Source: Candidatus Kaiserbacteria bacterium
Lineage (GTDB): Bacteria; Patescibacteriota; Minisyncoccia; Phycocordibacterales; Phycocordibacteraceae
Assembly (NCBI GenBank): GCA_016217905.1
Contig: JACRFL010000013.1
Location: forward strand, 3,184-67,183
DNA: 64,000 nucleotides
Direction: 5' to 3'
In this document: one piece after another, positions 1 to 64,000 of the stretch
Numbering within the stretch: the first letter of the stretch is position 1
Layout of the letters: each line of letters opens with the position of its first letter
The notes under the pieces: generated by a model
Databases searched by the model: none
What the model was told of the DNA's origin: nothing
What the model saw: only the letters and a program-made list of their open reading frames with translations
Made by a program: the position numbers and the translations under genes

Positions 1-524
1 ACGCGAAAAAGATCTTGAGCGAGCTCGCGGGCTCCGGATTCACGATTGCCATTCTCACCGGCGACCGGAAGGAACACGCCGAAACGATGTTCGCCGGCCT
101 GTCGCTCGACATTCGCGCCGACTGCACGCCAGAAGGGAAATACCGTGTCGTCGAGGAAGCGCGGAAGCGCGGAGAGGTCATCGTCATGATCGGCGACGGA
201 CTCAACGACGCGCCCGCGCTCGCGAAAGCGGACATCGGCATCGTCTTCTCCGGCACCGAGAACAGCGCGTCAATCGAAGCGGCCGATGCCGCCATCCTCG
301 GGCACGATCTCCTGCTCATACAGGAGCTTTTCGCGCTCTCGAAACGCTCCGTGAGCATCGCGCGCGAAAGCGTTTACGCCGGCATCGGCCTCTCGACCGT
401 CGGCATGCTCGCCGCCGCGTTCGGTCTCATCGCACCGGTCGGAGGCGCCGTCATCCAAGAAGGCATCGACGTCATAGTCATCGTACACGCCCTGCGCGCG
501 GCATTCCGGCCGCGCGCGGCATAA
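1..524 (+). CDS. P-type cation/heavy-metal ATPase, C-terminal fragment; the 5' part lies outside the window
   Basis: The translation carries the P-type ATPase hinge motif MIGDGLNDAPALAKADIGIV followed by C-terminal hydrophobic helices. The frame is open to the window edge. Confidence 0.8.
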   Translation, partial: AKKILSELAGSGFTIAILTGDRKEHAETMFAGLSLDIRADCTPEGKYRVVEEARKRGEVIVMIGDGLNDAPALAKADIGIVFSGTENSASIEAADAAILGHDLLLIQELFALSKRSVSIARESVYAGIGLSTVGMLAAAFGLIAPVGGAVIQEGIDVIVIVHALRAAFRPRAA

Positions 525-581
525 GCAAAAAGATGTTCTCGGCGGCGCGCCCTTACCAACATACGAAGGCCGCGCCGCGCC

Positions 582-607
582 TTGACGCGTCCTGCGAATG
601 CTATTGT
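582..607 (+). promoter_or_regulatory. Candidate sigma-70 promoter for the GH130 operon: -35 TTGACG at 582-587 and an extended -10 TGcTATTGT at 599-607
   Basis: Read directly from the sequence. The spacer is short (14 nt) but the TGn extension could compensate. The ATG/GTG start of the GH130 gene lies about 10-18 nt downstream. Confidence 0.3.
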
Positions 608-615
608 AGAAGCAC

Positions 616-1791
616 GTGACGGTTATGAGCGTACTTTTTTGGGTGAATATTATCGCACTTCTCTTTTCCTTCTTCGTCGTTGGAGCTGTTCTCGGCGCGC
701 TCTTCTCCAAGCCGATACGCGATAAGCTCGCCGGCCTCTTGCGCCTCAAGGAGCTTCGACGCTTCCTTCTTCTCGACCGGTCTCTCCGCAATCCAATCCT
801 CAAGCCCGGGACGCACCCGTGGACGGCCGAGGCGGTCATGAATCCGGCAGCGGCCATCCTCGACGGTCGCACATATCTCATATATCGCGCTATCGGCATA
901 GACGGCGTCTCGCGGCTCGGTCACGCGAGCAGTCCAGATGGCATCGCCTTCGACCGGCGCCTTCCCTATCCGGTCTACGTCGCGAGGAATCCGCACAATC
1001 CCGCGACGCATCTGCGACGCTATTCTCCCGTTTTGTATCCCTCGGGCGGCAGCTGGGGCGGGTGCGAAGACCCGCGCATGGTGGTCATTGAGGGGCGCGT
1101 GTACGTTACATTCAATATGTTCGAGAATTGGAAACTCCGCGTTGCGGCCATAGAAATGGACGTGGATGACTTTCTCGCCGAGCGCTTTACCGCCTGGGAG
1201 GGGCCGACCATACTCTCGCATAGCGACCGGGACAAGAACTGGGTGCTCTTCCCCGAGAAGATCGGCGGGCAGTTCGCCGTCCTTCACAGCATCATCGGCG
1301 ACGATGAATATCACGTACGCATCGAATACGTTGACGACCTCGCAACCCTGGCCACGCGGAAGTTCGCGAGCCCCGACCCGCAGAGGGTCCCCGATACGCC
1401 CGTTGCGTGGCACGTCCACACGCGAAGCGCCGGACCGCCGCCCCTCAAGACCGAGAGGGGGTGGCTCGTCCTCTATCACGCCAACGACGCGAAAGAGGGA
1501 CACCGCTATAAGCTCGGCTCGATGCTCTTAGACCTCACTGAACCGACCAGGGTGCTCTATCGCTCTGCGGCGCCCATTCTCTCTCCGGATGAGCCGTACG
1601 AGAACCACGGCAAGCCCGGCATCGTCTACGCCTGCGGCGCGACCGTCCAGGGCGGAAAACTCTTTGTATACTATGGCGGGGCGGACAAGGTCATCTGCGT
1701 CGCGACCGCGCCGCTTGACGCCTTTCTTGACGCGCTCGTCGCGGGCAGCCAGCCCTCGCTCGCAGCGATGACGCCTGCGCGAACTATATAA
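616..1791 (+). CDS. Glycoside hydrolase family 130 (beta-mannoside phosphorylase/hydrolase-like) with an N-terminal transmembrane helix
   Basis: N-terminal hydrophobic helix, then GH130 hallmarks: NPAAAILDGRTYLIYRAIG, GCEDPRMVVIEG, VLYHAND and a C-terminal YYGGADKV. The start could instead be the ATG at 625. Confidence 0.85.
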   Translation: MTVMSVLFWVNIIALLFSFFVVGAVLGALFSKPIRDKLAGLLRLKELRRFLLLDRSLRNPILKPGTHPWTAEAVMNPAAAILDGRTYLIYRAIGIDGVSRLGHASSPDGIAFDRRLPYPVYVARNPHNPATHLRRYSPVLYPSGGSWGGCEDPRMVVIEGRVYVTFNMFENWKLRVAAIEMDVDDFLAERFTAWEGPTILSHSDRDKNWVLFPEKIGGQFAVLHSIIGDDEYHVRIEYVDDLATLATRKFASPDPQRVPDTPVAWHVHTRSAGPPPLKTERGWLVLYHANDAKEGHRYKLGSMLLDLTEPTRVLYRSAAPILSPDEPYENHGKPGIVYACGATVQGGKLFVYYGGADKVICVATAPLDAFLDALVAGSQPSLAAMTPARTI

Positions 1792-1793
1792 CC

Positions 1794-3710
1794 ATGTTCG
1801 TCATCCGCCGAGAGCCGCATAACCCGATCCTCGCGCCGCAGCGCGAGCGCCCGTGGGAGGCGCGCGCCACCTATAACCCTTCCGCCGTGCGTACCGAGGA
1901 TGGCGTACGCCTTTTCTATCGCGCATTCGGGGATCCGGACGCTCTCCAGACGCCCATGGCGGGGCTCTCGACTATCGGCACCGCCTTTGCCGAAGACGGC
2001 GTCCATTTCCATTCACGACAGCAGGTCATCGCTCCTGAGGAGCAGTGGGACATATTCGGCTGCGAGGATCCGCGCGTCACGTTCTTTGAGGGACGCTGGT
2101 ACTGCTTTTATACCGCGCTCGGCGGCTACCCTTTCGGCCCCGACAACATCAAGATCGCGGTCGCTATCGGGGATACGCCCGACAACTTTACCGAACGGCA
2201 CCTCATTACTCCCTTTAATGCAAAAGCGGCGACCCTGTTCCCCGAACGCATCGATGGCGATATCGTGTTACTCCTCACCGCGCACACCGATTGGACGAGC
2301 GAGCACCCGCGGCCGACGATCGCCCTTGCGCGCGCGAAACGGATGGAAGATTTCTTTGATCCAGACTATTGGAATCGGTGGCACGCAATACTCGCCGATC
2401 ATGCACTTCCTGAAATGCGCCGCGGTGATGATGATCATGTTGAAGTCGGCGCTTCTCCCCTTCTCACGCCGCACGGCTGGCTGCTCATCTACTCGTATAT
2501 CCAAAATTACTACGACGAACGCAAACGCATCTTTTCGATCGAAGCGGCGCTCCTCGATCGCGACGATCCACAAAAACTCATTTCGCGTACCGAATCAATA
2601 CTCGTGCCGCAGGAATTTTATGAAGCGTATGGCCTCGTGCCGAACATTGTCTTCCCCACAAGCGCGACGGTCGGTGAAGGCGGCCTCCTCGATATCTGGT
2701 ACGGCGCGGCCGACACCGTCTGCGCGAAGGCGAGCGTGAAGCTTCACGATCTCATGCGCGCGCTTGACCCCGATCGGCCGGCGCGCACTTTCATCCGCGC
2801 GCCGCAGAACCCTATTCTCACGGCGAGGGGAAAAGGCTTTGAAAGCAGAGATGTGTTTAATGCCGCCGCCATCGACCTTAACGGCTCGGTCTACATTCTC
2901 TATCGCGCTATGGATCAGGCGGACACCTCGACCATCGGACTCGCCGTCTCGTCTGACGGCATCGCCATTGACGAACGCTTATCCGAGCCGATATACGTGC
3001 CGCGCGCTGATTTCGAAGCGAAGCGCGGAAATCCTGCGGGCAATTCCGGCTGCGAGGATCCGCGCATCGTGCGCATCGGCGACATGCTCCACATGACTTA
3101 CACCGCCTACGATGGCGTCCACTCGCCCGCCGGCGCGATCTCGTAGATAAGCGTGAGTGACTTTCTTGCACGCCGATGGCAAATGTGGAGCGCGCCGTTT
3201 TTGCTGACGCCCGACAATGTCGACGACAAAGACCTTGCGCTCCTGCCTGAAAAAATCGGCGCAAACTATCTTCTCTATCATCGCGTGAACAATCAAATCT
3301 GCGCCGATCTCCTACCCGACCTCGCCTCGGGCAAGCGGGTGAGCCGCTGTATCGAGGTGATTGGCCCCAGGCGCGGCATGTGGGACGGAGAGAAGGTCGG
3401 CAGTGCAGCCCCTCCCCTCAAGATCGGAGACAAATGGTTGATGATCTATCACGGCGTCTCGCGCCACGCCACCTACCGTCTCGGTGCCGCGCTGCTTGGA
3501 GCGAATGGTACGACGGTTCTTGCGCGCACCGCCGATCCGATCTTCGAACCGCTTGAAGACTATGAAAAGAGGGGCGAGATTGCGAACGTCGTCTTCTCCT
3601 GCGGCGCTGTCGTTCGCGACGATATGCTCTTTCTCTACTACGGCGCCGCCGACAAGGTCATCGGCGTCGCGACCGCGTCGCTCGCGCACATTCTCGATGC
3701 GCTTTCATAA
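1794..3710 (+). CDS. Fused di-GH130 protein (two tandem GH130 domains); the second domain is interrupted by an in-frame TAG at 3144-3146, so this may be a pseudogene, recoding or a sequence error
   Basis: ORFs 1794..3146 and 3153..3710 are in the same frame. Domain 1 carries NPILAPQRERPWEARATYNPSAV, GCEDPRVTFFEG and WYGAADTVCAKA. Domain 2 starts at APQNPILTARG and has GCEDPRIVRIG. Its alignment to the upstream GH130 continues straight across the TAG: AIS*ISVSDFLARRW aligns with AIEMDVDDFLAERF. Confidence 0.7.
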
Positions 3711-4453
3711 TGCCACCACTCGTCATTTTCGACCTTGACGGCACGCTCGCGGAAAGCAAGCAACCGATCACGAGCGAGATGGGGATGCTCGTTGCGAAAT
3801 TGCTCGACGTGACGCAGGTCGCGGTCGTCTCTGGCGGCGCGCTTTCCCAATTTTTGAAGCAGGTGGTGGCGAAGCTCCCTCCGGATGCGCGCCTTGAACA
3901 TTTATATCTTCTCCCGACATCTGGCGCCGCGCTCTACGAGTGGCGAGGCGACGCGTGGAGCAAAATATACGAGGAGCGTCTCTCCGAAACGGAAAAAGAA
4001 ACCATCGAGACAGCGATACGTGCGGCGGCGAAGGAGACCGGATGTATCGACTTCTCGAAAAGTGCGTGGGGCGAGCGCATCGAATATCGCGGCGGGCAGG
4101 TGACGCTCTCCGCGCTCGGCCAGCAGGCGCCGCTCGACGAGAAAAAGGCCTGGGACCCCGACCACTCGAAACGTCATGCACTCCACGCCGTGCTGAAAGA
4201 ACGGCTGCCTAACTTTTCGGTGGGCATCGGCGGCGCCACGAGCATCGACATCACAAAACGCGGCGTCGATAAGGCATACGGCATTCGAAAACTCTGCGAA
4301 CGTCTCGGTATTCCGGAATCCGAGGTGCTCTATATCGGCGACGAGCTTGCCTCCGGCGGCAATGACGAGGCGGTCTACAAAACGAACGTGCGTGCGGAAA
4401 ACGTCGGCGGCCCGTCCGATACCGAACGCCTTATCAAAAGCATGGTGAAATAA
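3710..4453 (+). CDS. HAD-IIB hydrolase resembling eukaryotic-type phosphomannomutase
   Basis: N-terminal DLDGTL HAD motif I and a C-terminal SGGNDEAV (PMM-like GGND motif). It overlaps the upstream stop as TAATG, so it is likely co-transcribed with the GH130 genes. Confidence 0.8.
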   Translation: MPPLVIFDLDGTLAESKQPITSEMGMLVAKLLDVTQVAVVSGGALSQFLKQVVAKLPPDARLEHLYLLPTSGAALYEWRGDAWSKIYEERLSETEKETIETAIRAAAKETGCIDFSKSAWGERIEYRGGQVTLSALGQQAPLDEKKAWDPDHSKRHALHAVLKERLPNFSVGIGGATSIDITKRGVDKAYGIRKLCERLGIPESEVLYIGDELASGGNDEAVYKTNVRAENVGGPSDTERLIKSMVK

Positions 4454-4484
4454 TAAATCGATTCGCTTCGCCGCGCGCCGGACA

Positions 4485-6152
4485 CTATTGCGAGCGCATG
4501 AGCCGCACGAGGCGGATGGTTTCGAAGGAGTGGCGGCCGCCAAGAGCGTGGAAAACGGGCGAGAGGCGGTCGCCGCCCTCCGCAAAAAGCGTTTCGTGAA
4601 TCTCCTCAAGCGCGCCCTCCGACACGAGGTGAGCGAAATCCGCGCGCACGAGACGGCCGAGCTCGGCGAGCTCTTCGAGGTGCTTTACAATAGTCGAAGC
4701 GACGAGTCCGCGCGCTTTCGCCGCATCCTTCAGATTTTTTGCATCTCGCACTGCCTGCAGGGTTTCCGCCAATCTTCCCGGCAACCCTGTTTGGTTTTTG
4801 CTTACACCTTTCCCCTTGCCGCTTACGTCTTCAACCGACGCCCCTCCCATCGCTTTGACAAACTTTTTCTGCAGTGCGAGTTTTTCCATCTCGGGCATGT
4901 CTGCGAATGCGTCCCGCGCCGCCTCTGAGGCGGCGCGAAAATCCCTGTCTTTCTCAAGTATTTCCGGATGCACTTCAAGCGCGCGCTCGTTGAGTCCGGT
5001 GAGGTACACCCCCGCAAGCCGCCGCACCCGGGAAAGCGCGACGTACCCCTGTCCGTATTCAAATGCCCTCGAGAGATCCATGATGGCAGCGTCCATGCTC
5101 ATCCCCTGGCTCTTGTGGACCGTCATTGCATAGGAAAGACGCAGCGGTATCTGCGAGATGCTCGCCTTCACCTTCCCCTGCTCTTCGAGTTGCCATTCCA
5201 TCGGCTCGGTGGTGATCTTCACGCCATCTTTCGTCTTTACGATCGGCATCCCGTCCGTATCCCAGCCGGTCACGACGCCGAGAGTCCCGTTGACAAACTT
5301 CCCCTGCGGCGAGTTCTTGGTGAACATTACTGCCGCTCCCTCTTTCAATTCCAACACTTCGGGCGAGAGGCATCCGCGCTTGAGCCCATCCACAAGCGAA
5401 TCCTTCCCCTTCGAGCTCATGCGGAATTTCTTCGCCGTGCCCGGGAGCTTTGCGAGCTCCTCCGCATTGATGCGATCCACGTCCGCGTTATGCGAGAAGA
5501 GCTTCGGCGCGTTCGCGGGAACCGCCGAAGGGTCGGTGTGGTGCCGCATCAACTCCTCGTAGTGCGCCTCCTCGACCTCTCCCGAGCGTATCGCGGAGAG
5601 TACGCCGAGGAATTCGGTGTCGTCTTGCCGGTATTGCTCGGTGAGATAGCAGACGATCGGGTTGAGCTCGCGCCAGAGCTTCGACGCGAACGCGAACGCG
5701 ACTTCGCGGCCTCTTGAGACCGGCGGAAGCTGGAAGAAATCTCCGACGAGAATGGCCGTGAGACCGCCGAATGGCTTGTCCGTGCGTCGCACTTCTCGAC
5801 AGACCGTATCCGCCATCTCAAATGTCGAAGAAGAGAGCATTGAGATCTCCTCGATGATGAGCATCTTTGCTTTCTGGATGCGCCGCGCGACATGCTCTTT
5901 ACTGGCGATGCGGTCGACATCCGCGCGCGAGAGCGACTCCGCGACGCCGATGCCGCTCCAGGAGTGGAGCGTCATGCCCGCGACATGCGTCGCGGCGATG
6001 CCGGTCGCGGCGGTTACCGACGGATCGATACCCGAGGCGCGCAGCCATGCGATGAACTCGTTTATCGTGTGCGTCTTCCCGCTCCCGGGGCTCCCGGTGA
6101 GGTACACGTTCGCGCCGGTCTTCAGTATCGTGAGCGCTTCAGCTTGAGTCAT
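4485..6152 (-). CDS. Pif1/RecD-family (AAA_30) 5'-3' DNA helicase with a C-terminal helix-hairpin-helix-like tail
   Basis: Walker A GSPGSGKTHT and helicase motifs (LIIEEISML, VGDFFQLPPV, a C-terminal VHKSQG-like block), then a lysine-rich C-terminus. Confidence 0.8.
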   Translation of the reverse strand: MTQAEALTILKTGANVYLTGSPGSGKTHTINEFIAWLRASGIDPSVTAATGIAATHVAGMTLHSWSGIGVAESLSRADVDRIASKEHVARRIQKAKMLIIEEISMLSSSTFEMADTVCREVRRTDKPFGGLTAILVGDFFQLPPVSRGREVAFAFASKLWRELNPIVCYLTEQYRQDDTEFLGVLSAIRSGEVEEAHYEELMRHHTDPSAVPANAPKLFSHNADVDRINAEELAKLPGTAKKFRMSSKGKDSLVDGLKRGCLSPEVLELKEGAAVMFTKNSPQGKFVNGTLGVVTGWDTDGMPIVKTKDGVKITTEPMEWQLEEQGKVKASISQIPLRLSYAMTVHKSQGMSMDAAIMDLSRAFEYGQGYVALSRVRRLAGVYLTGLNERALEVHPEILEKDRDFRAASEAARDAFADMPEMEKLALQKKFVKAMGGASVEDVSGKGKGVSKNQTGLPGRLAETLQAVRDAKNLKDAAKARGLVASTIVKHLEELAELGRLVRADFAHLVSEGALEEIHETLFAEGGDRLSPVFHALGGRHSFETIRLVRLMRSQ

Positions 6153-6181
6153 CCGAATACTCTACCAGATGCGCGCGGATT

Positions 6182-6721
6182 TCAACGAATGCCGGTGTCG
6201 CAGGAAATGTTTGCTGCGACGTACCCGGTCGGAGGGACGGAGACATCGACTGGCAAACAGCGCGGGAGCGCCTTACCGCCTGACGGGGCCAGCGTGTAGG
6301 AACCGGGAGGAAGCGAAAAGTTGAACGTGCCGCTTGCATCCGAATTCCCGATGATAAACGGCAATTCCGAACCGGCGCGGTACACCGTTATTGCCGCCGC
6401 GTACGGCTTGTCGGCGCACGTATGGTCGGGCGGTATACGAGCGACCGGGCAGGTCGGCCCGAGCATAACCGTCCCGCGTACGCCGGAATTGTAGGGTAAG
6501 ATACCGACTCCGCCCGTGGTGCTTGCGGCGTCTGCCGTGGGACACGGGGCGAATTCACAGTTGGGGCCGGTGCGGCCTACCGAGGAGCCGTCGGGGCAAA
6601 TTTTGGCCTCCTGTGTGCATGCCCGCGGGCCGGGCGCATTCGCCACGCGCGCACCGATTGCCCAAAGAGCAAGAAGAACCGCTATCGCGACGATGCCAAT
6701 AACGAGCGCATACTTCCTCAT
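6182..6721 (-). CDS. Hypothetical membrane-anchored or secreted Cys-containing protein
   Basis: Single N-terminal TM helix (YALVIGIVAIAVLLALWAIGA), then a Pro/Gly/Cys-rich domain with no recognisable family. Long ORF on the correct strand of a compact gene array. Confidence 0.45.
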   Translation of the reverse strand: MRKYALVIGIVAIAVLLALWAIGARVANAPGPRACTQEAKICPDGSSVGRTGPNCEFAPCPTADAASTTGGVGILPYNSGVRGTVMLGPTCPVARIPPDHTCADKPYAAAITVYRAGSELPFIIGNSDASGTFNFSLPPGSYTLAPSGGKALPRCLPVDVSVPPTGYVAANISCDTGIR

Positions 6722-6873
6722 ACCCTAAGCATAGCAGGTTATTTCTGTACCTGGTGTTCAGAACAAAATACATTGACATTGATAGCTCGACGTGTTTGAA
6801 TGTGCCTAACGTCGTTTGTTCATTTTCATTTTGCAGCAGGTTACGACGTTTCCTGCGGGCAAAGGAGAAAGCC

Positions 6874-6972
6874 ATGGAATCAAGCACACATGCAAGACTC
6901 ATCGTACCGCAGGTATACCGACCACGTGCGGGTGAGCGAGATCTTCACCTGACGACCGTTGCAGTTACATAG
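6874..6972 (+). CDS. Candidate 32-aa small ORF (MESSTHARLIVPQVYRPRAGERDLHLTTVAVT) with a canonical Shine-Dalgarno sequence, in an AT-rich intergenic island
   Basis: AAAGGAGAAAGCC lies immediately upstream of the ATG at 6874 and the stop TAG is at 6970-6972. No homology was recognised. It could instead belong to the longer GTG-initiated ORF 6754..6972. Confidence 0.2.
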   Translation: MESSTHARLIVPQVYRPRAGERDLHLTTVAVT

Positions 6973-7045
6973 GGCTGCCCTATGTATTTTCTATGTATTT
7001 CAAATTGTGCATGCTCTCATTTCCCGATTTTTGATGTCCTAGTTT

Positions 7046-7477
7046 CTACCAAGTTTCTTTTGTCCTAAGATACGTCCGCACGATTTTGACTAGAGAAACG
7101 ATGACGAGAATGATGTAGAGGATGCCGATGACAAGAGCATCGAACGCGCCCGATACTGCGCCGCTGATGCCTATGCCCCCGCCGCCGCCCGCGTTTTGTA
7201 AAAAGAGCGTCACCGCGATAATCACCGGCACCCACCACCGTGCGAATCTCCACCACGCCTGGAAGACTTCGTCTTTCAGGCGATACGTGATGAGGGAGAA
7301 AATGAGAATTGGCACTAAAGGGAACACCGAGACAGCAACAATTTCGTAAGAATCATTGCAAAAAAACCAATTTTTCTGATAACAAGACAGGATTTGGTTC
7401 AAGATAGCCGGAAGAAATAACAAAATGCTTCCAACTATTCCCAGAAACAATACATTCTTTTTTGTATTCATAATCAA
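7046..7477 (-). CDS. Hypothetical multi-pass membrane protein in a low-GC island
   Basis: About four predicted TM helices and an internal GGGGG stretch. Codon usage is markedly AT-richer than neighbouring genes. Confidence 0.5.
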   Translation of the reverse strand: MIMNTKKNVLFLGIVGSILLFLPAILNQILSCYQKNWFFCNDSYEIVAVSVFPLVPILIFSLITYRLKDEVFQAWWRFARWWVPVIIAVTLFLQNAGGGGGIGISGAVSGAFDALVIGILYIILVIVSLVKIVRTYLRTKETW

Positions 7478-7482
7478 AAAAA

Positions 7483-8886
7483 TTAATAATTCACCTCGAT
7501 CTTCCCCTTATTAGTCGTAAGATCGATGACAGCTAATCCCGGTAAGATTTTCTTGATCTCTCTTTCACTCTTATCTTCTTCGCTCTTTACCTCTTCCTCA
7601 ATCCTTGTCACGTTCTTCTTCGCATCGTAATGACCCTCGATCTTCAGAGTGCCCACTGTTGTTTTTTCTTCAAGCTCTTTAATGGCTTCGGTTTTGTCTG
7701 TGGACCACTCATATTTTAACATCGTCTTAGGGAGCAGTTCCGCAGATATGCCGCTGTATCGGAGCTCTTGGATTTCCAATTTGAGTTCGTGTTTTCCTTG
7801 ATTGAGTTTCTTGAAGACGATCTGCAGTGTGTTGCCGGCTTCGTCGGCAATGGTGGTGCTCGTGGCTGTTGTTAGGACAGTGGTACTGGAGAGATTATCA
7901 GTCCCGATAATCTTAAATTTTTGCGATGCCGGATCGAAAGTCAGGACTGCTTCCGGCGGTGTGATGTCGAACACAATCGTCTTTCCGATTTCCGACTTGA
8001 ACGAGAAGTCGGTCGTGCCATTCCCATCATAGTCGAGAAGAAGAGGTGAGGCGTTTTGGAGGGTGCCGTCGATAAATGTCATAGTCGCTTTGGTGCTTGT
8101 TGCAGACGGGATGGCGGAGAGGGTGCTTGAGGCGATAATGGTATTGCTCCCGTCTATTTCTTGCATATCAAGCGTGAATGAGCCTGTGGCGTAGCCGTCA
8201 AGGTTGAGGGTGAGAGGAGTGTTCTTGGGAACGGTGATCACTTGAACTTCGCCGTAGCGCTTAAAGCGGCCGCCGGGGATGGTGGAAGTGGCAGCATTAA
8301 CGACGTTGCCGAGGTTATCGGTGGCAGAGAGATTGAGAGGCGAGTGGAGAAGGAAGCGGAGACGTTTGTCGGCAACTGCGTCGGTGGCAGGTTGGGTGGT
8401 GAAAATAAATGCCAGTGGTGTTGTTGAGGTGGAATTGGTGAGAATGTTTTGAACCAGCGTGCGGAGTTCGGGGATTTCGAGGATGTCGGCGTGCTTGCGC
8501 GGGACATTTCCATTAAGCCACCATTTATTATAATCCTCCAAATTCACCCAGTACTTCCCCGCTGTCGAAGCAGTCGTTGTCCACAGTGCGCTCGGAACGA
8601 GTACCGTGCCATCTCCTTCCACAACCTCTTTGGGGCTGTAGGTGATTGCCGGAGAGACGGTGCAGGTGCGCACATCTGACATATCACTGCAATACGTTTT
8701 CCTCCCTTCCTGGTATTCAATCGTCGCAAGGGTATCCTCTCCCCACCCGGCGATTTCGTAGAGCTGCACTCCCTGCGGAGGCGCCCACGTATCAAGAGCA
8801 TTATGAACCGCTTCCGCTTTGGAAAGAAGTACCGCATTCCCTACACTCGGGTAGATGAGGTCGCTTGGTGATGATGAAGCGAGACG
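7483..8886 (-). CDS. Ser/Thr-rich extracellular domain. It is in-frame with, and probably the C-terminal continuation of, the hydrolase at 8887..10224 across a TGA
   Basis: No stop codon lies between the TGA at 8887-8889 and this ORF; 39 sense codons bridge the gap. GC content matches the upstream hydrolase gene, and the C-terminus is K/E-rich. Confidence 0.5.
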   Translation of the reverse strand, partial: RLASSSPSDLIYPSVGNAVLLSKAEAVHNALDTWAPPQGVQLYEIAGWGEDTLATIEYQEGRKTYCSDMSDVRTCTVSPAITYSPKEVVEGDGTVLVPSALWTTTASTAGKYWVNLEDYNKWWLNGNVPRKHADILEIPELRTLVQNILTNSTSTTPLAFIFTTQPATDAVADKRLRFLLHSPLNLSATDNLGNVVNAATSTIPGGRFKRYGEVQVITVPKNTPLTLNLDGYATGSFTLDMQEIDGSNTIIASSTLSAIPSATSTKATMTFIDGTLQNASPLLLDYDGNGTTDFSFKSEIGKTIVFDITPPEAVLTFDPASQKFKIIGTDNLSSTTVLTTATSTTIADEAGNTLQIVFKKLNQGKHELKLEIQELRYSGISAELLPKTMLKYEWSTDKTEAIKELEEKTTVGTLKIEGHYDAKKNVTRIEEEVKSEEDKSEREIKKILPGLAVIDLTTNKGKIEVNY

Positions 8887-18127: not shown

Positions 18128-18148
18128 GTTCTTTTGTTAGGCTGGTGA

Positions 18149-18973
18149 CTATGCCGACCTCGGTGAACAAAGGAATCCTGGATTGTTTCGAGATTGCACT
18201 GCACGGAAGCTCACATCAGCAGTCAAACTGTCGGTCTGCGTGATGTTGTTTACCTGGGAACCATTGCAGACGATACCTCCAGTTGAATTGGCCGGGGTTC
18301 TTGGGCTGGTCGTACCCATCCCATCCTGCTCAAGAGGAGCTGCCGAAATAGCGCCAAAACACCACGCCTTACCGATGAAGCGCTCTGAACCGCCCGGCAA
18401 TGGACCTCCTTCATCCGTCCAGATGTTCGTTTGAGAGTCAGCGAGGGCAACCGACGATGTCGCTGAGGCCGAGGCAAGCGTTCCCGAAGGGAGCGGCGTT
18501 TCGTTGTTCTCTAGAACATTGTCTCCGTCGTCAGCCCACCACATGAAGTTTACTGCCTGTGCCAATTCTCCGTTACCGGCACCATCTGATACATCACCAT
18601 CCTGCCTTTCCGGTTCCGTAATACCGTTATCATCGTTACTCGTCAGCTTTACGTCAGCACAAACGTAGGCATCGTTGTTGTTTACGTGGAGACTGATAGT
18701 GTCCTCCCCTCGATCGCCTGGCTTAAGATCAAGAAAATTAAAGAATTTCTCAATCGTCAAATCCTTTAATTCCCAAGTCGTGTCTTGATTCAGAACACCG
18801 TTATAATAACTTTCGTTATCAACCTTCAGATCAATCGCGCCGGCGGTGAAGGTGTTGCCGGTTGATGTCTCCGTGTCCGAGAAGAACGCCCCTGTCGCGC
18901 CTAAAGTGGCCGCAACGACGAACACAATCACTCCCAGACTCAAGAGAATCCTTTTGTTAAGAAGTGCTGTCAT
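18149..18973 (-). CDS. SipW-cognate secreted protein (TasA/camelysin-like), a paralogue of 16799..18127
   Basis: Start taken at MTALLNKRILLSLGVIVFVVAATLGATGAFFSDTETSTGNTFTAGAIDLKVD. The N-terminal domain is homologous to the adjacent gene. Confidence 0.7.
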   Translation of the reverse strand: MTALLNKRILLSLGVIVFVVAATLGATGAFFSDTETSTGNTFTAGAIDLKVDNESYYNGVLNQDTTWELKDLTIEKFFNFLDLKPGDRGEDTISLHVNNNDAYVCADVKLTSNDDNGITEPERQDGDVSDGAGNGELAQAVNFMWWADDGDNVLENNETPLPSGTLASASATSSVALADSQTNIWTDEGGPLPGGSERFIGKAWCFGAISAAPLEQDGMGTTSPRTPANSTGGIVCNGSQVNNITQTDSLTADVSFRAVQSRNNPGFLCSPRSA

Positions 18974-19299
18974 AACGTATTCTTTGTTTACGCACCTTCT
19001 AAATAGGTGTCTGCAAACACGAATAGAGCGCGTTCGCACCCGCAGACGCCCCGTCTGCAACTGCCATAAGTAGATACCTCCCTAAGATCAAAGTCAACTT
19101 GTTGACAAGAACAAGAAATGCAATGCAATCATGGAGGCCGGACCTCCGCTAGAGACGGGCGACACTATCCCCACCCACACTTGCGCCTCCAGGACATTTC
19201 TGGCATACTGCGGGCACTCGCAGAGTATTCGAGCTTCGCTCGGCCGCTTGCGGCCGCAAGTGTTCAGTTTCGGCGAGGTTAACCGGTTAGACCCACCAC

Positions 19300-19650
19300 A
19301 TGGATAATCAGCAGTCAGTTCAGGGGAACAAGCTTTACGTAGGCGGAATCCCCTACCGCTCGACAGAAGACGATCTCAAGAAGACCTTTAGCGAGGCCGG
19401 CACGGTCGTCTCCGCGAGCATCATCAGCGACCGCATGACGGGCCGCTCGAGGGGCTTCGGCTTCGTCGAGATGGCTACCGAGGCGGAAGCGCAGGCGGCT
19501 ATCGACCGCTGGGACGGCAAGGAGATGGACGGGCGCACGCTCTCGGTCTCTTTCGCACGCCCGCAGGGCGATCGTCCCCCGCGCCGCGAAGGCGGCTTCG
19601 GCGGCGGCGATCGCGGAGGCAACGGCGGCTATGGCCGCGGCGGATATTAA
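19300..19650 (+). CDS. RRM-type RNA-binding protein with a Gly/Arg-rich C-terminus
   Basis: RNP-2-like LYVGGIPY and RNP-1 RGFGFVEM motifs. The C-terminus reads GGFGGGDRGGNGGYGRGGY. Confidence 0.85.
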   Translation: MDNQQSVQGNKLYVGGIPYRSTEDDLKKTFSEAGTVVSASIISDRMTGRSRGFGFVEMATEAEAQAAIDRWDGKEMDGRTLSVSFARPQGDRPPRREGGFGGGDRGGNGGYGRGGY

Positions 19651-19666
19651 TCCTTCTCGACAAAAC

Positions 19667-19697
19667 AAAAACGCCCCTCGCCGGGGCGTTCTTGTTT
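19667..19697 (+). terminator. Rho-independent terminator (ACGCCCC-tcgcc-GGGGCGT followed by TCTTGTTT)
   Basis: GC-rich 7-bp stem and a T-rich tail immediately after the stop of the RRM gene. Confidence 0.6.
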
Positions 19698-19916
19698 ACC
19701 CCGTTCATCCTCTCGATGGGAATGAGCCTCGGTTTTATAGGTGGTCTTAGGTAGCGAACAATAGTTCGCATGTAACGGACCGGTAAAAGTGTTAAGGTTC
19801 TTCCCGCGTGAGAACGAACTCTCTATAGTCTCATCGATACATTTCAAATGTCAAGCAAAATCTGAGGAAAAAACAGTGCAGAAGCTGTGCATATCTCTGT
19901 ATACTACGTGCATATC

Positions 19917-20669
19917 ATGACTCGCGACGAGAAGTGGCTCTTGGAGGAAAAATATCATGGAAACGCGACAGTCGCATATGCGGCGGATGCGAAGCGGCTC
20001 GCCTCCGGCGAGCCGCTCGGCTATGTGATCGGCTGGCAGCCGTTTCTCGGCCTCAACATCTATCTCGATTCGCACCCTCTCATCCCCCGCCCCGAGACGG
20101 AGTGGTGGACGGAGCAACTTCTAACCAACTTGGAAGCGAAGCTTCCAATTGGAAGCTTCGCTTCCAAGTTTAAGTTCCTCGACCTGTGCGCCGGATCCGG
20201 TGCCATCGGCTGTGCCGCGCTCGCGAGACTGCCGGACGCCCGGGTATATTTCGGCGAGATCGATCCGGCGCATACCGCGACCATTGTGAAAAACATTCGA
20301 GAAAATAATCTCGACGAACCACGCGCGGACATCCTCACCGGTGATCTCTTCGGACCGTTCGCCGGTTTGCGCTTCGACGTCATCGCGGCGAACCCGCCCT
20401 ACGTTTCCGCAGGCCGCGCGCTCCCCTCAAGCGTCGCGGGCTACGAGCCGGCTACGGCCCTCTTCGCCGGAGAGGATGGCCTCGATATCATCCGCCGCAT
20501 CGCGAAAGAGCTTTCGAAATATCTTAAAGAGAGCGGTACCGCGTGGATCGAGTGCGACAGCGCGCACGCGGCAGCCGCGTGCGCGCTCTTCGCGGAGCAG
20601 GGATTCGACGCACAGATACGCACCGACCAATACGGCGACTCGCGCGTTCTCGTAGTATCATTCCCCTGA
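19917..20669 (+). CDS. prmC: Release-factor glutamine N5-methyltransferase PrmC/HemK; contains an in-frame 44-nt palindromic insertion
   Basis: Motifs LDLCAGSGAIG (SAM-binding) and NPPY. A TATACT -10 box sits 13 nt upstream of the ATG at 19917. The segment TNLEAKLPIGSFASK between the conserved ETE..L and LDLxxGSG blocks is encoded by the palindrome at 20127-20170. Confidence 0.8.
   Translation: MTRDEKWLLEEKYHGNATVAYAADAKRLASGEPLGYVIGWQPFLGLNIYLDSHPLIPRPETEWWTEQLLTNLEAKLPIGSFASKFKFLDLCAGSGAIGCAALARLPDARVYFGEIDPAHTATIVKNIRENNLDEPRADILTGDLFGPFAGLRFDVIAANPPYVSAGRALPSSVAGYEPATALFAGEDGLDIIRRIAKELSKYLKESGTAWIECDSAHAAAACALFAEQGFDAQIRTDQYGDSRVLVVSFP
20127..20170. repeat. Palindromic element copy B, a perfect 44-nt palindrome (AACTTGGAAGCGAAGCTTCCAATTGGAAGCTTCGCTTCCAAGTT), in-frame inside prmC
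   Basis: Verified perfect reverse-complement symmetry. It shares its termini (C)CAACTTGGA...TCCAAGTT with elements A, C and D. It contains nested AAGCTT palindromes. Confidence 0.7.
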
Positions 20670-20950
20670 TGCCGGATCAACCGCTTCGACCGTTTGCGCC
20701 CCCGCCCGCCCTGTTCGACACGCTGCATGTGTCGGGGATTTCTTCCGACGCACTGGTGACGTGGGCTCTGTACGCGGTTTTCACATTCTGGGCGGTCTAC
20801 ACGCTCGTCGCCGTCTATCACTGGCTCAAATATTCGCACGCCTCGTGGATCGCCTTCCCCGCGATCGCGGCACACGTGTTCGTATCATTCGCGCTCATGC
20901 TCTATGCGCTCTCCGGCGCCGCGTTCCCGTTCACTTCCTATTTGCCATGA
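20669..20950 (+). CDS. Small hydrophobic membrane protein (hypothetical)
   Basis: The start ATG overlaps the prmC stop (TGATG). There are two hydrophobic helices. This is the internal in-frame start of reported ORF 20543..20950. Confidence 0.45.
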   Translation: MPDQPLRPFAPPPALFDTLHVSGISSDALVTWALYAVFTFWAVYTLVAVYHWLKYSHASWIAFPAIAAHVFVSFALMLYALSGAAFPFTSYLP

Positions 20951-21483
20951 AAGAATTCGAGCTTGAGCCGGGCGAACATGTCGTGCTCGAAACCCGCAAA
21001 CACTGGTTCCTCTTCTTAACTGAACTCCTGCCGTATTCCATCATCGCCCTCACTCCTTTCGCTCTCCCGAAGCTGCTTGTGCTCGCGCCGCCTCTGGTAC
21101 CGTATGCGACATTTTTCGACTACCACACGCCGTTTTCGCGCGCGGCGCTCGGCGTCTGGCTGCTCGTCGCGTGGACGAGCGCGTGGGGCGCCTTCACCCG
21201 CTACTTCCTCAACGCGTGGATACTCACCAACGAACGCATTGTGAACATCAAGCAGCGCAGATACTTCTCCCGCGGAGTCTCCAGTCTCTTTCTCTCGCGC
21301 GTGCAGGACGTGACGACAGATGTTACGGGTGTGCTCCCCTCGCTCCTCGGCCTCGGCGACATCAAGGTGCAAACCGCGTCGGAGGATGTCGAGTTCGTCA
21401 TGCGCGGCATCCCGCGCCCGGAGCAGATGCGCGACCTGATCCTTAAATACGTTCCCGAAGAACCCCAAAATACCGGCGTCTGA
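20947..21483 (+). CDS. Membrane protein with a bacterial PH-like (YdbS/YdbT-type, DUF304-like) domain
   Basis: The ATG overlaps the upstream stop (ATGA). Two TM helices are followed by the LTNERIVNIKQRRYFSRGVSSLFLSRVQDV pattern typical of bPH_2 proteins. Confidence 0.55.
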   Translation: MKEFELEPGEHVVLETRKHWFLFLTELLPYSIIALTPFALPKLLVLAPPLVPYATFFDYHTPFSRAALGVWLLVAWTSAWGAFTRYFLNAWILTNERIVNIKQRRYFSRGVSSLFLSRVQDVTTDVTGVLPSLLGLGDIKVQTASEDVEFVMRGIPRPEQMRDLILKYVPEEPQNTGV

Positions 21484-21498
21484 TATACTCAAACGTAT

Positions 21499-22734
21499 AT
21501 GGCTGAGCCGCTCTCAACCGACCCGTACAAGGGTGTCCGCGACTTCTACCCCGCCGAGTGGGAGAGGGTGGGCGCGATGTTCAGCGCAATTCGGGATACG
21601 CTTCGCGCCTGGGGATACGAAGAATACAACGCCTCCCCGCTTGAGCGCACCGAACTCTACGAGGCGAAGACGTCAGAAGAGATAGTGAACGAGCAGACCT
21701 ACACCTTCACCGACCGCGGCGGTCGAAGCGTGACGCTCCGCCCCGAGATGACTCCCACGCTTGCGCGCATGGTCGCCGCCAAACGCCGCGAACTCACCTT
21801 TCCGCTGCGTTGGTTTTCCATCGGCAACCGCTTCCGCTACGAGCGTCCGCAGAAAGGCCGCCTCCGCGAGTTCTACCAGGCGGACATCGACCTCGTCGGT
21901 CTTCCCGAGGGCGAGGCGGACATCGAAATCGTACAACTCGCCTCGGCGATACTCACTGCGTTTGGCGCTACAGAACGCGATTTTATTATTCGAGTTAACT
22001 CTCGCTCACTTCTAAACGCCGCGTGCGAAGCGGCTGGACTTACCGGCGACGCAGTCAGACAGTATCTGCGTCTTCTCGATAAGAGATCGAAAATGACTCC
22101 TGAGGCCTTCCGAGCTGCTTCAACCGCGATTACCGCAACCGATCCGCTCACGCTCATCGATTCAAAAAAAATGGATGCCTTTATCTTTACGCTCAAAGAG
22201 CGCGGCATCGGCAATATCGTCTTCGACGCCGGCATCACGCGCGGTTTTGACTATTACACCGGCATGATTTTTGAGGTATTCGATACGAATCCGACGAACC
22301 CGCGCTCGCTCTTCGGCGGCGGACGCTATGACGGCCTGGTCGCACTCTGGGGCGACGACGCCGTCCCGGCGGTCGGCTTCGCGCTCGGGGATGTTACGCT
22401 CGCCGACTTTCTTGAGACGCATTCGCTCCTACCGAAGTCAGACTTCGGTAGGCCGCAGGTGTATCTTGGCACGCCGACCGCCGGCGACATCCCCGCTGCA
22501 CAAGCATTCGCTGATACGCTGCGCAAAGAGGGCTTCCGCGTTTTCGTCAATCTCTCCGACCGCTCGCTCGGCGACCAAATAAAAGATGCCGTGAAGCGCG
22601 GCGTCCCGCTCTTCCTCGCGTATGGTGTCGACGAGGTTGCTCGCCAAACGGTCCGCATGAAGATACTCCGTACCGGCGAAGAAGCTGAACTCCCGGCGTC
22701 CGAGCTCCCCGCGCGGCTGCGCGCTGGGAGCTAG
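21499..22734 (+). CDS. hisS: Histidyl-tRNA synthetase
   Basis: Class II aaRS motifs FRYERPQKGRLREFYQ (motif 2) and LFGGGRYDGLV (motif 3), with a C-terminal anticodon-binding domain. Confidence 0.9.
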   Translation: MAEPLSTDPYKGVRDFYPAEWERVGAMFSAIRDTLRAWGYEEYNASPLERTELYEAKTSEEIVNEQTYTFTDRGGRSVTLRPEMTPTLARMVAAKRRELTFPLRWFSIGNRFRYERPQKGRLREFYQADIDLVGLPEGEADIEIVQLASAILTAFGATERDFIIRVNSRSLLNAACEAAGLTGDAVRQYLRLLDKRSKMTPEAFRAASTAITATDPLTLIDSKKMDAFIFTLKERGIGNIVFDAGITRGFDYYTGMIFEVFDTNPTNPRSLFGGGRYDGLVALWGDDAVPAVGFALGDVTLADFLETHSLLPKSDFGRPQVYLGTPTAGDIPAAQAFADTLRKEGFRVFVNLSDRSLGDQIKDAVKRGVPLFLAYGVDEVARQTVRMKILRTGEEAELPASELPARLRAGS

Positions 22735-22738
22735 CCCT

Positions 22739-23320
22739 ATGCGCGCGATCACTTTCGACATCGAGTCCATCTCCGATTCCATGGTGCGCGGGCGCATCGA
22801 TGTCACCGAACAGGAGCTCACCGTCGTCGCCATCCACGATTCGGAAACCGGCGAGTTTTCTTCATATTTCAAAGAAGACTTGCCGAGACTCTGGCCGGTA
22901 CTCGAGCGCGCCGATATGCTCATCGGTTTCAATTCCGATGCGTTTGATATTCCGCTCTTGAACCGCTACTACCCAGGCGATCTCTCCCCTATCCGCTCGC
23001 TTGACCTGCTCGCCGAAGTGCAAAAAGTCCTCGGCCGGCGCATCCGCCTCCAATCGCTCGCGGAAGCGACCTTGGGCAAAGGGAAAAAGGGCGACGGCCT
23101 TTTGGCCGGCGAGTGGTGGCGCGAGGGGAAGAAAGACAAGGTCGCGCAGTACTGCATCGAGGACGTCCGGCTGACGCGCGCTCTCTACGACCACGCGATG
23201 GCGCACGGCGTCCTCAAATACAAAGACCTGCGCGATATCCGCGACATCAAGCTCGACACGTCGCACTGGAACGGCGCCATTTCCGCGACCCCCACGATGA
23301 CTCATGCGCTCCCGCTATGA
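22739..23320 (+). CDS. DEDD-family 3'-5' exonuclease (RNase T / DnaQ-like)
   Basis: Exo I FDIES and Exo III YCIEDV acidic motifs, about 190 aa. Confidence 0.7.
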   Translation: MRAITFDIESISDSMVRGRIDVTEQELTVVAIHDSETGEFSSYFKEDLPRLWPVLERADMLIGFNSDAFDIPLLNRYYPGDLSPIRSLDLLAEVQKVLGRRIRLQSLAEATLGKGKKGDGLLAGEWWREGKKDKVAQYCIEDVRLTRALYDHAMAHGVLKYKDLRDIRDIKLDTSHWNGAISATPTMTHALPL

Positions 23321-23988
23321 AATCCTCTCTTACAATTCCCCTCTCGATAATTCTTGGCGGCGTGATCGTTGCGATAGCAGTCTACGCTTCAATGCCCAAA
23401 AAAATCCAGACTGATTCGGGATCCGGTAACCCCGCCCTCGTACGGCCGGTAAGTGCAAGCGACCATATCCTCGGTAATCCCGCAGCGAAAGTCGTGATTG
23501 TCGAATATTCCGACTTCGACTGTGACTACTGCAAAAGTTTTCACGACACGCTACACCAGATTATCGCGAACGAGGGCGCGCGGGGCGACGTCGCGTGGGT
23601 CTTCCGCGAATTCCCTCTTTCTGAAATACACCCGAACGCGCTCTCCCACGCCCGCGCCGCCGAGTGCGCTGCGGCCGCCTCCGGCAATGACGCGTTCTGG
23701 AAATTTGCAAATGCGCTCTTCGCGAATCAGCCGGCTGACCCGAAGGACTACGGTATCATCGCCGCCGCGGCGGGCATCTCGGGCGACGCCTTCGCGGCCT
23801 GCTACGCGACCGCTTCAACGACGCTTGACGCGCGAATCGCTGCCGATCGCCGAAACGCGCTCGATGTCGGCGCGCAGGGCACCCCGTATTCGCTCCTCAT
23901 CACCGCCGACAAACCGCCTGTCGTTATCGACGGCGCCTATTCCTATGAGGCGGTAAAAGAACTCGTCGACCAAACACTTGGAAACTAG
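23317..23988 (+). CDS. DsbA-like thiol:disulfide oxidoreductase, membrane-anchored
   Basis: N-terminal TM helix, thioredoxin-fold CDYC active site, and a second conserved C-terminal beta-strand region. Its ATG overlaps the upstream TGA. Confidence 0.8.
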   Translation: MKSSLTIPLSIILGGVIVAIAVYASMPKKIQTDSGSGNPALVRPVSASDHILGNPAAKVVIVEYSDFDCDYCKSFHDTLHQIIANEGARGDVAWVFREFPLSEIHPNALSHARAAECAAAASGNDAFWKFANALFANQPADPKDYGIIAAAAGISGDAFAACYATASTTLDARIAADRRNALDVGAQGTPYSLLITADKPPVVIDGAYSYEAVKELVDQTLGN

Positions 23989-24000
23989 AGTCGGCAGTTT

Positions 24001-24843
24001 TTACTCCTCCACCAACTTAAGCCGATAGATATCAAACGAATTGTCGCCTTCAAACATATCGGAGGGGTTGGGGAGATATTTTCTTTGTCTTGAAATTTCC
24101 TCGGTCGCATCGTTGATAAGACGATGAAAGACCGCGAAATCTTCTTCGCGCTCTTTGAAGTCTATTTCATATCGCCGCATCTGCGGAGAGCCATCGGCAT
24201 TCTTCGTCTTCTTGCATTCATACACGATGAAGCGCCGTACTGGCTTCCCGAACATAACACTTGCGGTGTAGTAGTTGAATATCGCCTGAATGATGAAAAG
24301 CGTCTTCGCCGCGCCCCTCTTCGTAAAGGACGCGACGAACTTGTGGTCCACGATGTCGACCGCGCCCTTTTGAATACGCGACTCTACCATCAGATCCGAA
24401 ACCGCCTTGATCGGGAGCGAGAGCCCTTCCACTTCTACCACTCCCCGCACTTCAACGCCAAGTACTTTATGCTTTGGCGGTCGCGCCAAATAATAACCAA
24501 TGGCCCGCGAATATTCCGTTTCCATCGCCTTCCGCTTCTCCCTCTTCGCGCTTCGCGTTGTTGCCGTTCCGAAATCAATCTCGAAGTCTCCGACGTCGCG
24601 CAGGTAATCGAGACCTTTTTGTATAGCACTATCTTTGGACACGCCCAAGTAGAAATGTTCGAGCGCTCGGTGAGCGGCACGTCCGACGACCGAAGCGGGT
24701 GTTGTCGGCGTGTCGTATATCTCTTCCACATAGCGCTTGTACCAGGCAAGCGGATTGCGCAGGAACGCCATCAAGCTTGAGTGGCTCCAGTGCTTGATGG
24801 GCGGTTTCGGTCTCCTTTTTGTCGCCTTTTTCTTTCCCCCCAT
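24001..24843 (-). CDS. PD-(D/E)XK-superfamily nuclease (RecB/Cas4-like fold) with a basic N-terminus
   Basis: Core D...(E/D)xK arrangement in VSDLMVESRIQKGAVDIVDHKF, and a lysine-rich N-terminus. Specific function unknown. Confidence 0.55.
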   Translation of the reverse strand: MGGKKKATKRRPKPPIKHWSHSSLMAFLRNPLAWYKRYVEEIYDTPTTPASVVGRAAHRALEHFYLGVSKDSAIQKGLDYLRDVGDFEIDFGTATTRSAKREKRKAMETEYSRAIGYYLARPPKHKVLGVEVRGVVEVEGLSLPIKAVSDLMVESRIQKGAVDIVDHKFVASFTKRGAAKTLFIIQAIFNYYTASVMFGKPVRRFIVYECKKTKNADGSPQMRRYEIDFKEREEDFAVFHRLINDATEEISRQRKYLPNPSDMFEGDNSFDIYRLKLVEE

Positions 24844-24859
24844 AGGAGGAGTATACCTT

Positions 24860-26101
24860 CTAGTACGACTTCAGGTGCCGCGCGCTCTCGTGCGTACGAA
24901 TCTTCTCAAGCGCCTTCGCTTCAATTTGACGGATGCGCTCCCGAGTCACGCCGAATTCCCTCCCCACTTCTTCAAGCGTGTGGTAAATGCCGTCCATGAG
25001 GCCGTGACGCATCTCGAGGATCTTGCGCTCTTTGGGCGAAAGGTCGGAGAGGATGGCGCGTACTTGTTCCGCGAGGATGCGCTCCGAGGATTCCTGTATC
25101 GGGGACGGGATCTTGTCGTCGGGGATGAAGTCGCCCAAGGTCGACTTCTCGTCGTCGTCGGAGCCGACCGGATTCTCAAGCGAGAGGGTGTCCTGATTGA
25201 TTTTCTCTATCTGATATATCTTCTCCGGCTCCACCCCCATCTCCACCGCGATCTCCTCCGCCTGCGGGTCGCGACCGAGCACCTGGGCGAGGCGGCGCGA
25301 TACCTGCTTGTATTTGGCGATGGTCTCGACCATGTGGACGGGGATGCGGATGGTGCGCGACTGATCCGCGAGCGCGCGCGTAATCGCCTGGCGAATCCAC
25401 CACGTCGCGTACGTCGAGAACTTGTATCCTTTCTTCCAGTCGAATTTGTCCACCGCGCGGAAGAGGCCGAGGTTCCCCTCCTGGATGAGGTCGAGGAGAG
25501 TGAGGTCGGGACTGCGTCCGACGTATTTCTTCGCAATGGAGACCACGAGGCGAAGATTGCTCCTCGCGAGAATGTTGCGCGCTTCTGCGTCCCCCTTCTC
25601 GATGCGCTTGGCAAGCTCGCGCTCCTCAGCGGCGGTCAGGAGCGGATACTGCCCGATCTCGCGCAGGTAGATTTGAATGGAGTCGTAGCTCGTCGAGTGG
25701 CGATCTTTGATGTTGCGTGTGGCAAGGTACTCGTCTGCGGCGTCCTCAAGCATGCCGCCCTCGAGCACGTCAACGCCGGCCGCGGCGAAGCGCTCGTAGA
25801 GCGACTCGAGGAAGCTTACATCGTCCTCGATGTGCGGGAACGACTTGAGAATTTCGCTGTAGGTCACATAACCGCGCTCCTTTCCTTTCTCGATGAGCGA
25901 GTCCGCCGAGAGCGACTTCTGCACGTACGCTTTCGCCTTCGCGCCGCGCAGGGCGGCGTGGACGATTTGTTTCTTCGTACGCCTGGGCGCGACACGACGC
26001 TTCGCGACTTTTCTCTTCTTCGCGGGCGCGCGCCTCTTCGCGGCGCGCTTGAGTCCCATCCGAAACGTCCTTTTTTTCTTGCGTATGATTGATTTTGCCA
26101 T
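24860..26101 (-). CDS. rpoD: RNA polymerase sigma-70 factor RpoD
   Basis: Regions 1.2 through 4 are present: [44 protein letters not shown], and a C-terminal helix-turn-helix region. The N-terminus is basic. Confidence 0.9.
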
Positions 26102-26122
26102 GTGAAAATGAATAGAGGGGAA

Positions 26123-27814
26123 CTATGCACCGAGTGCGGCGAGCCGCGCGGAAAGCTTTGCACACTGTTTTTGCATATCACCGACCAACAAGGCGTCTTC
26201 CGATGCCTCGGCCCTGCGTAGCGCCCTTACCGCTTCCTGATACGCCTCGCGGATAACCGCTTCTTCAAGGGCGCAAAGAAGCTCGTCTCCCGCCTTCTCG
26301 TCCGGATTTTCGCCGAATGTCTGTTCTGCATAGAACAGGGACGATTCCAAAAGCGCGATAGGCGGCAGTTCTTGAGCTTCGGTAATCCGACAATACTCCG
26401 ATGTGACGCGCTTCGCAAGCGGCGTATCGGGATAAGCCCGGATAACCGCAAGAAGTTGTTCCGAACGGATTTCCGATGCCGAACGGGCCGGCGGCGTTGT
26501 TTTTCGCATGCTCGCCGTATCCGTGTCGACCGTAAAATCTTTCGGCAAGCGTTTGAGCGATTCGCGCACGGCCTCGCCGGAGATCCCGAGCGCGCGGGCG
26601 GCCGCTTGTACGAAATGTTCGCGCTCCATCGGGCTCGGTATCGCGTTGATGAGCGGAAGCACGATGCTTTCGGCCAGCCGCAAGAACCGGTGAGGGTCGC
26701 GCTCCTGCTCGGCGAGAACGCCGAGAAAGAACTCTACGACCGGTTTAGCGGCGGCGACGCGCTTGCCGAATTCCGCCGCATCTTCGCTGATAAGGTCAGC
26801 CGGATCTTTTCCGAAAGGCAGTGCGACTGCCTTGACCCGAAGTCCCTGGCGAAGGGTCAGTTCGGCCGCGCGCGCCGTCGCTTTGAGTCCGGCGGGATCG
26901 GCGTCAAGAACAAGCATCACGTTCTCGCTGTAGCGCTTCATAAGACCCGCGTGACGGCCAGTGAGGGCCGTGCCCGAGAGAGCGATCGTGTTCTGGAAGC
27001 CCGCCTGGTGCGCCAAGATAACGTCTATCTGCCCTTCAACGAGCATCGCGAAGCCGCGCGTGCGAATGGCGTCTTTCGCCATATCCATACCGAACAATAC
27101 TTCGGACTTGTGGTAGAGCTCGGTCTCGGGGCTGTTGAGATACTTCGCCTGCTCGTCCGCGGAGAGCGCGCGGCCGGTGAAGCCGACCACGCGGCCGACG
27201 GCGTCGCGTATCGGGAACATCAGCCGATTGCGGAAGCGGTCGTAGTAGGTGCCCGGCTTCCCGTCGGCTTCTTTGATGAGTCCCGCGGCAAGCAATTCCT
27301 GCGTGGAGAATCCTTCCGCAGTCATCGCCTCAAGCAGCGCGCGCCATGCCTCCGGCGCATACCCGAGCCGCCAGGCGCGGATAGTTTCCTCCGTAAGACC
27401 GCGCCGCTTCGCATACGGAGCGGCGGGACTCTCGGCGAGCTTGCCCGCATACCATTCGCTCGCGCGATTCATCAGGGCGCGCAGACGCTCTTTCTTCGAT
27501 GTATCTTCTTTCCCGGCACTACCATATATGGTAGTGATTTGGACGCCAGCCTTCTCGGCAAGAATCTTGAGCGCGCCCTTGAAATCAACTCCTTCGATCT
27601 TTTCAATGAAAGAAAAACCGTCGCCGCCCTCCCCACAACCGAAGCAGTGCCACGTCCCGCGTTCGGAACTCACGTGAAAGGACGGCGTTTTCTCTTTATG
27701 GAACGGGCAGAGGCCGCGCATGGACTTTCCCGCCCGCGTGAGCTTCACATAGGGGTTGATAATCTCGACGATGGAGAGACGGTCTTTGATTTGGGCGACC
27801 GTGTCTTTCGCCAT
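26123..27814 (-). CDS. dnaG: DNA primase DnaG
   Basis: Zinc-ribbon CPFHKEKTPSFHV...CFGCG and a TOPRIM domain (EGQIDV, DADPAG). The classic dnaG-rpoD arrangement. Confidence 0.9.
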   Translation of the reverse strand: MAKDTVAQIKDRLSIVEIINPYVKLTRAGKSMRGLCPFHKEKTPSFHVSSERGTWHCFGCGEGGDGFSFIEKIEGVDFKGALKILAEKAGVQITTIYGSAGKEDTSKKERLRALMNRASEWYAGKLAESPAAPYAKRRGLTEETIRAWRLGYAPEAWRALLEAMTAEGFSTQELLAAGLIKEADGKPGTYYDRFRNRLMFPIRDAVGRVVGFTGRALSADEQAKYLNSPETELYHKSEVLFGMDMAKDAIRTRGFAMLVEGQIDVILAHQAGFQNTIALSGTALTGRHAGLMKRYSENVMLVLDADPAGLKATARAAELTLRQGLRVKAVALPFGKDPADLISEDAAEFGKRVAAAKPVVEFFLGVLAEQERDPHRFLRLAESIVLPLINAIPSPMEREHFVQAAARALGISGEAVRESLKRLPKDFTVDTDTASMRKTTPPARSASEIRSEQLLAVIRAYPDTPLAKRVTSEYCRITEAQELPPIALLESSLFYAEQTFGENPDEKAGDELLCALEEAVIREAYQEAVRALRRAEASEDALLVGDMQKQCAKLSARLAALGA

Positions 27815-27817
27815 AGG

Positions 27818-30800
27818 TCAGAGCGCTCGCGGAGTGCGCGGGGCAAAGGATGTCGTGCGCGATTCGTAGGTCGGTGCCGGGCGCTCGGCCTGGAGCTTCT
27901 TGATGTACGCGAACTTCTTGCTGCCAGAGAAACCGGTCCCCGACGGTATGAGTCGGCCGAGAATGACGTTCTCTTTCAGTCCGCGCAAGCGATCCACCGA
28001 TCCGCGAAGCGCGGCATTGATAAGGATCTTCGTCGTCTGCTCAAAGGAGGCAGCCGAGAGGAACGAGCGGCGGGAAAGCGCGCTCTCCTTGATGCCAAGC
28101 ACGATCTCGTGCGCCGAGGGAGCCATCTTGCCCGCCTCCTCCATCTCCGCGACCGATTTCGCAAACTCCCAATCTTCCACGACGTCGCCGACCGAATAGT
28201 CGGTGTCGCCCGCATCCGTGATCTTCACGCGCGAGAACATCTGCTTCACGACGACCTCGAGGTGCTTTCGAGAGACGGGCGCGCCCTGGAGTTCGTATAT
28301 CTTGGACGCCTCCGTGATGATGTACTCCTGCACCGTCGCTCGGCCGGCGTGCTCGAAGAGGTCGTCGAGGTCAGCAGAACCGTCGGTGAGTATCCGGCCC
28401 TTTGTGACCGTATCGCCCTCCTTCACCAAAGGAACGCGCGGATACGGCGCGAGGTACTCGTACGCCGAACCGTCCTTCTTCCCTTGTCCGGCAAGCGGCG
28501 CCACGACGATGACCTTCTCGCGTCCCTCCTCTTTTATCTCGGTCACGATGCCGTCGGACTTGCTGATGACGGCCGGATTCTTCGGGGAGCGCTTCTCGAA
28601 TACCTCCTCGACGCGCGGAAGGCCGCTCGTGATATCGCCGCCGACCGATGCGACGCCGCCGGCATGGAAGGTGCGCATGGTAAGTTGCGTGCCCGGCTCG
28701 CCGATGGCCTGCGCCGCGATCGTGCCCACCGCCTCGCCGAGATCGACGAGCTCCTGGGTCGTGAGATCCATGCCGTAGCAGGTCTGGCAGACGCCGTAGC
28801 GCGTCTCGCACGACATCGCCGAGCGTGCGACGATCGACACGATCGAGGAAGCCGAAAGATCCTCGGCGTCAATCGCGGAGAGATAGTGCCCCTTCTTGAA
28901 AAGGGTCATGCCGTCTTCGCTCTTTGCGTCTTCGGCGAGGACGCGGCCGCGAAGCGCTTCGGCATAATTGATCTGGATGCCCGAAGCACTCACGCGATTG
29001 ATCTTCACGCCGCGCTTCGTGCCGCAGTCTTTCTCGGTTACGATGGAGTCCTGCGCCACGTCGAAGAGGCGGCGCGTGAGATATCCGGCTTTTGCGGTGC
29101 CGAGCGCGGTGTCGGTAAGGCCCTTCCGCGCGCCATGGGTGCTCATGAAGTACTCGATCGGATTCAACCCCTCGATCATCGACGAGGTGATCGGCACCTC
29201 GATGGTCTGGCCCGCGGTGTTCTGGATAAGACCCTTCATGCCCGCCATCTGGGTAAGGTTGCCGAGGGTACCGCGCGCTCCGCTTCGTACCATGTCGGCG
29301 ACGGAGCCCATCGGGTCGAGCTCGAGCGCGACCTGCTCCTCAACCGCCTGCTTGGATCCCTGCCAAATCTCGATGGCCATGCGACGCTTCTCTTCCTCGG
29401 AAAGAAGGCCGTTTTTATAATCCTCTTCTATCTTGGCGACCTTGGTGACCGCCTCCGCGACGATGCGCGCTTTCTCCTTCGGCACGGAAACGTCGTCGAT
29501 CGCCCACGAGATGCCCGAGCGCGTCGCGTAGTCGAAGCCGAAGCGCTTCACCTTGTTTACGATGTCCGGAACGGCGTCGAGGCCGTAGCGGGCGATGCAA
29601 TCGTTGACGATCCACGCGAGCGCTTTTTTGGTGATGGTCTCGTTGACGAACGGATAGTCGGCGGGTAGGACGGTGTTGAAGAGGAGCCGGCCGACCGTGG
29701 TCTCGAACGGACGGTTCTCGAATGCCGCGTACTTCTCCTTGCCGCTCATCGGAAGCACCCGGACCTTGGCTCGCAGATCGATGGCGCCGTATTCGGACGT
29801 GAGGATCGCCGCGTTCGGCGATGCGAAATACTCTCCTTCGCCCTTCGCGGCGTCGACCGCCTTCGTGAGCCAGTAGACGCCGAGAATGATGTCGAGTGGT
29901 TTCCCCGTGAGCACGATCATCTCGCCGGAACCCGGCTTGAGGATGTTCTTGTTCGCGCTCATGATATTTTTGGCTTCCCACTGCGCCTCCTCCGAAAGGG
30001 GCACGTGCACCGCCATCTGGTCGCCGTCGAAGTCCGCGTTGAACGCGTTGCAGACGAGCGGATGGAGCTGGATGGCGTCTCCTTCGATGAGCCGAGGACG
30101 GAACGCCTGGATGCCCTGGCGGTGCAGGGTCGGCGCGCGGTTGAGGAGCACGTGCTTCCCCTTGATGGCTTCTTCAAGAAGTTCCCACACTTCGGCAACG
30201 CCGTCCTCGATGAGGCGACCGGCGCCGCGAATGTTGAACGCGAGTTCGCGTTCGAGCAGACCCGCGATGACGAACGGGCGGAAAAGCTCGAGCGCCATGT
30301 GCTTCGGAAGACCGCACTCGTCGAGCTCGAGGTCCGGACCGACGACGATGACCGAGCGGCCGGAGTAGTCAACGCGCTTGCCGAGAAGATTCTGACGGAA
30401 GTATCCTTGCTTGCCCTTGAGGTAGTCGGCGAGCGACTTGAGCGGTCGGCGCTGCGCGAGCGTCATCGCGCCGGCGGAAGCGCCCCCCTTCCTCACGGAA
30501 TTGTCGAGGAGCGCATCGACCGCTTCCTGGAGAATGCGCTTCTCGTTCCGGAGGATGACCTCCGGCGCATGAATGTCGATGAGCTTCTTGAGGCGGTTGT
30601 TACGGTTGATGACGCGGCGATAGAGGTCGTTGACGTCGCTGGTCGCGTGGCGGCCGCCCTCAAGAGCGACCATGGGGCGAAGCGCCGGCGGGATGACCGG
30701 GATGCGCGTGAGGAACATCCACTCGGGCCGCACTCCGGAGGCGATGAGGCCAGCAATGAGCGAAAGGCGTTTTGCGAGCTTCTCGCGCTCGGCGGCGCCG

Positions 30801-31537
30801 GCGTGCTCGTAACGCGCCGCGAGAGTCTTCTCAAGCTCCGTGAGGTCAATCGAACGGAAAATATCATAAATAGCCTCGGCCCCAATCCTCGCTTCAAAGA
30901 GACCGCCGTACTTCACCGAGAAGCGGTGATACTCGAGCTCGTCGAGGACCTTGCCGACGACGACGCCTTCGATCTCGGATTTTGCGAGCGTCATCTTCTC
31001 CTTCAGAGCATCGCGATCTTTATCGCTTCCGAGCGACTTGTACTTCGACTTATACTCGCTCTCGAGCTCGGCGAGGAGGCGCTTCTTTTCCTCTTCGACG
31101 ACCTTCGTGACGATGTAGCCCGCGAAGTAGACGACCTTCTCGATATCGGCCGCGGAAGCACCGAGCAAGAGCGCCATACGCGAGGGCACCGAGCGGAGGA
31201 ACCAGATGTGCGCGACCGGCGTGCACAACTCGATGTGGCCCATGCGTTCGCGGCGCATGATGGAGCGGGTGATCTCGACGCCGCACTTGTCGCAGACGAT
31301 GCCCTTGTACCGGATGCCCTTGTATTTGCCGCAATAGCACTCGTAGTCCTTTTCCGGGCCGAATATCTTCTCGTCGAAGAGCCCGTGCTTCTCCGAACGC
31401 TGGGTGCGGTAGTTGATGGTCTCCGGCTTCGTCACTTCGCCCGAGGACCACGCGAGGATGCGCTCGGGCGAGGCGAGCGTGAGCCGAAGCGCGTTCCACG
31501 TATCGCGCGGAAGAAGTTTACGGGGGGTGAAGGACAT
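27818..31537 (-). CDS. rpoC: DNA-directed RNA polymerase beta' subunit
   Basis: Zn-binding CxxC...CxxC, the catalytic NADFDGDQMAVH motif and the trigger-loop region. 1239 aa. Confidence 0.95.
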   Translation of the reverse strand: MSFTPRKLLPRDTWNALRLTLASPERILAWSSGEVTKPETINYRTQRSEKHGLFDEKIFGPEKDYECYCGKYKGIRYKGIVCDKCGVEITRSIMRRERMGHIELCTPVAHIWFLRSVPSRMALLLGASAADIEKVVYFAGYIVTKVVEEEKKRLLAELESEYKSKYKSLGSDKDRDALKEKMTLAKSEIEGVVVGKVLDELEYHRFSVKYGGLFEARIGAEAIYDIFRSIDLTELEKTLAARYEHAGAAEREKLAKRLSLIAGLIASGVRPEWMFLTRIPVIPPALRPMVALEGGRHATSDVNDLYRRVINRNNRLKKLIDIHAPEVILRNEKRILQEAVDALLDNSVRKGGASAGAMTLAQRRPLKSLADYLKGKQGYFRQNLLGKRVDYSGRSVIVVGPDLELDECGLPKHMALELFRPFVIAGLLERELAFNIRGAGRLIEDGVAEVWELLEEAIKGKHVLLNRAPTLHRQGIQAFRPRLIEGDAIQLHPLVCNAFNADFDGDQMAVHVPLSEEAQWEAKNIMSANKNILKPGSGEMIVLTGKPLDIILGVYWLTKAVDAAKGEGEYFASPNAAILTSEYGAIDLRAKVRVLPMSGKEKYAAFENRPFETTVGRLLFNTVLPADYPFVNETITKKALAWIVNDCIARYGLDAVPDIVNKVKRFGFDYATRSGISWAIDDVSVPKEKARIVAEAVTKVAKIEEDYKNGLLSEEEKRRMAIEIWQGSKQAVEEQVALELDPMGSVADMVRSGARGTLGNLTQMAGMKGLIQNTAGQTIEVPITSSMIEGLNPIEYFMSTHGARKGLTDTALGTAKAGYLTRRLFDVAQDSIVTEKDCGTKRGVKINRVSASGIQINYAEALRGRVLAEDAKSEDGMTLFKKGHYLSAIDAEDLSASSIVSIVARSAMSCETRYGVCQTCYGMDLTTQELVDLGEAVGTIAAQAIGEPGTQLTMRTFHAGGVASVGGDITSGLPRVEEVFEKRSPKNPAVISKSDGIVTEIKEEGREKVIVVAPLAGQGKKDGSAYEYLAPYPRVPLVKEGDTVTKGRILTDGSADLDDLFEHAGRATVQEYIITEASKIYELQGAPVSRKHLEVVVKQMFSRVKITDAGDTDYSVGDVVEDWEFAKSVAEMEEAGKMAPSAHEIVLGIKESALSRRSFLSAASFEQTTKILINAALRGSVDRLRGLKENVILGRLIPSGTGFSGSKKFAYIKKLQAERPAPTYESRTTSFAPRTPRAL

Positions 31538-31577
31538 ATGCGTGATGTTTAAATTTTTAAATGTTTAAATATTCCAT

Positions 31578-34500
31578 TCACGCCTCCGGCTCCGACGGGA
31601 GCGAGAGCGGCTCGACATCAAGCGCGAGGCCGCGGATCTGGTTGGTGAGAACGGCGAAGGAAGCCGGGGTACCCGTATGACTGATCGGTTCGCTTTTGAC
31701 AATCGCATCGAAAGCGGCGGAACGCCCCTGGATGTCGTCCGACTTGATGGTGAGCATCTCGCGCAACGTGTACGCGGCGCCGTAGCCCAAGAGCGCCCAC
31801 ACCTCCATTTCGCCGAAGCGCTGGCCGCCGTTCTGCGCCTTGCCGCCAAGCGGCTGCTGAGTGATGAGCGAGTACGGGCCGATGGAACGCATGTGGATCT
31901 TGTCCTCCACCATGTGATGGAGCTTGAGAACGTACATGTAGCCGACCGCGATATCCTGCGCGAAGGCCTCGCCCGTGCGGCCGTCGTAGAGCCGCATCTT
32001 GCCACTCTTGTCGAATCCAGCGAGAGCGAGTTCTTCGCGGATCTCGTCAGCGGTCGCGCCCGCAAACGGCGGGACGACTGCCTGATACTGGAGCGTATGC
32101 GCCGCGAGCCCGAGATGCATCTCGAGAATCTGTCCGAGGTTCATGCGCGACGGGACGCCAAGCGGCGTGAGGATAATGTCGACCGGATTGCCGTCCTTGT
32201 CGTACGGCATGTCGGCAATCGGCAGCACGCGGCTGATAACGCCCTTGTTACCGTGACGTCCGGCAAGCTTGTCACCGACCGAAACATTGCGTACTTGCGC
32301 GACCGTCACGACGATCTTCTTAATGATACCCGTCTCGAGCTGATCGCCCTTCTCGCGGGAGAAAACACGCACGCCGATGACGCGGCCGCGCTTCCCGCCC
32401 TCCATCCGGAGCGACGTGTCCTTCACGTCCTTCGCCTTGTCGCCGAAAATGCTCCGGAGGAGGCGCTCTTCCGGCGTGAGCTGCGTCTCGCCCTTCGGCG
32501 TTACCTTGCCGACGAGGATGTCGCCCGGGCGCACCTCCGCGCCGATGCGGATCACGCCCTCTTCGTCGAGGTTCTTGAGCCGGAGTTCGCCGACGTTCGG
32601 GATGTCGTGCGTAGTCGTCTCGGGGCCGAGCTTCGTGTCGCGCACCACGCACTCGAAGTCTTCGATGTGTACGGTCGTGAACTTCGCCTCTTCGACGAGA
32701 CGTTCGGAGATGATGATGGCGTCTTCGTAGTTGGCGCCATTCCAGCTCATGAACGCGACGCGCACGTTCTGACCGAGCGCGAGCTGGCCCTGATCGGTCG
32801 AGGAGTTGTTCGCGAGCACGTCGCCCTTCTTCACCCTTTCGCCGAGAGCGACCGAGGGCCGCTGCATGAACGCAGAGTTCTGGTTGGTCTGGGTGAGTCC
32901 CTGGAGGCGGTACTCCTTCTTCTTCCCCTCCTTGTTTTCTACGACGATTTTGCGCGCATCGACGTATATGACTTCGCCGGATTCGCTTGCGAGCACGAGG
33001 CGGCCGGTCGAGCGCGCCGCGTGCGTCTCGATGCCGGTGGCGACAAGCGGCGCCTCGGGGATGAGGACCGGAGTCGCCTGCTTCTGCATGTTGGAACCCA
33101 TAAGCGCGCGGTTCGCGTCGTCATGGTCGACAAACGGAATCATCGATGTCGCAATGGAGAACATCTGGTAGGTTGAAGCATCCATGAGCGTGATCGAGTC
33201 GCGCGGAACGATGATCGGATTGCCCTTGTGGCGCGCCTCGACGAAGTCGGATGCTATTCTGCCGGAGTCATCGAGCTTGGTCGCGCCGTGCGCGATCATC
33301 TCAAGTTCCTCGTCAAGCGCGTTCAGATATACAACCTCATCGGTCACCTTTCCCCTCGAAACGCGGATGTAGGGCGTTTCAATGACGCCGAAATCGTTCG
33401 TGCGCGCGTGGGTCGCGAGCCGAAGGATAAGGCCGATGTTCTGCCCTTCCGGCGTATGGATGGGACAGAGGCGGCCGTAGTGAGAAGGATGCACATCGCG
33501 CACCTCGAAGCCGGCGCGCTCTCGGGTGAGGCCGCCAGGGCCGAGCGCGGAGAGCGTGCGCATGTTCTCGAGCTCGGCGAGGATGTTCTGCTGGTCCATG
33601 AACTGCGAGAGCTGGTTCGCGGTGAAGAACTCGTGCACGGAAGCGTGAAAGGGGCGCGGATTGACGAGCGCCATCGGGAGCGTGGTCTCGCTCTCAATCG
33701 TCGACATGCGATCCTGGATGTTGCGCTTCATGCGGCTCATGCCCACCCGCATGCGCGCCTGGAGAAGCTCGCCGACGAAGCGGACGCGGCGGAAGCCGAG
33801 GTGATCGATGTCGTCGGGACGTGCCGACAGATCCGCATTCAGCTTCGTGATCTCCGAAATGATGCGGACGAAGTCCGCGAGCGCGAGCGTGCGCCTCTCG
33901 AGCGCCTTCTCGGTCGTCGGCAAACCGAAACGTGCATTGAGACGATGGCGGCCGACCTTCCCGAGGTCGTAGCGTTCGGCGCTGAAGAGTGATTGCACAA
34001 AATTTTTCGCATTCTCTGGCGTCGCGAGGTCGCCGTCGCGCATGCGGCGGTGGATCTCGACGTACGCTTCCTCGACCGACTTCGCCTCGTCGTGGACTAG
34101 GGTCGCTTTTATCGCCGCGAGCGCGAGCGGATCGTTTGCGAAGTGCTTGGCTACCGCCTCGCCGACGACGCCGCCGAAGACGGTGAGTATCTGAGTGATG
34201 GGAAATTTGCGTTTCCGGTCGATCTTCATGAATATCGCGCCGTCGGCCTCCGAGTCGATCTCGATCCACACGCCCCGAAGCGGGATGATCTTCGAGCCGA
34301 AGTACTGCTTCCCGCGGATGAGCTCGGAGACGAAGAACGCGCCGAAGCTCCGGGCAAGCTGCGGGACGATGGCGCGCTCGACACCCGAGACGATGAAGGA
34401 GCCGTGCGGCGTCATGATCGGCATGTCGGTGAGGAAGATGTCCTGCGTCTTCTCCGAACCGAGCGTTTTATTCACGAGACGGACAGTCACCTTGATTGGC

Positions 34501-34754
34501 GCCTCGTACGTGCGCATATTTTCGCGCGCGAAGTCCTCGTCGTATTTGGACTCGCCGACTTCGAAATCTTCAAACCGCAACTCGAACTTCTTCCCCGAGT
34601 AATCGGTGATCGGTGAGAATTCCTTGAAAAGCTCGGTGAGACCGTCTTTGAGAAGCCAGTCGAACGAGCTGCGCTGGTGCCCCACGAGATCCGGGAATGG
34701 CACCTGCGGCGCCCGGAACGCGCCGAAAGTCTTCTGGACGATGTTTTTGCGCAT
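31578..34754 (-). CDS. rpoB: DNA-directed RNA polymerase beta subunit
   Basis: Conserved rifampicin-cluster and catalytic regions; 1058 aa; immediately upstream of rpoC. Confidence 0.95.
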   Translation of the reverse strand: MRKNIVQKTFGAFRAPQVPFPDLVGHQRSSFDWLLKDGLTELFKEFSPITDYSGKKFELRFEDFEVGESKYDEDFARENMRTYEAPIKVTVRLVNKTLGSEKTQDIFLTDMPIMTPHGSFIVSGVERAIVPQLARSFGAFFVSELIRGKQYFGSKIIPLRGVWIEIDSEADGAIFMKIDRKRKFPITQILTVFGGVVGEAVAKHFANDPLALAAIKATLVHDEAKSVEEAYVEIHRRMRDGDLATPENAKNFVQSLFSAERYDLGKVGRHRLNARFGLPTTEKALERRTLALADFVRIISEITKLNADLSARPDDIDHLGFRRVRFVGELLQARMRVGMSRMKRNIQDRMSTIESETTLPMALVNPRPFHASVHEFFTANQLSQFMDQQNILAELENMRTLSALGPGGLTRERAGFEVRDVHPSHYGRLCPIHTPEGQNIGLILRLATHARTNDFGVIETPYIRVSRGKVTDEVVYLNALDEELEMIAHGATKLDDSGRIASDFVEARHKGNPIIVPRDSITLMDASTYQMFSIATSMIPFVDHDDANRALMGSNMQKQATPVLIPEAPLVATGIETHAARSTGRLVLASESGEVIYVDARKIVVENKEGKKKEYRLQGLTQTNQNSAFMQRPSVALGERVKKGDVLANNSSTDQGQLALGQNVRVAFMSWNGANYEDAIIISERLVEEAKFTTVHIEDFECVVRDTKLGPETTTHDIPNVGELRLKNLDEEGVIRIGAEVRPGDILVGKVTPKGETQLTPEERLLRSIFGDKAKDVKDTSLRMEGGKRGRVIGVRVFSREKGDQLETGIIKKIVVTVAQVRNVSVGDKLAGRHGNKGVISRVLPIADMPYDKDGNPVDIILTPLGVPSRMNLGQILEMHLGLAAHTLQYQAVVPPFAGATADEIREELALAGFDKSGKMRLYDGRTGEAFAQDIAVGYMYVLKLHHMVEDKIHMRSIGPYSLITQQPLGGKAQNGGQRFGEMEVWALLGYGAAYTLREMLTIKSDDIQGRSAAFDAIVKSEPISHTGTPASFAVLTNQIRGLALDVEPLSLPSEPEA

Positions 34755-34953
34755 ATGGTGGTAACGTGAGGTGGTTAAAAAGGAAAACTATATACAAATG
34801 CGAACGCACGGAAATAAATCCGCTTGCGCTATCGCGTTTTTCTCCGGTTCCCGTATGAACTACCCAGCCCTCCATTCCATTACTCACTCGTATCTTGTAT
34901 GCTCACTGTATCAGCTCGCCTCTTTTCGCGCAAGAGGTGTTGGGGATAAGAAG

Positions 34954-35622
34954 CTAACGCTTCGTGCGCCACGCATCAATCTTGGCGTGGTGGCCGGTTC
35001 GGAGAACTTTGGGAACGCGATACTTCTTACCTTTGTATAAAATTGTCTCGGGGCGGGTGTAGACGGCCGATGAGGCGATACGACGCTCCTCCACGGAGGC
35101 GTCCTTGCCGAGGACGCCCGGCAGGCGGCGCGTGACCGCATCCACGATTGCGAGCGCCGGCACTTCCCCTCCGGTATACACCGCTTCGCCGACGGCAAAT
35201 TCTTTCACCGGCGCGAACGTCTTGAGGATCTTCTTCGCGCGCTCGTCGATGCCCTCGTAGCGGCCGCAGACAAGGACGACATCCGTGTACTTTGCAAGCG
35301 CGTCTGCATACTTATTTGTGAATTGCTTCCCGCTCGGACTAAACCATATAATTAGCGGCTTTTTCATGTAGGACGTACGACGTCCTACATTCTTTTTCAA
35401 AGCTTTTTCCACGGCTTTGACGACCGGGAGTGCGGTCATCACCATCCCGGGGCCGCCGCCATACGGACGTTCATCCACCTTGCCCCACTTGTTGTCGACG
35501 AAATCACGCGGGGTCTGATACGTTACAGAAATCTTCTTCTCCTTCCGCACGCGCCCGATAATCGACGCCGAAAGATACGCGTCGCACGCTTCTTCAAACA
35601 ATGTAATCAAATGGAATTTCAC
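34954..35622 (-). CDS. trmD: tRNA (guanine37-N1)-methyltransferase
   Basis: SPOUT-fold motifs: N-terminal HLITLFEEA, ERPYGGGPGMVM and a C-terminal VLRTGHHAKIDAWR. Confidence 0.9.
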   Translation of the reverse strand: MKFHLITLFEEACDAYLSASIIGRVRKEKKISVTYQTPRDFVDNKWGKVDERPYGGGPGMVMTALPVVKAVEKALKKNVGRRTSYMKKPLIIWFSPSGKQFTNKYADALAKYTDVVLVCGRYEGIDERAKKILKTFAPVKEFAVGEAVYTGGEVPALAIVDAVTRRLPGVLGKDASVEERRIASSAVYTRPETILYKGKKYRVPKVLRTGHHAKIDAWRTKR

Positions 35623-35624
35623 TT

Positions 35625-35924
35625 CTATAATTCTTCAACGACCTGATCCACGGTCTTGAACTCCTGTTCGCGCTTGCCACCGACCGGCTCGTTTATTTTG
35701 AGATTCACGCGCGCATTCCCTTTCATCCCGACGACCCGCAGAAGGATGCGAAGCGCCTCGGCGGTCTTGCCGCTCTTACCGATTATCTTGCCCATGTCCT
35801 CCGGGTGGACGGTGAGCGTGAGGAGGACGCCCATCTGATCAATGGTGCGCGTGATCTCGACCGCCTCGGGACGGTCGACGAGCGCCTTCACTGCGTATTC
35901 CAGAAATGCTTGGTCAGATTCCAT
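35625..35924 (-). CDS. KH-domain RNA-binding protein (YlqC/UPF0109-like)
   Basis: GKIIGKSGKTAEALR is the KH GXXG loop. It sits in the canonical rpsP-KH-(rimM)-trmD position. Confidence 0.75.
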   Translation of the reverse strand: MESDQAFLEYAVKALVDRPEAVEITRTIDQMGVLLTLTVHPEDMGKIIGKSGKTAEALRILLRVVGMKGNARVNLKINEPVGGKREQEFKTVDQVVEEL

Positions 35925-35968
35925 ACAGGGATATTTAGAATGGTAGCACCGCCCTGTGGGCGATGGGG

Positions 35969-36451
35969 TTACGCGGCCGGTGCCTCTTCGGCTGCCGGAG
36001 CTTCCGCGGGCGCAGCATCTTCTGCCGGAGCCGGTTCAGCTTCCACGGCGACTTCTGTCTCCGTCGACATAGGTGCTGCCTCTGCTGGAGCTTCGGCTGC
36101 GGCCTTTTCAGCGACCGCGGCGACCTTCGCGGCTTCCGCCGCCGCCGCTTCTGCGGCGATGACTTCTTCGCTCTTCTGCGGGGACTTGCGCGGGAGGACG
36201 TTCACCTTCTTCCCTCCGATGACGCCTTTATTGATAAGAAGATTGCGGATGGAGTCGGTTGGTTGGGCGCCCTTCGCGATCCACTCCTTCACGCTCTCTT
36301 CGTCGAACGTAAGTGCTTTGCTGCGCGGGTTGTAGGTACCGAGAAGTTCGACAATGTTGCCCGCTTTCGCCGCGCGCTCCTTCTCAAGGACGACAATGCG
36401 AAACGCCGGATCGTTGGTCCGGCCGATGCGCTGAAATCGAATCATCAACAT
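35969..36451 (-). CDS. rpsP: 30S ribosomal protein S16 with a long Ala/Glu-rich C-terminal extension
   Basis: N-terminus MLMIRFQRIGRTNDPAFRIVV is an S16 hallmark. The roughly 70-aa tail reads AEAAAAEAAKVAAVAEKAAAEAPAEAAP. Confidence 0.85.
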   Translation of the reverse strand: MLMIRFQRIGRTNDPAFRIVVLEKERAAKAGNIVELLGTYNPRSKALTFDEESVKEWIAKGAQPTDSIRNLLINKGVIGGKKVNVLPRKSPQKSEEVIAAEAAAAEAAKVAAVAEKAAAEAPAEAAPMSTETEVAVEAEPAPAEDAAPAEAPAAEEAPAA

Positions 36452-36498
36452 AAGCGCGACTATAGCAGAAGCGCTGCAATATTGCTAGAGTACGAGAA

Positions 36499-38448
36499 AT
36501 GGCAGCGGAAACACTCTACGAGGGCCCGATAACGATGACCCGGAAAGGCATCGGCTTTTTCTCGGTTGGCGCCGATACGGAGGACCTGATTATCCCGCCG
36601 GAGTGGACCCATCACGCGCTTCACGGCGACATCGTGAAGGTCGCTCCGGCCGGCAGCTATCGCGACCCGAGGGGGATGATGCCGCCGAGAGAGGCCGGCA
36701 AGGTCGCCGAGATCGTCTCGCGCGCGCGCGAGACATTCGTCGGCACGCTAATCGAGGAAAACGACCTCACGATGATGGCGCCGGACTACAAGAAGATGCA
36801 TGTGCCGATTGTCATTAAGGACAGAGGCGATGCGCCGCTCGGCTATAAAGTCCTCGTGCGGCTCGCAAGCTGGGAGGCTGACAAAGAATATCCGCTCGGT
36901 ACTATCGAAGAAGTTATCGGCAAGGCTGGCGCGCATGAGACCGAGATGCGTGCACTCGCGCTTGGGCAGGGATTCTCGCCCGCCTTCCCTCCCGGTGTTG
37001 TCGCCGATGCGAAACATCTCGAGGAGCACGGACGCGCGCTGCTCGCCGAAGAGGCGAAAAATTCAAAGCGTCGCGACTTCAGAAACGTCAGCACCTGTAC
37101 CATCGACCCCTTCGACGCAAAAGACTTCGACGATGCGCTCTCCGTGCGGAAACTTCCTGACGGGAACATCGAAGTCGGCGTCCATATCGCCGATGTCTCT
37201 TTCTTCGTGAAGCCCGGTACCGCGCTCGACAAGGAGGCGGTGGAGCGCGCGACAAGCGTATACCTCGTCGACCGCACGATCCCGATGCTCCCCGAGATTC
37301 TCTCGACCAACCTCTGCTCGCTGAATCCGAACCAGGACCGCCTCGCCGTCTCTGCGGTCTTTACGCTCGATGAAGAGGCGAATATCAAGGATACCTGGTT
37401 CGGCGAGACGGTCATCCACTCCGACAAACGCTTTACGTATGAAAACGCTCAAGAGGTGCTCGACCGAGGCGAGGGCGATTTACACGCAGAGCTCTCGACA
37501 CTTCTCGAACTTTCCAAGAAGATCCGCGCGCGGCGCGCGGCGAAGGGCGCTATTGAATTTGATACCGCCGAGGTCAAGGTCGAGCTCGATGAGGCAGGTA
37601 AGCCGATCGCTATCCGTCTCAAAGAGCGCAAGGCGACGAACCTCCTCATCGAGGACTTTATGCTGCTCGCTAACGAAGCAGTGGCGAAGCATCTCTCTGC
37701 GCTCACGAAGAATGGCGGGCCGCACTTCTACTCGCTCTACCGTATTCACGATGTGCCGGACACCGACCGTATCGAAAATCTCGCGAACCTGCTTCGCTCC
37801 ATGGGCTACCACTTGAAAACGTCCGGCGGCGGCCAAGTCACCGGTGCCGAATTAAACAAACTTCTCGAATCGGTAAAGGGGAAGCCGGAAGAATATCTTG
37901 TAAAAACCGCGGCGCTGCGCTCGATGAGCAAGGCCGTCTACGCGACCCGCAACATCGGCCACTTCGGCCTCGCGTTCGACTACTACACGCACTTCACCTC
38001 CCCCATACGCCGCTACCCCGATCTCGTTGCCCATCGACTTATCAAGGCGCATGCAGGCGGCGCCCCGATAACGTCGGAAGAGATGCGGGAGTTTGATAAA
38101 CTCGCATTCCACGCCTCCGAGCGCGAGGTGGCCGCCGCCGACGCCGAGCGCGACTCGATCAAGATGAAGCAGGTGGAGTTTCTCGCCGAGCGCATCGGCG
38201 AAGAATTCGATGCCGTTATCTCTGGCGTCACCGATCGCGGCCTCTACGTCGAAGAACAGGCGACTCATGCCGACGGCATGGTCCGCATCAAAGACGTCGG
38301 CGACGATTATTTCGAATACGAAGAGAAGCAATATCGACTTGTCGGCCGCCGCACGAAGAAGGCGTACCGCCTCGGCGACCCCATCCGCGTGCGCCTCTCC
38401 GCCGCGCGCATCGCGGAAAAAGAACTGGACTTCGTTCCGGTCGTCTAA
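36499..38448 (+). CDS. rnr: Ribonuclease R / exoribonuclease II family (RNB domain)
   Basis: Cold-shock-like N-terminal domain, RNB catalytic motifs (TIDPFDAKDFDDALSV and others) and a C-terminal S1 domain. Confidence 0.9.
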   Translation: MAAETLYEGPITMTRKGIGFFSVGADTEDLIIPPEWTHHALHGDIVKVAPAGSYRDPRGMMPPREAGKVAEIVSRARETFVGTLIEENDLTMMAPDYKKMHVPIVIKDRGDAPLGYKVLVRLASWEADKEYPLGTIEEVIGKAGAHETEMRALALGQGFSPAFPPGVVADAKHLEEHGRALLAEEAKNSKRRDFRNVSTCTIDPFDAKDFDDALSVRKLPDGNIEVGVHIADVSFFVKPGTALDKEAVERATSVYLVDRTIPMLPEILSTNLCSLNPNQDRLAVSAVFTLDEEANIKDTWFGETVIHSDKRFTYENAQEVLDRGEGDLHAELSTLLELSKKIRARRAAKGAIEFDTAEVKVELDEAGKPIAIRLKERKATNLLIEDFMLLANEAVAKHLSALTKNGGPHFYSLYRIHDVPDTDRIENLANLLRSMGYHLKTSGGGQVTGAELNKLLESVKGKPEEYLVKTAALRSMSKAVYATRNIGHFGLAFDYYTHFTSPIRRYPDLVAHRLIKAHAGGAPITSEEMREFDKLAFHASEREVAAADAERDSIKMKQVEFLAERIGEEFDAVISGVTDRGLYVEEQATHADGMVRIKDVGDDYFEYEEKQYRLVGRRTKKAYRLGDPIRVRLSAARIAEKELDFVPVV

Positions 38449-38452
38449 AACA

Positions 38453-38475
38453 ACTTGGAGGCCGGGCCTCCAAGT
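38453..38475. repeat. Palindromic element copy C (ACTTGGAGGCC-G-GGCCTCCAAGT), a bidirectional terminator between convergent rnr and smc
   Basis: Perfect 11-bp inverted repeat. It lies exactly between the rnr stop (38446-38448) and the smc stop (38478-38480). Confidence 0.65.
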
Positions 38476-38477
38476 GC

Positions 38478-40688
38478 TTATTTTGCGACGGAGACCGCTT
38501 CGTCGAACTTCACCGAGAGGAGCTTGGAAACGCCGTCGCCGCCCATGGTAACGCCGTAGAGAACGCTCGTGCGGCTCATGGTTTCGCGATTGTGGGTGAT
38601 GACGATGAGTTGCGACTTCTGCGCGAGGTTCTCGATCATGTCGCCGTAGCGGCGGCTGTTCGCCTCGTCCAAGGCGGCATCGGTTTCATCGAGTATAAGA
38701 AATGGCGGCGGGTTCACCTGGCTCATCGCGAAGATGAGCGCGATCGAAGTGAGCGCGCGCTCGCCGCCCGAGAGCTGCATCAAGGAGCGCACCTTTTTCT
38801 TCGGCAGATTGACGGCTATTTCTATGCCGGGACGCTCTTCTTTCTCTGGTTCGTCGCTCGATTCTTCTTCACCATCTTCTAACTCTTCGGGTTCTTCCGG
38901 CTCTTCGAGCGTGAGCCGCGCGCCGCCGCCGCCGAACATAAGCGCGAAGTATTCGCCGAACGATGCGTTCACCTTGGTGAGCCCTTCGGAGAAATGCTTC
39001 GCGAGCTCTGTGTCAAGGTCGTGGATGAGCGAACCGAGACCTGCAGAGGACTTCGCAAGATCCTCAAGCTCGGTCGCAAGAAACGCTTCTCGCTCCGACA
39101 CCTCCTTGTGCTCCTGCCGGATCTCTTCGCCGGTACCACCCGCCTCCTCGAGGCGAATCTTGGTGCGCTCAAGGACGCGCTTACGATCTTCTTGCACTTT
39201 GCGCTCCCCATCGGGCAGTTGTGCAAGAGGCGCATACGAGATGGTCGCCGTGCCAGCGATGGCGAGCGCTTCTCCTTTGTCACGTTCAAGCGACTCGGCG
39301 AGGAGCGTGAGTTCGAACTCGCGCGCCTCGGCCTTGGCTATCTCGCCCTCCTCGCGCGCCTTCGTTTGTGCAAGGTCGAGGATGCGTCGCCTCACTTCGC
39401 GGCCGGTCTCTTCAAGCGCAAGCATCGCTTCGCGGGAGCGCGCACGCGCCGACTCGGCATTCTCGAGCGCCGCCGAGGCGGCCGCATATTTCTCGGCGAG
39501 CGCGCTTCGCTCCTGCTCAAGCTTCAGAGCGGCATTTTCCTCCTCGGAGAAATAGTCGTCTCGGGGCGCGCCGTGCCGGGAGAAGAAGAATCTGACCGCC
39601 GCAGCGATCGCGTCAAGCGCGGCGCGTAACGCCTCGACGCTCCCACCGGCGACGGTCTGAGCCTGCTTCTCGACCTCGTCGCGCAACGCTTCGAGCTCTT
39701 CGCGCGGCACCTTCGCGTACGGCTCACGTGCGACCGCAGAGGCGCGCCGCTTCACCTCCGCGAGCGCGCCCTCGACGCGGCCGATATCGCGCGAGAGCGA
39801 GGCGCGCGCACTCGAGTTCTCGACGACCTCCCGTTCCGCCCTCCGCAGCGCTTCGGCGCGCTGAACCGTCTCATGGTCTGCCGACTTTGGGTCTGCGACC
39901 CGATCGAGCTCGACGCTCACTACCGCAAGGCGTTCGGTCGCGTTTCGCTTCTCTCCAGCAACTTTTATTTTCTCTTGCGCAAGATAGGCGTCCTCGATTG
40001 CAAAGTACGTCTGCGCGAGTCCGACGAGCTCGACGCGGAGCGTATCGGCGCGCTCAAGCTTCTTCACCTGTCCTTCGAGGAATCGCAGATGCGGCGCGAG
40101 CTCGCGCCGCAACGAGTTGACCTGCGCAATATTCTCTTCGGTCTTTTCAAGTTTTTTCTCCGCCTCGCGTTTTTTAAATTCGTAAATCTTTAGTCCAAGC
40201 GCGTCCTCAAGTATCGCGCGGCGGTCGCGGGGAGAGGCGAGCAGTATCCTATCCGCCTCGCCCTGGGAAATGATGTGGTGCCCCGTCTCGCCGATGTTCG
40301 CGCCGGCCAAGAGCTCCTCTATGTCGCGCAGCCGCACGCGCGAGCCGTTAATGGAGTACTCGCTCGCTCCGTCGCGCAGCACGGCGCGCTCGATCGAGAC
40401 TTCGTCGAAGTCGATCTTGAACGTACGCCGGGAATTATCGAATACGATCGTCACAGCCGCGCGATTTGCCCTTGGGACTGTATGGGAACCGCCCCAGATG
40501 AGGTCCTCCGCACGCTTGCCGCGCATGCTCTTCATCGACTGCTCGCCGAGCGCGAAGCGGAACGCCTCGGCGACATTCGATTTGCCTGAGCCGTTCGGGC
40601 CGACGATCGCGGTCGTAGAATTGGAAAAATCCAAAACCGTCTTCTTGGCGAACGACTTAAACCCGACGATCTCCAATCGCTTCAGCAT
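38478..40688 (-). CDS. smc: SMC-family chromosome-partitioning ATPase, unusually short (736 aa)
   Basis: N-terminal Walker A GPNGSGKSN with DLIWGG; C-terminal signature LSGGERALTSIALIFA and Walker B ILDETDAALD. The coiled-coil arms are shortened and no obvious hinge was seen. Confidence 0.75.
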   Translation of the reverse strand: MLKRLEIVGFKSFAKKTVLDFSNSTTAIVGPNGSGKSNVAEAFRFALGEQSMKSMRGKRAEDLIWGGSHTVPRANRAAVTIVFDNSRRTFKIDFDEVSIERAVLRDGASEYSINGSRVRLRDIEELLAGANIGETGHHIISQGEADRILLASPRDRRAILEDALGLKIYEFKKREAEKKLEKTEENIAQVNSLRRELAPHLRFLEGQVKKLERADTLRVELVGLAQTYFAIEDAYLAQEKIKVAGEKRNATERLAVVSVELDRVADPKSADHETVQRAEALRRAEREVVENSSARASLSRDIGRVEGALAEVKRRASAVAREPYAKVPREELEALRDEVEKQAQTVAGGSVEALRAALDAIAAAVRFFFSRHGAPRDDYFSEEENAALKLEQERSALAEKYAAASAALENAESARARSREAMLALEETGREVRRRILDLAQTKAREEGEIAKAEAREFELTLLAESLERDKGEALAIAGTATISYAPLAQLPDGERKVQEDRKRVLERTKIRLEEAGGTGEEIRQEHKEVSEREAFLATELEDLAKSSAGLGSLIHDLDTELAKHFSEGLTKVNASFGEYFALMFGGGGARLTLEEPEEPEELEDGEEESSDEPEKEERPGIEIAVNLPKKKVRSLMQLSGGERALTSIALIFAMSQVNPPPFLILDETDAALDEANSRRYGDMIENLAQKSQLIVITHNRETMSRTSVLYGVTMGGDGVSKLLSVKFDEAVSVAK

Positions 40689-40728
40689 TGTCTCTTTATT
40701 GTATCAAATGAAAAGAGTTGTTTTCTGC

Positions 40729-41418
40729 TTACCAACCCATCTTCTCGAGTGCGTTCTGAGCGGAAGATTGTTCGGCTTCTTGCTTAGAGTTCCCTTCTCC
40801 GCGGGCGATTTCGGAGGAGCCAATGAAGACGCCGACGGTGAAGCGCTTGTCGTGATCGGGCCCGACTTCAGAGAGAGTCTCGTAGGCAGGCGTGATGCCC
40901 CGCTTCTCCTGTGCGCTTTCCTGGAACCTGCTCTTCGCGTCTTGGTAGGAGCGCTTGGCGATAACCTCGTCGATTTTAATGTACACATTCCGCGCGATGA
41001 ATTGTTCGGCCGGCGCGTAGCCCTGATCCAAATAGATTGCGCCGATGACTGCTTCGAACGCATCCGCGAGGATCACATCGCGCGCGCGGCCGGTATCTTT
41101 CGCCTCACCCTTCGAGAGCAGCAAAAAATCATTGATGCCGAGCGCCTGCGCGCGCTCGGCCAAGGAGACGGTGTTTACGAGCGCGGCGCGATACGCCGTG
41201 AGCTCCCCTTCGGGCTTCTCGGGGAATTTTTTAAAAAGAAAATCAGTAGTGGCGAGCTCAAGCACCGCATCACCGAGAAACTCGAGCCGCTCGTTGTGAG
41301 ACCCCGTGTATTCGCGGTGCTCGTTGAGGTAGGAGCGGTGCGTCAGGGCCTCGATAAGAAGGTCGAGGCTGTTGAAGGAGAGACCGAGTCGTGCTGCGAA
41401 AACGTTGAAATCAGGCAT
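40729..41418 (-). CDS. rnc: Ribonuclease III
   Basis: RNase III signature ERLEFLGDAVLE and a C-terminal dsRBD. Start taken at MPDFNV. Confidence 0.85.
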   Translation of the reverse strand: MPDFNVFAARLGLSFNSLDLLIEALTHRSYLNEHREYTGSHNERLEFLGDAVLELATTDFLFKKFPEKPEGELTAYRAALVNTVSLAERAQALGINDFLLLSKGEAKDTGRARDVILADAFEAVIGAIYLDQGYAPAEQFIARNVYIKIDEVIAKRSYQDAKSRFQESAQEKRGITPAYETLSEVGPDHDKRFTVGVFIGSSEIARGEGNSKQEAEQSSAQNALEKMGW

Positions 41419-42328
41419 GAAGTTGCGTCTCACGTGCGGCGCCGGCGTGGTCGAGGAGTTTCTGGACGGCGACAGTGACGATGGGGAGCATATCATCGTA
41501 GAAATTGAGATCAATGATGTCCTGGAGCCGGAACCATTTCGCGTCGTCGAGCCCGCCGCTCTTCTTCAGCTGAAGCGGCTCGAAGTTGCTCGACGCGAGG
41601 AAGAACCAGACGTGCTTCCTGACCTTCCCTTTCTCCGGGTGCGAAGCGACGTATTCGTTCTCGCCGACCTGTGCGCCCACGGAAGCGGTGAGACCGAGTT
41701 CTTCCTTGATGACGCGCGCGACGCCCGTCTGCGGCGTCGCGTCCTCTTCGATGTGGCCCTTCGAGAGCGTCCAGTGGCCGAAGACGTCGTGCACGAGCGC
41801 GAGGTAATACTGTCCCTCGTGCTTGGCATACACGATGGCGCCGCCCATTTTCTCAAGCGGCAATTCTTCGCGCTTTACTTTCTTTCCTCCGTGCTCGTTC
41901 TTGCCGGGTTCGCCGAGCTCCTTGTAGACCGCGCCGAGGACTCCGTTAACGAACCGGCCGCTCGAGTCGCCGCCGAAGGTCTTCGCGAGCTCGATGGCTT
42001 CGTTGATAGCGACTTTTGCGGGTACCTGTGTGCGATCGGCGAAGAGGAGTTCGTGGAGCCCGAGGCGGAGGATGTTGCGGTCAATGGGTGCGATGCGCTC
42101 CAAAGGCCACTCGGGAGCGGCTTTTTCGATGACGAGATCGATGTCGCTTTTCTTGGTGAGGACGCCCGAGAGAAGGCCATTCATGAACGATTGGTCGACA
42201 TCGCCGCTGCCGAACTCCTCGACATTGCGCGCGAGGATCGCGAACGTGTCCTTCTCGGACGCATGCATGGTGTCCCACTCAAAGAGTGTTTGAAGGACAA
42301 TGGAACGCGCGAGGTGTCGATTCGCCAT
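41411..42328 (-). CDS. nusB: NusB antitermination factor fused to a C-terminal Nudix hydrolase domain
   Basis: The N-terminal about 140 aa match NusB closely (VPAKVAINEAIELAKTFGGDSSGRFVNGVL). The C-terminal about 160 aa carry a Nudix box GHIEEDATPQTGVARVIKEELGL. Start taken at MANRHLARS. Confidence 0.7.
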   Translation of the reverse strand: MANRHLARSIVLQTLFEWDTMHASEKDTFAILARNVEEFGSGDVDQSFMNGLLSGVLTKKSDIDLVIEKAAPEWPLERIAPIDRNILRLGLHELLFADRTQVPAKVAINEAIELAKTFGGDSSGRFVNGVLGAVYKELGEPGKNEHGGKKVKREELPLEKMGGAIVYAKHEGQYYLALVHDVFGHWTLSKGHIEEDATPQTGVARVIKEELGLTASVGAQVGENEYVASHPEKGKVRKHVWFFLASSNFEPLQLKKSGGLDDAKWFRLQDIIDLNFYDDMLPIVTVAVQKLLDHAGAARETQLHA

Positions 42329-42378
42329 GTTAAAGATCTGTGCTCGTAGTATAGCAAACAACGCGGCCGCGTGGATTG

Positions 42379-42407
42379 CCAACTTGGAGGTCCGGCCTCC
42401 AAGTTGG
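42379..42407. repeat. Palindromic element copy D (CCAACTTGGAGG-tccgg-CCTCCAAGTTGG) between rpmF and nusB-Nudix
   Basis: 12-bp perfect arms with a 5-nt centre. It sits in the 45-nt gap after the rpmF stop. Confidence 0.65.
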
Positions 42408-42408
42408 A

Positions 42409-42762
42409 TTATGCGCCGCCGCCGAAGCCGCTACGCGCCTTGGGGCGGCCGCCGGTCGCGAGCTTTCCGAAAATTCCTTTCGAGCTTTTTGCGTCGGCAT
42501 TCGCGTGCTCCTCGTGCGCGTGTTCATGAGCATGCTTTGCTTCGGGCGAGGTCGAAGGGCCTTTCACCTTTTCTTTTGAAACACGCGTCCCGCGGGCTGG
42601 TGCGATCTGCTTGCCGCGGTACATTCCCGTCGCTTCGTCGAGGCGGTGCGGGAGGCGTGCGTTGCCGCTCTCTTTATCATTCACGATATTCGTGTTCTTG
42701 AGCGCGTGGTGTGACCGGCGATTGCTGGTGTGGCCTCTGGTGTGGCGCATGCGAATTGACAT
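42409..42762 (-). CDS. rpmF: 50S ribosomal protein L32 with a His/Ala/Lys/Gly-rich C-terminal extension
   Basis: [22 protein letters not shown]...YRGKQI matches the L32 RRSHxAL signature. Start taken at the internal Met of the reported ORF. Confidence 0.65.
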
Positions 42763-42839
42763 AGGCACCACCCTATCATGCCGCGGATAAAAAATCAAAA
42801 CGTCGCCTATAGGGCGACGTTTGCTAATCTGGGAGTCCG

Positions 42840-43133
42840 CTAAGTGGCGGCCTCGGTTTTCCTGCAGGCACAGGTCTGCGCCTCCGCAGCGGAAACTGCG
42901 GCGCGCTGAATCCCGCAACACACCGTAAACTTACTGATGCCCTTTCTGTCAATTGCCGTCGGGCCGATGCAGCCGACGCAATTCTTAAAACCGAAAGTTC
43001 TCAATGCATCGGGCGTTGGTTTGACCGTCCCATTTTCATTTATGTGGAACTCTTGTAGGCGGTCACGTTGGCCGCTAAGCGACCCTTCTTGTTGCAGCAT
43101 ATCTTCTCCTTGAAAGATCTCGTTCTTGCCCAA
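42840..43133 (-). CDS. Hypothetical small Cys-rich protein (7 Cys: NCVGC...CCG...CAC)
   Basis: ORF in the operon orientation between rnhB and rpmF. No family recognised and the start is uncertain. Confidence 0.3.
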
Positions 43134-43165
43134 CCCCCATGGCTGGACAAGCGACTACCATATCC

Positions 43166-43765
43166 TTATTCCCGAATGGAATCAAGATGCAGGAAGGAAC
43201 GGCGGTGGATAACGCAGGGGCCGTATTTTTCAAGTGCTTCGTAATGCGCGCGGGTACCGTAGCCCTTGTGCTTCTCAAAACCGTAGAGCGGGTACTCTGC
43301 CGACAGCCGGACCATGAGCCGGTCGCGGCTGACCTTCGCCGCAATAGAGGCGAGTGAGATAAGCGGAACGAGCTCGTCGCCGCCCACGATAGTTTCTTGC
43401 GCATATTCAGGCGGCGCCTTGAGTGCCCCGTCCAGCAGAATACGGAAGTCAGACTTCCGTACTTCTCCTACGAGAACACGTACGCCGCGGAAGAGCGCGC
43501 GACGCACGGCTGTTACGATTCCTTCCCTGTCGATTATTCCGGCGCTCTCGAACTCGACCGTAAAGCGCGCGTCGCCCAGGGCGACGCGCGCTTCGAGCAT
43601 CCGGTAAATCGCCTCCCTTTTCTTTTCTGAAAGTTTTTTCGAGTCCCTGACGCCCGGGAACTCGCCCGCCACATCGAACCCTTCCGGCATCGCGACCACG
43701 CCGACCGCCAAGGGTCCCGCCAAGGGTCCCCGCCCCGCTTCATCCACCCCGAGCAAGAATCGCAT
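43166..43765 (-). CDS. rnhB: Ribonuclease HII
   Basis: N-terminal GVDEAGRGPLAGP catalytic motif and the conserved DSK and HxxSxxS-like regions. Confidence 0.85.
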   Translation of the reverse strand: MRFLLGVDEAGRGPLAGPLAVGVVAMPEGFDVAGEFPGVRDSKKLSEKKREAIYRMLEARVALGDARFTVEFESAGIIDREGIVTAVRRALFRGVRVLVGEVRKSDFRILLDGALKAPPEYAQETIVGGDELVPLISLASIAAKVSRDRLMVRLSAEYPLYGFEKHKGYGTRAHYEALEKYGPCVIHRRSFLHLDSIRE

Positions 43766-43785
43766 ACAGAAAGTATACTAGTCCC

Positions 43786-46700
43786 ATGGCCTCGCGCTTC
43801 ATCCACCTGCATACGCACAGCCACTACAGCTTTCTCCAGGCGTTACCGAAAGTTGACGAGCTGGTGGAGAAAGCGAAAAAGGAGGGCATGGATGCGCTCG
43901 CGCTCACCGACGCGGGTAACATGCACGGCGCGATAGAGTTCTACAAAGCGGCGAAAGCGGCCGGCGTAAAGCCCATTCTCGGAGTCGACGCGTATCTCGC
44001 TCCGCGCTCGCGGCACGACCGAGACCACGCCCTCGACGCGAAGCGCTCACGCCTCGTCCTTCTCGCAGAAAACAACGAAGGTTACGCGAACCTCCTCGCG
44101 CTTGTGACGAAGTCGTGGACGGAGGGGTTCTTCGAGCGTCCGCGCCTCGACAAGGAGCTTCTGCGCGAATATTCGCGCGGCATCATCGCGCTTCTGCCCT
44201 CGTTCGCGGGCGACATCGCGCAGTGTTTGCGCGCCGGAGACGCTGACGGCGCCGCAGCCGCGCTCGCCGAATTCAAAAATATCTTCGGCGCCGGGAACGT
44301 CTTTTTGGAAATTACGCACCATCCGAAAGTCGAGGGACATGAAGCGCTCATGCAAAAAATCGTTGCGCTCGGGCAGACGAGCGGTACGCCGCTCGTCGCC
44401 CAGCACGACGTGTACTATCTGGAGACCTCCGACCGCGAAGCGACCGAGATTATGCGCCGCATCCAGCACGGCGCACACGGCAGGAATGAGGACGAGGATT
44501 TCTCCTTTATTGGCGAAAAAGCCGCGGAGAAAATTTTTAAGGATACTCCCGACGCGATCGACAATTCGCGGAAGATCGCAGACCGCTGTTCCGTCTCTTT
44601 TGACCTCGGGAAATGGACCTTCCCCGCCGTGCCGGTGTCGCCCGGTTTTAAAAACCACGACGAAGAGCTCCGAGCGAAGGCGTACGCCGGCATCGCGACA
44701 CGGAAACTCGAAGAAACAAAAGAGGTTACCGACCGCATCGAATACGAATTGAATATCATTATCGGCAAAGATTTTGCGGTGTATTACCTCATCGTCGCGG
44801 ACCTGCTCGCGTTCGCGCGGCGCGAAGGCATCCTCACCACCACACGCGGGAGCGCTGCCGGAAGCCTCGTCGCGTATCTCATCGGCATCACGAACGTGAA
44901 TCCGCTTTTCTACAAGCTCCCCTTCGAACGGTTCCTCAATCCGGAGCGCCCGAAAGCGCCGGACATCGACATGGACATGGCCGACAACCGCCGCGACGAG
45001 ATGGTCGCGTACACGAAGCGGAAATACGGCGAAGACCACGTCGCACAGATAGGAACCTTCGGCACGATGATGGCGAGGGCGGCGGTGCGCGATGTCGCGC
45101 GCGCTCTCGGCCACGCCTATAGCGCCGGCGACCGCATCGCAAAGCTCATTCCGATGGGTTCTCAGGGTTTCCCGATGACCATCGACCGCGCGCTCGAGCT
45201 CGAGTCGGATCTGAAAGCGCTCTACGATGAGGACGACGAGTCGCGGGAAATACTCGACCTCGCAAAGCGCATTGAGGGCTGCGTGCGGCACGTGGGAGTG
45301 CATGCGGCGGGCGTCGTGGTCGCGCCGACCCCGCTTATCGAGTGGACGCCTATCCAGCCCGACCCGAAGGGTACCGGCAAGCTCATTACGCAATACGACA
45401 TGTACTCCATTACTGACGAGTACGGCGGTGTCGGGCTCCTGAAATTCGATTTCCTCGGCATCAAGAACCTTGCCATCCTCGCCGACGCGGTTGCACGCGT
45501 GAAAGAGACGCGCGGTATTGAGATCGATATCGAAAATGTTCCTATCGACGATGGTAAAACGTATCAGATGCTCGCTCGCGGTGAGACGGAGGGGACCTTC
45601 CAGCTAAACGGCTCCGGCATGACCCGCTGGCTGAAGGAGCTGTGCCCCACGACCATCCACGACATCAACGCGATGGTCGCGCTCTATCGCCCGGGGCCGA
45701 TGGAGACGATTCCGCAATACATTGAACGAAAGCACAATCCCAAGCTCGTCCGCTACGCGGACGAGCGCATGAAGGAGTATCTTGACTTCTCCTACGGCCT
45801 CCTCGTCTACCAAGATGACGTGCTCCTTACCGCCATCAAGCTCGCCGGCTATTCCTGGCTCGAGGCGGACCAGCTTCGCAAAGCGATGGGGAAAAAAATC
45901 CCGAAAGTCATGCAGGCGGAAAAACAGAAACTGACCCGGGGGTTCATCGGATACGGAAAACTTTCGGAGAGCATGGCGGAAAAACTCTGGAAGCTCATTG
46001 AGCCGTTCGCCGCGTACGGCTTCAACAAGGCACACGCAGCTTCATACGGCAAGGTCGCCTATCAAACGGCGTATATGAAAGCGAATTATCCGGTGGAGTA
46101 TCTCGCCGCACTCCTGACCGCCGACTCGGGCGACACCGACTCCATCGCCATTTTCGTCGCTGAAGCCAAGCGCATGGGTATCCCCGTATTTCCCCCGGAC
46201 GTGAACGAAAGCGGAACGGCATTTACCGTTGTCGGCGCGGATAGAGACGCGATCCGCTTCGGTTTGTCGTCCATTAAGAACTTCGGTGACGGCATCTCGG
46301 AGGCGATCATCGCCGAACGGAAGAAGCGCGGCCCTTTTGCTTCCCTCTCCGATTTCCTCTCTAGCGTCGGCTCGAGAAACCTGAACCGAAAATCGCTTGA
46401 GTCCTTGATCAAATGCGGAGCGCTTGACTCTCTAAACTCCTCACGCGACGGACGCGGCACCTTGCTCGACGGCATCGAAACCCTTCTCGCCTTTCATAAA
46501 GAGGCGACCGTGGTGGCGCCGCAAGATTCCCTTTTCGGCTCGCTCAACTTGGCGCCTTCGCTTACGCTTCCGGAAGGCAAGCCGACCTCGCTCTTTGACA
46601 AGCTCGCCTGGGAAAAGGAATTGCTCGGTATTTACGTAAGCGGCCACCCGCTTGATGCGCATGAAGCCATCGTCAAAAAATCTGCCTTTTCCGTTAAAAA

Positions 46701-46968
46701 AATAAAAGAAGAACCGCAGCCAGGAATGCTTCTCATCCTGCCCGTGCTCGTCTCAATCGTGCGCGCTCTTCTTACTAAGAGCGGCGAAAAGATGGCGTTC
46801 GTCACGATGGAAGACACCACAGACTCCATTGAAGCGGTCGTCTTCCCGAAACTTTTTAAAGAACATGCGGGCGTCATCGTGCCCGGAACATGTCTCCTTG
46901 TGAAAGGGAAAGTTTCGGTCCGAAACGGCGAACCCTCGCTCGCGATAGAAGAGCTCAAGCCGCTGTGA
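43786..46968 (+). CDS. dnaE: DNA polymerase III alpha subunit
   Basis: N-terminal PHP domain (HLHTHSHYS), polymerase core and OB fold; 1060 aa. Confidence 0.95.
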   Translation: MASRFIHLHTHSHYSFLQALPKVDELVEKAKKEGMDALALTDAGNMHGAIEFYKAAKAAGVKPILGVDAYLAPRSRHDRDHALDAKRSRLVLLAENNEGYANLLALVTKSWTEGFFERPRLDKELLREYSRGIIALLPSFAGDIAQCLRAGDADGAAAALAEFKNIFGAGNVFLEITHHPKVEGHEALMQKIVALGQTSGTPLVAQHDVYYLETSDREATEIMRRIQHGAHGRNEDEDFSFIGEKAAEKIFKDTPDAIDNSRKIADRCSVSFDLGKWTFPAVPVSPGFKNHDEELRAKAYAGIATRKLEETKEVTDRIEYELNIIIGKDFAVYYLIVADLLAFARREGILTTTRGSAAGSLVAYLIGITNVNPLFYKLPFERFLNPERPKAPDIDMDMADNRRDEMVAYTKRKYGEDHVAQIGTFGTMMARAAVRDVARALGHAYSAGDRIAKLIPMGSQGFPMTIDRALELESDLKALYDEDDESREILDLAKRIEGCVRHVGVHAAGVVVAPTPLIEWTPIQPDPKGTGKLITQYDMYSITDEYGGVGLLKFDFLGIKNLAILADAVARVKETRGIEIDIENVPIDDGKTYQMLARGETEGTFQLNGSGMTRWLKELCPTTIHDINAMVALYRPGPMETIPQYIERKHNPKLVRYADERMKEYLDFSYGLLVYQDDVLLTAIKLAGYSWLEADQLRKAMGKKIPKVMQAEKQKLTRGFIGYGKLSESMAEKLWKLIEPFAAYGFNKAHAASYGKVAYQTAYMKANYPVEYLAALLTADSGDTDSIAIFVAEAKRMGIPVFPPDVNESGTAFTVVGADRDAIRFGLSSIKNFGDGISEAIIAERKKRGPFASLSDFLSSVGSRNLNRKSLESLIKCGALDSLNSSRDGRGTLLDGIETLLAFHKEATVVAPQDSLFGSLNLAPSLTLPEGKPTSLFDKLAWEKELLGIYVSGHPLDAHEAIVKKSAFSVKKIKEEPQPGMLLILPVLVSIVRALLTKSGEKMAFVTMEDTTDSIEAVVFPKLFKEHAGVIVPGTCLLVKGKVSVRNGEPSLAIEELKPL

Positions 46969-46982
46969 TATATTCCACAGAT

Positions 46983-48224
46983 ATGGATATGCCTGCGGAG
47001 AAAGAACGCGATCATAAGAAGCTCGGCAAAGAGCTTGACCTCTTCACCTTCTCGGACTCGGTCGGCAAAGGACTTCCTCTTTTCACCCCCAAGGGCTCGG
47101 TTGTTCGCCGCGAACTTGAACGTTTTATTGTTGACGAAGAGATTCGACGCGGCTACCTCCACGTGTACACGCCCGATATCGCGAAAATTGATTTGTATAA
47201 AAAAAGTGGTCACTATCCGCACTACAAGGATTCTATGTACGCGCCTATTGAAATAGACAAGGAACAATTTATGCTCCGTCCGATGACTTGTCCGCATCAC
47301 TTTGAACTCTACCTGCGCAAGCCGGTGAGCTATCGTGAGTTGCCGATGCGCATTGCCGAGCTCGCGAAACTGTATCGTTACGAACAGTCCGGCGAAATTA
47401 TGGGGCTGCAACGAGTTCGCACTTTCTGTCTGGCCGATGCACATATTATTTGCGCAAACGAAGAACAGGCCGTGGATGAAATCAGCGGGGCGCTTGACCT
47501 CATTGAATACGTCACTTCCGTATTCGATCTCGCGCTTGACGTGGATTACCGTTATCGCCTTTCGCTCGGCGATCGCGCGAACACAGAAAAATATTATGCA
47601 AATGACGACGGCTGGGAGAAAGCGGAGGACCTTCTGCGAAAGCTGATGCAAAAGCGCGGTTCAAAATTTGAAGAAGCGAAGGATGAGGCCGCCTTCTATG
47701 GACCGAAAATTGATATTCAAATGAAAAATGTGAACGGAAAAGAAGATACTGCCTTTACCGTGCAGTACGACTTTTGCATGCCGGAGCGATTTGACCTTTC
47801 ATACATCGGCGAGGATGGTGAAAAGCATCGTGCGTTTGTTGTGCATCGCTCCTCTATCGGTGCCATTGAACGTATTATGGCGTTCCTCATAGAGAAATAT
47901 GCGGGTGCCTTCCCGCTCTGGCTTGCGCCCGTGCAGGCCACAGTGTTGAGCGTGTCGGAGAAACATGCGGCGTATGCGCGGGAAGTCGCCAATGCGCTTA
48001 GGGCAGAGAACATCCGTGCGAACGTAGACGACACGAACGAATCGCTTGGGAAAAAGATACGCAACGCGAAGACGGAAAAAATTCCCTACTCGCTTGTCGT
48101 CGGCGATGCCGAAGTCGCCGCAAAGACAGTTTCGGTCGACAGCCGCGACCACGGAAAGCTCGGCGCGACTTCCCTGTCTGATTTCATTGCAAAAGCGGTT
48201 GAAGAAATAAGAGATCGAAAATAA
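46983..48224 (+). CDS. thrS: Threonyl-tRNA synthetase, minimal form with catalytic and anticodon-binding domains only
   Basis: Class II motifs (FMLRPMTCPHHFELY, RVRTFCLADAHI and others) and a C-terminal anticodon-binding domain. The N-terminal TGS/editing domains are absent. Start ATG at 46983. Confidence 0.85.
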   Translation: MDMPAEKERDHKKLGKELDLFTFSDSVGKGLPLFTPKGSVVRRELERFIVDEEIRRGYLHVYTPDIAKIDLYKKSGHYPHYKDSMYAPIEIDKEQFMLRPMTCPHHFELYLRKPVSYRELPMRIAELAKLYRYEQSGEIMGLQRVRTFCLADAHIICANEEQAVDEISGALDLIEYVTSVFDLALDVDYRYRLSLGDRANTEKYYANDDGWEKAEDLLRKLMQKRGSKFEEAKDEAAFYGPKIDIQMKNVNGKEDTAFTVQYDFCMPERFDLSYIGEDGEKHRAFVVHRSSIGAIERIMAFLIEKYAGAFPLWLAPVQATVLSVSEKHAAYAREVANALRAENIRANVDDTNESLGKKIRNAKTEKIPYSLVVGDAEVAAKTVSVDSRDHGKLGATSLSDFIAKAVEEIRDRK

Positions 48225-48226
48225 GG

Positions 48227-48241
48227 AAGTCTGACTTCCCT
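48227..48241. terminator. Short bidirectional hairpin (GGAAGT-ctg-ACTTCC) between convergent thrS and the surface-protein gene
   Basis: Seen directly in the 19-nt gap between two stop codons. Weak because the stem is only 6 bp. Confidence 0.3.
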
Positions 48242-48243
48242 AC

Positions 48244-51063
48244 TTAGGCGCCGAGGATCGCGAGCGCACGAGTAAGCGCGAGCTTCGCGCCCGTCACGCC
48301 CGTCGAGTAGCTGGAGTCGATAGCGGTTGTGAGGGAGGCAACGAGCTTCTCCAGAACCGGCGTCGAAAATCGGGCGGTCAAGCGTACGATTCCGGCATCG
48401 CAGGTAGTGCCGTCAATACGCGCGCGATACGCGTCGTCGATGAGGCAGACGATGCTTGAGAGAAGCTGCTCCGGCGCACCGGCACCCTGCACATGCCCCC
48501 GCAACCCAGCGAAGACCGCGGCACGGTCGCCCTCAAGCAGCGCGGCGGCAAAATCGCGAACGGATGCGGGTGCTGCAACTGCCGTCGCCGCCTCGCCGGT
48601 ATCGGCGGCAATCGGTTCGACGTTTTCATACACCGGCTCAACCCTTTCATATATCGGCTCTACTCGCGGCGCCGGTTCCCCTTTTTCTTCGACAGTTCGC
48701 GGAAGATGGTGCCGCGAAAGGCTCTTCACGATGTCATCAATCGAGAGCGCGCCGTCGTGCGCAAAAGACTTGAATCCGTGGTACGGCGAATACCCGCGCG
48801 GCGTCGCGGGCTCTGGCACAGGGAGAAGAGATTCGTTTTTCTCCGGAGGTTTCGGGTGCGGCGGAGCTACGGAAACGGCCCGCGTGGAAAGCGCAGTCGA
48901 AACGCGGGAAACGAAGCTGCGAATCGAGCGGTTCGCGAACGGCACCGCGCCGAAGAGCACGAGATACGCAAGCGCGAGCGCCCATCCGACAAGGGCGATC
49001 CAATACAGTACCGTGCCGACGGGTCCGAGCTCAAGGCCGGTGTACGGAATTTGAGAAAGATAGAGATACGCGAGCGGTTGCGCGTTCACGTGCGGAAGCG
49101 CCGCAAGCGTGATGGTCGGCGGAGGCGGGCCTCCTCCGCCACCACCGCCACCACCGCAGTTGCTGGTGCATCCGCCTCCGCCTCCGCCAGTCACAGAGAG
49201 CGCCGCGGTACAGGTGAGCGTCTGGCCGGTATTCGCCGTGAATACACCGGTGTACGTGTAGCTGCCTACGGCCGTCGGCGACACACTTGTCGAACTCGGT
49301 ATCGTCGTCGTCGCGCCGACACCGTTGTCTATAGACACGCTTTGTATTCCCGAGCCGCCCCACGAGAGCGTCGCCGAACTGCCAGAAACAATGCTGGTCG
49401 GACTGACGGCGAGAACGCACGACGGACCTCCGCCGCCGCCTCCGCCTGTGTTAACCGAGACCGTCGCGGTACAAGTCGCGGTTCCACCCGTCGGACTCAC
49501 CACTGTGCCGGTAAAGATAGTGTCCGCATTGATCGCGAGAGACATTATCGAACCGCCCACTGCGGGACTCACCGAGCCGATGCCCTGATTAATACTGAAA
49601 GTGTCGGCATTTGTGGCCGTCCACGTAAGCGATGCGCGATCGCCTCTATTCACTTTCACCGGAGAGGCGAGAAGCGTGCAGGTGGGTGCGGACGGAGGGG
49701 GTGGGGGTGGGGGTTTCGTCGTGACCGTCACCGTCGCCGCGCAAGTTGCCGAGCCGCCCGCGCCGGTGGCGGTGCCGGTGTACGTGGTGGTAAGGGTCGG
49801 CGAGACCGACTTCGAGCCGGACGCGACCGGCGCCACGGAGCCGATAGTGTGATTAATCGAGAACGATGCCGCATTCGCGGTCGTCCAAGAAAGTGTCGAA
49901 GGCGAGCCGGTCTGAATAGTCGTCGGCGATGCGACAAGGGTGCAGGTGGGAGCGGGAGGTGGGGGTGGGAGATGCGGGTATGTGCAGGTGATACCGGCCT
50001 GGCTCGTCGCAGCCGGGTTGTAGTTGGTGGCGGAGGGGTCCATACAGCCGTAAACGGGAGGGGGCGGGGGCGGTGTTGGGGTGACCGTAACGGTTGTCGA
50101 GCACGTTACAGAACCGCCCGCGCCGGTGGCGGTGCCGGTGTACGTGGTGGTAAGGGTCGGCGAGACCGACTTCGAGCCGGACGCGACCGGCGCCACGGAG
50201 CCGATAGTGTGGTCGATGGAAAATGCCGCAGCACTCGTCGTCGTCCATGAAAGCGTTAAAGAGGAGCCGACTTGGACGGTCGAAGGCGACGCCGAGAGTG
50301 CACAGGCAGGAGTGACAAGGGGCGGAGGAGCGCAACCCGGATCAGTCCCTATGTATTTATAGTTTCGCGGAGTCGAATCATCGTAGGCCCAGATCTGCCA
50401 GTTATTCCCGTTTAGATCATTACCGCCAGTACAGTAATTGGTCCAGATGGGCTCGACGACAACGGGAGCGACACATCCGTTCGCAATCGTTCCGTTTTCT
50501 ACAAACAGGTAGTTCGTCGGGGTGGAATTATCGTATGCCCATATTTGCCATGGGTGCAAAACGTCATTCGCTCCCGTACAGTAATTAGTCCACACGGGGG
50601 GCGGGGACGAGACTGCGATCTCAGCCGTACAGGTACCCTCCCCGCCCGGGCCCGAGACAGTCATCGTGTAGTTCGTCGTCGCTGTGACGGAGATTGTTCG
50701 AGAGCCGGAGTCAGCGGGCGAAACCGCTCCTACACCGTTGTCGATAGCTGCGCCCGTGGCCGTAGTCGTTGTCCACGAGAGCGTCGAGGAGCCGCCGCCG
50801 AAGGCGAGCGAAGCCGGGTTCGCGGAGAGCGCGCAGGTGGGTGCGGGCGGCCCGTCTAGACCGCCGCCGCCGCCGTCACCAGCGCCGCCTCCTCCCCCGC
50901 CCCCATCTCCGCCGCCACCTCCTCCACCGCCCCCATCTCCCTCGGCAAGCGCATGGAGAACGCCGAACGGAGACAACTCACCGTAGTGCTGCAGCACAAA
51001 GCCGCGCGAGAGCGCGAGTAGCATAAAAAGCAGTATCAGGGTGATCGAATATCGGAAAGGCAT
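48244..51063 (-). CDS. Large surface protein: signal peptide, poly-Gly linkers, about 5 repeated Ig-like domains, one TM helix and a cytoplasmic C-terminal domain
   Basis: N-terminal signal, GGGGGGGGGGDGGGGGGG linkers, repeated CxL.ASP..v..G...tLsWtt units, a TM segment VLYWIALVGWALALAYLVLFGAV and a roughly 230-aa C-terminal domain. Confidence 0.65.
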   Translation of the reverse strand: MPFRYSITLILLFMLLALSRGFVLQHYGELSPFGVLHALAEGDGGGGGGGGGDGGGGGGGAGDGGGGGLDGPPAPTCALSANPASLAFGGGSSTLSWTTTTATGAAIDNGVGAVSPADSGSRTISVTATTNYTMTVSGPGGEGTCTAEIAVSSPPPVWTNYCTGANDVLHPWQIWAYDNSTPTNYLFVENGTIANGCVAPVVVEPIWTNYCTGGNDLNGNNWQIWAYDDSTPRNYKYIGTDPGCAPPPLVTPACALSASPSTVQVGSSLTLSWTTTSAAAFSIDHTIGSVAPVASGSKSVSPTLTTTYTGTATGAGGSVTCSTTVTVTPTPPPPPPVYGCMDPSATNYNPAATSQAGITCTYPHLPPPPPAPTCTLVASPTTIQTGSPSTLSWTTANAASFSINHTIGSVAPVASGSKSVSPTLTTTYTGTATGAGGSATCAATVTVTTKPPPPPPPSAPTCTLLASPVKVNRGDRASLTWTATNADTFSINQGIGSVSPAVGGSIMSLAINADTIFTGTVVSPTGGTATCTATVSVNTGGGGGGGPSCVLAVSPTSIVSGSSATLSWGGSGIQSVSIDNGVGATTTIPSSTSVSPTAVGSYTYTGVFTANTGQTLTCTAALSVTGGGGGGCTSNCGGGGGGGGGPPPPTITLAALPHVNAQPLAYLYLSQIPYTGLELGPVGTVLYWIALVGWALALAYLVLFGAVPFANRSIRSFVSRVSTALSTRAVSVAPPHPKPPEKNESLLPVPEPATPRGYSPYHGFKSFAHDGALSIDDIVKSLSRHHLPRTVEEKGEPAPRVEPIYERVEPVYENVEPIAADTGEAATAVAAPASVRDFAAALLEGDRAAVFAGLRGHVQGAGAPEQLLSSIVCLIDDAYRARIDGTTCDAGIVRLTARFSTPVLEKLVASLTTAIDSSYSTGVTGAKLALTRALAILGA
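49753..49850. repeat. Copy 1 of a roughly 98-bp perfect direct repeat inside the surface-protein gene
   Basis: Identical to 50113-50212; it encodes duplicated Ig-like repeat units. Confidence 0.7.
50113..50212. repeat. Copy 2 of the roughly 98-bp perfect direct repeat
   Basis: Identical to 49753-49850. Confidence 0.7.
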
Positions 51064-51163
51064 GCGTTAATTCCTATTTCCGAGACGCCTCATCGAGACG
51101 TGCCGGAAAAGGGATCCATCGGGAGATGCGCGAACGCACCTCCGATGGACACGAGCGCAGAGA

Positions 51164-52261
51164 TTATTCGATCCAGTGCTCGTTCATGATGCAATCCGGG
51201 ACCGGATTGCTGTCCCACTCGCCGAGCGTAGTGCCCGGCAAACGGTTGAAGAACCGGAGCTCGTGGAGCCCCGTTTGGTGATATCGAGGCGGCGATACGA
51301 CATCATCGTTTATCGATACAACCCGGATTGCATCCCAAGTCTCGAGCTGAGCTCGTGAAAACTGAAGCTCGTGGAGCCCCGTTATCGGGACATCGCCAAG
51401 GACGTGCTCCTCGGTTACCGCAGGCGCTTCGCCGCGAACCTCCGGTGTCATGATGAACGACACACGGAAGACCCTGGTGGTCGCACTGCGCGCGATTTCT
51501 CCGGCAGCGTAGGCCTTGCGGAACTGCCCGCCGTGCATCCGCGAGACATGCGATGCTCCGACGAATTTTTCTTCGAGCTCTTCTTTTGCCGCCGTGCGCT
51601 CGACCCCAGGAAGGTTGAATGCTTTGCGTTCCCAAACGTTCACCTTCAGGGTGTACACGTCCGGGCACGCCCCGAGTGGCTTGAGAACGGCAGGCACTAC
51701 CGGTTGTTCCGGAGAAGCCGTTGCCACCCAGCTGACGTTGAAGCACACGAATGGGAGGTACAGAACGTAAACCTTCCCTTCGTGCGCAAACGTCCACGAG
51801 AACGCCTTCGCCGCTTCGGCGACCGCGCCCTTGCGGTACGACCGGCCGTCGGGCGATTTGAGAACCGGCAATTCCCCCACCGTGACGTTGTTCATCACGT
51901 GCGGTTTGGGGCCGCCGCTCCACATCTGCTCGAGCCGCTGGTGCGGCGTAAGCCACACCTCGGTGCCGCCTTTGCAGGTGGCGCCGAGAGCGGCCTTGAA
52001 ATGCTCCTTGACCGGCGGCGGCATGTTAAAGCCGTCGATGGACTCAATAAGCACTTTCGCGCATGCTTCCTCTTTCGAAGAAGCAAACGGTGCGATGTTC
52101 CACCTGTCCCATTTCACTCCGGCCTCGGCTGCTCGCACCTCCGGGATGACCATTGTCGGAATGAATATGAGCAGCAAAAACGCTGCGAACAGGAGAAGCA
52201 CCTTGAAGGCGATTTCCCGCACTTTGATTTTCATAGCACTTCTCCTGCCTGTGCCGCGCAA
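51164..52261 (-). CDS. Hypothetical membrane-anchored extracellular protein
   Basis: N-terminal TM helix (IAFKVLLLFAAFLLLIFIPTMVI), a roughly 330-aa unknown domain with conserved Cys. The start could instead be MKIKV at 52237. Confidence 0.5.
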   Translation of the reverse strand: MRGTGRRSAMKIKVREIAFKVLLLFAAFLLLIFIPTMVIPEVRAAEAGVKWDRWNIAPFASSKEEACAKVLIESIDGFNMPPPVKEHFKAALGATCKGGTEVWLTPHQRLEQMWSGGPKPHVMNNVTVGELPVLKSPDGRSYRKGAVAEAAKAFSWTFAHEGKVYVLYLPFVCFNVSWVATASPEQPVVPAVLKPLGACPDVYTLKVNVWERKAFNLPGVERTAAKEELEEKFVGASHVSRMHGGQFRKAYAAGEIARSATTRVFRVSFIMTPEVRGEAPAVTEEHVLGDVPITGLHELQFSRAQLETWDAIRVVSINDDVVSPPRYHQTGLHELRFFNRLPGTTLGEWDSNPVPDCIMNEHWIE

Positions 52262-52298
52262 GCGGCGATTGGTTGAAAGAACTTTTCTCTCCCTTACG

Positions 52299-52344
52299 GA
52301 GAGCCACGCGATTTCCGGCGTTAGCCGGAAATCGCGTGGCTCTC
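52299..52344. terminator. Perfect 21-bp-stem hairpin (GAGAGCCACGCGATTTCCGGC-gtta-GCCGGAAATCGCGTGGCTCTC) overlapping the sortase stop codon
   Basis: Verified perfect inverted repeat. The right arm encodes the last 7 codons of the sortase; the loop contains the TAA stop. Probable terminator or attenuator between the sortase gene and the downstream gene. Confidence 0.55.
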
Positions 52345-52998
52345 AACAAAGTCTGCGGTGACAACGAACCGGTCCGTTTTCTTCCCGAAGGAGTCGCAGG
52401 TCACAAGCGTAAGCACCTTCCCCCCTGTAGAAAGCGGAATGGCCGTGTTATCGTTCGCGCTTTCTTTCGCGACGCTTTGCACCCGGTACGTATACGCCGC
52501 GCCCGAAGCGTACACGATAATCGCGTCTCCGGCAACGAGCTTCTGGATGCCGTTGAAGGTCTTGTACGCTTGATTCTTGACGACCGGCAGGTAGCTCGAG
52601 TGCCCGAAGAGAACGACATTGCCCGTCTCTCCGAGCAGGGCCGATGTCGGGTAGCGCACCGCTCCCGACAGGAGCTCTCGGTCAAGCGCATCGATTGCGG
52701 TCGTTGTCGGGTTCACGACTGCCGCCGAAAGGCCGATGGCGGAAATTTCTATCTTCGTCGGCAATTCAGAAACGACCGGTGACGCCTGCGTTCTCCGCTC
52801 CGATGTCGCGCGCGAGACGGCCGGAGACGCGGAAACGGCACCGGTCGCACGCGCTTCCGGCAAAAGATCGAGCCTGCCGAGCACGGCGATGCTTCCGAGA
52901 AACAGTGCGGCGAAAAAACAAAGAAAGCTCCACTTCCGCGCGTACGCGCGCTCCGCGGCTTCGACAAGCCCCACGATAAAATCAATAAACTTCTGCAT
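52321..52998 (-). CDS. Sortase-family transpeptidase
   Basis: N-terminal TM anchor, catalytic His context VVLFGHSS and the TLVTCD Cys motif (TLxTC). Confidence 0.8.
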   Translation of the reverse strand: MQKFIDFIVGLVEAAERAYARKWSFLCFFAALFLGSIAVLGRLDLLPEARATGAVSASPAVSRATSERRTQASPVVSELPTKIEISAIGLSAAVVNPTTTAIDALDRELLSGAVRYPTSALLGETGNVVLFGHSSYLPVVKNQAYKTFNGIQKLVAGDAIIVYASGAAYTYRVQSVAKESANDNTAIPLSTGGKVLTLVTCDSFGKKTDRFVVTADFVESHAISG

Positions 52999-53103
52999 AT
53001 CGTCTTATCAAGAAATACACCATTGTGTTACACCTGTCAAGCTTGACATAGAAAGTACATCATGTTATGTATAACGCATCCTATGGACACACCGGACACC
53101 CAT

Positions 53104-53844
53104 ATGTCAGCCCGCCAGACGGCCACAAACGTCCTTGCGGTCGTCGGCTTCATCGCGATTATCGGCGCGAGCCTCTGGCTCGCCGCGTACTCGACGCGTT
53201 TCGTCCCCTCGGTGGCGGGGCGCATCGGCAGCGCGGCCGTGTACCTCGGCTCGATCTTCTCCTCTTCCGAGGAACCCGCTCTCTCGGTTGTCTCGACGCC
53301 AGCCGCGTCCTCGACAATCACTTTTGGTGAGGCGGTTTTAACCACGACTGATGAAATAACGCTTCCCGTAACGCCCCCAAAAGCGCCCGCCCCGACCCCG
53401 GGCGCAAAGACGAGCAACGTGTACTCGCTCGGCAGTGCAACGACGACCGCCCCCGCCGTGCAAGGGGGACTTCCTGATCTCATCGTAAACATCGATGCGA
53501 TCGGCTACCTCGCCACAACCTCGGCGGAATCCTTCATCGCCAGCTCGACCGTCCCCGTTCACAACCGCCCGGCGGTCGCGTTTACTATCAAAAACGTCGG
53601 TACGGGCGCGACCGGAACGTGGCGCTGGAGCGCATCCATCCCGACGCAAACTGCATATATATACCAGTCGCAGCCGCAGCAGTCGCTGAATCCAGGCGAC
53701 CGTATCGACTATACACTCGGCTTCGACCAGGCGAATAAGGGCGCTCAGACCATCTCCATTACCGCAAACTTCGACCGCGCTGTCGTCGAGTCGAACTCGA
53801 ACAATAACAGCGCTTCCGTAAACGTAACTATTCTCGGTTCCTAA
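53104..53844 (+). CDS. Secreted protein with a C-terminal CARDB-like domain
   Basis: Signal or TM region VLAVVGFIAIIGASLWLAA, a Thr/Ala-rich linker, and a C-terminal PDLIVNID...FTIKNVGTGATG...NNNSASVNVTI pattern typical of CARDB. Confidence 0.55.
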   Translation: MSARQTATNVLAVVGFIAIIGASLWLAAYSTRFVPSVAGRIGSAAVYLGSIFSSSEEPALSVVSTPAASSTITFGEAVLTTTDEITLPVTPPKAPAPTPGAKTSNVYSLGSATTTAPAVQGGLPDLIVNIDAIGYLATTSAESFIASSTVPVHNRPAVAFTIKNVGTGATGTWRWSASIPTQTAYIYQSQPQQSLNPGDRIDYTLGFDQANKGAQTISITANFDRAVVESNSNNNSASVNVTILGS

Positions 53845-55931
53845 ACGTCCAGATTCGCAAGTTTCGCATTGCTTTGGATGAAGGACTTGCGCGAGGCGAC
53901 GTCTGTACCCATGAGAATGTCGAAGATGCGGTCGGCCGCCTCGGCGTCGTCGATGGAAACCTGCTTTAACACGCGGCGCGTAGGATCCATCGTCGTCTCC
54001 CAGAGCTCGCTCGGATTCATTTCTCCGAGACCTTTGTAGCGCTGGATATTCACCTTCGTCGCCTTCTTCGTCGCGACGACTTCCCCTTCGGCCTCCTCGA
54101 GGGCTTCATCGCCCTCAAGCGGATTTTCCGAAATCTCCCCCGTGGCGGTACCGAGCTCTTTCAATACCGCCTCCTTCTCTTTATCCGAATACGCGTACGC
54201 GACGGATTTGCCTTTGACAATTTTATACAGAGGCGGTTGGGCGATGTAGACGAAACCGCCTTCGATAATCGGCCGGAAGTGGCGGTAGAGAAGCGTGAGA
54301 AGCAGCGTGCGGATGTGCGCGCCGTCGACGTCTGCATCGGTCGCGATGATGATCTTGTGGTAGCGCAGCTTGGAAATGTCGAAGACGTCCCCGATGGCGG
54401 TACCCATCGCGATGACAAGCGCGCGGATCTCGATAGAGGCGAGCATGCGGTCGATGCGCGCGCGCTCGACGTTGAGGATCTTCCCGCGCAAGGGAAGAAT
54501 GGCTTGCGTTCGACGGTCTCTGCCCTGCTTGCTCGAGCCGCCAGCCGAATCGCCCTCCACGATGAAGAGCTCGCCCTCCTCCGCGCTCTTAGTCTGGCAG
54601 TCGGCGAGCTTGCCGGGGAGCGTCATGCCCTCGAGAGCCCCCTTGCGCAGCACCGAATCCTTGGCCGCCTTCGCCGCCTTGCGCGCCTTCAGCGCCAGCA
54701 AGACTTTGTTGATGATGGCGCGCGCATCATCCGGGTTCTCCTCAAGAAACGCGCTTAGCGCCTCTCCAAAGACGGTCGAGACGGCGCCCTGCGCCTCGAC
54801 CGAGCCGAGCTTCGCCTTCGTCTGCCCCTCGAACTGAATCTCGGGAAGCTTGACCGAGATAACGGCGGTGATGCCCTCAAGCACGTCGTCGCCGGTGAAG
54901 TTTTCGTCCTTCTCTTTCAGGATGTTCGCGCTTCTGCCGTAGGTGTTGAGCGCGCGGGTGAGCGCCGTCTTGAAACCGGTGATGTGCGTGCCGCCCTCGC
55001 TGTTGTAGGTGTTGTTGGCGAAGGCGGCGATGCGCGAGGTTATATCATCGACATACTGAAGCGCGACTTCGACCTGTACATTGTCCTGCTCGCGCTCGAC
55101 GTAGAAAATGTTTTTGTGCACGGGCGTTTGGTGCTTGTTATAAAAGGCGACGAGCGACTTGAGACCCCCCTCAAAGTAGAATGTCATCGACGGAACGTTC
55201 AGCTTCTGCTCGCGAAGGAAGAGCGTATCCGTTTCAAACGCATCCTTCGCTGCGCGCGCGTCAATGAGCGCAATGCGGACGCCTTTCACCAGATACGCCT
55301 GCTGGCGCAGATGCGTAACGATCTTCTCCCAGCTCCATTCGACGCCTTCCTTGAAGATAGTCGCGTCCGGCTTGAAAAAGACGATTGTGCCGTGCTCTTT
55401 CGTCGTGCCAATCTTCTTCACTTTCGCGAGCGGCTTGCCGATCTTGTATTCCTGCATGTGCTGGCCGCCATCCTGGTGCACGACGACCTTCGTGTGTTCG
55501 GAGAGCGCGTTCACCACGGACGCGCCGACGCCGTGAAGGCCTCCCGAGATCTTGTATCCGCTCTCATCGCCGCCGAACTTCCCGCCGGCGTGGAGCGTCG
55601 TCATGATGGTCTCAAGCGCAGAGACCTTTGTTTTCGGATGGATGCCCACGGGAACGCCGCGGCCATTGTCGGCGACGCGCACGTAGCCGTCGGGCAAAAG
55701 CGCGACTTCAATGTCGCCCGCATACCCGCCCATCGCCTCGTCGCGCGCATTGTCGAAGATCTCCCACACGAGGTGGTGGAGACCGTCTGGCCCGGTCGTC
55801 CCGATATACATCCCCGGGCGCTTCCGCACCGGCTCGAGTCCCTCAAGGACGGTAATAGACGAGGCATCATACGCCTTCGCGGCGCCTTTGGCGCCGCGCT
55901 TTTCCCCGCCTTTTTGAGCCGTTTTCGCCAT
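53841..55931 (-). CDS. gyrB: DNA gyrase subunit B (type IIA topoisomerase ATPase subunit)
   Basis: GHKL ATPase motifs (GLHHLVWEIFDNARDE, ADNGRGVP), a TOPRIM domain (EGDSAGG) and the C-terminal tail. It overlaps the CARDB gene stop by 4 nt. Confidence 0.9.
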   Translation of the reverse strand: MAKTAQKGGEKRGAKGAAKAYDASSITVLEGLEPVRKRPGMYIGTTGPDGLHHLVWEIFDNARDEAMGGYAGDIEVALLPDGYVRVADNGRGVPVGIHPKTKVSALETIMTTLHAGGKFGGDESGYKISGGLHGVGASVVNALSEHTKVVVHQDGGQHMQEYKIGKPLAKVKKIGTTKEHGTIVFFKPDATIFKEGVEWSWEKIVTHLRQQAYLVKGVRIALIDARAAKDAFETDTLFLREQKLNVPSMTFYFEGGLKSLVAFYNKHQTPVHKNIFYVEREQDNVQVEVALQYVDDITSRIAAFANNTYNSEGGTHITGFKTALTRALNTYGRSANILKEKDENFTGDDVLEGITAVISVKLPEIQFEGQTKAKLGSVEAQGAVSTVFGEALSAFLEENPDDARAIINKVLLALKARKAAKAAKDSVLRKGALEGMTLPGKLADCQTKSAEEGELFIVEGDSAGGSSKQGRDRRTQAILPLRGKILNVERARIDRMLASIEIRALVIAMGTAIGDVFDISKLRYHKIIIATDADVDGAHIRTLLLTLLYRHFRPIIEGGFVYIAQPPLYKIVKGKSVAYAYSDKEKEAVLKELGTATGEISENPLEGDEALEEAEGEVVATKKATKVNIQRYKGLGEMNPSELWETTMDPTRRVLKQVSIDDAEAADRIFDILMGTDVASRKSFIQSNAKLANLDV

Positions 55932-55991
55932 GTTTCTAATACTTTCATTCTATCACAAAACGCCCCTGTTTGCAGAGTGAAATAACGTCAG

Positions 55992-58543
<2,552 letters not shown>

Positions 58544-58579
58544 TCCAGAAATATAGCAGATTGTGGTACAGTGGCCACG

Positions 58580-59815
58580 ATGAGTCCCGAGGCGTTTGCA
58601 TATCCGTTTCTTTTCATCGCGATATTCTTCGAGTCGTTCATCCTTGTGACGTTCCTCTCGAAGCCCGCGCGCGCTGCGCGCGCGCGTACGCCAAATACGG
58701 AAACGCCCGCGGTCGCCGTCATCGTGCCTTGCTACAATGAGGCCGCGACGGTCGCCGGCACCTGCGAGTCGCTCCTCGCGCTTGACTATCCGAAGGAGAA
58801 GCTCGAGGTCATCCTCGTCGACGACGGTTCGACCGACGGAACCACGAAAGCGATGGCGCGCTTCCGGGGTCATCCGCAGATTCGCGTCATCCGCAAGGAA
58901 AACGGCGGGAAGCATACCGCGCTCAACGCCGGCATCGCCGCGACCTCTGCGGAAATCATCGGGTGTCTCGACGCCGATTCATTCGTCGAGCCGGACGCGC
59001 TCCGTGAGATCGTACCGTGCTTCGCGAATTCGCGCGTGGCGGCGGTCACCGCCGCCATGTCGGTGCATCGCCCGAAAAACCTGCTCCAGCACATGCAGAA
59101 CGCCGAATACACTTTCGGCATCACGCTCCGCCACACGCTCGCCTCGATCAACGGCCTCTACGTCACCCCAGGACCTTTCTCGTTTTATCGACACACCACG
59201 CTCAAGGAGATTGGAGACTTCCGGTACGGCCACCAGACCGAGGACATGGAGATGGCTCTCCGCATCCAGCGGGCGGGTTATGAGATCGAGAACGCGCCAC
59301 GCGCGCGCGCGTACACGAAATCGCCGAACACCATTGCGAAACTTCTCAAGCAGCGCACCCGCTGGACGACCGGATTCTTGAGGAACATTCTCGGAGAATA
59401 TCGCTGCCTCGTGGGGAATCGCGCCCACGGCGCTCTCGGTATGCTGGTGCTCCCTACCGCACTCATCGCCATCGGCGGCGGCATTCTTACTTTTTCTGCC
59501 ACGCTTTTCAATTTTGCCCGGCACGCTATGGCCGCAGCCGAGGTCCGCGCCGGCGTTCCGCTCTCCTATACGCTCCTGATGCGCGGCCCGTTCGATTGGT
59601 TCTATCTCCCCGTGAGTTTTTTCCTGCTGCTCGGCGCGACGATGCTTGTCGCCTCGTTTTCTTTGATCGTCACCGGCAAGCGCATTTCAAAAACGCCGGG
59701 TAACCTTGTGCTCGGCATCGTCTCATATGCGTTCCTCTACGGCCTCGTCGCGCCGCTGTGGCTCCTGCGCGCCACTACCGATGTCGCGCTCGGAAAGCGC
59801 CGCCAGTGGCGCTGA
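58580..59815 (+). CDS. Family-2 glycosyltransferase (processive, cellulose-synthase / NodC-like)
   Basis: Two N-terminal TM helices, then VPCYNE, DDGSTD, the DADS-like CLDADS and QRTRWTTG (QxxRW), then C-terminal TM helices. Confidence 0.85.
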   Translation: MSPEAFAYPFLFIAIFFESFILVTFLSKPARAARARTPNTETPAVAVIVPCYNEAATVAGTCESLLALDYPKEKLEVILVDDGSTDGTTKAMARFRGHPQIRVIRKENGGKHTALNAGIAATSAEIIGCLDADSFVEPDALREIVPCFANSRVAAVTAAMSVHRPKNLLQHMQNAEYTFGITLRHTLASINGLYVTPGPFSFYRHTTLKEIGDFRYGHQTEDMEMALRIQRAGYEIENAPRARAYTKSPNTIAKLLKQRTRWTTGFLRNILGEYRCLVGNRAHGALGMLVLPTALIAIGGGILTFSATLFNFARHAMAAAEVRAGVPLSYTLLMRGPFDWFYLPVSFFLLLGATMLVASFSLIVTGKRISKTPGNLVLGIVSYAFLYGLVAPLWLLRATTDVALGKRRQWR

Positions 59816-59822
59816 TTCTCCC

Positions 59823-60491
59823 ATGTCGCTTCTCGCCAGAAACGCTCTCATAGCCCTTGTCATCACGATCGTGCTCATCGGTACGGTCGCCTATGCACTC
59901 AGCTACCTGAACAACGCCCGCATCGCCGAACTCGCCGCCATCGAGGATCAGCTCTCAATTGACACGCTCTCTCTCGATACGCAATTCTCCCTCCTTGAAG
60001 CGGCGCCGTGCGACAGCGCCGCTTCGTCGACCGCATTTACCGGAACGCTCGCTGACTTGGGCGACCGCCTCTCCTACGCCGAAAGCCAGCTCGGTACGGA
60101 CAACCCACAGGTGGTGCGGCTGAAGCAGCACTATTCCCTGCTCGAGATACGCGACTATCTCATTACCAAGAAACTCGCCGCCGCTTGCAAGACGAAACCC
60201 ATAACCGCGCTCTATTTCTACAGCAATGCCGGCGACTGCGCCGATTGCGACCGGGCTGGCTACGCGCTTTCTTATCTGCGCGACACGTACCCGAATCTGC
60301 GCGTCTATTCGTTCGACTACAATCTCGACCTTGGCGCTTTGGAAACGTTCATCGCGCTCGAGGGCGTGCGGCGGTCGTTGCCGGCTTTCGTCATTAACGA
60401 GAAACCGTTCTACGGCTTTACCTCGCTCGAAGAGCTTGAAAAACAATTCCCGAAAGGGGTGTTCGCAACGACAACCGGTTCCACGCTTTGA
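59823..60491 (+). CDS. Hypothetical membrane-anchored protein with a CxxC motif, possibly thioredoxin-like
   Basis: N-terminal TM helix, a coiled segment, then YFYSNAGDCADCDRAGYALSYL. The ATG is 8 nt after the GT2 stop. Confidence 0.45.
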   Translation: MSLLARNALIALVITIVLIGTVAYALSYLNNARIAELAAIEDQLSIDTLSLDTQFSLLEAAPCDSAASSTAFTGTLADLGDRLSYAESQLGTDNPQVVRLKQHYSLLEIRDYLITKKLAAACKTKPITALYFYSNAGDCADCDRAGYALSYLRDTYPNLRVYSFDYNLDLGALETFIALEGVRRSLPAFVINEKPFYGFTSLEELEKQFPKGVFATTTGSTL

Positions 60492-60568
60492 GTCTCAATT
60501 GTACTCCGCTAGAATCTAGTTTAGCAAAAATCTCGACCGACTTCGCACGCGCCGAGGCCGTATGCGCT

Positions 60569-60608
60569 TGCCCCAGAGCCCGCGCGTACTCGCGCGGGCT
60601 CTGGGGCA
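60569..60608. terminator. Bidirectional terminator hairpin (17-18 bp perfect stem GCCCCAGAGCCCGCGCG-tact-CGCGCGGGCTCTGGGGC)
   Basis: Verified perfect inverted repeat between convergent genes 59823..60491 (+) and 60612..62324 (-). Confidence 0.6.
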
Positions 60609-60611
60609 GAA

Positions 60612-64000: not shown

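Follow-up and report, generated by a model that had tools for sequence, protein, structure and literature searches.

The window, a 64-kb stretch of DNA from a Candidatus Kaiserbacteria genome, includes prmC (hemK), an open reading frame whose product is identical to the GenBank entry 'peptide chain release factor N(5)-glutamine methyltransferase [Candidatus Kaiserbacteria bacterium]'. Within this coding sequence lies AACTTGGAAGCGAAGCTTCCAATTGGAAGCTTCGCTTCCAAGTT, a run of 44 nt that is its own reverse complement over its full length: a repeat search resolved it into two arms of 22 nt (20127–20148 and 20149–20170), 100% complementary and with a spacer of 0 nt, and the symmetry ends at the flanking bases C (20126) and T (20171). 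The perfect palindrome reported in a first-pass annotation of the sequence, together with the HindIII palindromes described as nested within it, was thereby confirmed, the AAGCTT sites being located at 20139 and 20153 and CCAATTGG centrally at 20145. The 44-mer, situated in the 250-aa open reading frame, is translated in frame as residues N71–K84 of PrmC (NLEAKLPIGSFASK) and is free of stop codons in all six frames; the earlier suggestion of a mobile-element-like insertion read as part of the protein was likewise supported.

The arithmetical expectation for a perfect palindrome with 22-bp arms is 64000 x 4^-22, or ~4e-9 per window. The DNA strand of the palindrome folds at −24.1 kcal/mol (z = −10.9) into a helix of ~20 bp, and a 121-nt stretch of the prmC mRNA, for which a stable hairpin had been foreseen, folds at −60.4 kcal/mol (z = −6.3), with 0 of 200 shuffles as low in either case. 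Since the expectation is so small and no shuffle matched these folding energies, a chance origin of the palindrome is excluded. The flanks of the 44-mer (CTAACC and TAAGTT) hold no target-site duplication.

Table 1. Coordinates of prmC, the palindrome within it and the related repeats of the window.
Feature	Coordinates	Strand	Basis or context
prmC/hemK coding sequence, 250 aa (host gene)	19917..20669	+	open reading frame, protein identity, alignment, AlphaFold model
44-nt perfect palindrome, interpreted as a REP doublet (compact REPIN-like)	20127..20170		self-complementarity, repeat search, folding
REP unit 1, TTGGAAGC-GAA-GCTTCCAA, 8-bp stem, 3-nt loop	20130..20148		encodes LEAKLP, favoured 'LEAxxP' frame
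REP unit 2, TTGGAAGC-TTC-GCTTCCAA, reverse complement of unit 1	20149..20167		encodes GSFASK, favoured 'LGxxASK' frame
REP singlet, AACTTGGAGGCC-C-GGCCTCCAAGT	10586..10609		in frame within FAD-linked oxidase gene
REP singlet, AACTTGGAGGCC-G-GGCCTCCAAGT	38452..38475		fills 29-nt gap between convergent genes
REP singlet, CCAACTTGGAGGTC-C-GGCCTCCAAGTTGG, one T.G pair	42379..42407		between rpmF (L32) and nusB-NUDIX gene

The internal structure of the palindrome is that of a doublet: two 19-nt hairpins in inverted orientation, which share 4 nt when counted as 23-nt units. Within a doublet, both units have the same sequence. The same architecture was recorded at other loci (L002 and L326–L329), while L001 and L124 carry doublets with a 7–8 nt spacer, and the commonest form of pair in the family is a compact doublet of 42 nt (10 cases). 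With units of 19–27 nt, stems of 8–11 bp and loops of 1–3 nt, these elements have the form of REPs, which are short stem-loop palindromes of 20–40 nt. Like a REPIN, the 44-mer consists of two inverted REPs that fold into one long hairpin (here a 20-bp helix), but the spacer that lies between the REPs of a REPIN is lacking, the units overlapping by 4 nt in doublets of 42–44 nt in total.

Four family sites were located in the window, namely the prmC doublet and three singlets, and the earlier view that the 44-mer and the short elements at 10586, 38452 and 42379 are members of one repeat family was supported. The further claim that its outer bases are identical to theirs held only as a near-match, with 10 of 11 positions shared (AACTTGGAaGC vs AACTTGGAgGC), and the prmC doublet belongs to a subtype with the inner stem AAGC, that of the three singlets being AGGCC. 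In alignments made by tblastn, the singlet at 10586 is an exact insertion of 27 nt (9 codons) relative to most FAD oxidase orthologues, which lack the 9-aa segment SNLEARPPS that it encodes, and is thus a clean parallel to the prmC case in the same window; both copies are intragenic, in contrast to the extragenic location by which REPs are usually defined. The singlet at 38452 is bordered by genes for an RNB-domain RNase (ending at 38448) and an SMC_N/AAA_23 protein (ending at 38478), and the two genes on either side of that at 42379 both lie on the - strand.

Beyond the window, the stem ACTTGGA(A/G)GC...GC(C/T)TCCAAGT defines a family of hairpins (ACTTGGNNNN..NNNNCCAAGT; in the hairpin form of the unit, ACTTGGAAGC-GAA-GCTTCCAAGT) that is widespread in Patescibacteria. 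At least 157 copies were recorded in at least 120 metagenome stretches with contig GC contents of 31–60%, the sample being biased towards intact copies by the use of a pattern that admits perfect matches only; the arithmetical chance rate of the stem pattern is ~1 per 2.7e11 positions. Among the metagenome matches listed, up to 5 copies occur in 3 kb, and the irregular spacing of the copies rules out a CRISPR array. Viral contigs searched with the loose pattern ACTTGGARGN{3,25}CYTCCAAGT yielded only generic, unrelated stem-loops at approximately the chance rate, and the GTAG/CGTC tag was absent from the flanks of the ACTTGG units in the metagenome copies, which are variable (cc/ca/a ... gg/tg/t).

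Of the 157 copies, 68 (~43%, among the matches listed) are within frames that run for 200 codons or more without a stop, and the genes that host in-frame copies include those for TopA, ArgRS, LeuRS, LigA, GatB and a PBP. Frame usage is strongly restricted: 65 of the 68 coding copies are read as LEAxxPS or LGxxASK and the remaining three as TWKxSFQV, and the prmC doublet uses precisely the two favoured frames. A spliced or bypassed insert was ruled out on these grounds, all inserts being frame-keeping and stop-free with the biased frame use of translated sequence. An operator site was also ruled out, given that complementary bases on either side lengthen the copies and that these are located inside genes. 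An intrinsic terminator is a GC-rich hairpin with a T run behind it at the end of a gene, whereas the 44-mer lies in mid-gene and is followed by TAAGTTCC; the bidirectional terminators typical of these genomes have another form (e.g. AAAACAAG..GCCCGCGC..CTTGTTTT). No Rfam match at the gathering score was obtained for the window or for six loci, and at a permissive E-value only chance matches to generic (miRNA-like) hairpins were returned, for the type-b and type-c inserts in two related loci.

Among the matches listed, an open reading frame of ~220 aa is flanked within ~40 nt by family hairpins at 17 loci, including one in a Kaiserbacteria MAG (L324), and carries copies of the hairpin inside its own coding sequence as two in-frame REPs at fixed positions. 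At the Kaiserbacteria locus (MAG GCA_009694825.1), the RAYT gene is preceded by AACCACTTGGAAGCGAAGCTTCCAAGTGGTT, an exact match to the core of the prmC units. The flanking of a RAYT gene by the same hairpins, a feature of REP systems, was therefore found in relatives and not within the 64-kb window, where no RAYT gene was detected. When compared with Pfam, the protein scored 29–32 bits against Y1_Tnp (cut-off 23), and its best NCBIfam match was 'REP-associated tyrosine transposase' at 23–28 bits, under the cut-off of 80. The best fold match in the PDB was 4er8, the E. coli RAYT bound to a REP hairpin (E = 4e-3), a match that is weak because the transposase model is of low confidence (pLDDT 54); PDB sequence searches with the single sequence and with a profile gave no match. 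Its 4910 homologues are named 'transposase [Patescibacteria]' or 'RayT' (the latter by JGI). In an alignment read by eye, H91 and H93 of an HxH (HUH) motif are invariant in the context NPNHFHF, and conservation is high in the GTGYTxYFN region with the candidate catalytic tyrosine, where G114, F119 and N120 are invariant and G112 and T116 nearly so. The associated enzyme is thus a Y1 HUH transposase of the IS200/RAYT type and not a DDE enzyme. A RAYT at locus L127 goes with a different hairpin, ATACAAGGT..ACCTTGTAT. From the association of hairpin and transposase we infer that the movement of this family is RAYT-driven.

The site occupied in PrmC follows the helix ETEWWTEQLL and precedes strand beta1 and SAM motif I (FLDLCAGSG). 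In the AlphaFold model (pLDDT 89), residues 71–85 form the end of a helix (59–75) and the loop preceding a strand (86–89), and are the least confident block of the model; the T. maritima HemK alignment shows a gap opposite the insert. Between the PRPETE and GSG motifs the linker ranges from 28 to 93 residues among orthologues, a short form (32 aa or less) being present in only 13 of 119. Those prmC-site inserts that were checked as DNA all fold into very stable hairpins, are frame-keeping and stop-free, and belong to several hairpin families, some containing GTAG (e.g. ATGTAGGAC); between orthologues the hairpins vary in sequence, length (15–190 nt) and family, and some orthologues have none. 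The pattern used to define the prmC site left out loci L146, L172, L179, L184 and L202, three of which stop at contig ends. As the first-pass annotation would have it for an inserted element, the 15-aa segment was not encountered in distant PrmC proteins encoded by non-palindromic DNA: distant orthologues have a non-palindromic linker and lack the segment, and relatives with a similar peptide (NLEA..ASKL) retain palindromic DNA. The insertion site is accordingly a tolerant, hypervariable surface linker.

Nine of the PrmC orthologues carry 42-nt doublets of equal length at the same codon, with sequence differences that are mirrored between the arms, a pattern that could reflect maintenance in place, by selection or arm-to-arm conversion, rather than repeated insertion. 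On the PrmC tree the insert classes do not cluster, a result to be read as lack of clustering only, since the class labels are crude (the '27-nt monomer' pattern matched nothing) and the tree is poorly resolved. Two further conserved perfect palindromes that are not insertions occur in prmC, one at +75 (KRLAxGEPL) and one at +640 (SAHAAAACA). Both show mirrored substitutions between orthologues, and together they comprise 714 Watson-Crick pairs, 3 A.C pairs, 0 G.U pairs and 8 other mismatches; another palindrome-maintaining force therefore exists in these genomes.

Taken together, the 44-mer is probably a doublet of RAYT-linked REP hairpins, compact and REPIN-like, carried as a tolerated selfish passenger in the PrmC linker. 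The cognate enzyme of the family would be the RAYT-like Y1 HUH tyrosine transposase, which, by analogy with the E. coli RAYT and IS200/IS605, may recognise the folded hairpin on single-stranded DNA and cut and join beside it. The doublet would have landed, or been renewed, in the linker that joins strand beta1 to the first helix of the methyltransferase domain, and would survive there because the unit is stop-free in six frames, because its net length (45 nt over the empty site) keeps the reading frame, and because the two frames used give small, benign peptides (LEAKLP and GSFASK). With no stops and the frame kept, the ribosome would therefore read through and PrmC would gain ~15 residues, predicted to form a helix extension and loop distant from the SAM and NPPY motifs. 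The linker itself may be a recurrent landing pad at which hairpin elements are gained, replaced and nested.

The pairing within these elements bears directly on a different and unlikely explanation, namely that the hairpin has been kept for a role in the prmC mRNA, either as a site at which RNase III acts in processing or decay or as a translational pause, its REP origin being secondary (exaptation). Ribosome stalling and RNase III cleavage had both been raised in the first-pass annotation. A candidate pause would fall between the N-terminal region and the methyltransferase domain. Against it, Watson-Crick pairing is perfect on both strands: G.U pairs number 0 of ~180 pairs in doublets and 0 beside the 714 pairs of the two other palindromes, and the imperfect coding copies include five with A.C and none with G.U on the sense strand. 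The very stable ~20-bp helix, an RNase III homologue encoded in the window near 41292 (- strand), the scarcity of short linkers, the stability of every insert checked as DNA and the nine mirrored doublets of equal length are all compatible with a function in mRNA. Also against it, neither the sequence, the length nor the family of the hairpin is conserved between orthologues, some of which manage without one; the same hairpins occur in unrelated genes and in intergenic DNA; the identity of the two units of a doublet is not something that an RNA function would demand; and no Rfam match was found for the window or the six loci.

Mirrored changes between orthologous doublets, and the mirrored substitutions in the two non-insertion palindromes, speak for the idea that the palindrome arose and stays perfect locally, by template switching or hairpin-templated repair without a transposase, the likeness between copies reflecting a shared mutational bias; inverted duplication and quasipalindrome correction are the processes proposed. 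As a full account of the 44-mer this is nevertheless slightly more doubtful still than a role in mRNA: an identical 10-bp stem recurs in at least 157 copies at unrelated sites in genomes of 31–60% GC, the stem flanks a dedicated Y1 transposase, and insert class does not follow the PrmC tree, within the limits of poor resolution and crude classes. Since local conversion may act after insertion, it is a complement to the REP-doublet explanation rather than a true alternative.

The first-pass annotation had named, as an example, a full-length versus deleted MITE-like element. In its classical sense a MITE derives by deletion from a DDE-type IS and has terminal inverted repeats; the 44-mer would be the full-length and the 24-mers the deleted form. 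The common outer bases and the small, palindromic character of the 44-mer speak for this, but it is very improbable. A MITE has inverted repeats bounding a non-palindromic interior, whereas the whole of the 44-mer is stem and loop; it consists of two complete units of a sister subtype and not of a single unit with added interior, its flanks show no target-site duplication, units of 23–27 nt are far under MITE size, and the associated protein is a Y1 HUH enzyme. An assembly artefact is the least credible of all, since although some assemblers or amplification chimeras yield perfect spacer-less palindromes by a chimeric inverted join, the 44-mer is in frame and internal to a contig of 76.6 kb, and assemblies made independently (JGI, ENA, Logan, NCBI) have equivalent palindromes at this codon.

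Returning to the REP doublet as a tolerated passenger, a more general extension of that explanation can be offered tentatively, as a possibility that we hold with some doubt: patescibacterial REPs may be 'coding-compatible' selfish hairpins that colonise the loops of essential proteins, turn over at landing pads and have their arms maintained at the DNA level. Singlets of 27 nt and doublets of 42 nt, both multiples of three and stop-free in all six frames, would have been filtered to two benign frames and would occupy the loops of essential proteins, and of the transposase that moves them, in genomes where intergenic space is almost absent. Turnover would be rapid at fixed pads, the PrmC linker and the FAD-oxidase turn among them, perhaps through targeting of existing hairpins by the transposase or by nested elements (types b, c and d), and perfect complementarity of the arms would be kept up by a process acting on the DNA. 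If this were true, much of the variation in protein length in the Patescibacteria radiation would stem from such hairpins.

In more immediate terms, the odd 15-residue segment of PrmC is explained as a tolerated repeat insertion, in preference to readings as a regulatory motif, as an intein-like element or as a sequencing error; gene callers and aligners should treat it as an insert. More generally, Patescibacteria (CPR) seem from this evidence to have an abundant REP-RAYT system, the hairpins of which reside largely within essential genes of very compact genomes. In-frame REP insertion as an event is already known; neither a link between REP-RAYT and Patescibacteria nor this repeat family there was described in the REP/RAYT and Patescibacteria literature searched. 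The PrmC linker and the FAD-oxidase turn, re-used across many species, offer natural test sites for target choice by RAYTs, the persistence time of REPs and the active maintenance of perfect palindromy.

Several known systems invite comparison. In IS200/IS605 elements (IS608/ISDra2), a Y1 HUH enzyme recognises sub-terminal DNA hairpins on single strands and produces no target duplication, and the ends are imperfect hairpins, of different sequence on left and right, that bound the transposase gene. The present family resembles them in the associated Y1 HUH enzyme and the lack of target duplication, and differs in that a single symmetric hairpin appears to be spread alone through the genome. The RPE-1 elements of Rickettsia are palindromic inserts of ~100–150 bp, and no transposase is known for the originals; here, by contrast, the units are of 23–27 nt with an identifiable RAYT, and the bacterial lineage differs. 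As summarised in a later paper, Rickettsia palindromic elements are selfish palindromes that, in a reduced genome, have entered housekeeping genes in frame and add surface segments to the translated proteins (Ogata et al. 2000, cited in PMC3733652), and selfish palindromic DNA in frame in a housekeeping gene is likewise what prmC appears to carry; RPE-4 and RPE-6 are short CGTC-tagged intragenic REPs (PMC3733652).

The closest counterparts are the REP/REPIN-RAYT systems known in E. coli and Pseudomonas (Bertels & Rainey PMC3337134, PMC3116915; Messing et al. PMC3479197), with which the patescibacterial family shares short palindromic hairpins, here with many copies dispersed over metagenome stretches, inverted doublets that form a single longer hairpin on folding, a gene for a Y1 HUH transposase with its own hairpins on its flanks, and a hairpin sequence that differs with transposase lineage (as at L127). 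It departs from them in its host, a Patescibacterium; in units that form perfect palindromes and lack a GTAG or CGTC tag; in a spacer-less doublet of 42–44 nt, where REPINs of Pseudomonas are ~70–110 nt with a spacer between the REPs (~89 nt in P. fluorescens SBW25); in the ~43% of copies, among the matches listed, that are intragenic and in frame; and in a protein of ~220 aa with two in-frame REPs at fixed positions, known RAYTs being ~165 aa. Intragenic GTAG/CGTC REPs lying wholly within the open reading frames of known proteins have been described, more than half of them as dimers or groups that add 20–30 residues and were read as tolerated insertions (Di Nocera et al. 2013, PMC3733652). 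The prmC doublet, entirely within the open reading frame of a known protein, is of the same kind, but its family is of another sequence, its intragenic fraction is much larger, its frame bias has been quantified, and many species show repeated occupation of a single codon position.

The perfect 44-nt palindrome that the first-pass annotation had placed within prmC was borne out in full, since the sequence (AACTTGGAAGCGAAGCTTCCAATTGGAAGCTTCGCTTCCAAGTT) equals its own reverse complement, with 22-nt arms that are 100% complementary and no spacer, and no longer inverted repeat was detected anywhere in the window. AAGCTT occurs within it at 20139 and 20153, the central motif being CCAATTGG. It is read in frame (translation NLEAKLPIGSFASK) within a plus-strand ORF (19917–20669), the 250-aa product of which is identical to the GenBank peptide chain release factor N(5)-glutamine methyltransferase of Candidatus Kaiserbacteria bacterium; stops are absent from its three forward frames, and therefore from all six. 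The calculated folding energy was −24.1 kcal/mol (z = −10.9) for the DNA and −60.4 kcal/mol (z = −6.3) for the surrounding 121 nt of mRNA. Built of two 19-nt hairpins, each the reverse complement of the other, and adding 45 nt relative to the empty site, the element is an in-frame REP doublet of a hairpin family associated with REP-associated tyrosine transposases (RAYTs), and as such is of a kind already known.

Scanning of a metagenome collection with ACTTGGARGCNNNGCYTCCAAGT, for which our own arithmetic gives a chance expectation of one per ~2.7 × 10^11 positions, returned at least 120 stretches, those listed carrying at least 157 copies (up to five per 3 kb) on contigs of 31–60% GC. Among the matches listed, the 10-bp stem was constant and the 3-nt loop variable; complementary bases on either side often extended a copy, and pairs of copies abutting in inverted orientation were frequent. 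A recurring ORF of ~220 aa had the hairpin within ~40 nt on one or both sides, and its product scored better than the curated cut-off of Pfam Y1_Tnp (IS200-like transposase), the best NCBIfam match, below the model cut-off, being the RAYT. The protein carries an HUH motif (HFH in NPNHFHF) and a conserved region, GTGYTxYFN, around the candidate catalytic tyrosine; a poor structural model (pLDDT 54) gave as its best solved-structure match 4er8, the complex of the E. coli RAYT with a REP hairpin, and next the TnpA structures of IS608 and ISDra2. Names among the 4910 database homologues include 'transposase [Patescibacteria group bacterium]', '[Candidatus Kaiserbacteria bacterium]', '[Candidatus Yonathbacteria]' and, from JGI, 'REP element-mobilizing transposase RayT'. 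In one Kaiserbacteria MAG (locus L324), AACCACTTGGAAGCGAAGCTTCCAAGTGGTT, identical to the core of the prmC units in the window, stands 14 nt before the ATG of the RAYT-like gene, which has two in-frame copies within and a variant copy after it. In further Kaiserbacteria-like loci a related transposase is accompanied by a cognate hairpin of another sequence, and in L127 ATACAAGGT-GGA-ACCTTGTAT occurs three times around and inside the transposase gene, ~700 nt upstream of prmC.

In two Kaiserbacteria-like genomes, that of L127 and that of L124, the RAYT-like gene was recorded within ~1 kb upstream of prmC, which could be coincidence or a reason for local hopping into prmC. In an alignment of 25 RAYT-like homologues (A2; P0121 and others), nearly every gene had two in-frame REPs (QLGxxASKL) at two shared positions, one after IGSIYENSF and the other after YVNLNDRVH, both in low-confidence regions of the model (gene examples, L228:146-838 and L324:2193-2861); such copies might be autoregulatory or simply represent self-colonisation.

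Palindromic elements and associated genes in the window and in related loci (L-numbers, DNA loci from relatives or metagenomes)
Feature	Location	Sequence	Remarks
prmC palindrome	20127–20170	AAC + (TTGGAAGC-GAA-GCTTCCAA) + (TTGGAAGC-TTC-GCTTCCAA) + GTT	
Short elements	10586, 38452, 42379	(C)AACTTGGAGGCC-N-GGCCTCCAAGT(T)	from first-pass annotation
prmC inserts, 27-nt perfect hairpins		e.g. AATGTAGGACGTC-G-GACGTCCTACATT and CATGTGGGGTTTC-GGA-AACCCCACATG	
prmC inserts, ACTTGG doublets			window type
prmC inserts, longer structured elements		conserved cores (types b, c, d)	nested in variable outer stems
RAYT-like gene	L324:2193-2861		Ca. Kaiserbacteria MAG GCA_009694825.1
RAYT-like genes near prmC	L127:8924-9346 (− strand); L124:14-112		
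prmC non-insert palindrome	19993–20017	AGCGGCTCGCC-TCC-GGCGAGCCGCT	KRLASGEP, overlaps conserved GEP motif
prmC non-insert palindrome	20559–20587	AGCGCGCACGCGGC-A-GCCGCGTGCGCGCT	SAHAAAACA
RNase III homologue	~40729–41514 (− strand)	signature HNERLEFLGDAVLE	
Perfect hairpin in hisS	22428–22452	CCTACCGAAGTC-A-GACTTCGGTAGG	ends CTAC/GTAG
Other perfect hairpins of window	43563–43593, 52299–52344, 60569–60608		one with 15-bp arms inside − strand ORF
FAD-linked oxidase insertion point	L147:7839+, L162:2836+, L155:12-44, L255:11046	ACTTGG-type or ATGTAGGAC-type	
Type b	prmC site: L132, L138, L153, L155, L162; further copies: L151 (reverse orientation), L130:14686, L197:16286, L155:6179	core GACTTGGCCTAGCGGCCCGGAGCGC	
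Type c	prmC site: L127, L129, L134, L137, L139, L141, L145, L152, L156; elsewhere: L142:14277-14477, L146:4364-4564 and 15101-15301		~75 nt
Type d	L130, L131, L144	GGTCTGGCCGACCGAAGGGAGGAGA	third nested element
Hairpins in 580–605-aa ORF	L141:19327-19353; L152:9280-9329; L153:13615-13662	L141: CATGTGGGGTTTCGTAAACCCCACATG	
Earlier prmC palindrome, ~+45	L187:10043-10069, L195:6325-6349, L193:10047-10071	GGCATGGAAAGC-GAA-GCTTTCCATGCC	GMESEAFHA

Coding copies were defined as those in a stop-free frame of at least 200 codons that continues for 60 nt or more to either side, and 68 of the 157 sampled copies among the matches listed were of this type; within the sample, coding copies are the rule and not the exception. 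Of ten host ORFs, chosen among the longest and compared with Pfam, nine proved to encode ordinary proteins in which the hairpin falls within a domain or between two, these including topoisomerase I, ArgRS, LeuRS, NAD-dependent DNA ligase, GatB and a PBP transpeptidase. The 68 copies were read as LGxxASK (35), LEAxxPS (30) or TWKxSFQV (3); as all frames are open, this skew cannot be detection bias, and it is as expected under selection on the encoded peptide. The units of the prmC doublet are read in precisely those two preferred frames, as LEAKLP and GSFASK. A singlet together with the flanks it commonly has (CAACTTGG..CCAAGTTG) occupies 27 nt, or nine codons, and a compact doublet 42 nt.

The insertion site in prmC is itself variable. 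Among the best 120 PrmC homologues (59–72% identical to the query, 225–348 aa), an alignment of 43 located nearly all internal length variation at one place, from EWWTEQLL to FLDLCAGSG, where the linker stretch measures 28–93 aa in the Kaiserbacteria-like clade, the short form occurs in only 13 of 119 close homologues, and more distant orthologues have a non-palindromic stretch of 31–35 aa (e.g. HLKERFGDTPF). Orthologous DNA was fetched for 3 + 80 + 4 loci, and every insert checked kept the frame, lacked stops and folded into a very stable hairpin. Nine loci carried an ACTTGG doublet of equal length at the same codon, with inner stems that vary (AAGC, AAGT, AGGCC, CGGT, GGAGT and others) and halves that mirror almost perfectly: excluding L003 (two units in direct orientation) and L001 and L124 (each with a spacer), mismatches were confined to the central pair plus one C·A pair, with no G·T pairs. 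Such equal-length doublets with mirrored changes fit in-place maintenance. The doublet signature was visible at the protein level in 15 of the 120 homologues (NLEA..ASKL, NLAV..TAKL, DLEV..TSKL and similar). Nearest-neighbour agreement of insert class on a poorly resolved neighbour-joining PrmC tree was 32/119 versus 29 with shuffled labels, which suggests frequent replacement at the linker.

Alignment to T. maritima HemK (1nv8, 1sg9) positioned the extra residues between the post-PRPETE helix and the SAM-motif strand, and the AlphaFold model of PrmC (mean pLDDT 89) comprised a helix (59–75), loop (76–85) and strand (86–89), with its lowest-confidence block at 71–80. On this basis the insert reads as a predicted helix extension plus loop before motif I, far in sequence from NPPY (159–162); from that modelled placement and the very wide range of lengths that the site accepts, we infer that it is harmless to PrmC.

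The first-pass annotation had also matched the ends of the 44-mer to three short elements elsewhere in the window; the outer match held (10 of 11 bases), whereas the inner stem proved to be different. With one mismatch allowed, the 11-mer occurs five times in the window against 1.07 expected, a number reached in none of 100 shuffles. One short element fills the space separating two convergent genes, those of an RNB-domain RNase and of an SMC_N/AAA_23 protein, another lies between rpmF and a nusB-NUDIX gene, and that at 10586–10609, contrary to first appearance, lies within a FAD-linked oxidase gene as an exact nine-codon insertion (SNLEARPPS) where most orthologues read EVG-DGYA. This turn is a re-used insertion point of its own, at which the type of hairpin varies by genome and most orthologues have none. 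Two long hairpins of the window (21-bp and 18-bp arms) stand at gene ends and are terminator-like in look.

In several genomes types b and c also directly follow the stop codon of another gene, in every case nested in differing outer stems, which hints that some elements target pre-existing hairpins. For type b that gene ends in YSYDAVKALVDQAL. In type c, a hairpin whose GACG loop is conserved and whose stem covaries is followed by GAG and then by the hairpin (A)TTTTC-AGCA-GAAAA(T); nested in variable long outer stems, the element was oriented like the host or upstream gene in 13 of 13 copies, and it had no match in Rfam. An ORF ~8 kb from prmC holds hairpins identical or similar to those of the prmC site, that in L141 differing by one loop base from the prmC hairpin of L143 and L197, and the doublets in L152 and L153 having an 8-nt spacer. 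The REP-like palindrome found earlier in prmC in lower-GC distant orthologues resembles the ACTTGGAAGC family.

By analogy with the E. coli RAYT and IS200/IS605 elements, the Y1 enzyme would recognise the folded hairpin on single-stranded DNA and could mobilise singlets or doublets. Two further perfect palindromes conserved in prmC, at +75 (KRLAxGEPL) and +640 (SAHAAAACA), are not insertions, and in many orthologues each persists through mirrored (compensatory) substitutions, their pairs comprising 714 Watson–Crick, three A·C, eight other mismatches and no G·U; because of this pattern, a DNA-level force keeping the arms complementary may exist. Selection on an mRNA helix would offer another explanation for retention of the hairpin, and an RNase III gene is present in the window, so that the organism could in principle cleave 20-bp helices such as that of prmC; however, the lack of G·U pairs in the prmC palindromes argues against it, as do the imperfect coding copies, which showed five A·C versus no G·U on the sense strand, although these numbers are small.

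The reading of the 44-mer as an in-frame REP doublet belongs to a wider pattern worth study of its own, namely a Patescibacteria-wide, coding-compatible REP family, landing pads that are repeatedly re-used, a transposase gene that itself contains REPs, and puzzling palindromes conserved in coding sequence. No report linking REPs or RAYTs with Patescibacteria was found among the papers searched. In other bacteria, intragenic REPs, over half of which occur as dimers or groups, were described earlier and read as insertions that the host genes tolerate (Di Nocera et al., PMC3733652), and the RPEs of Rickettsia are likewise earlier-reported intragenic palindromes. The ACTTGG hairpins and the transposase that they flank show the defining features of REP/REPIN–RAYT systems as set out by Bertels & Rainey (PMC3337134).
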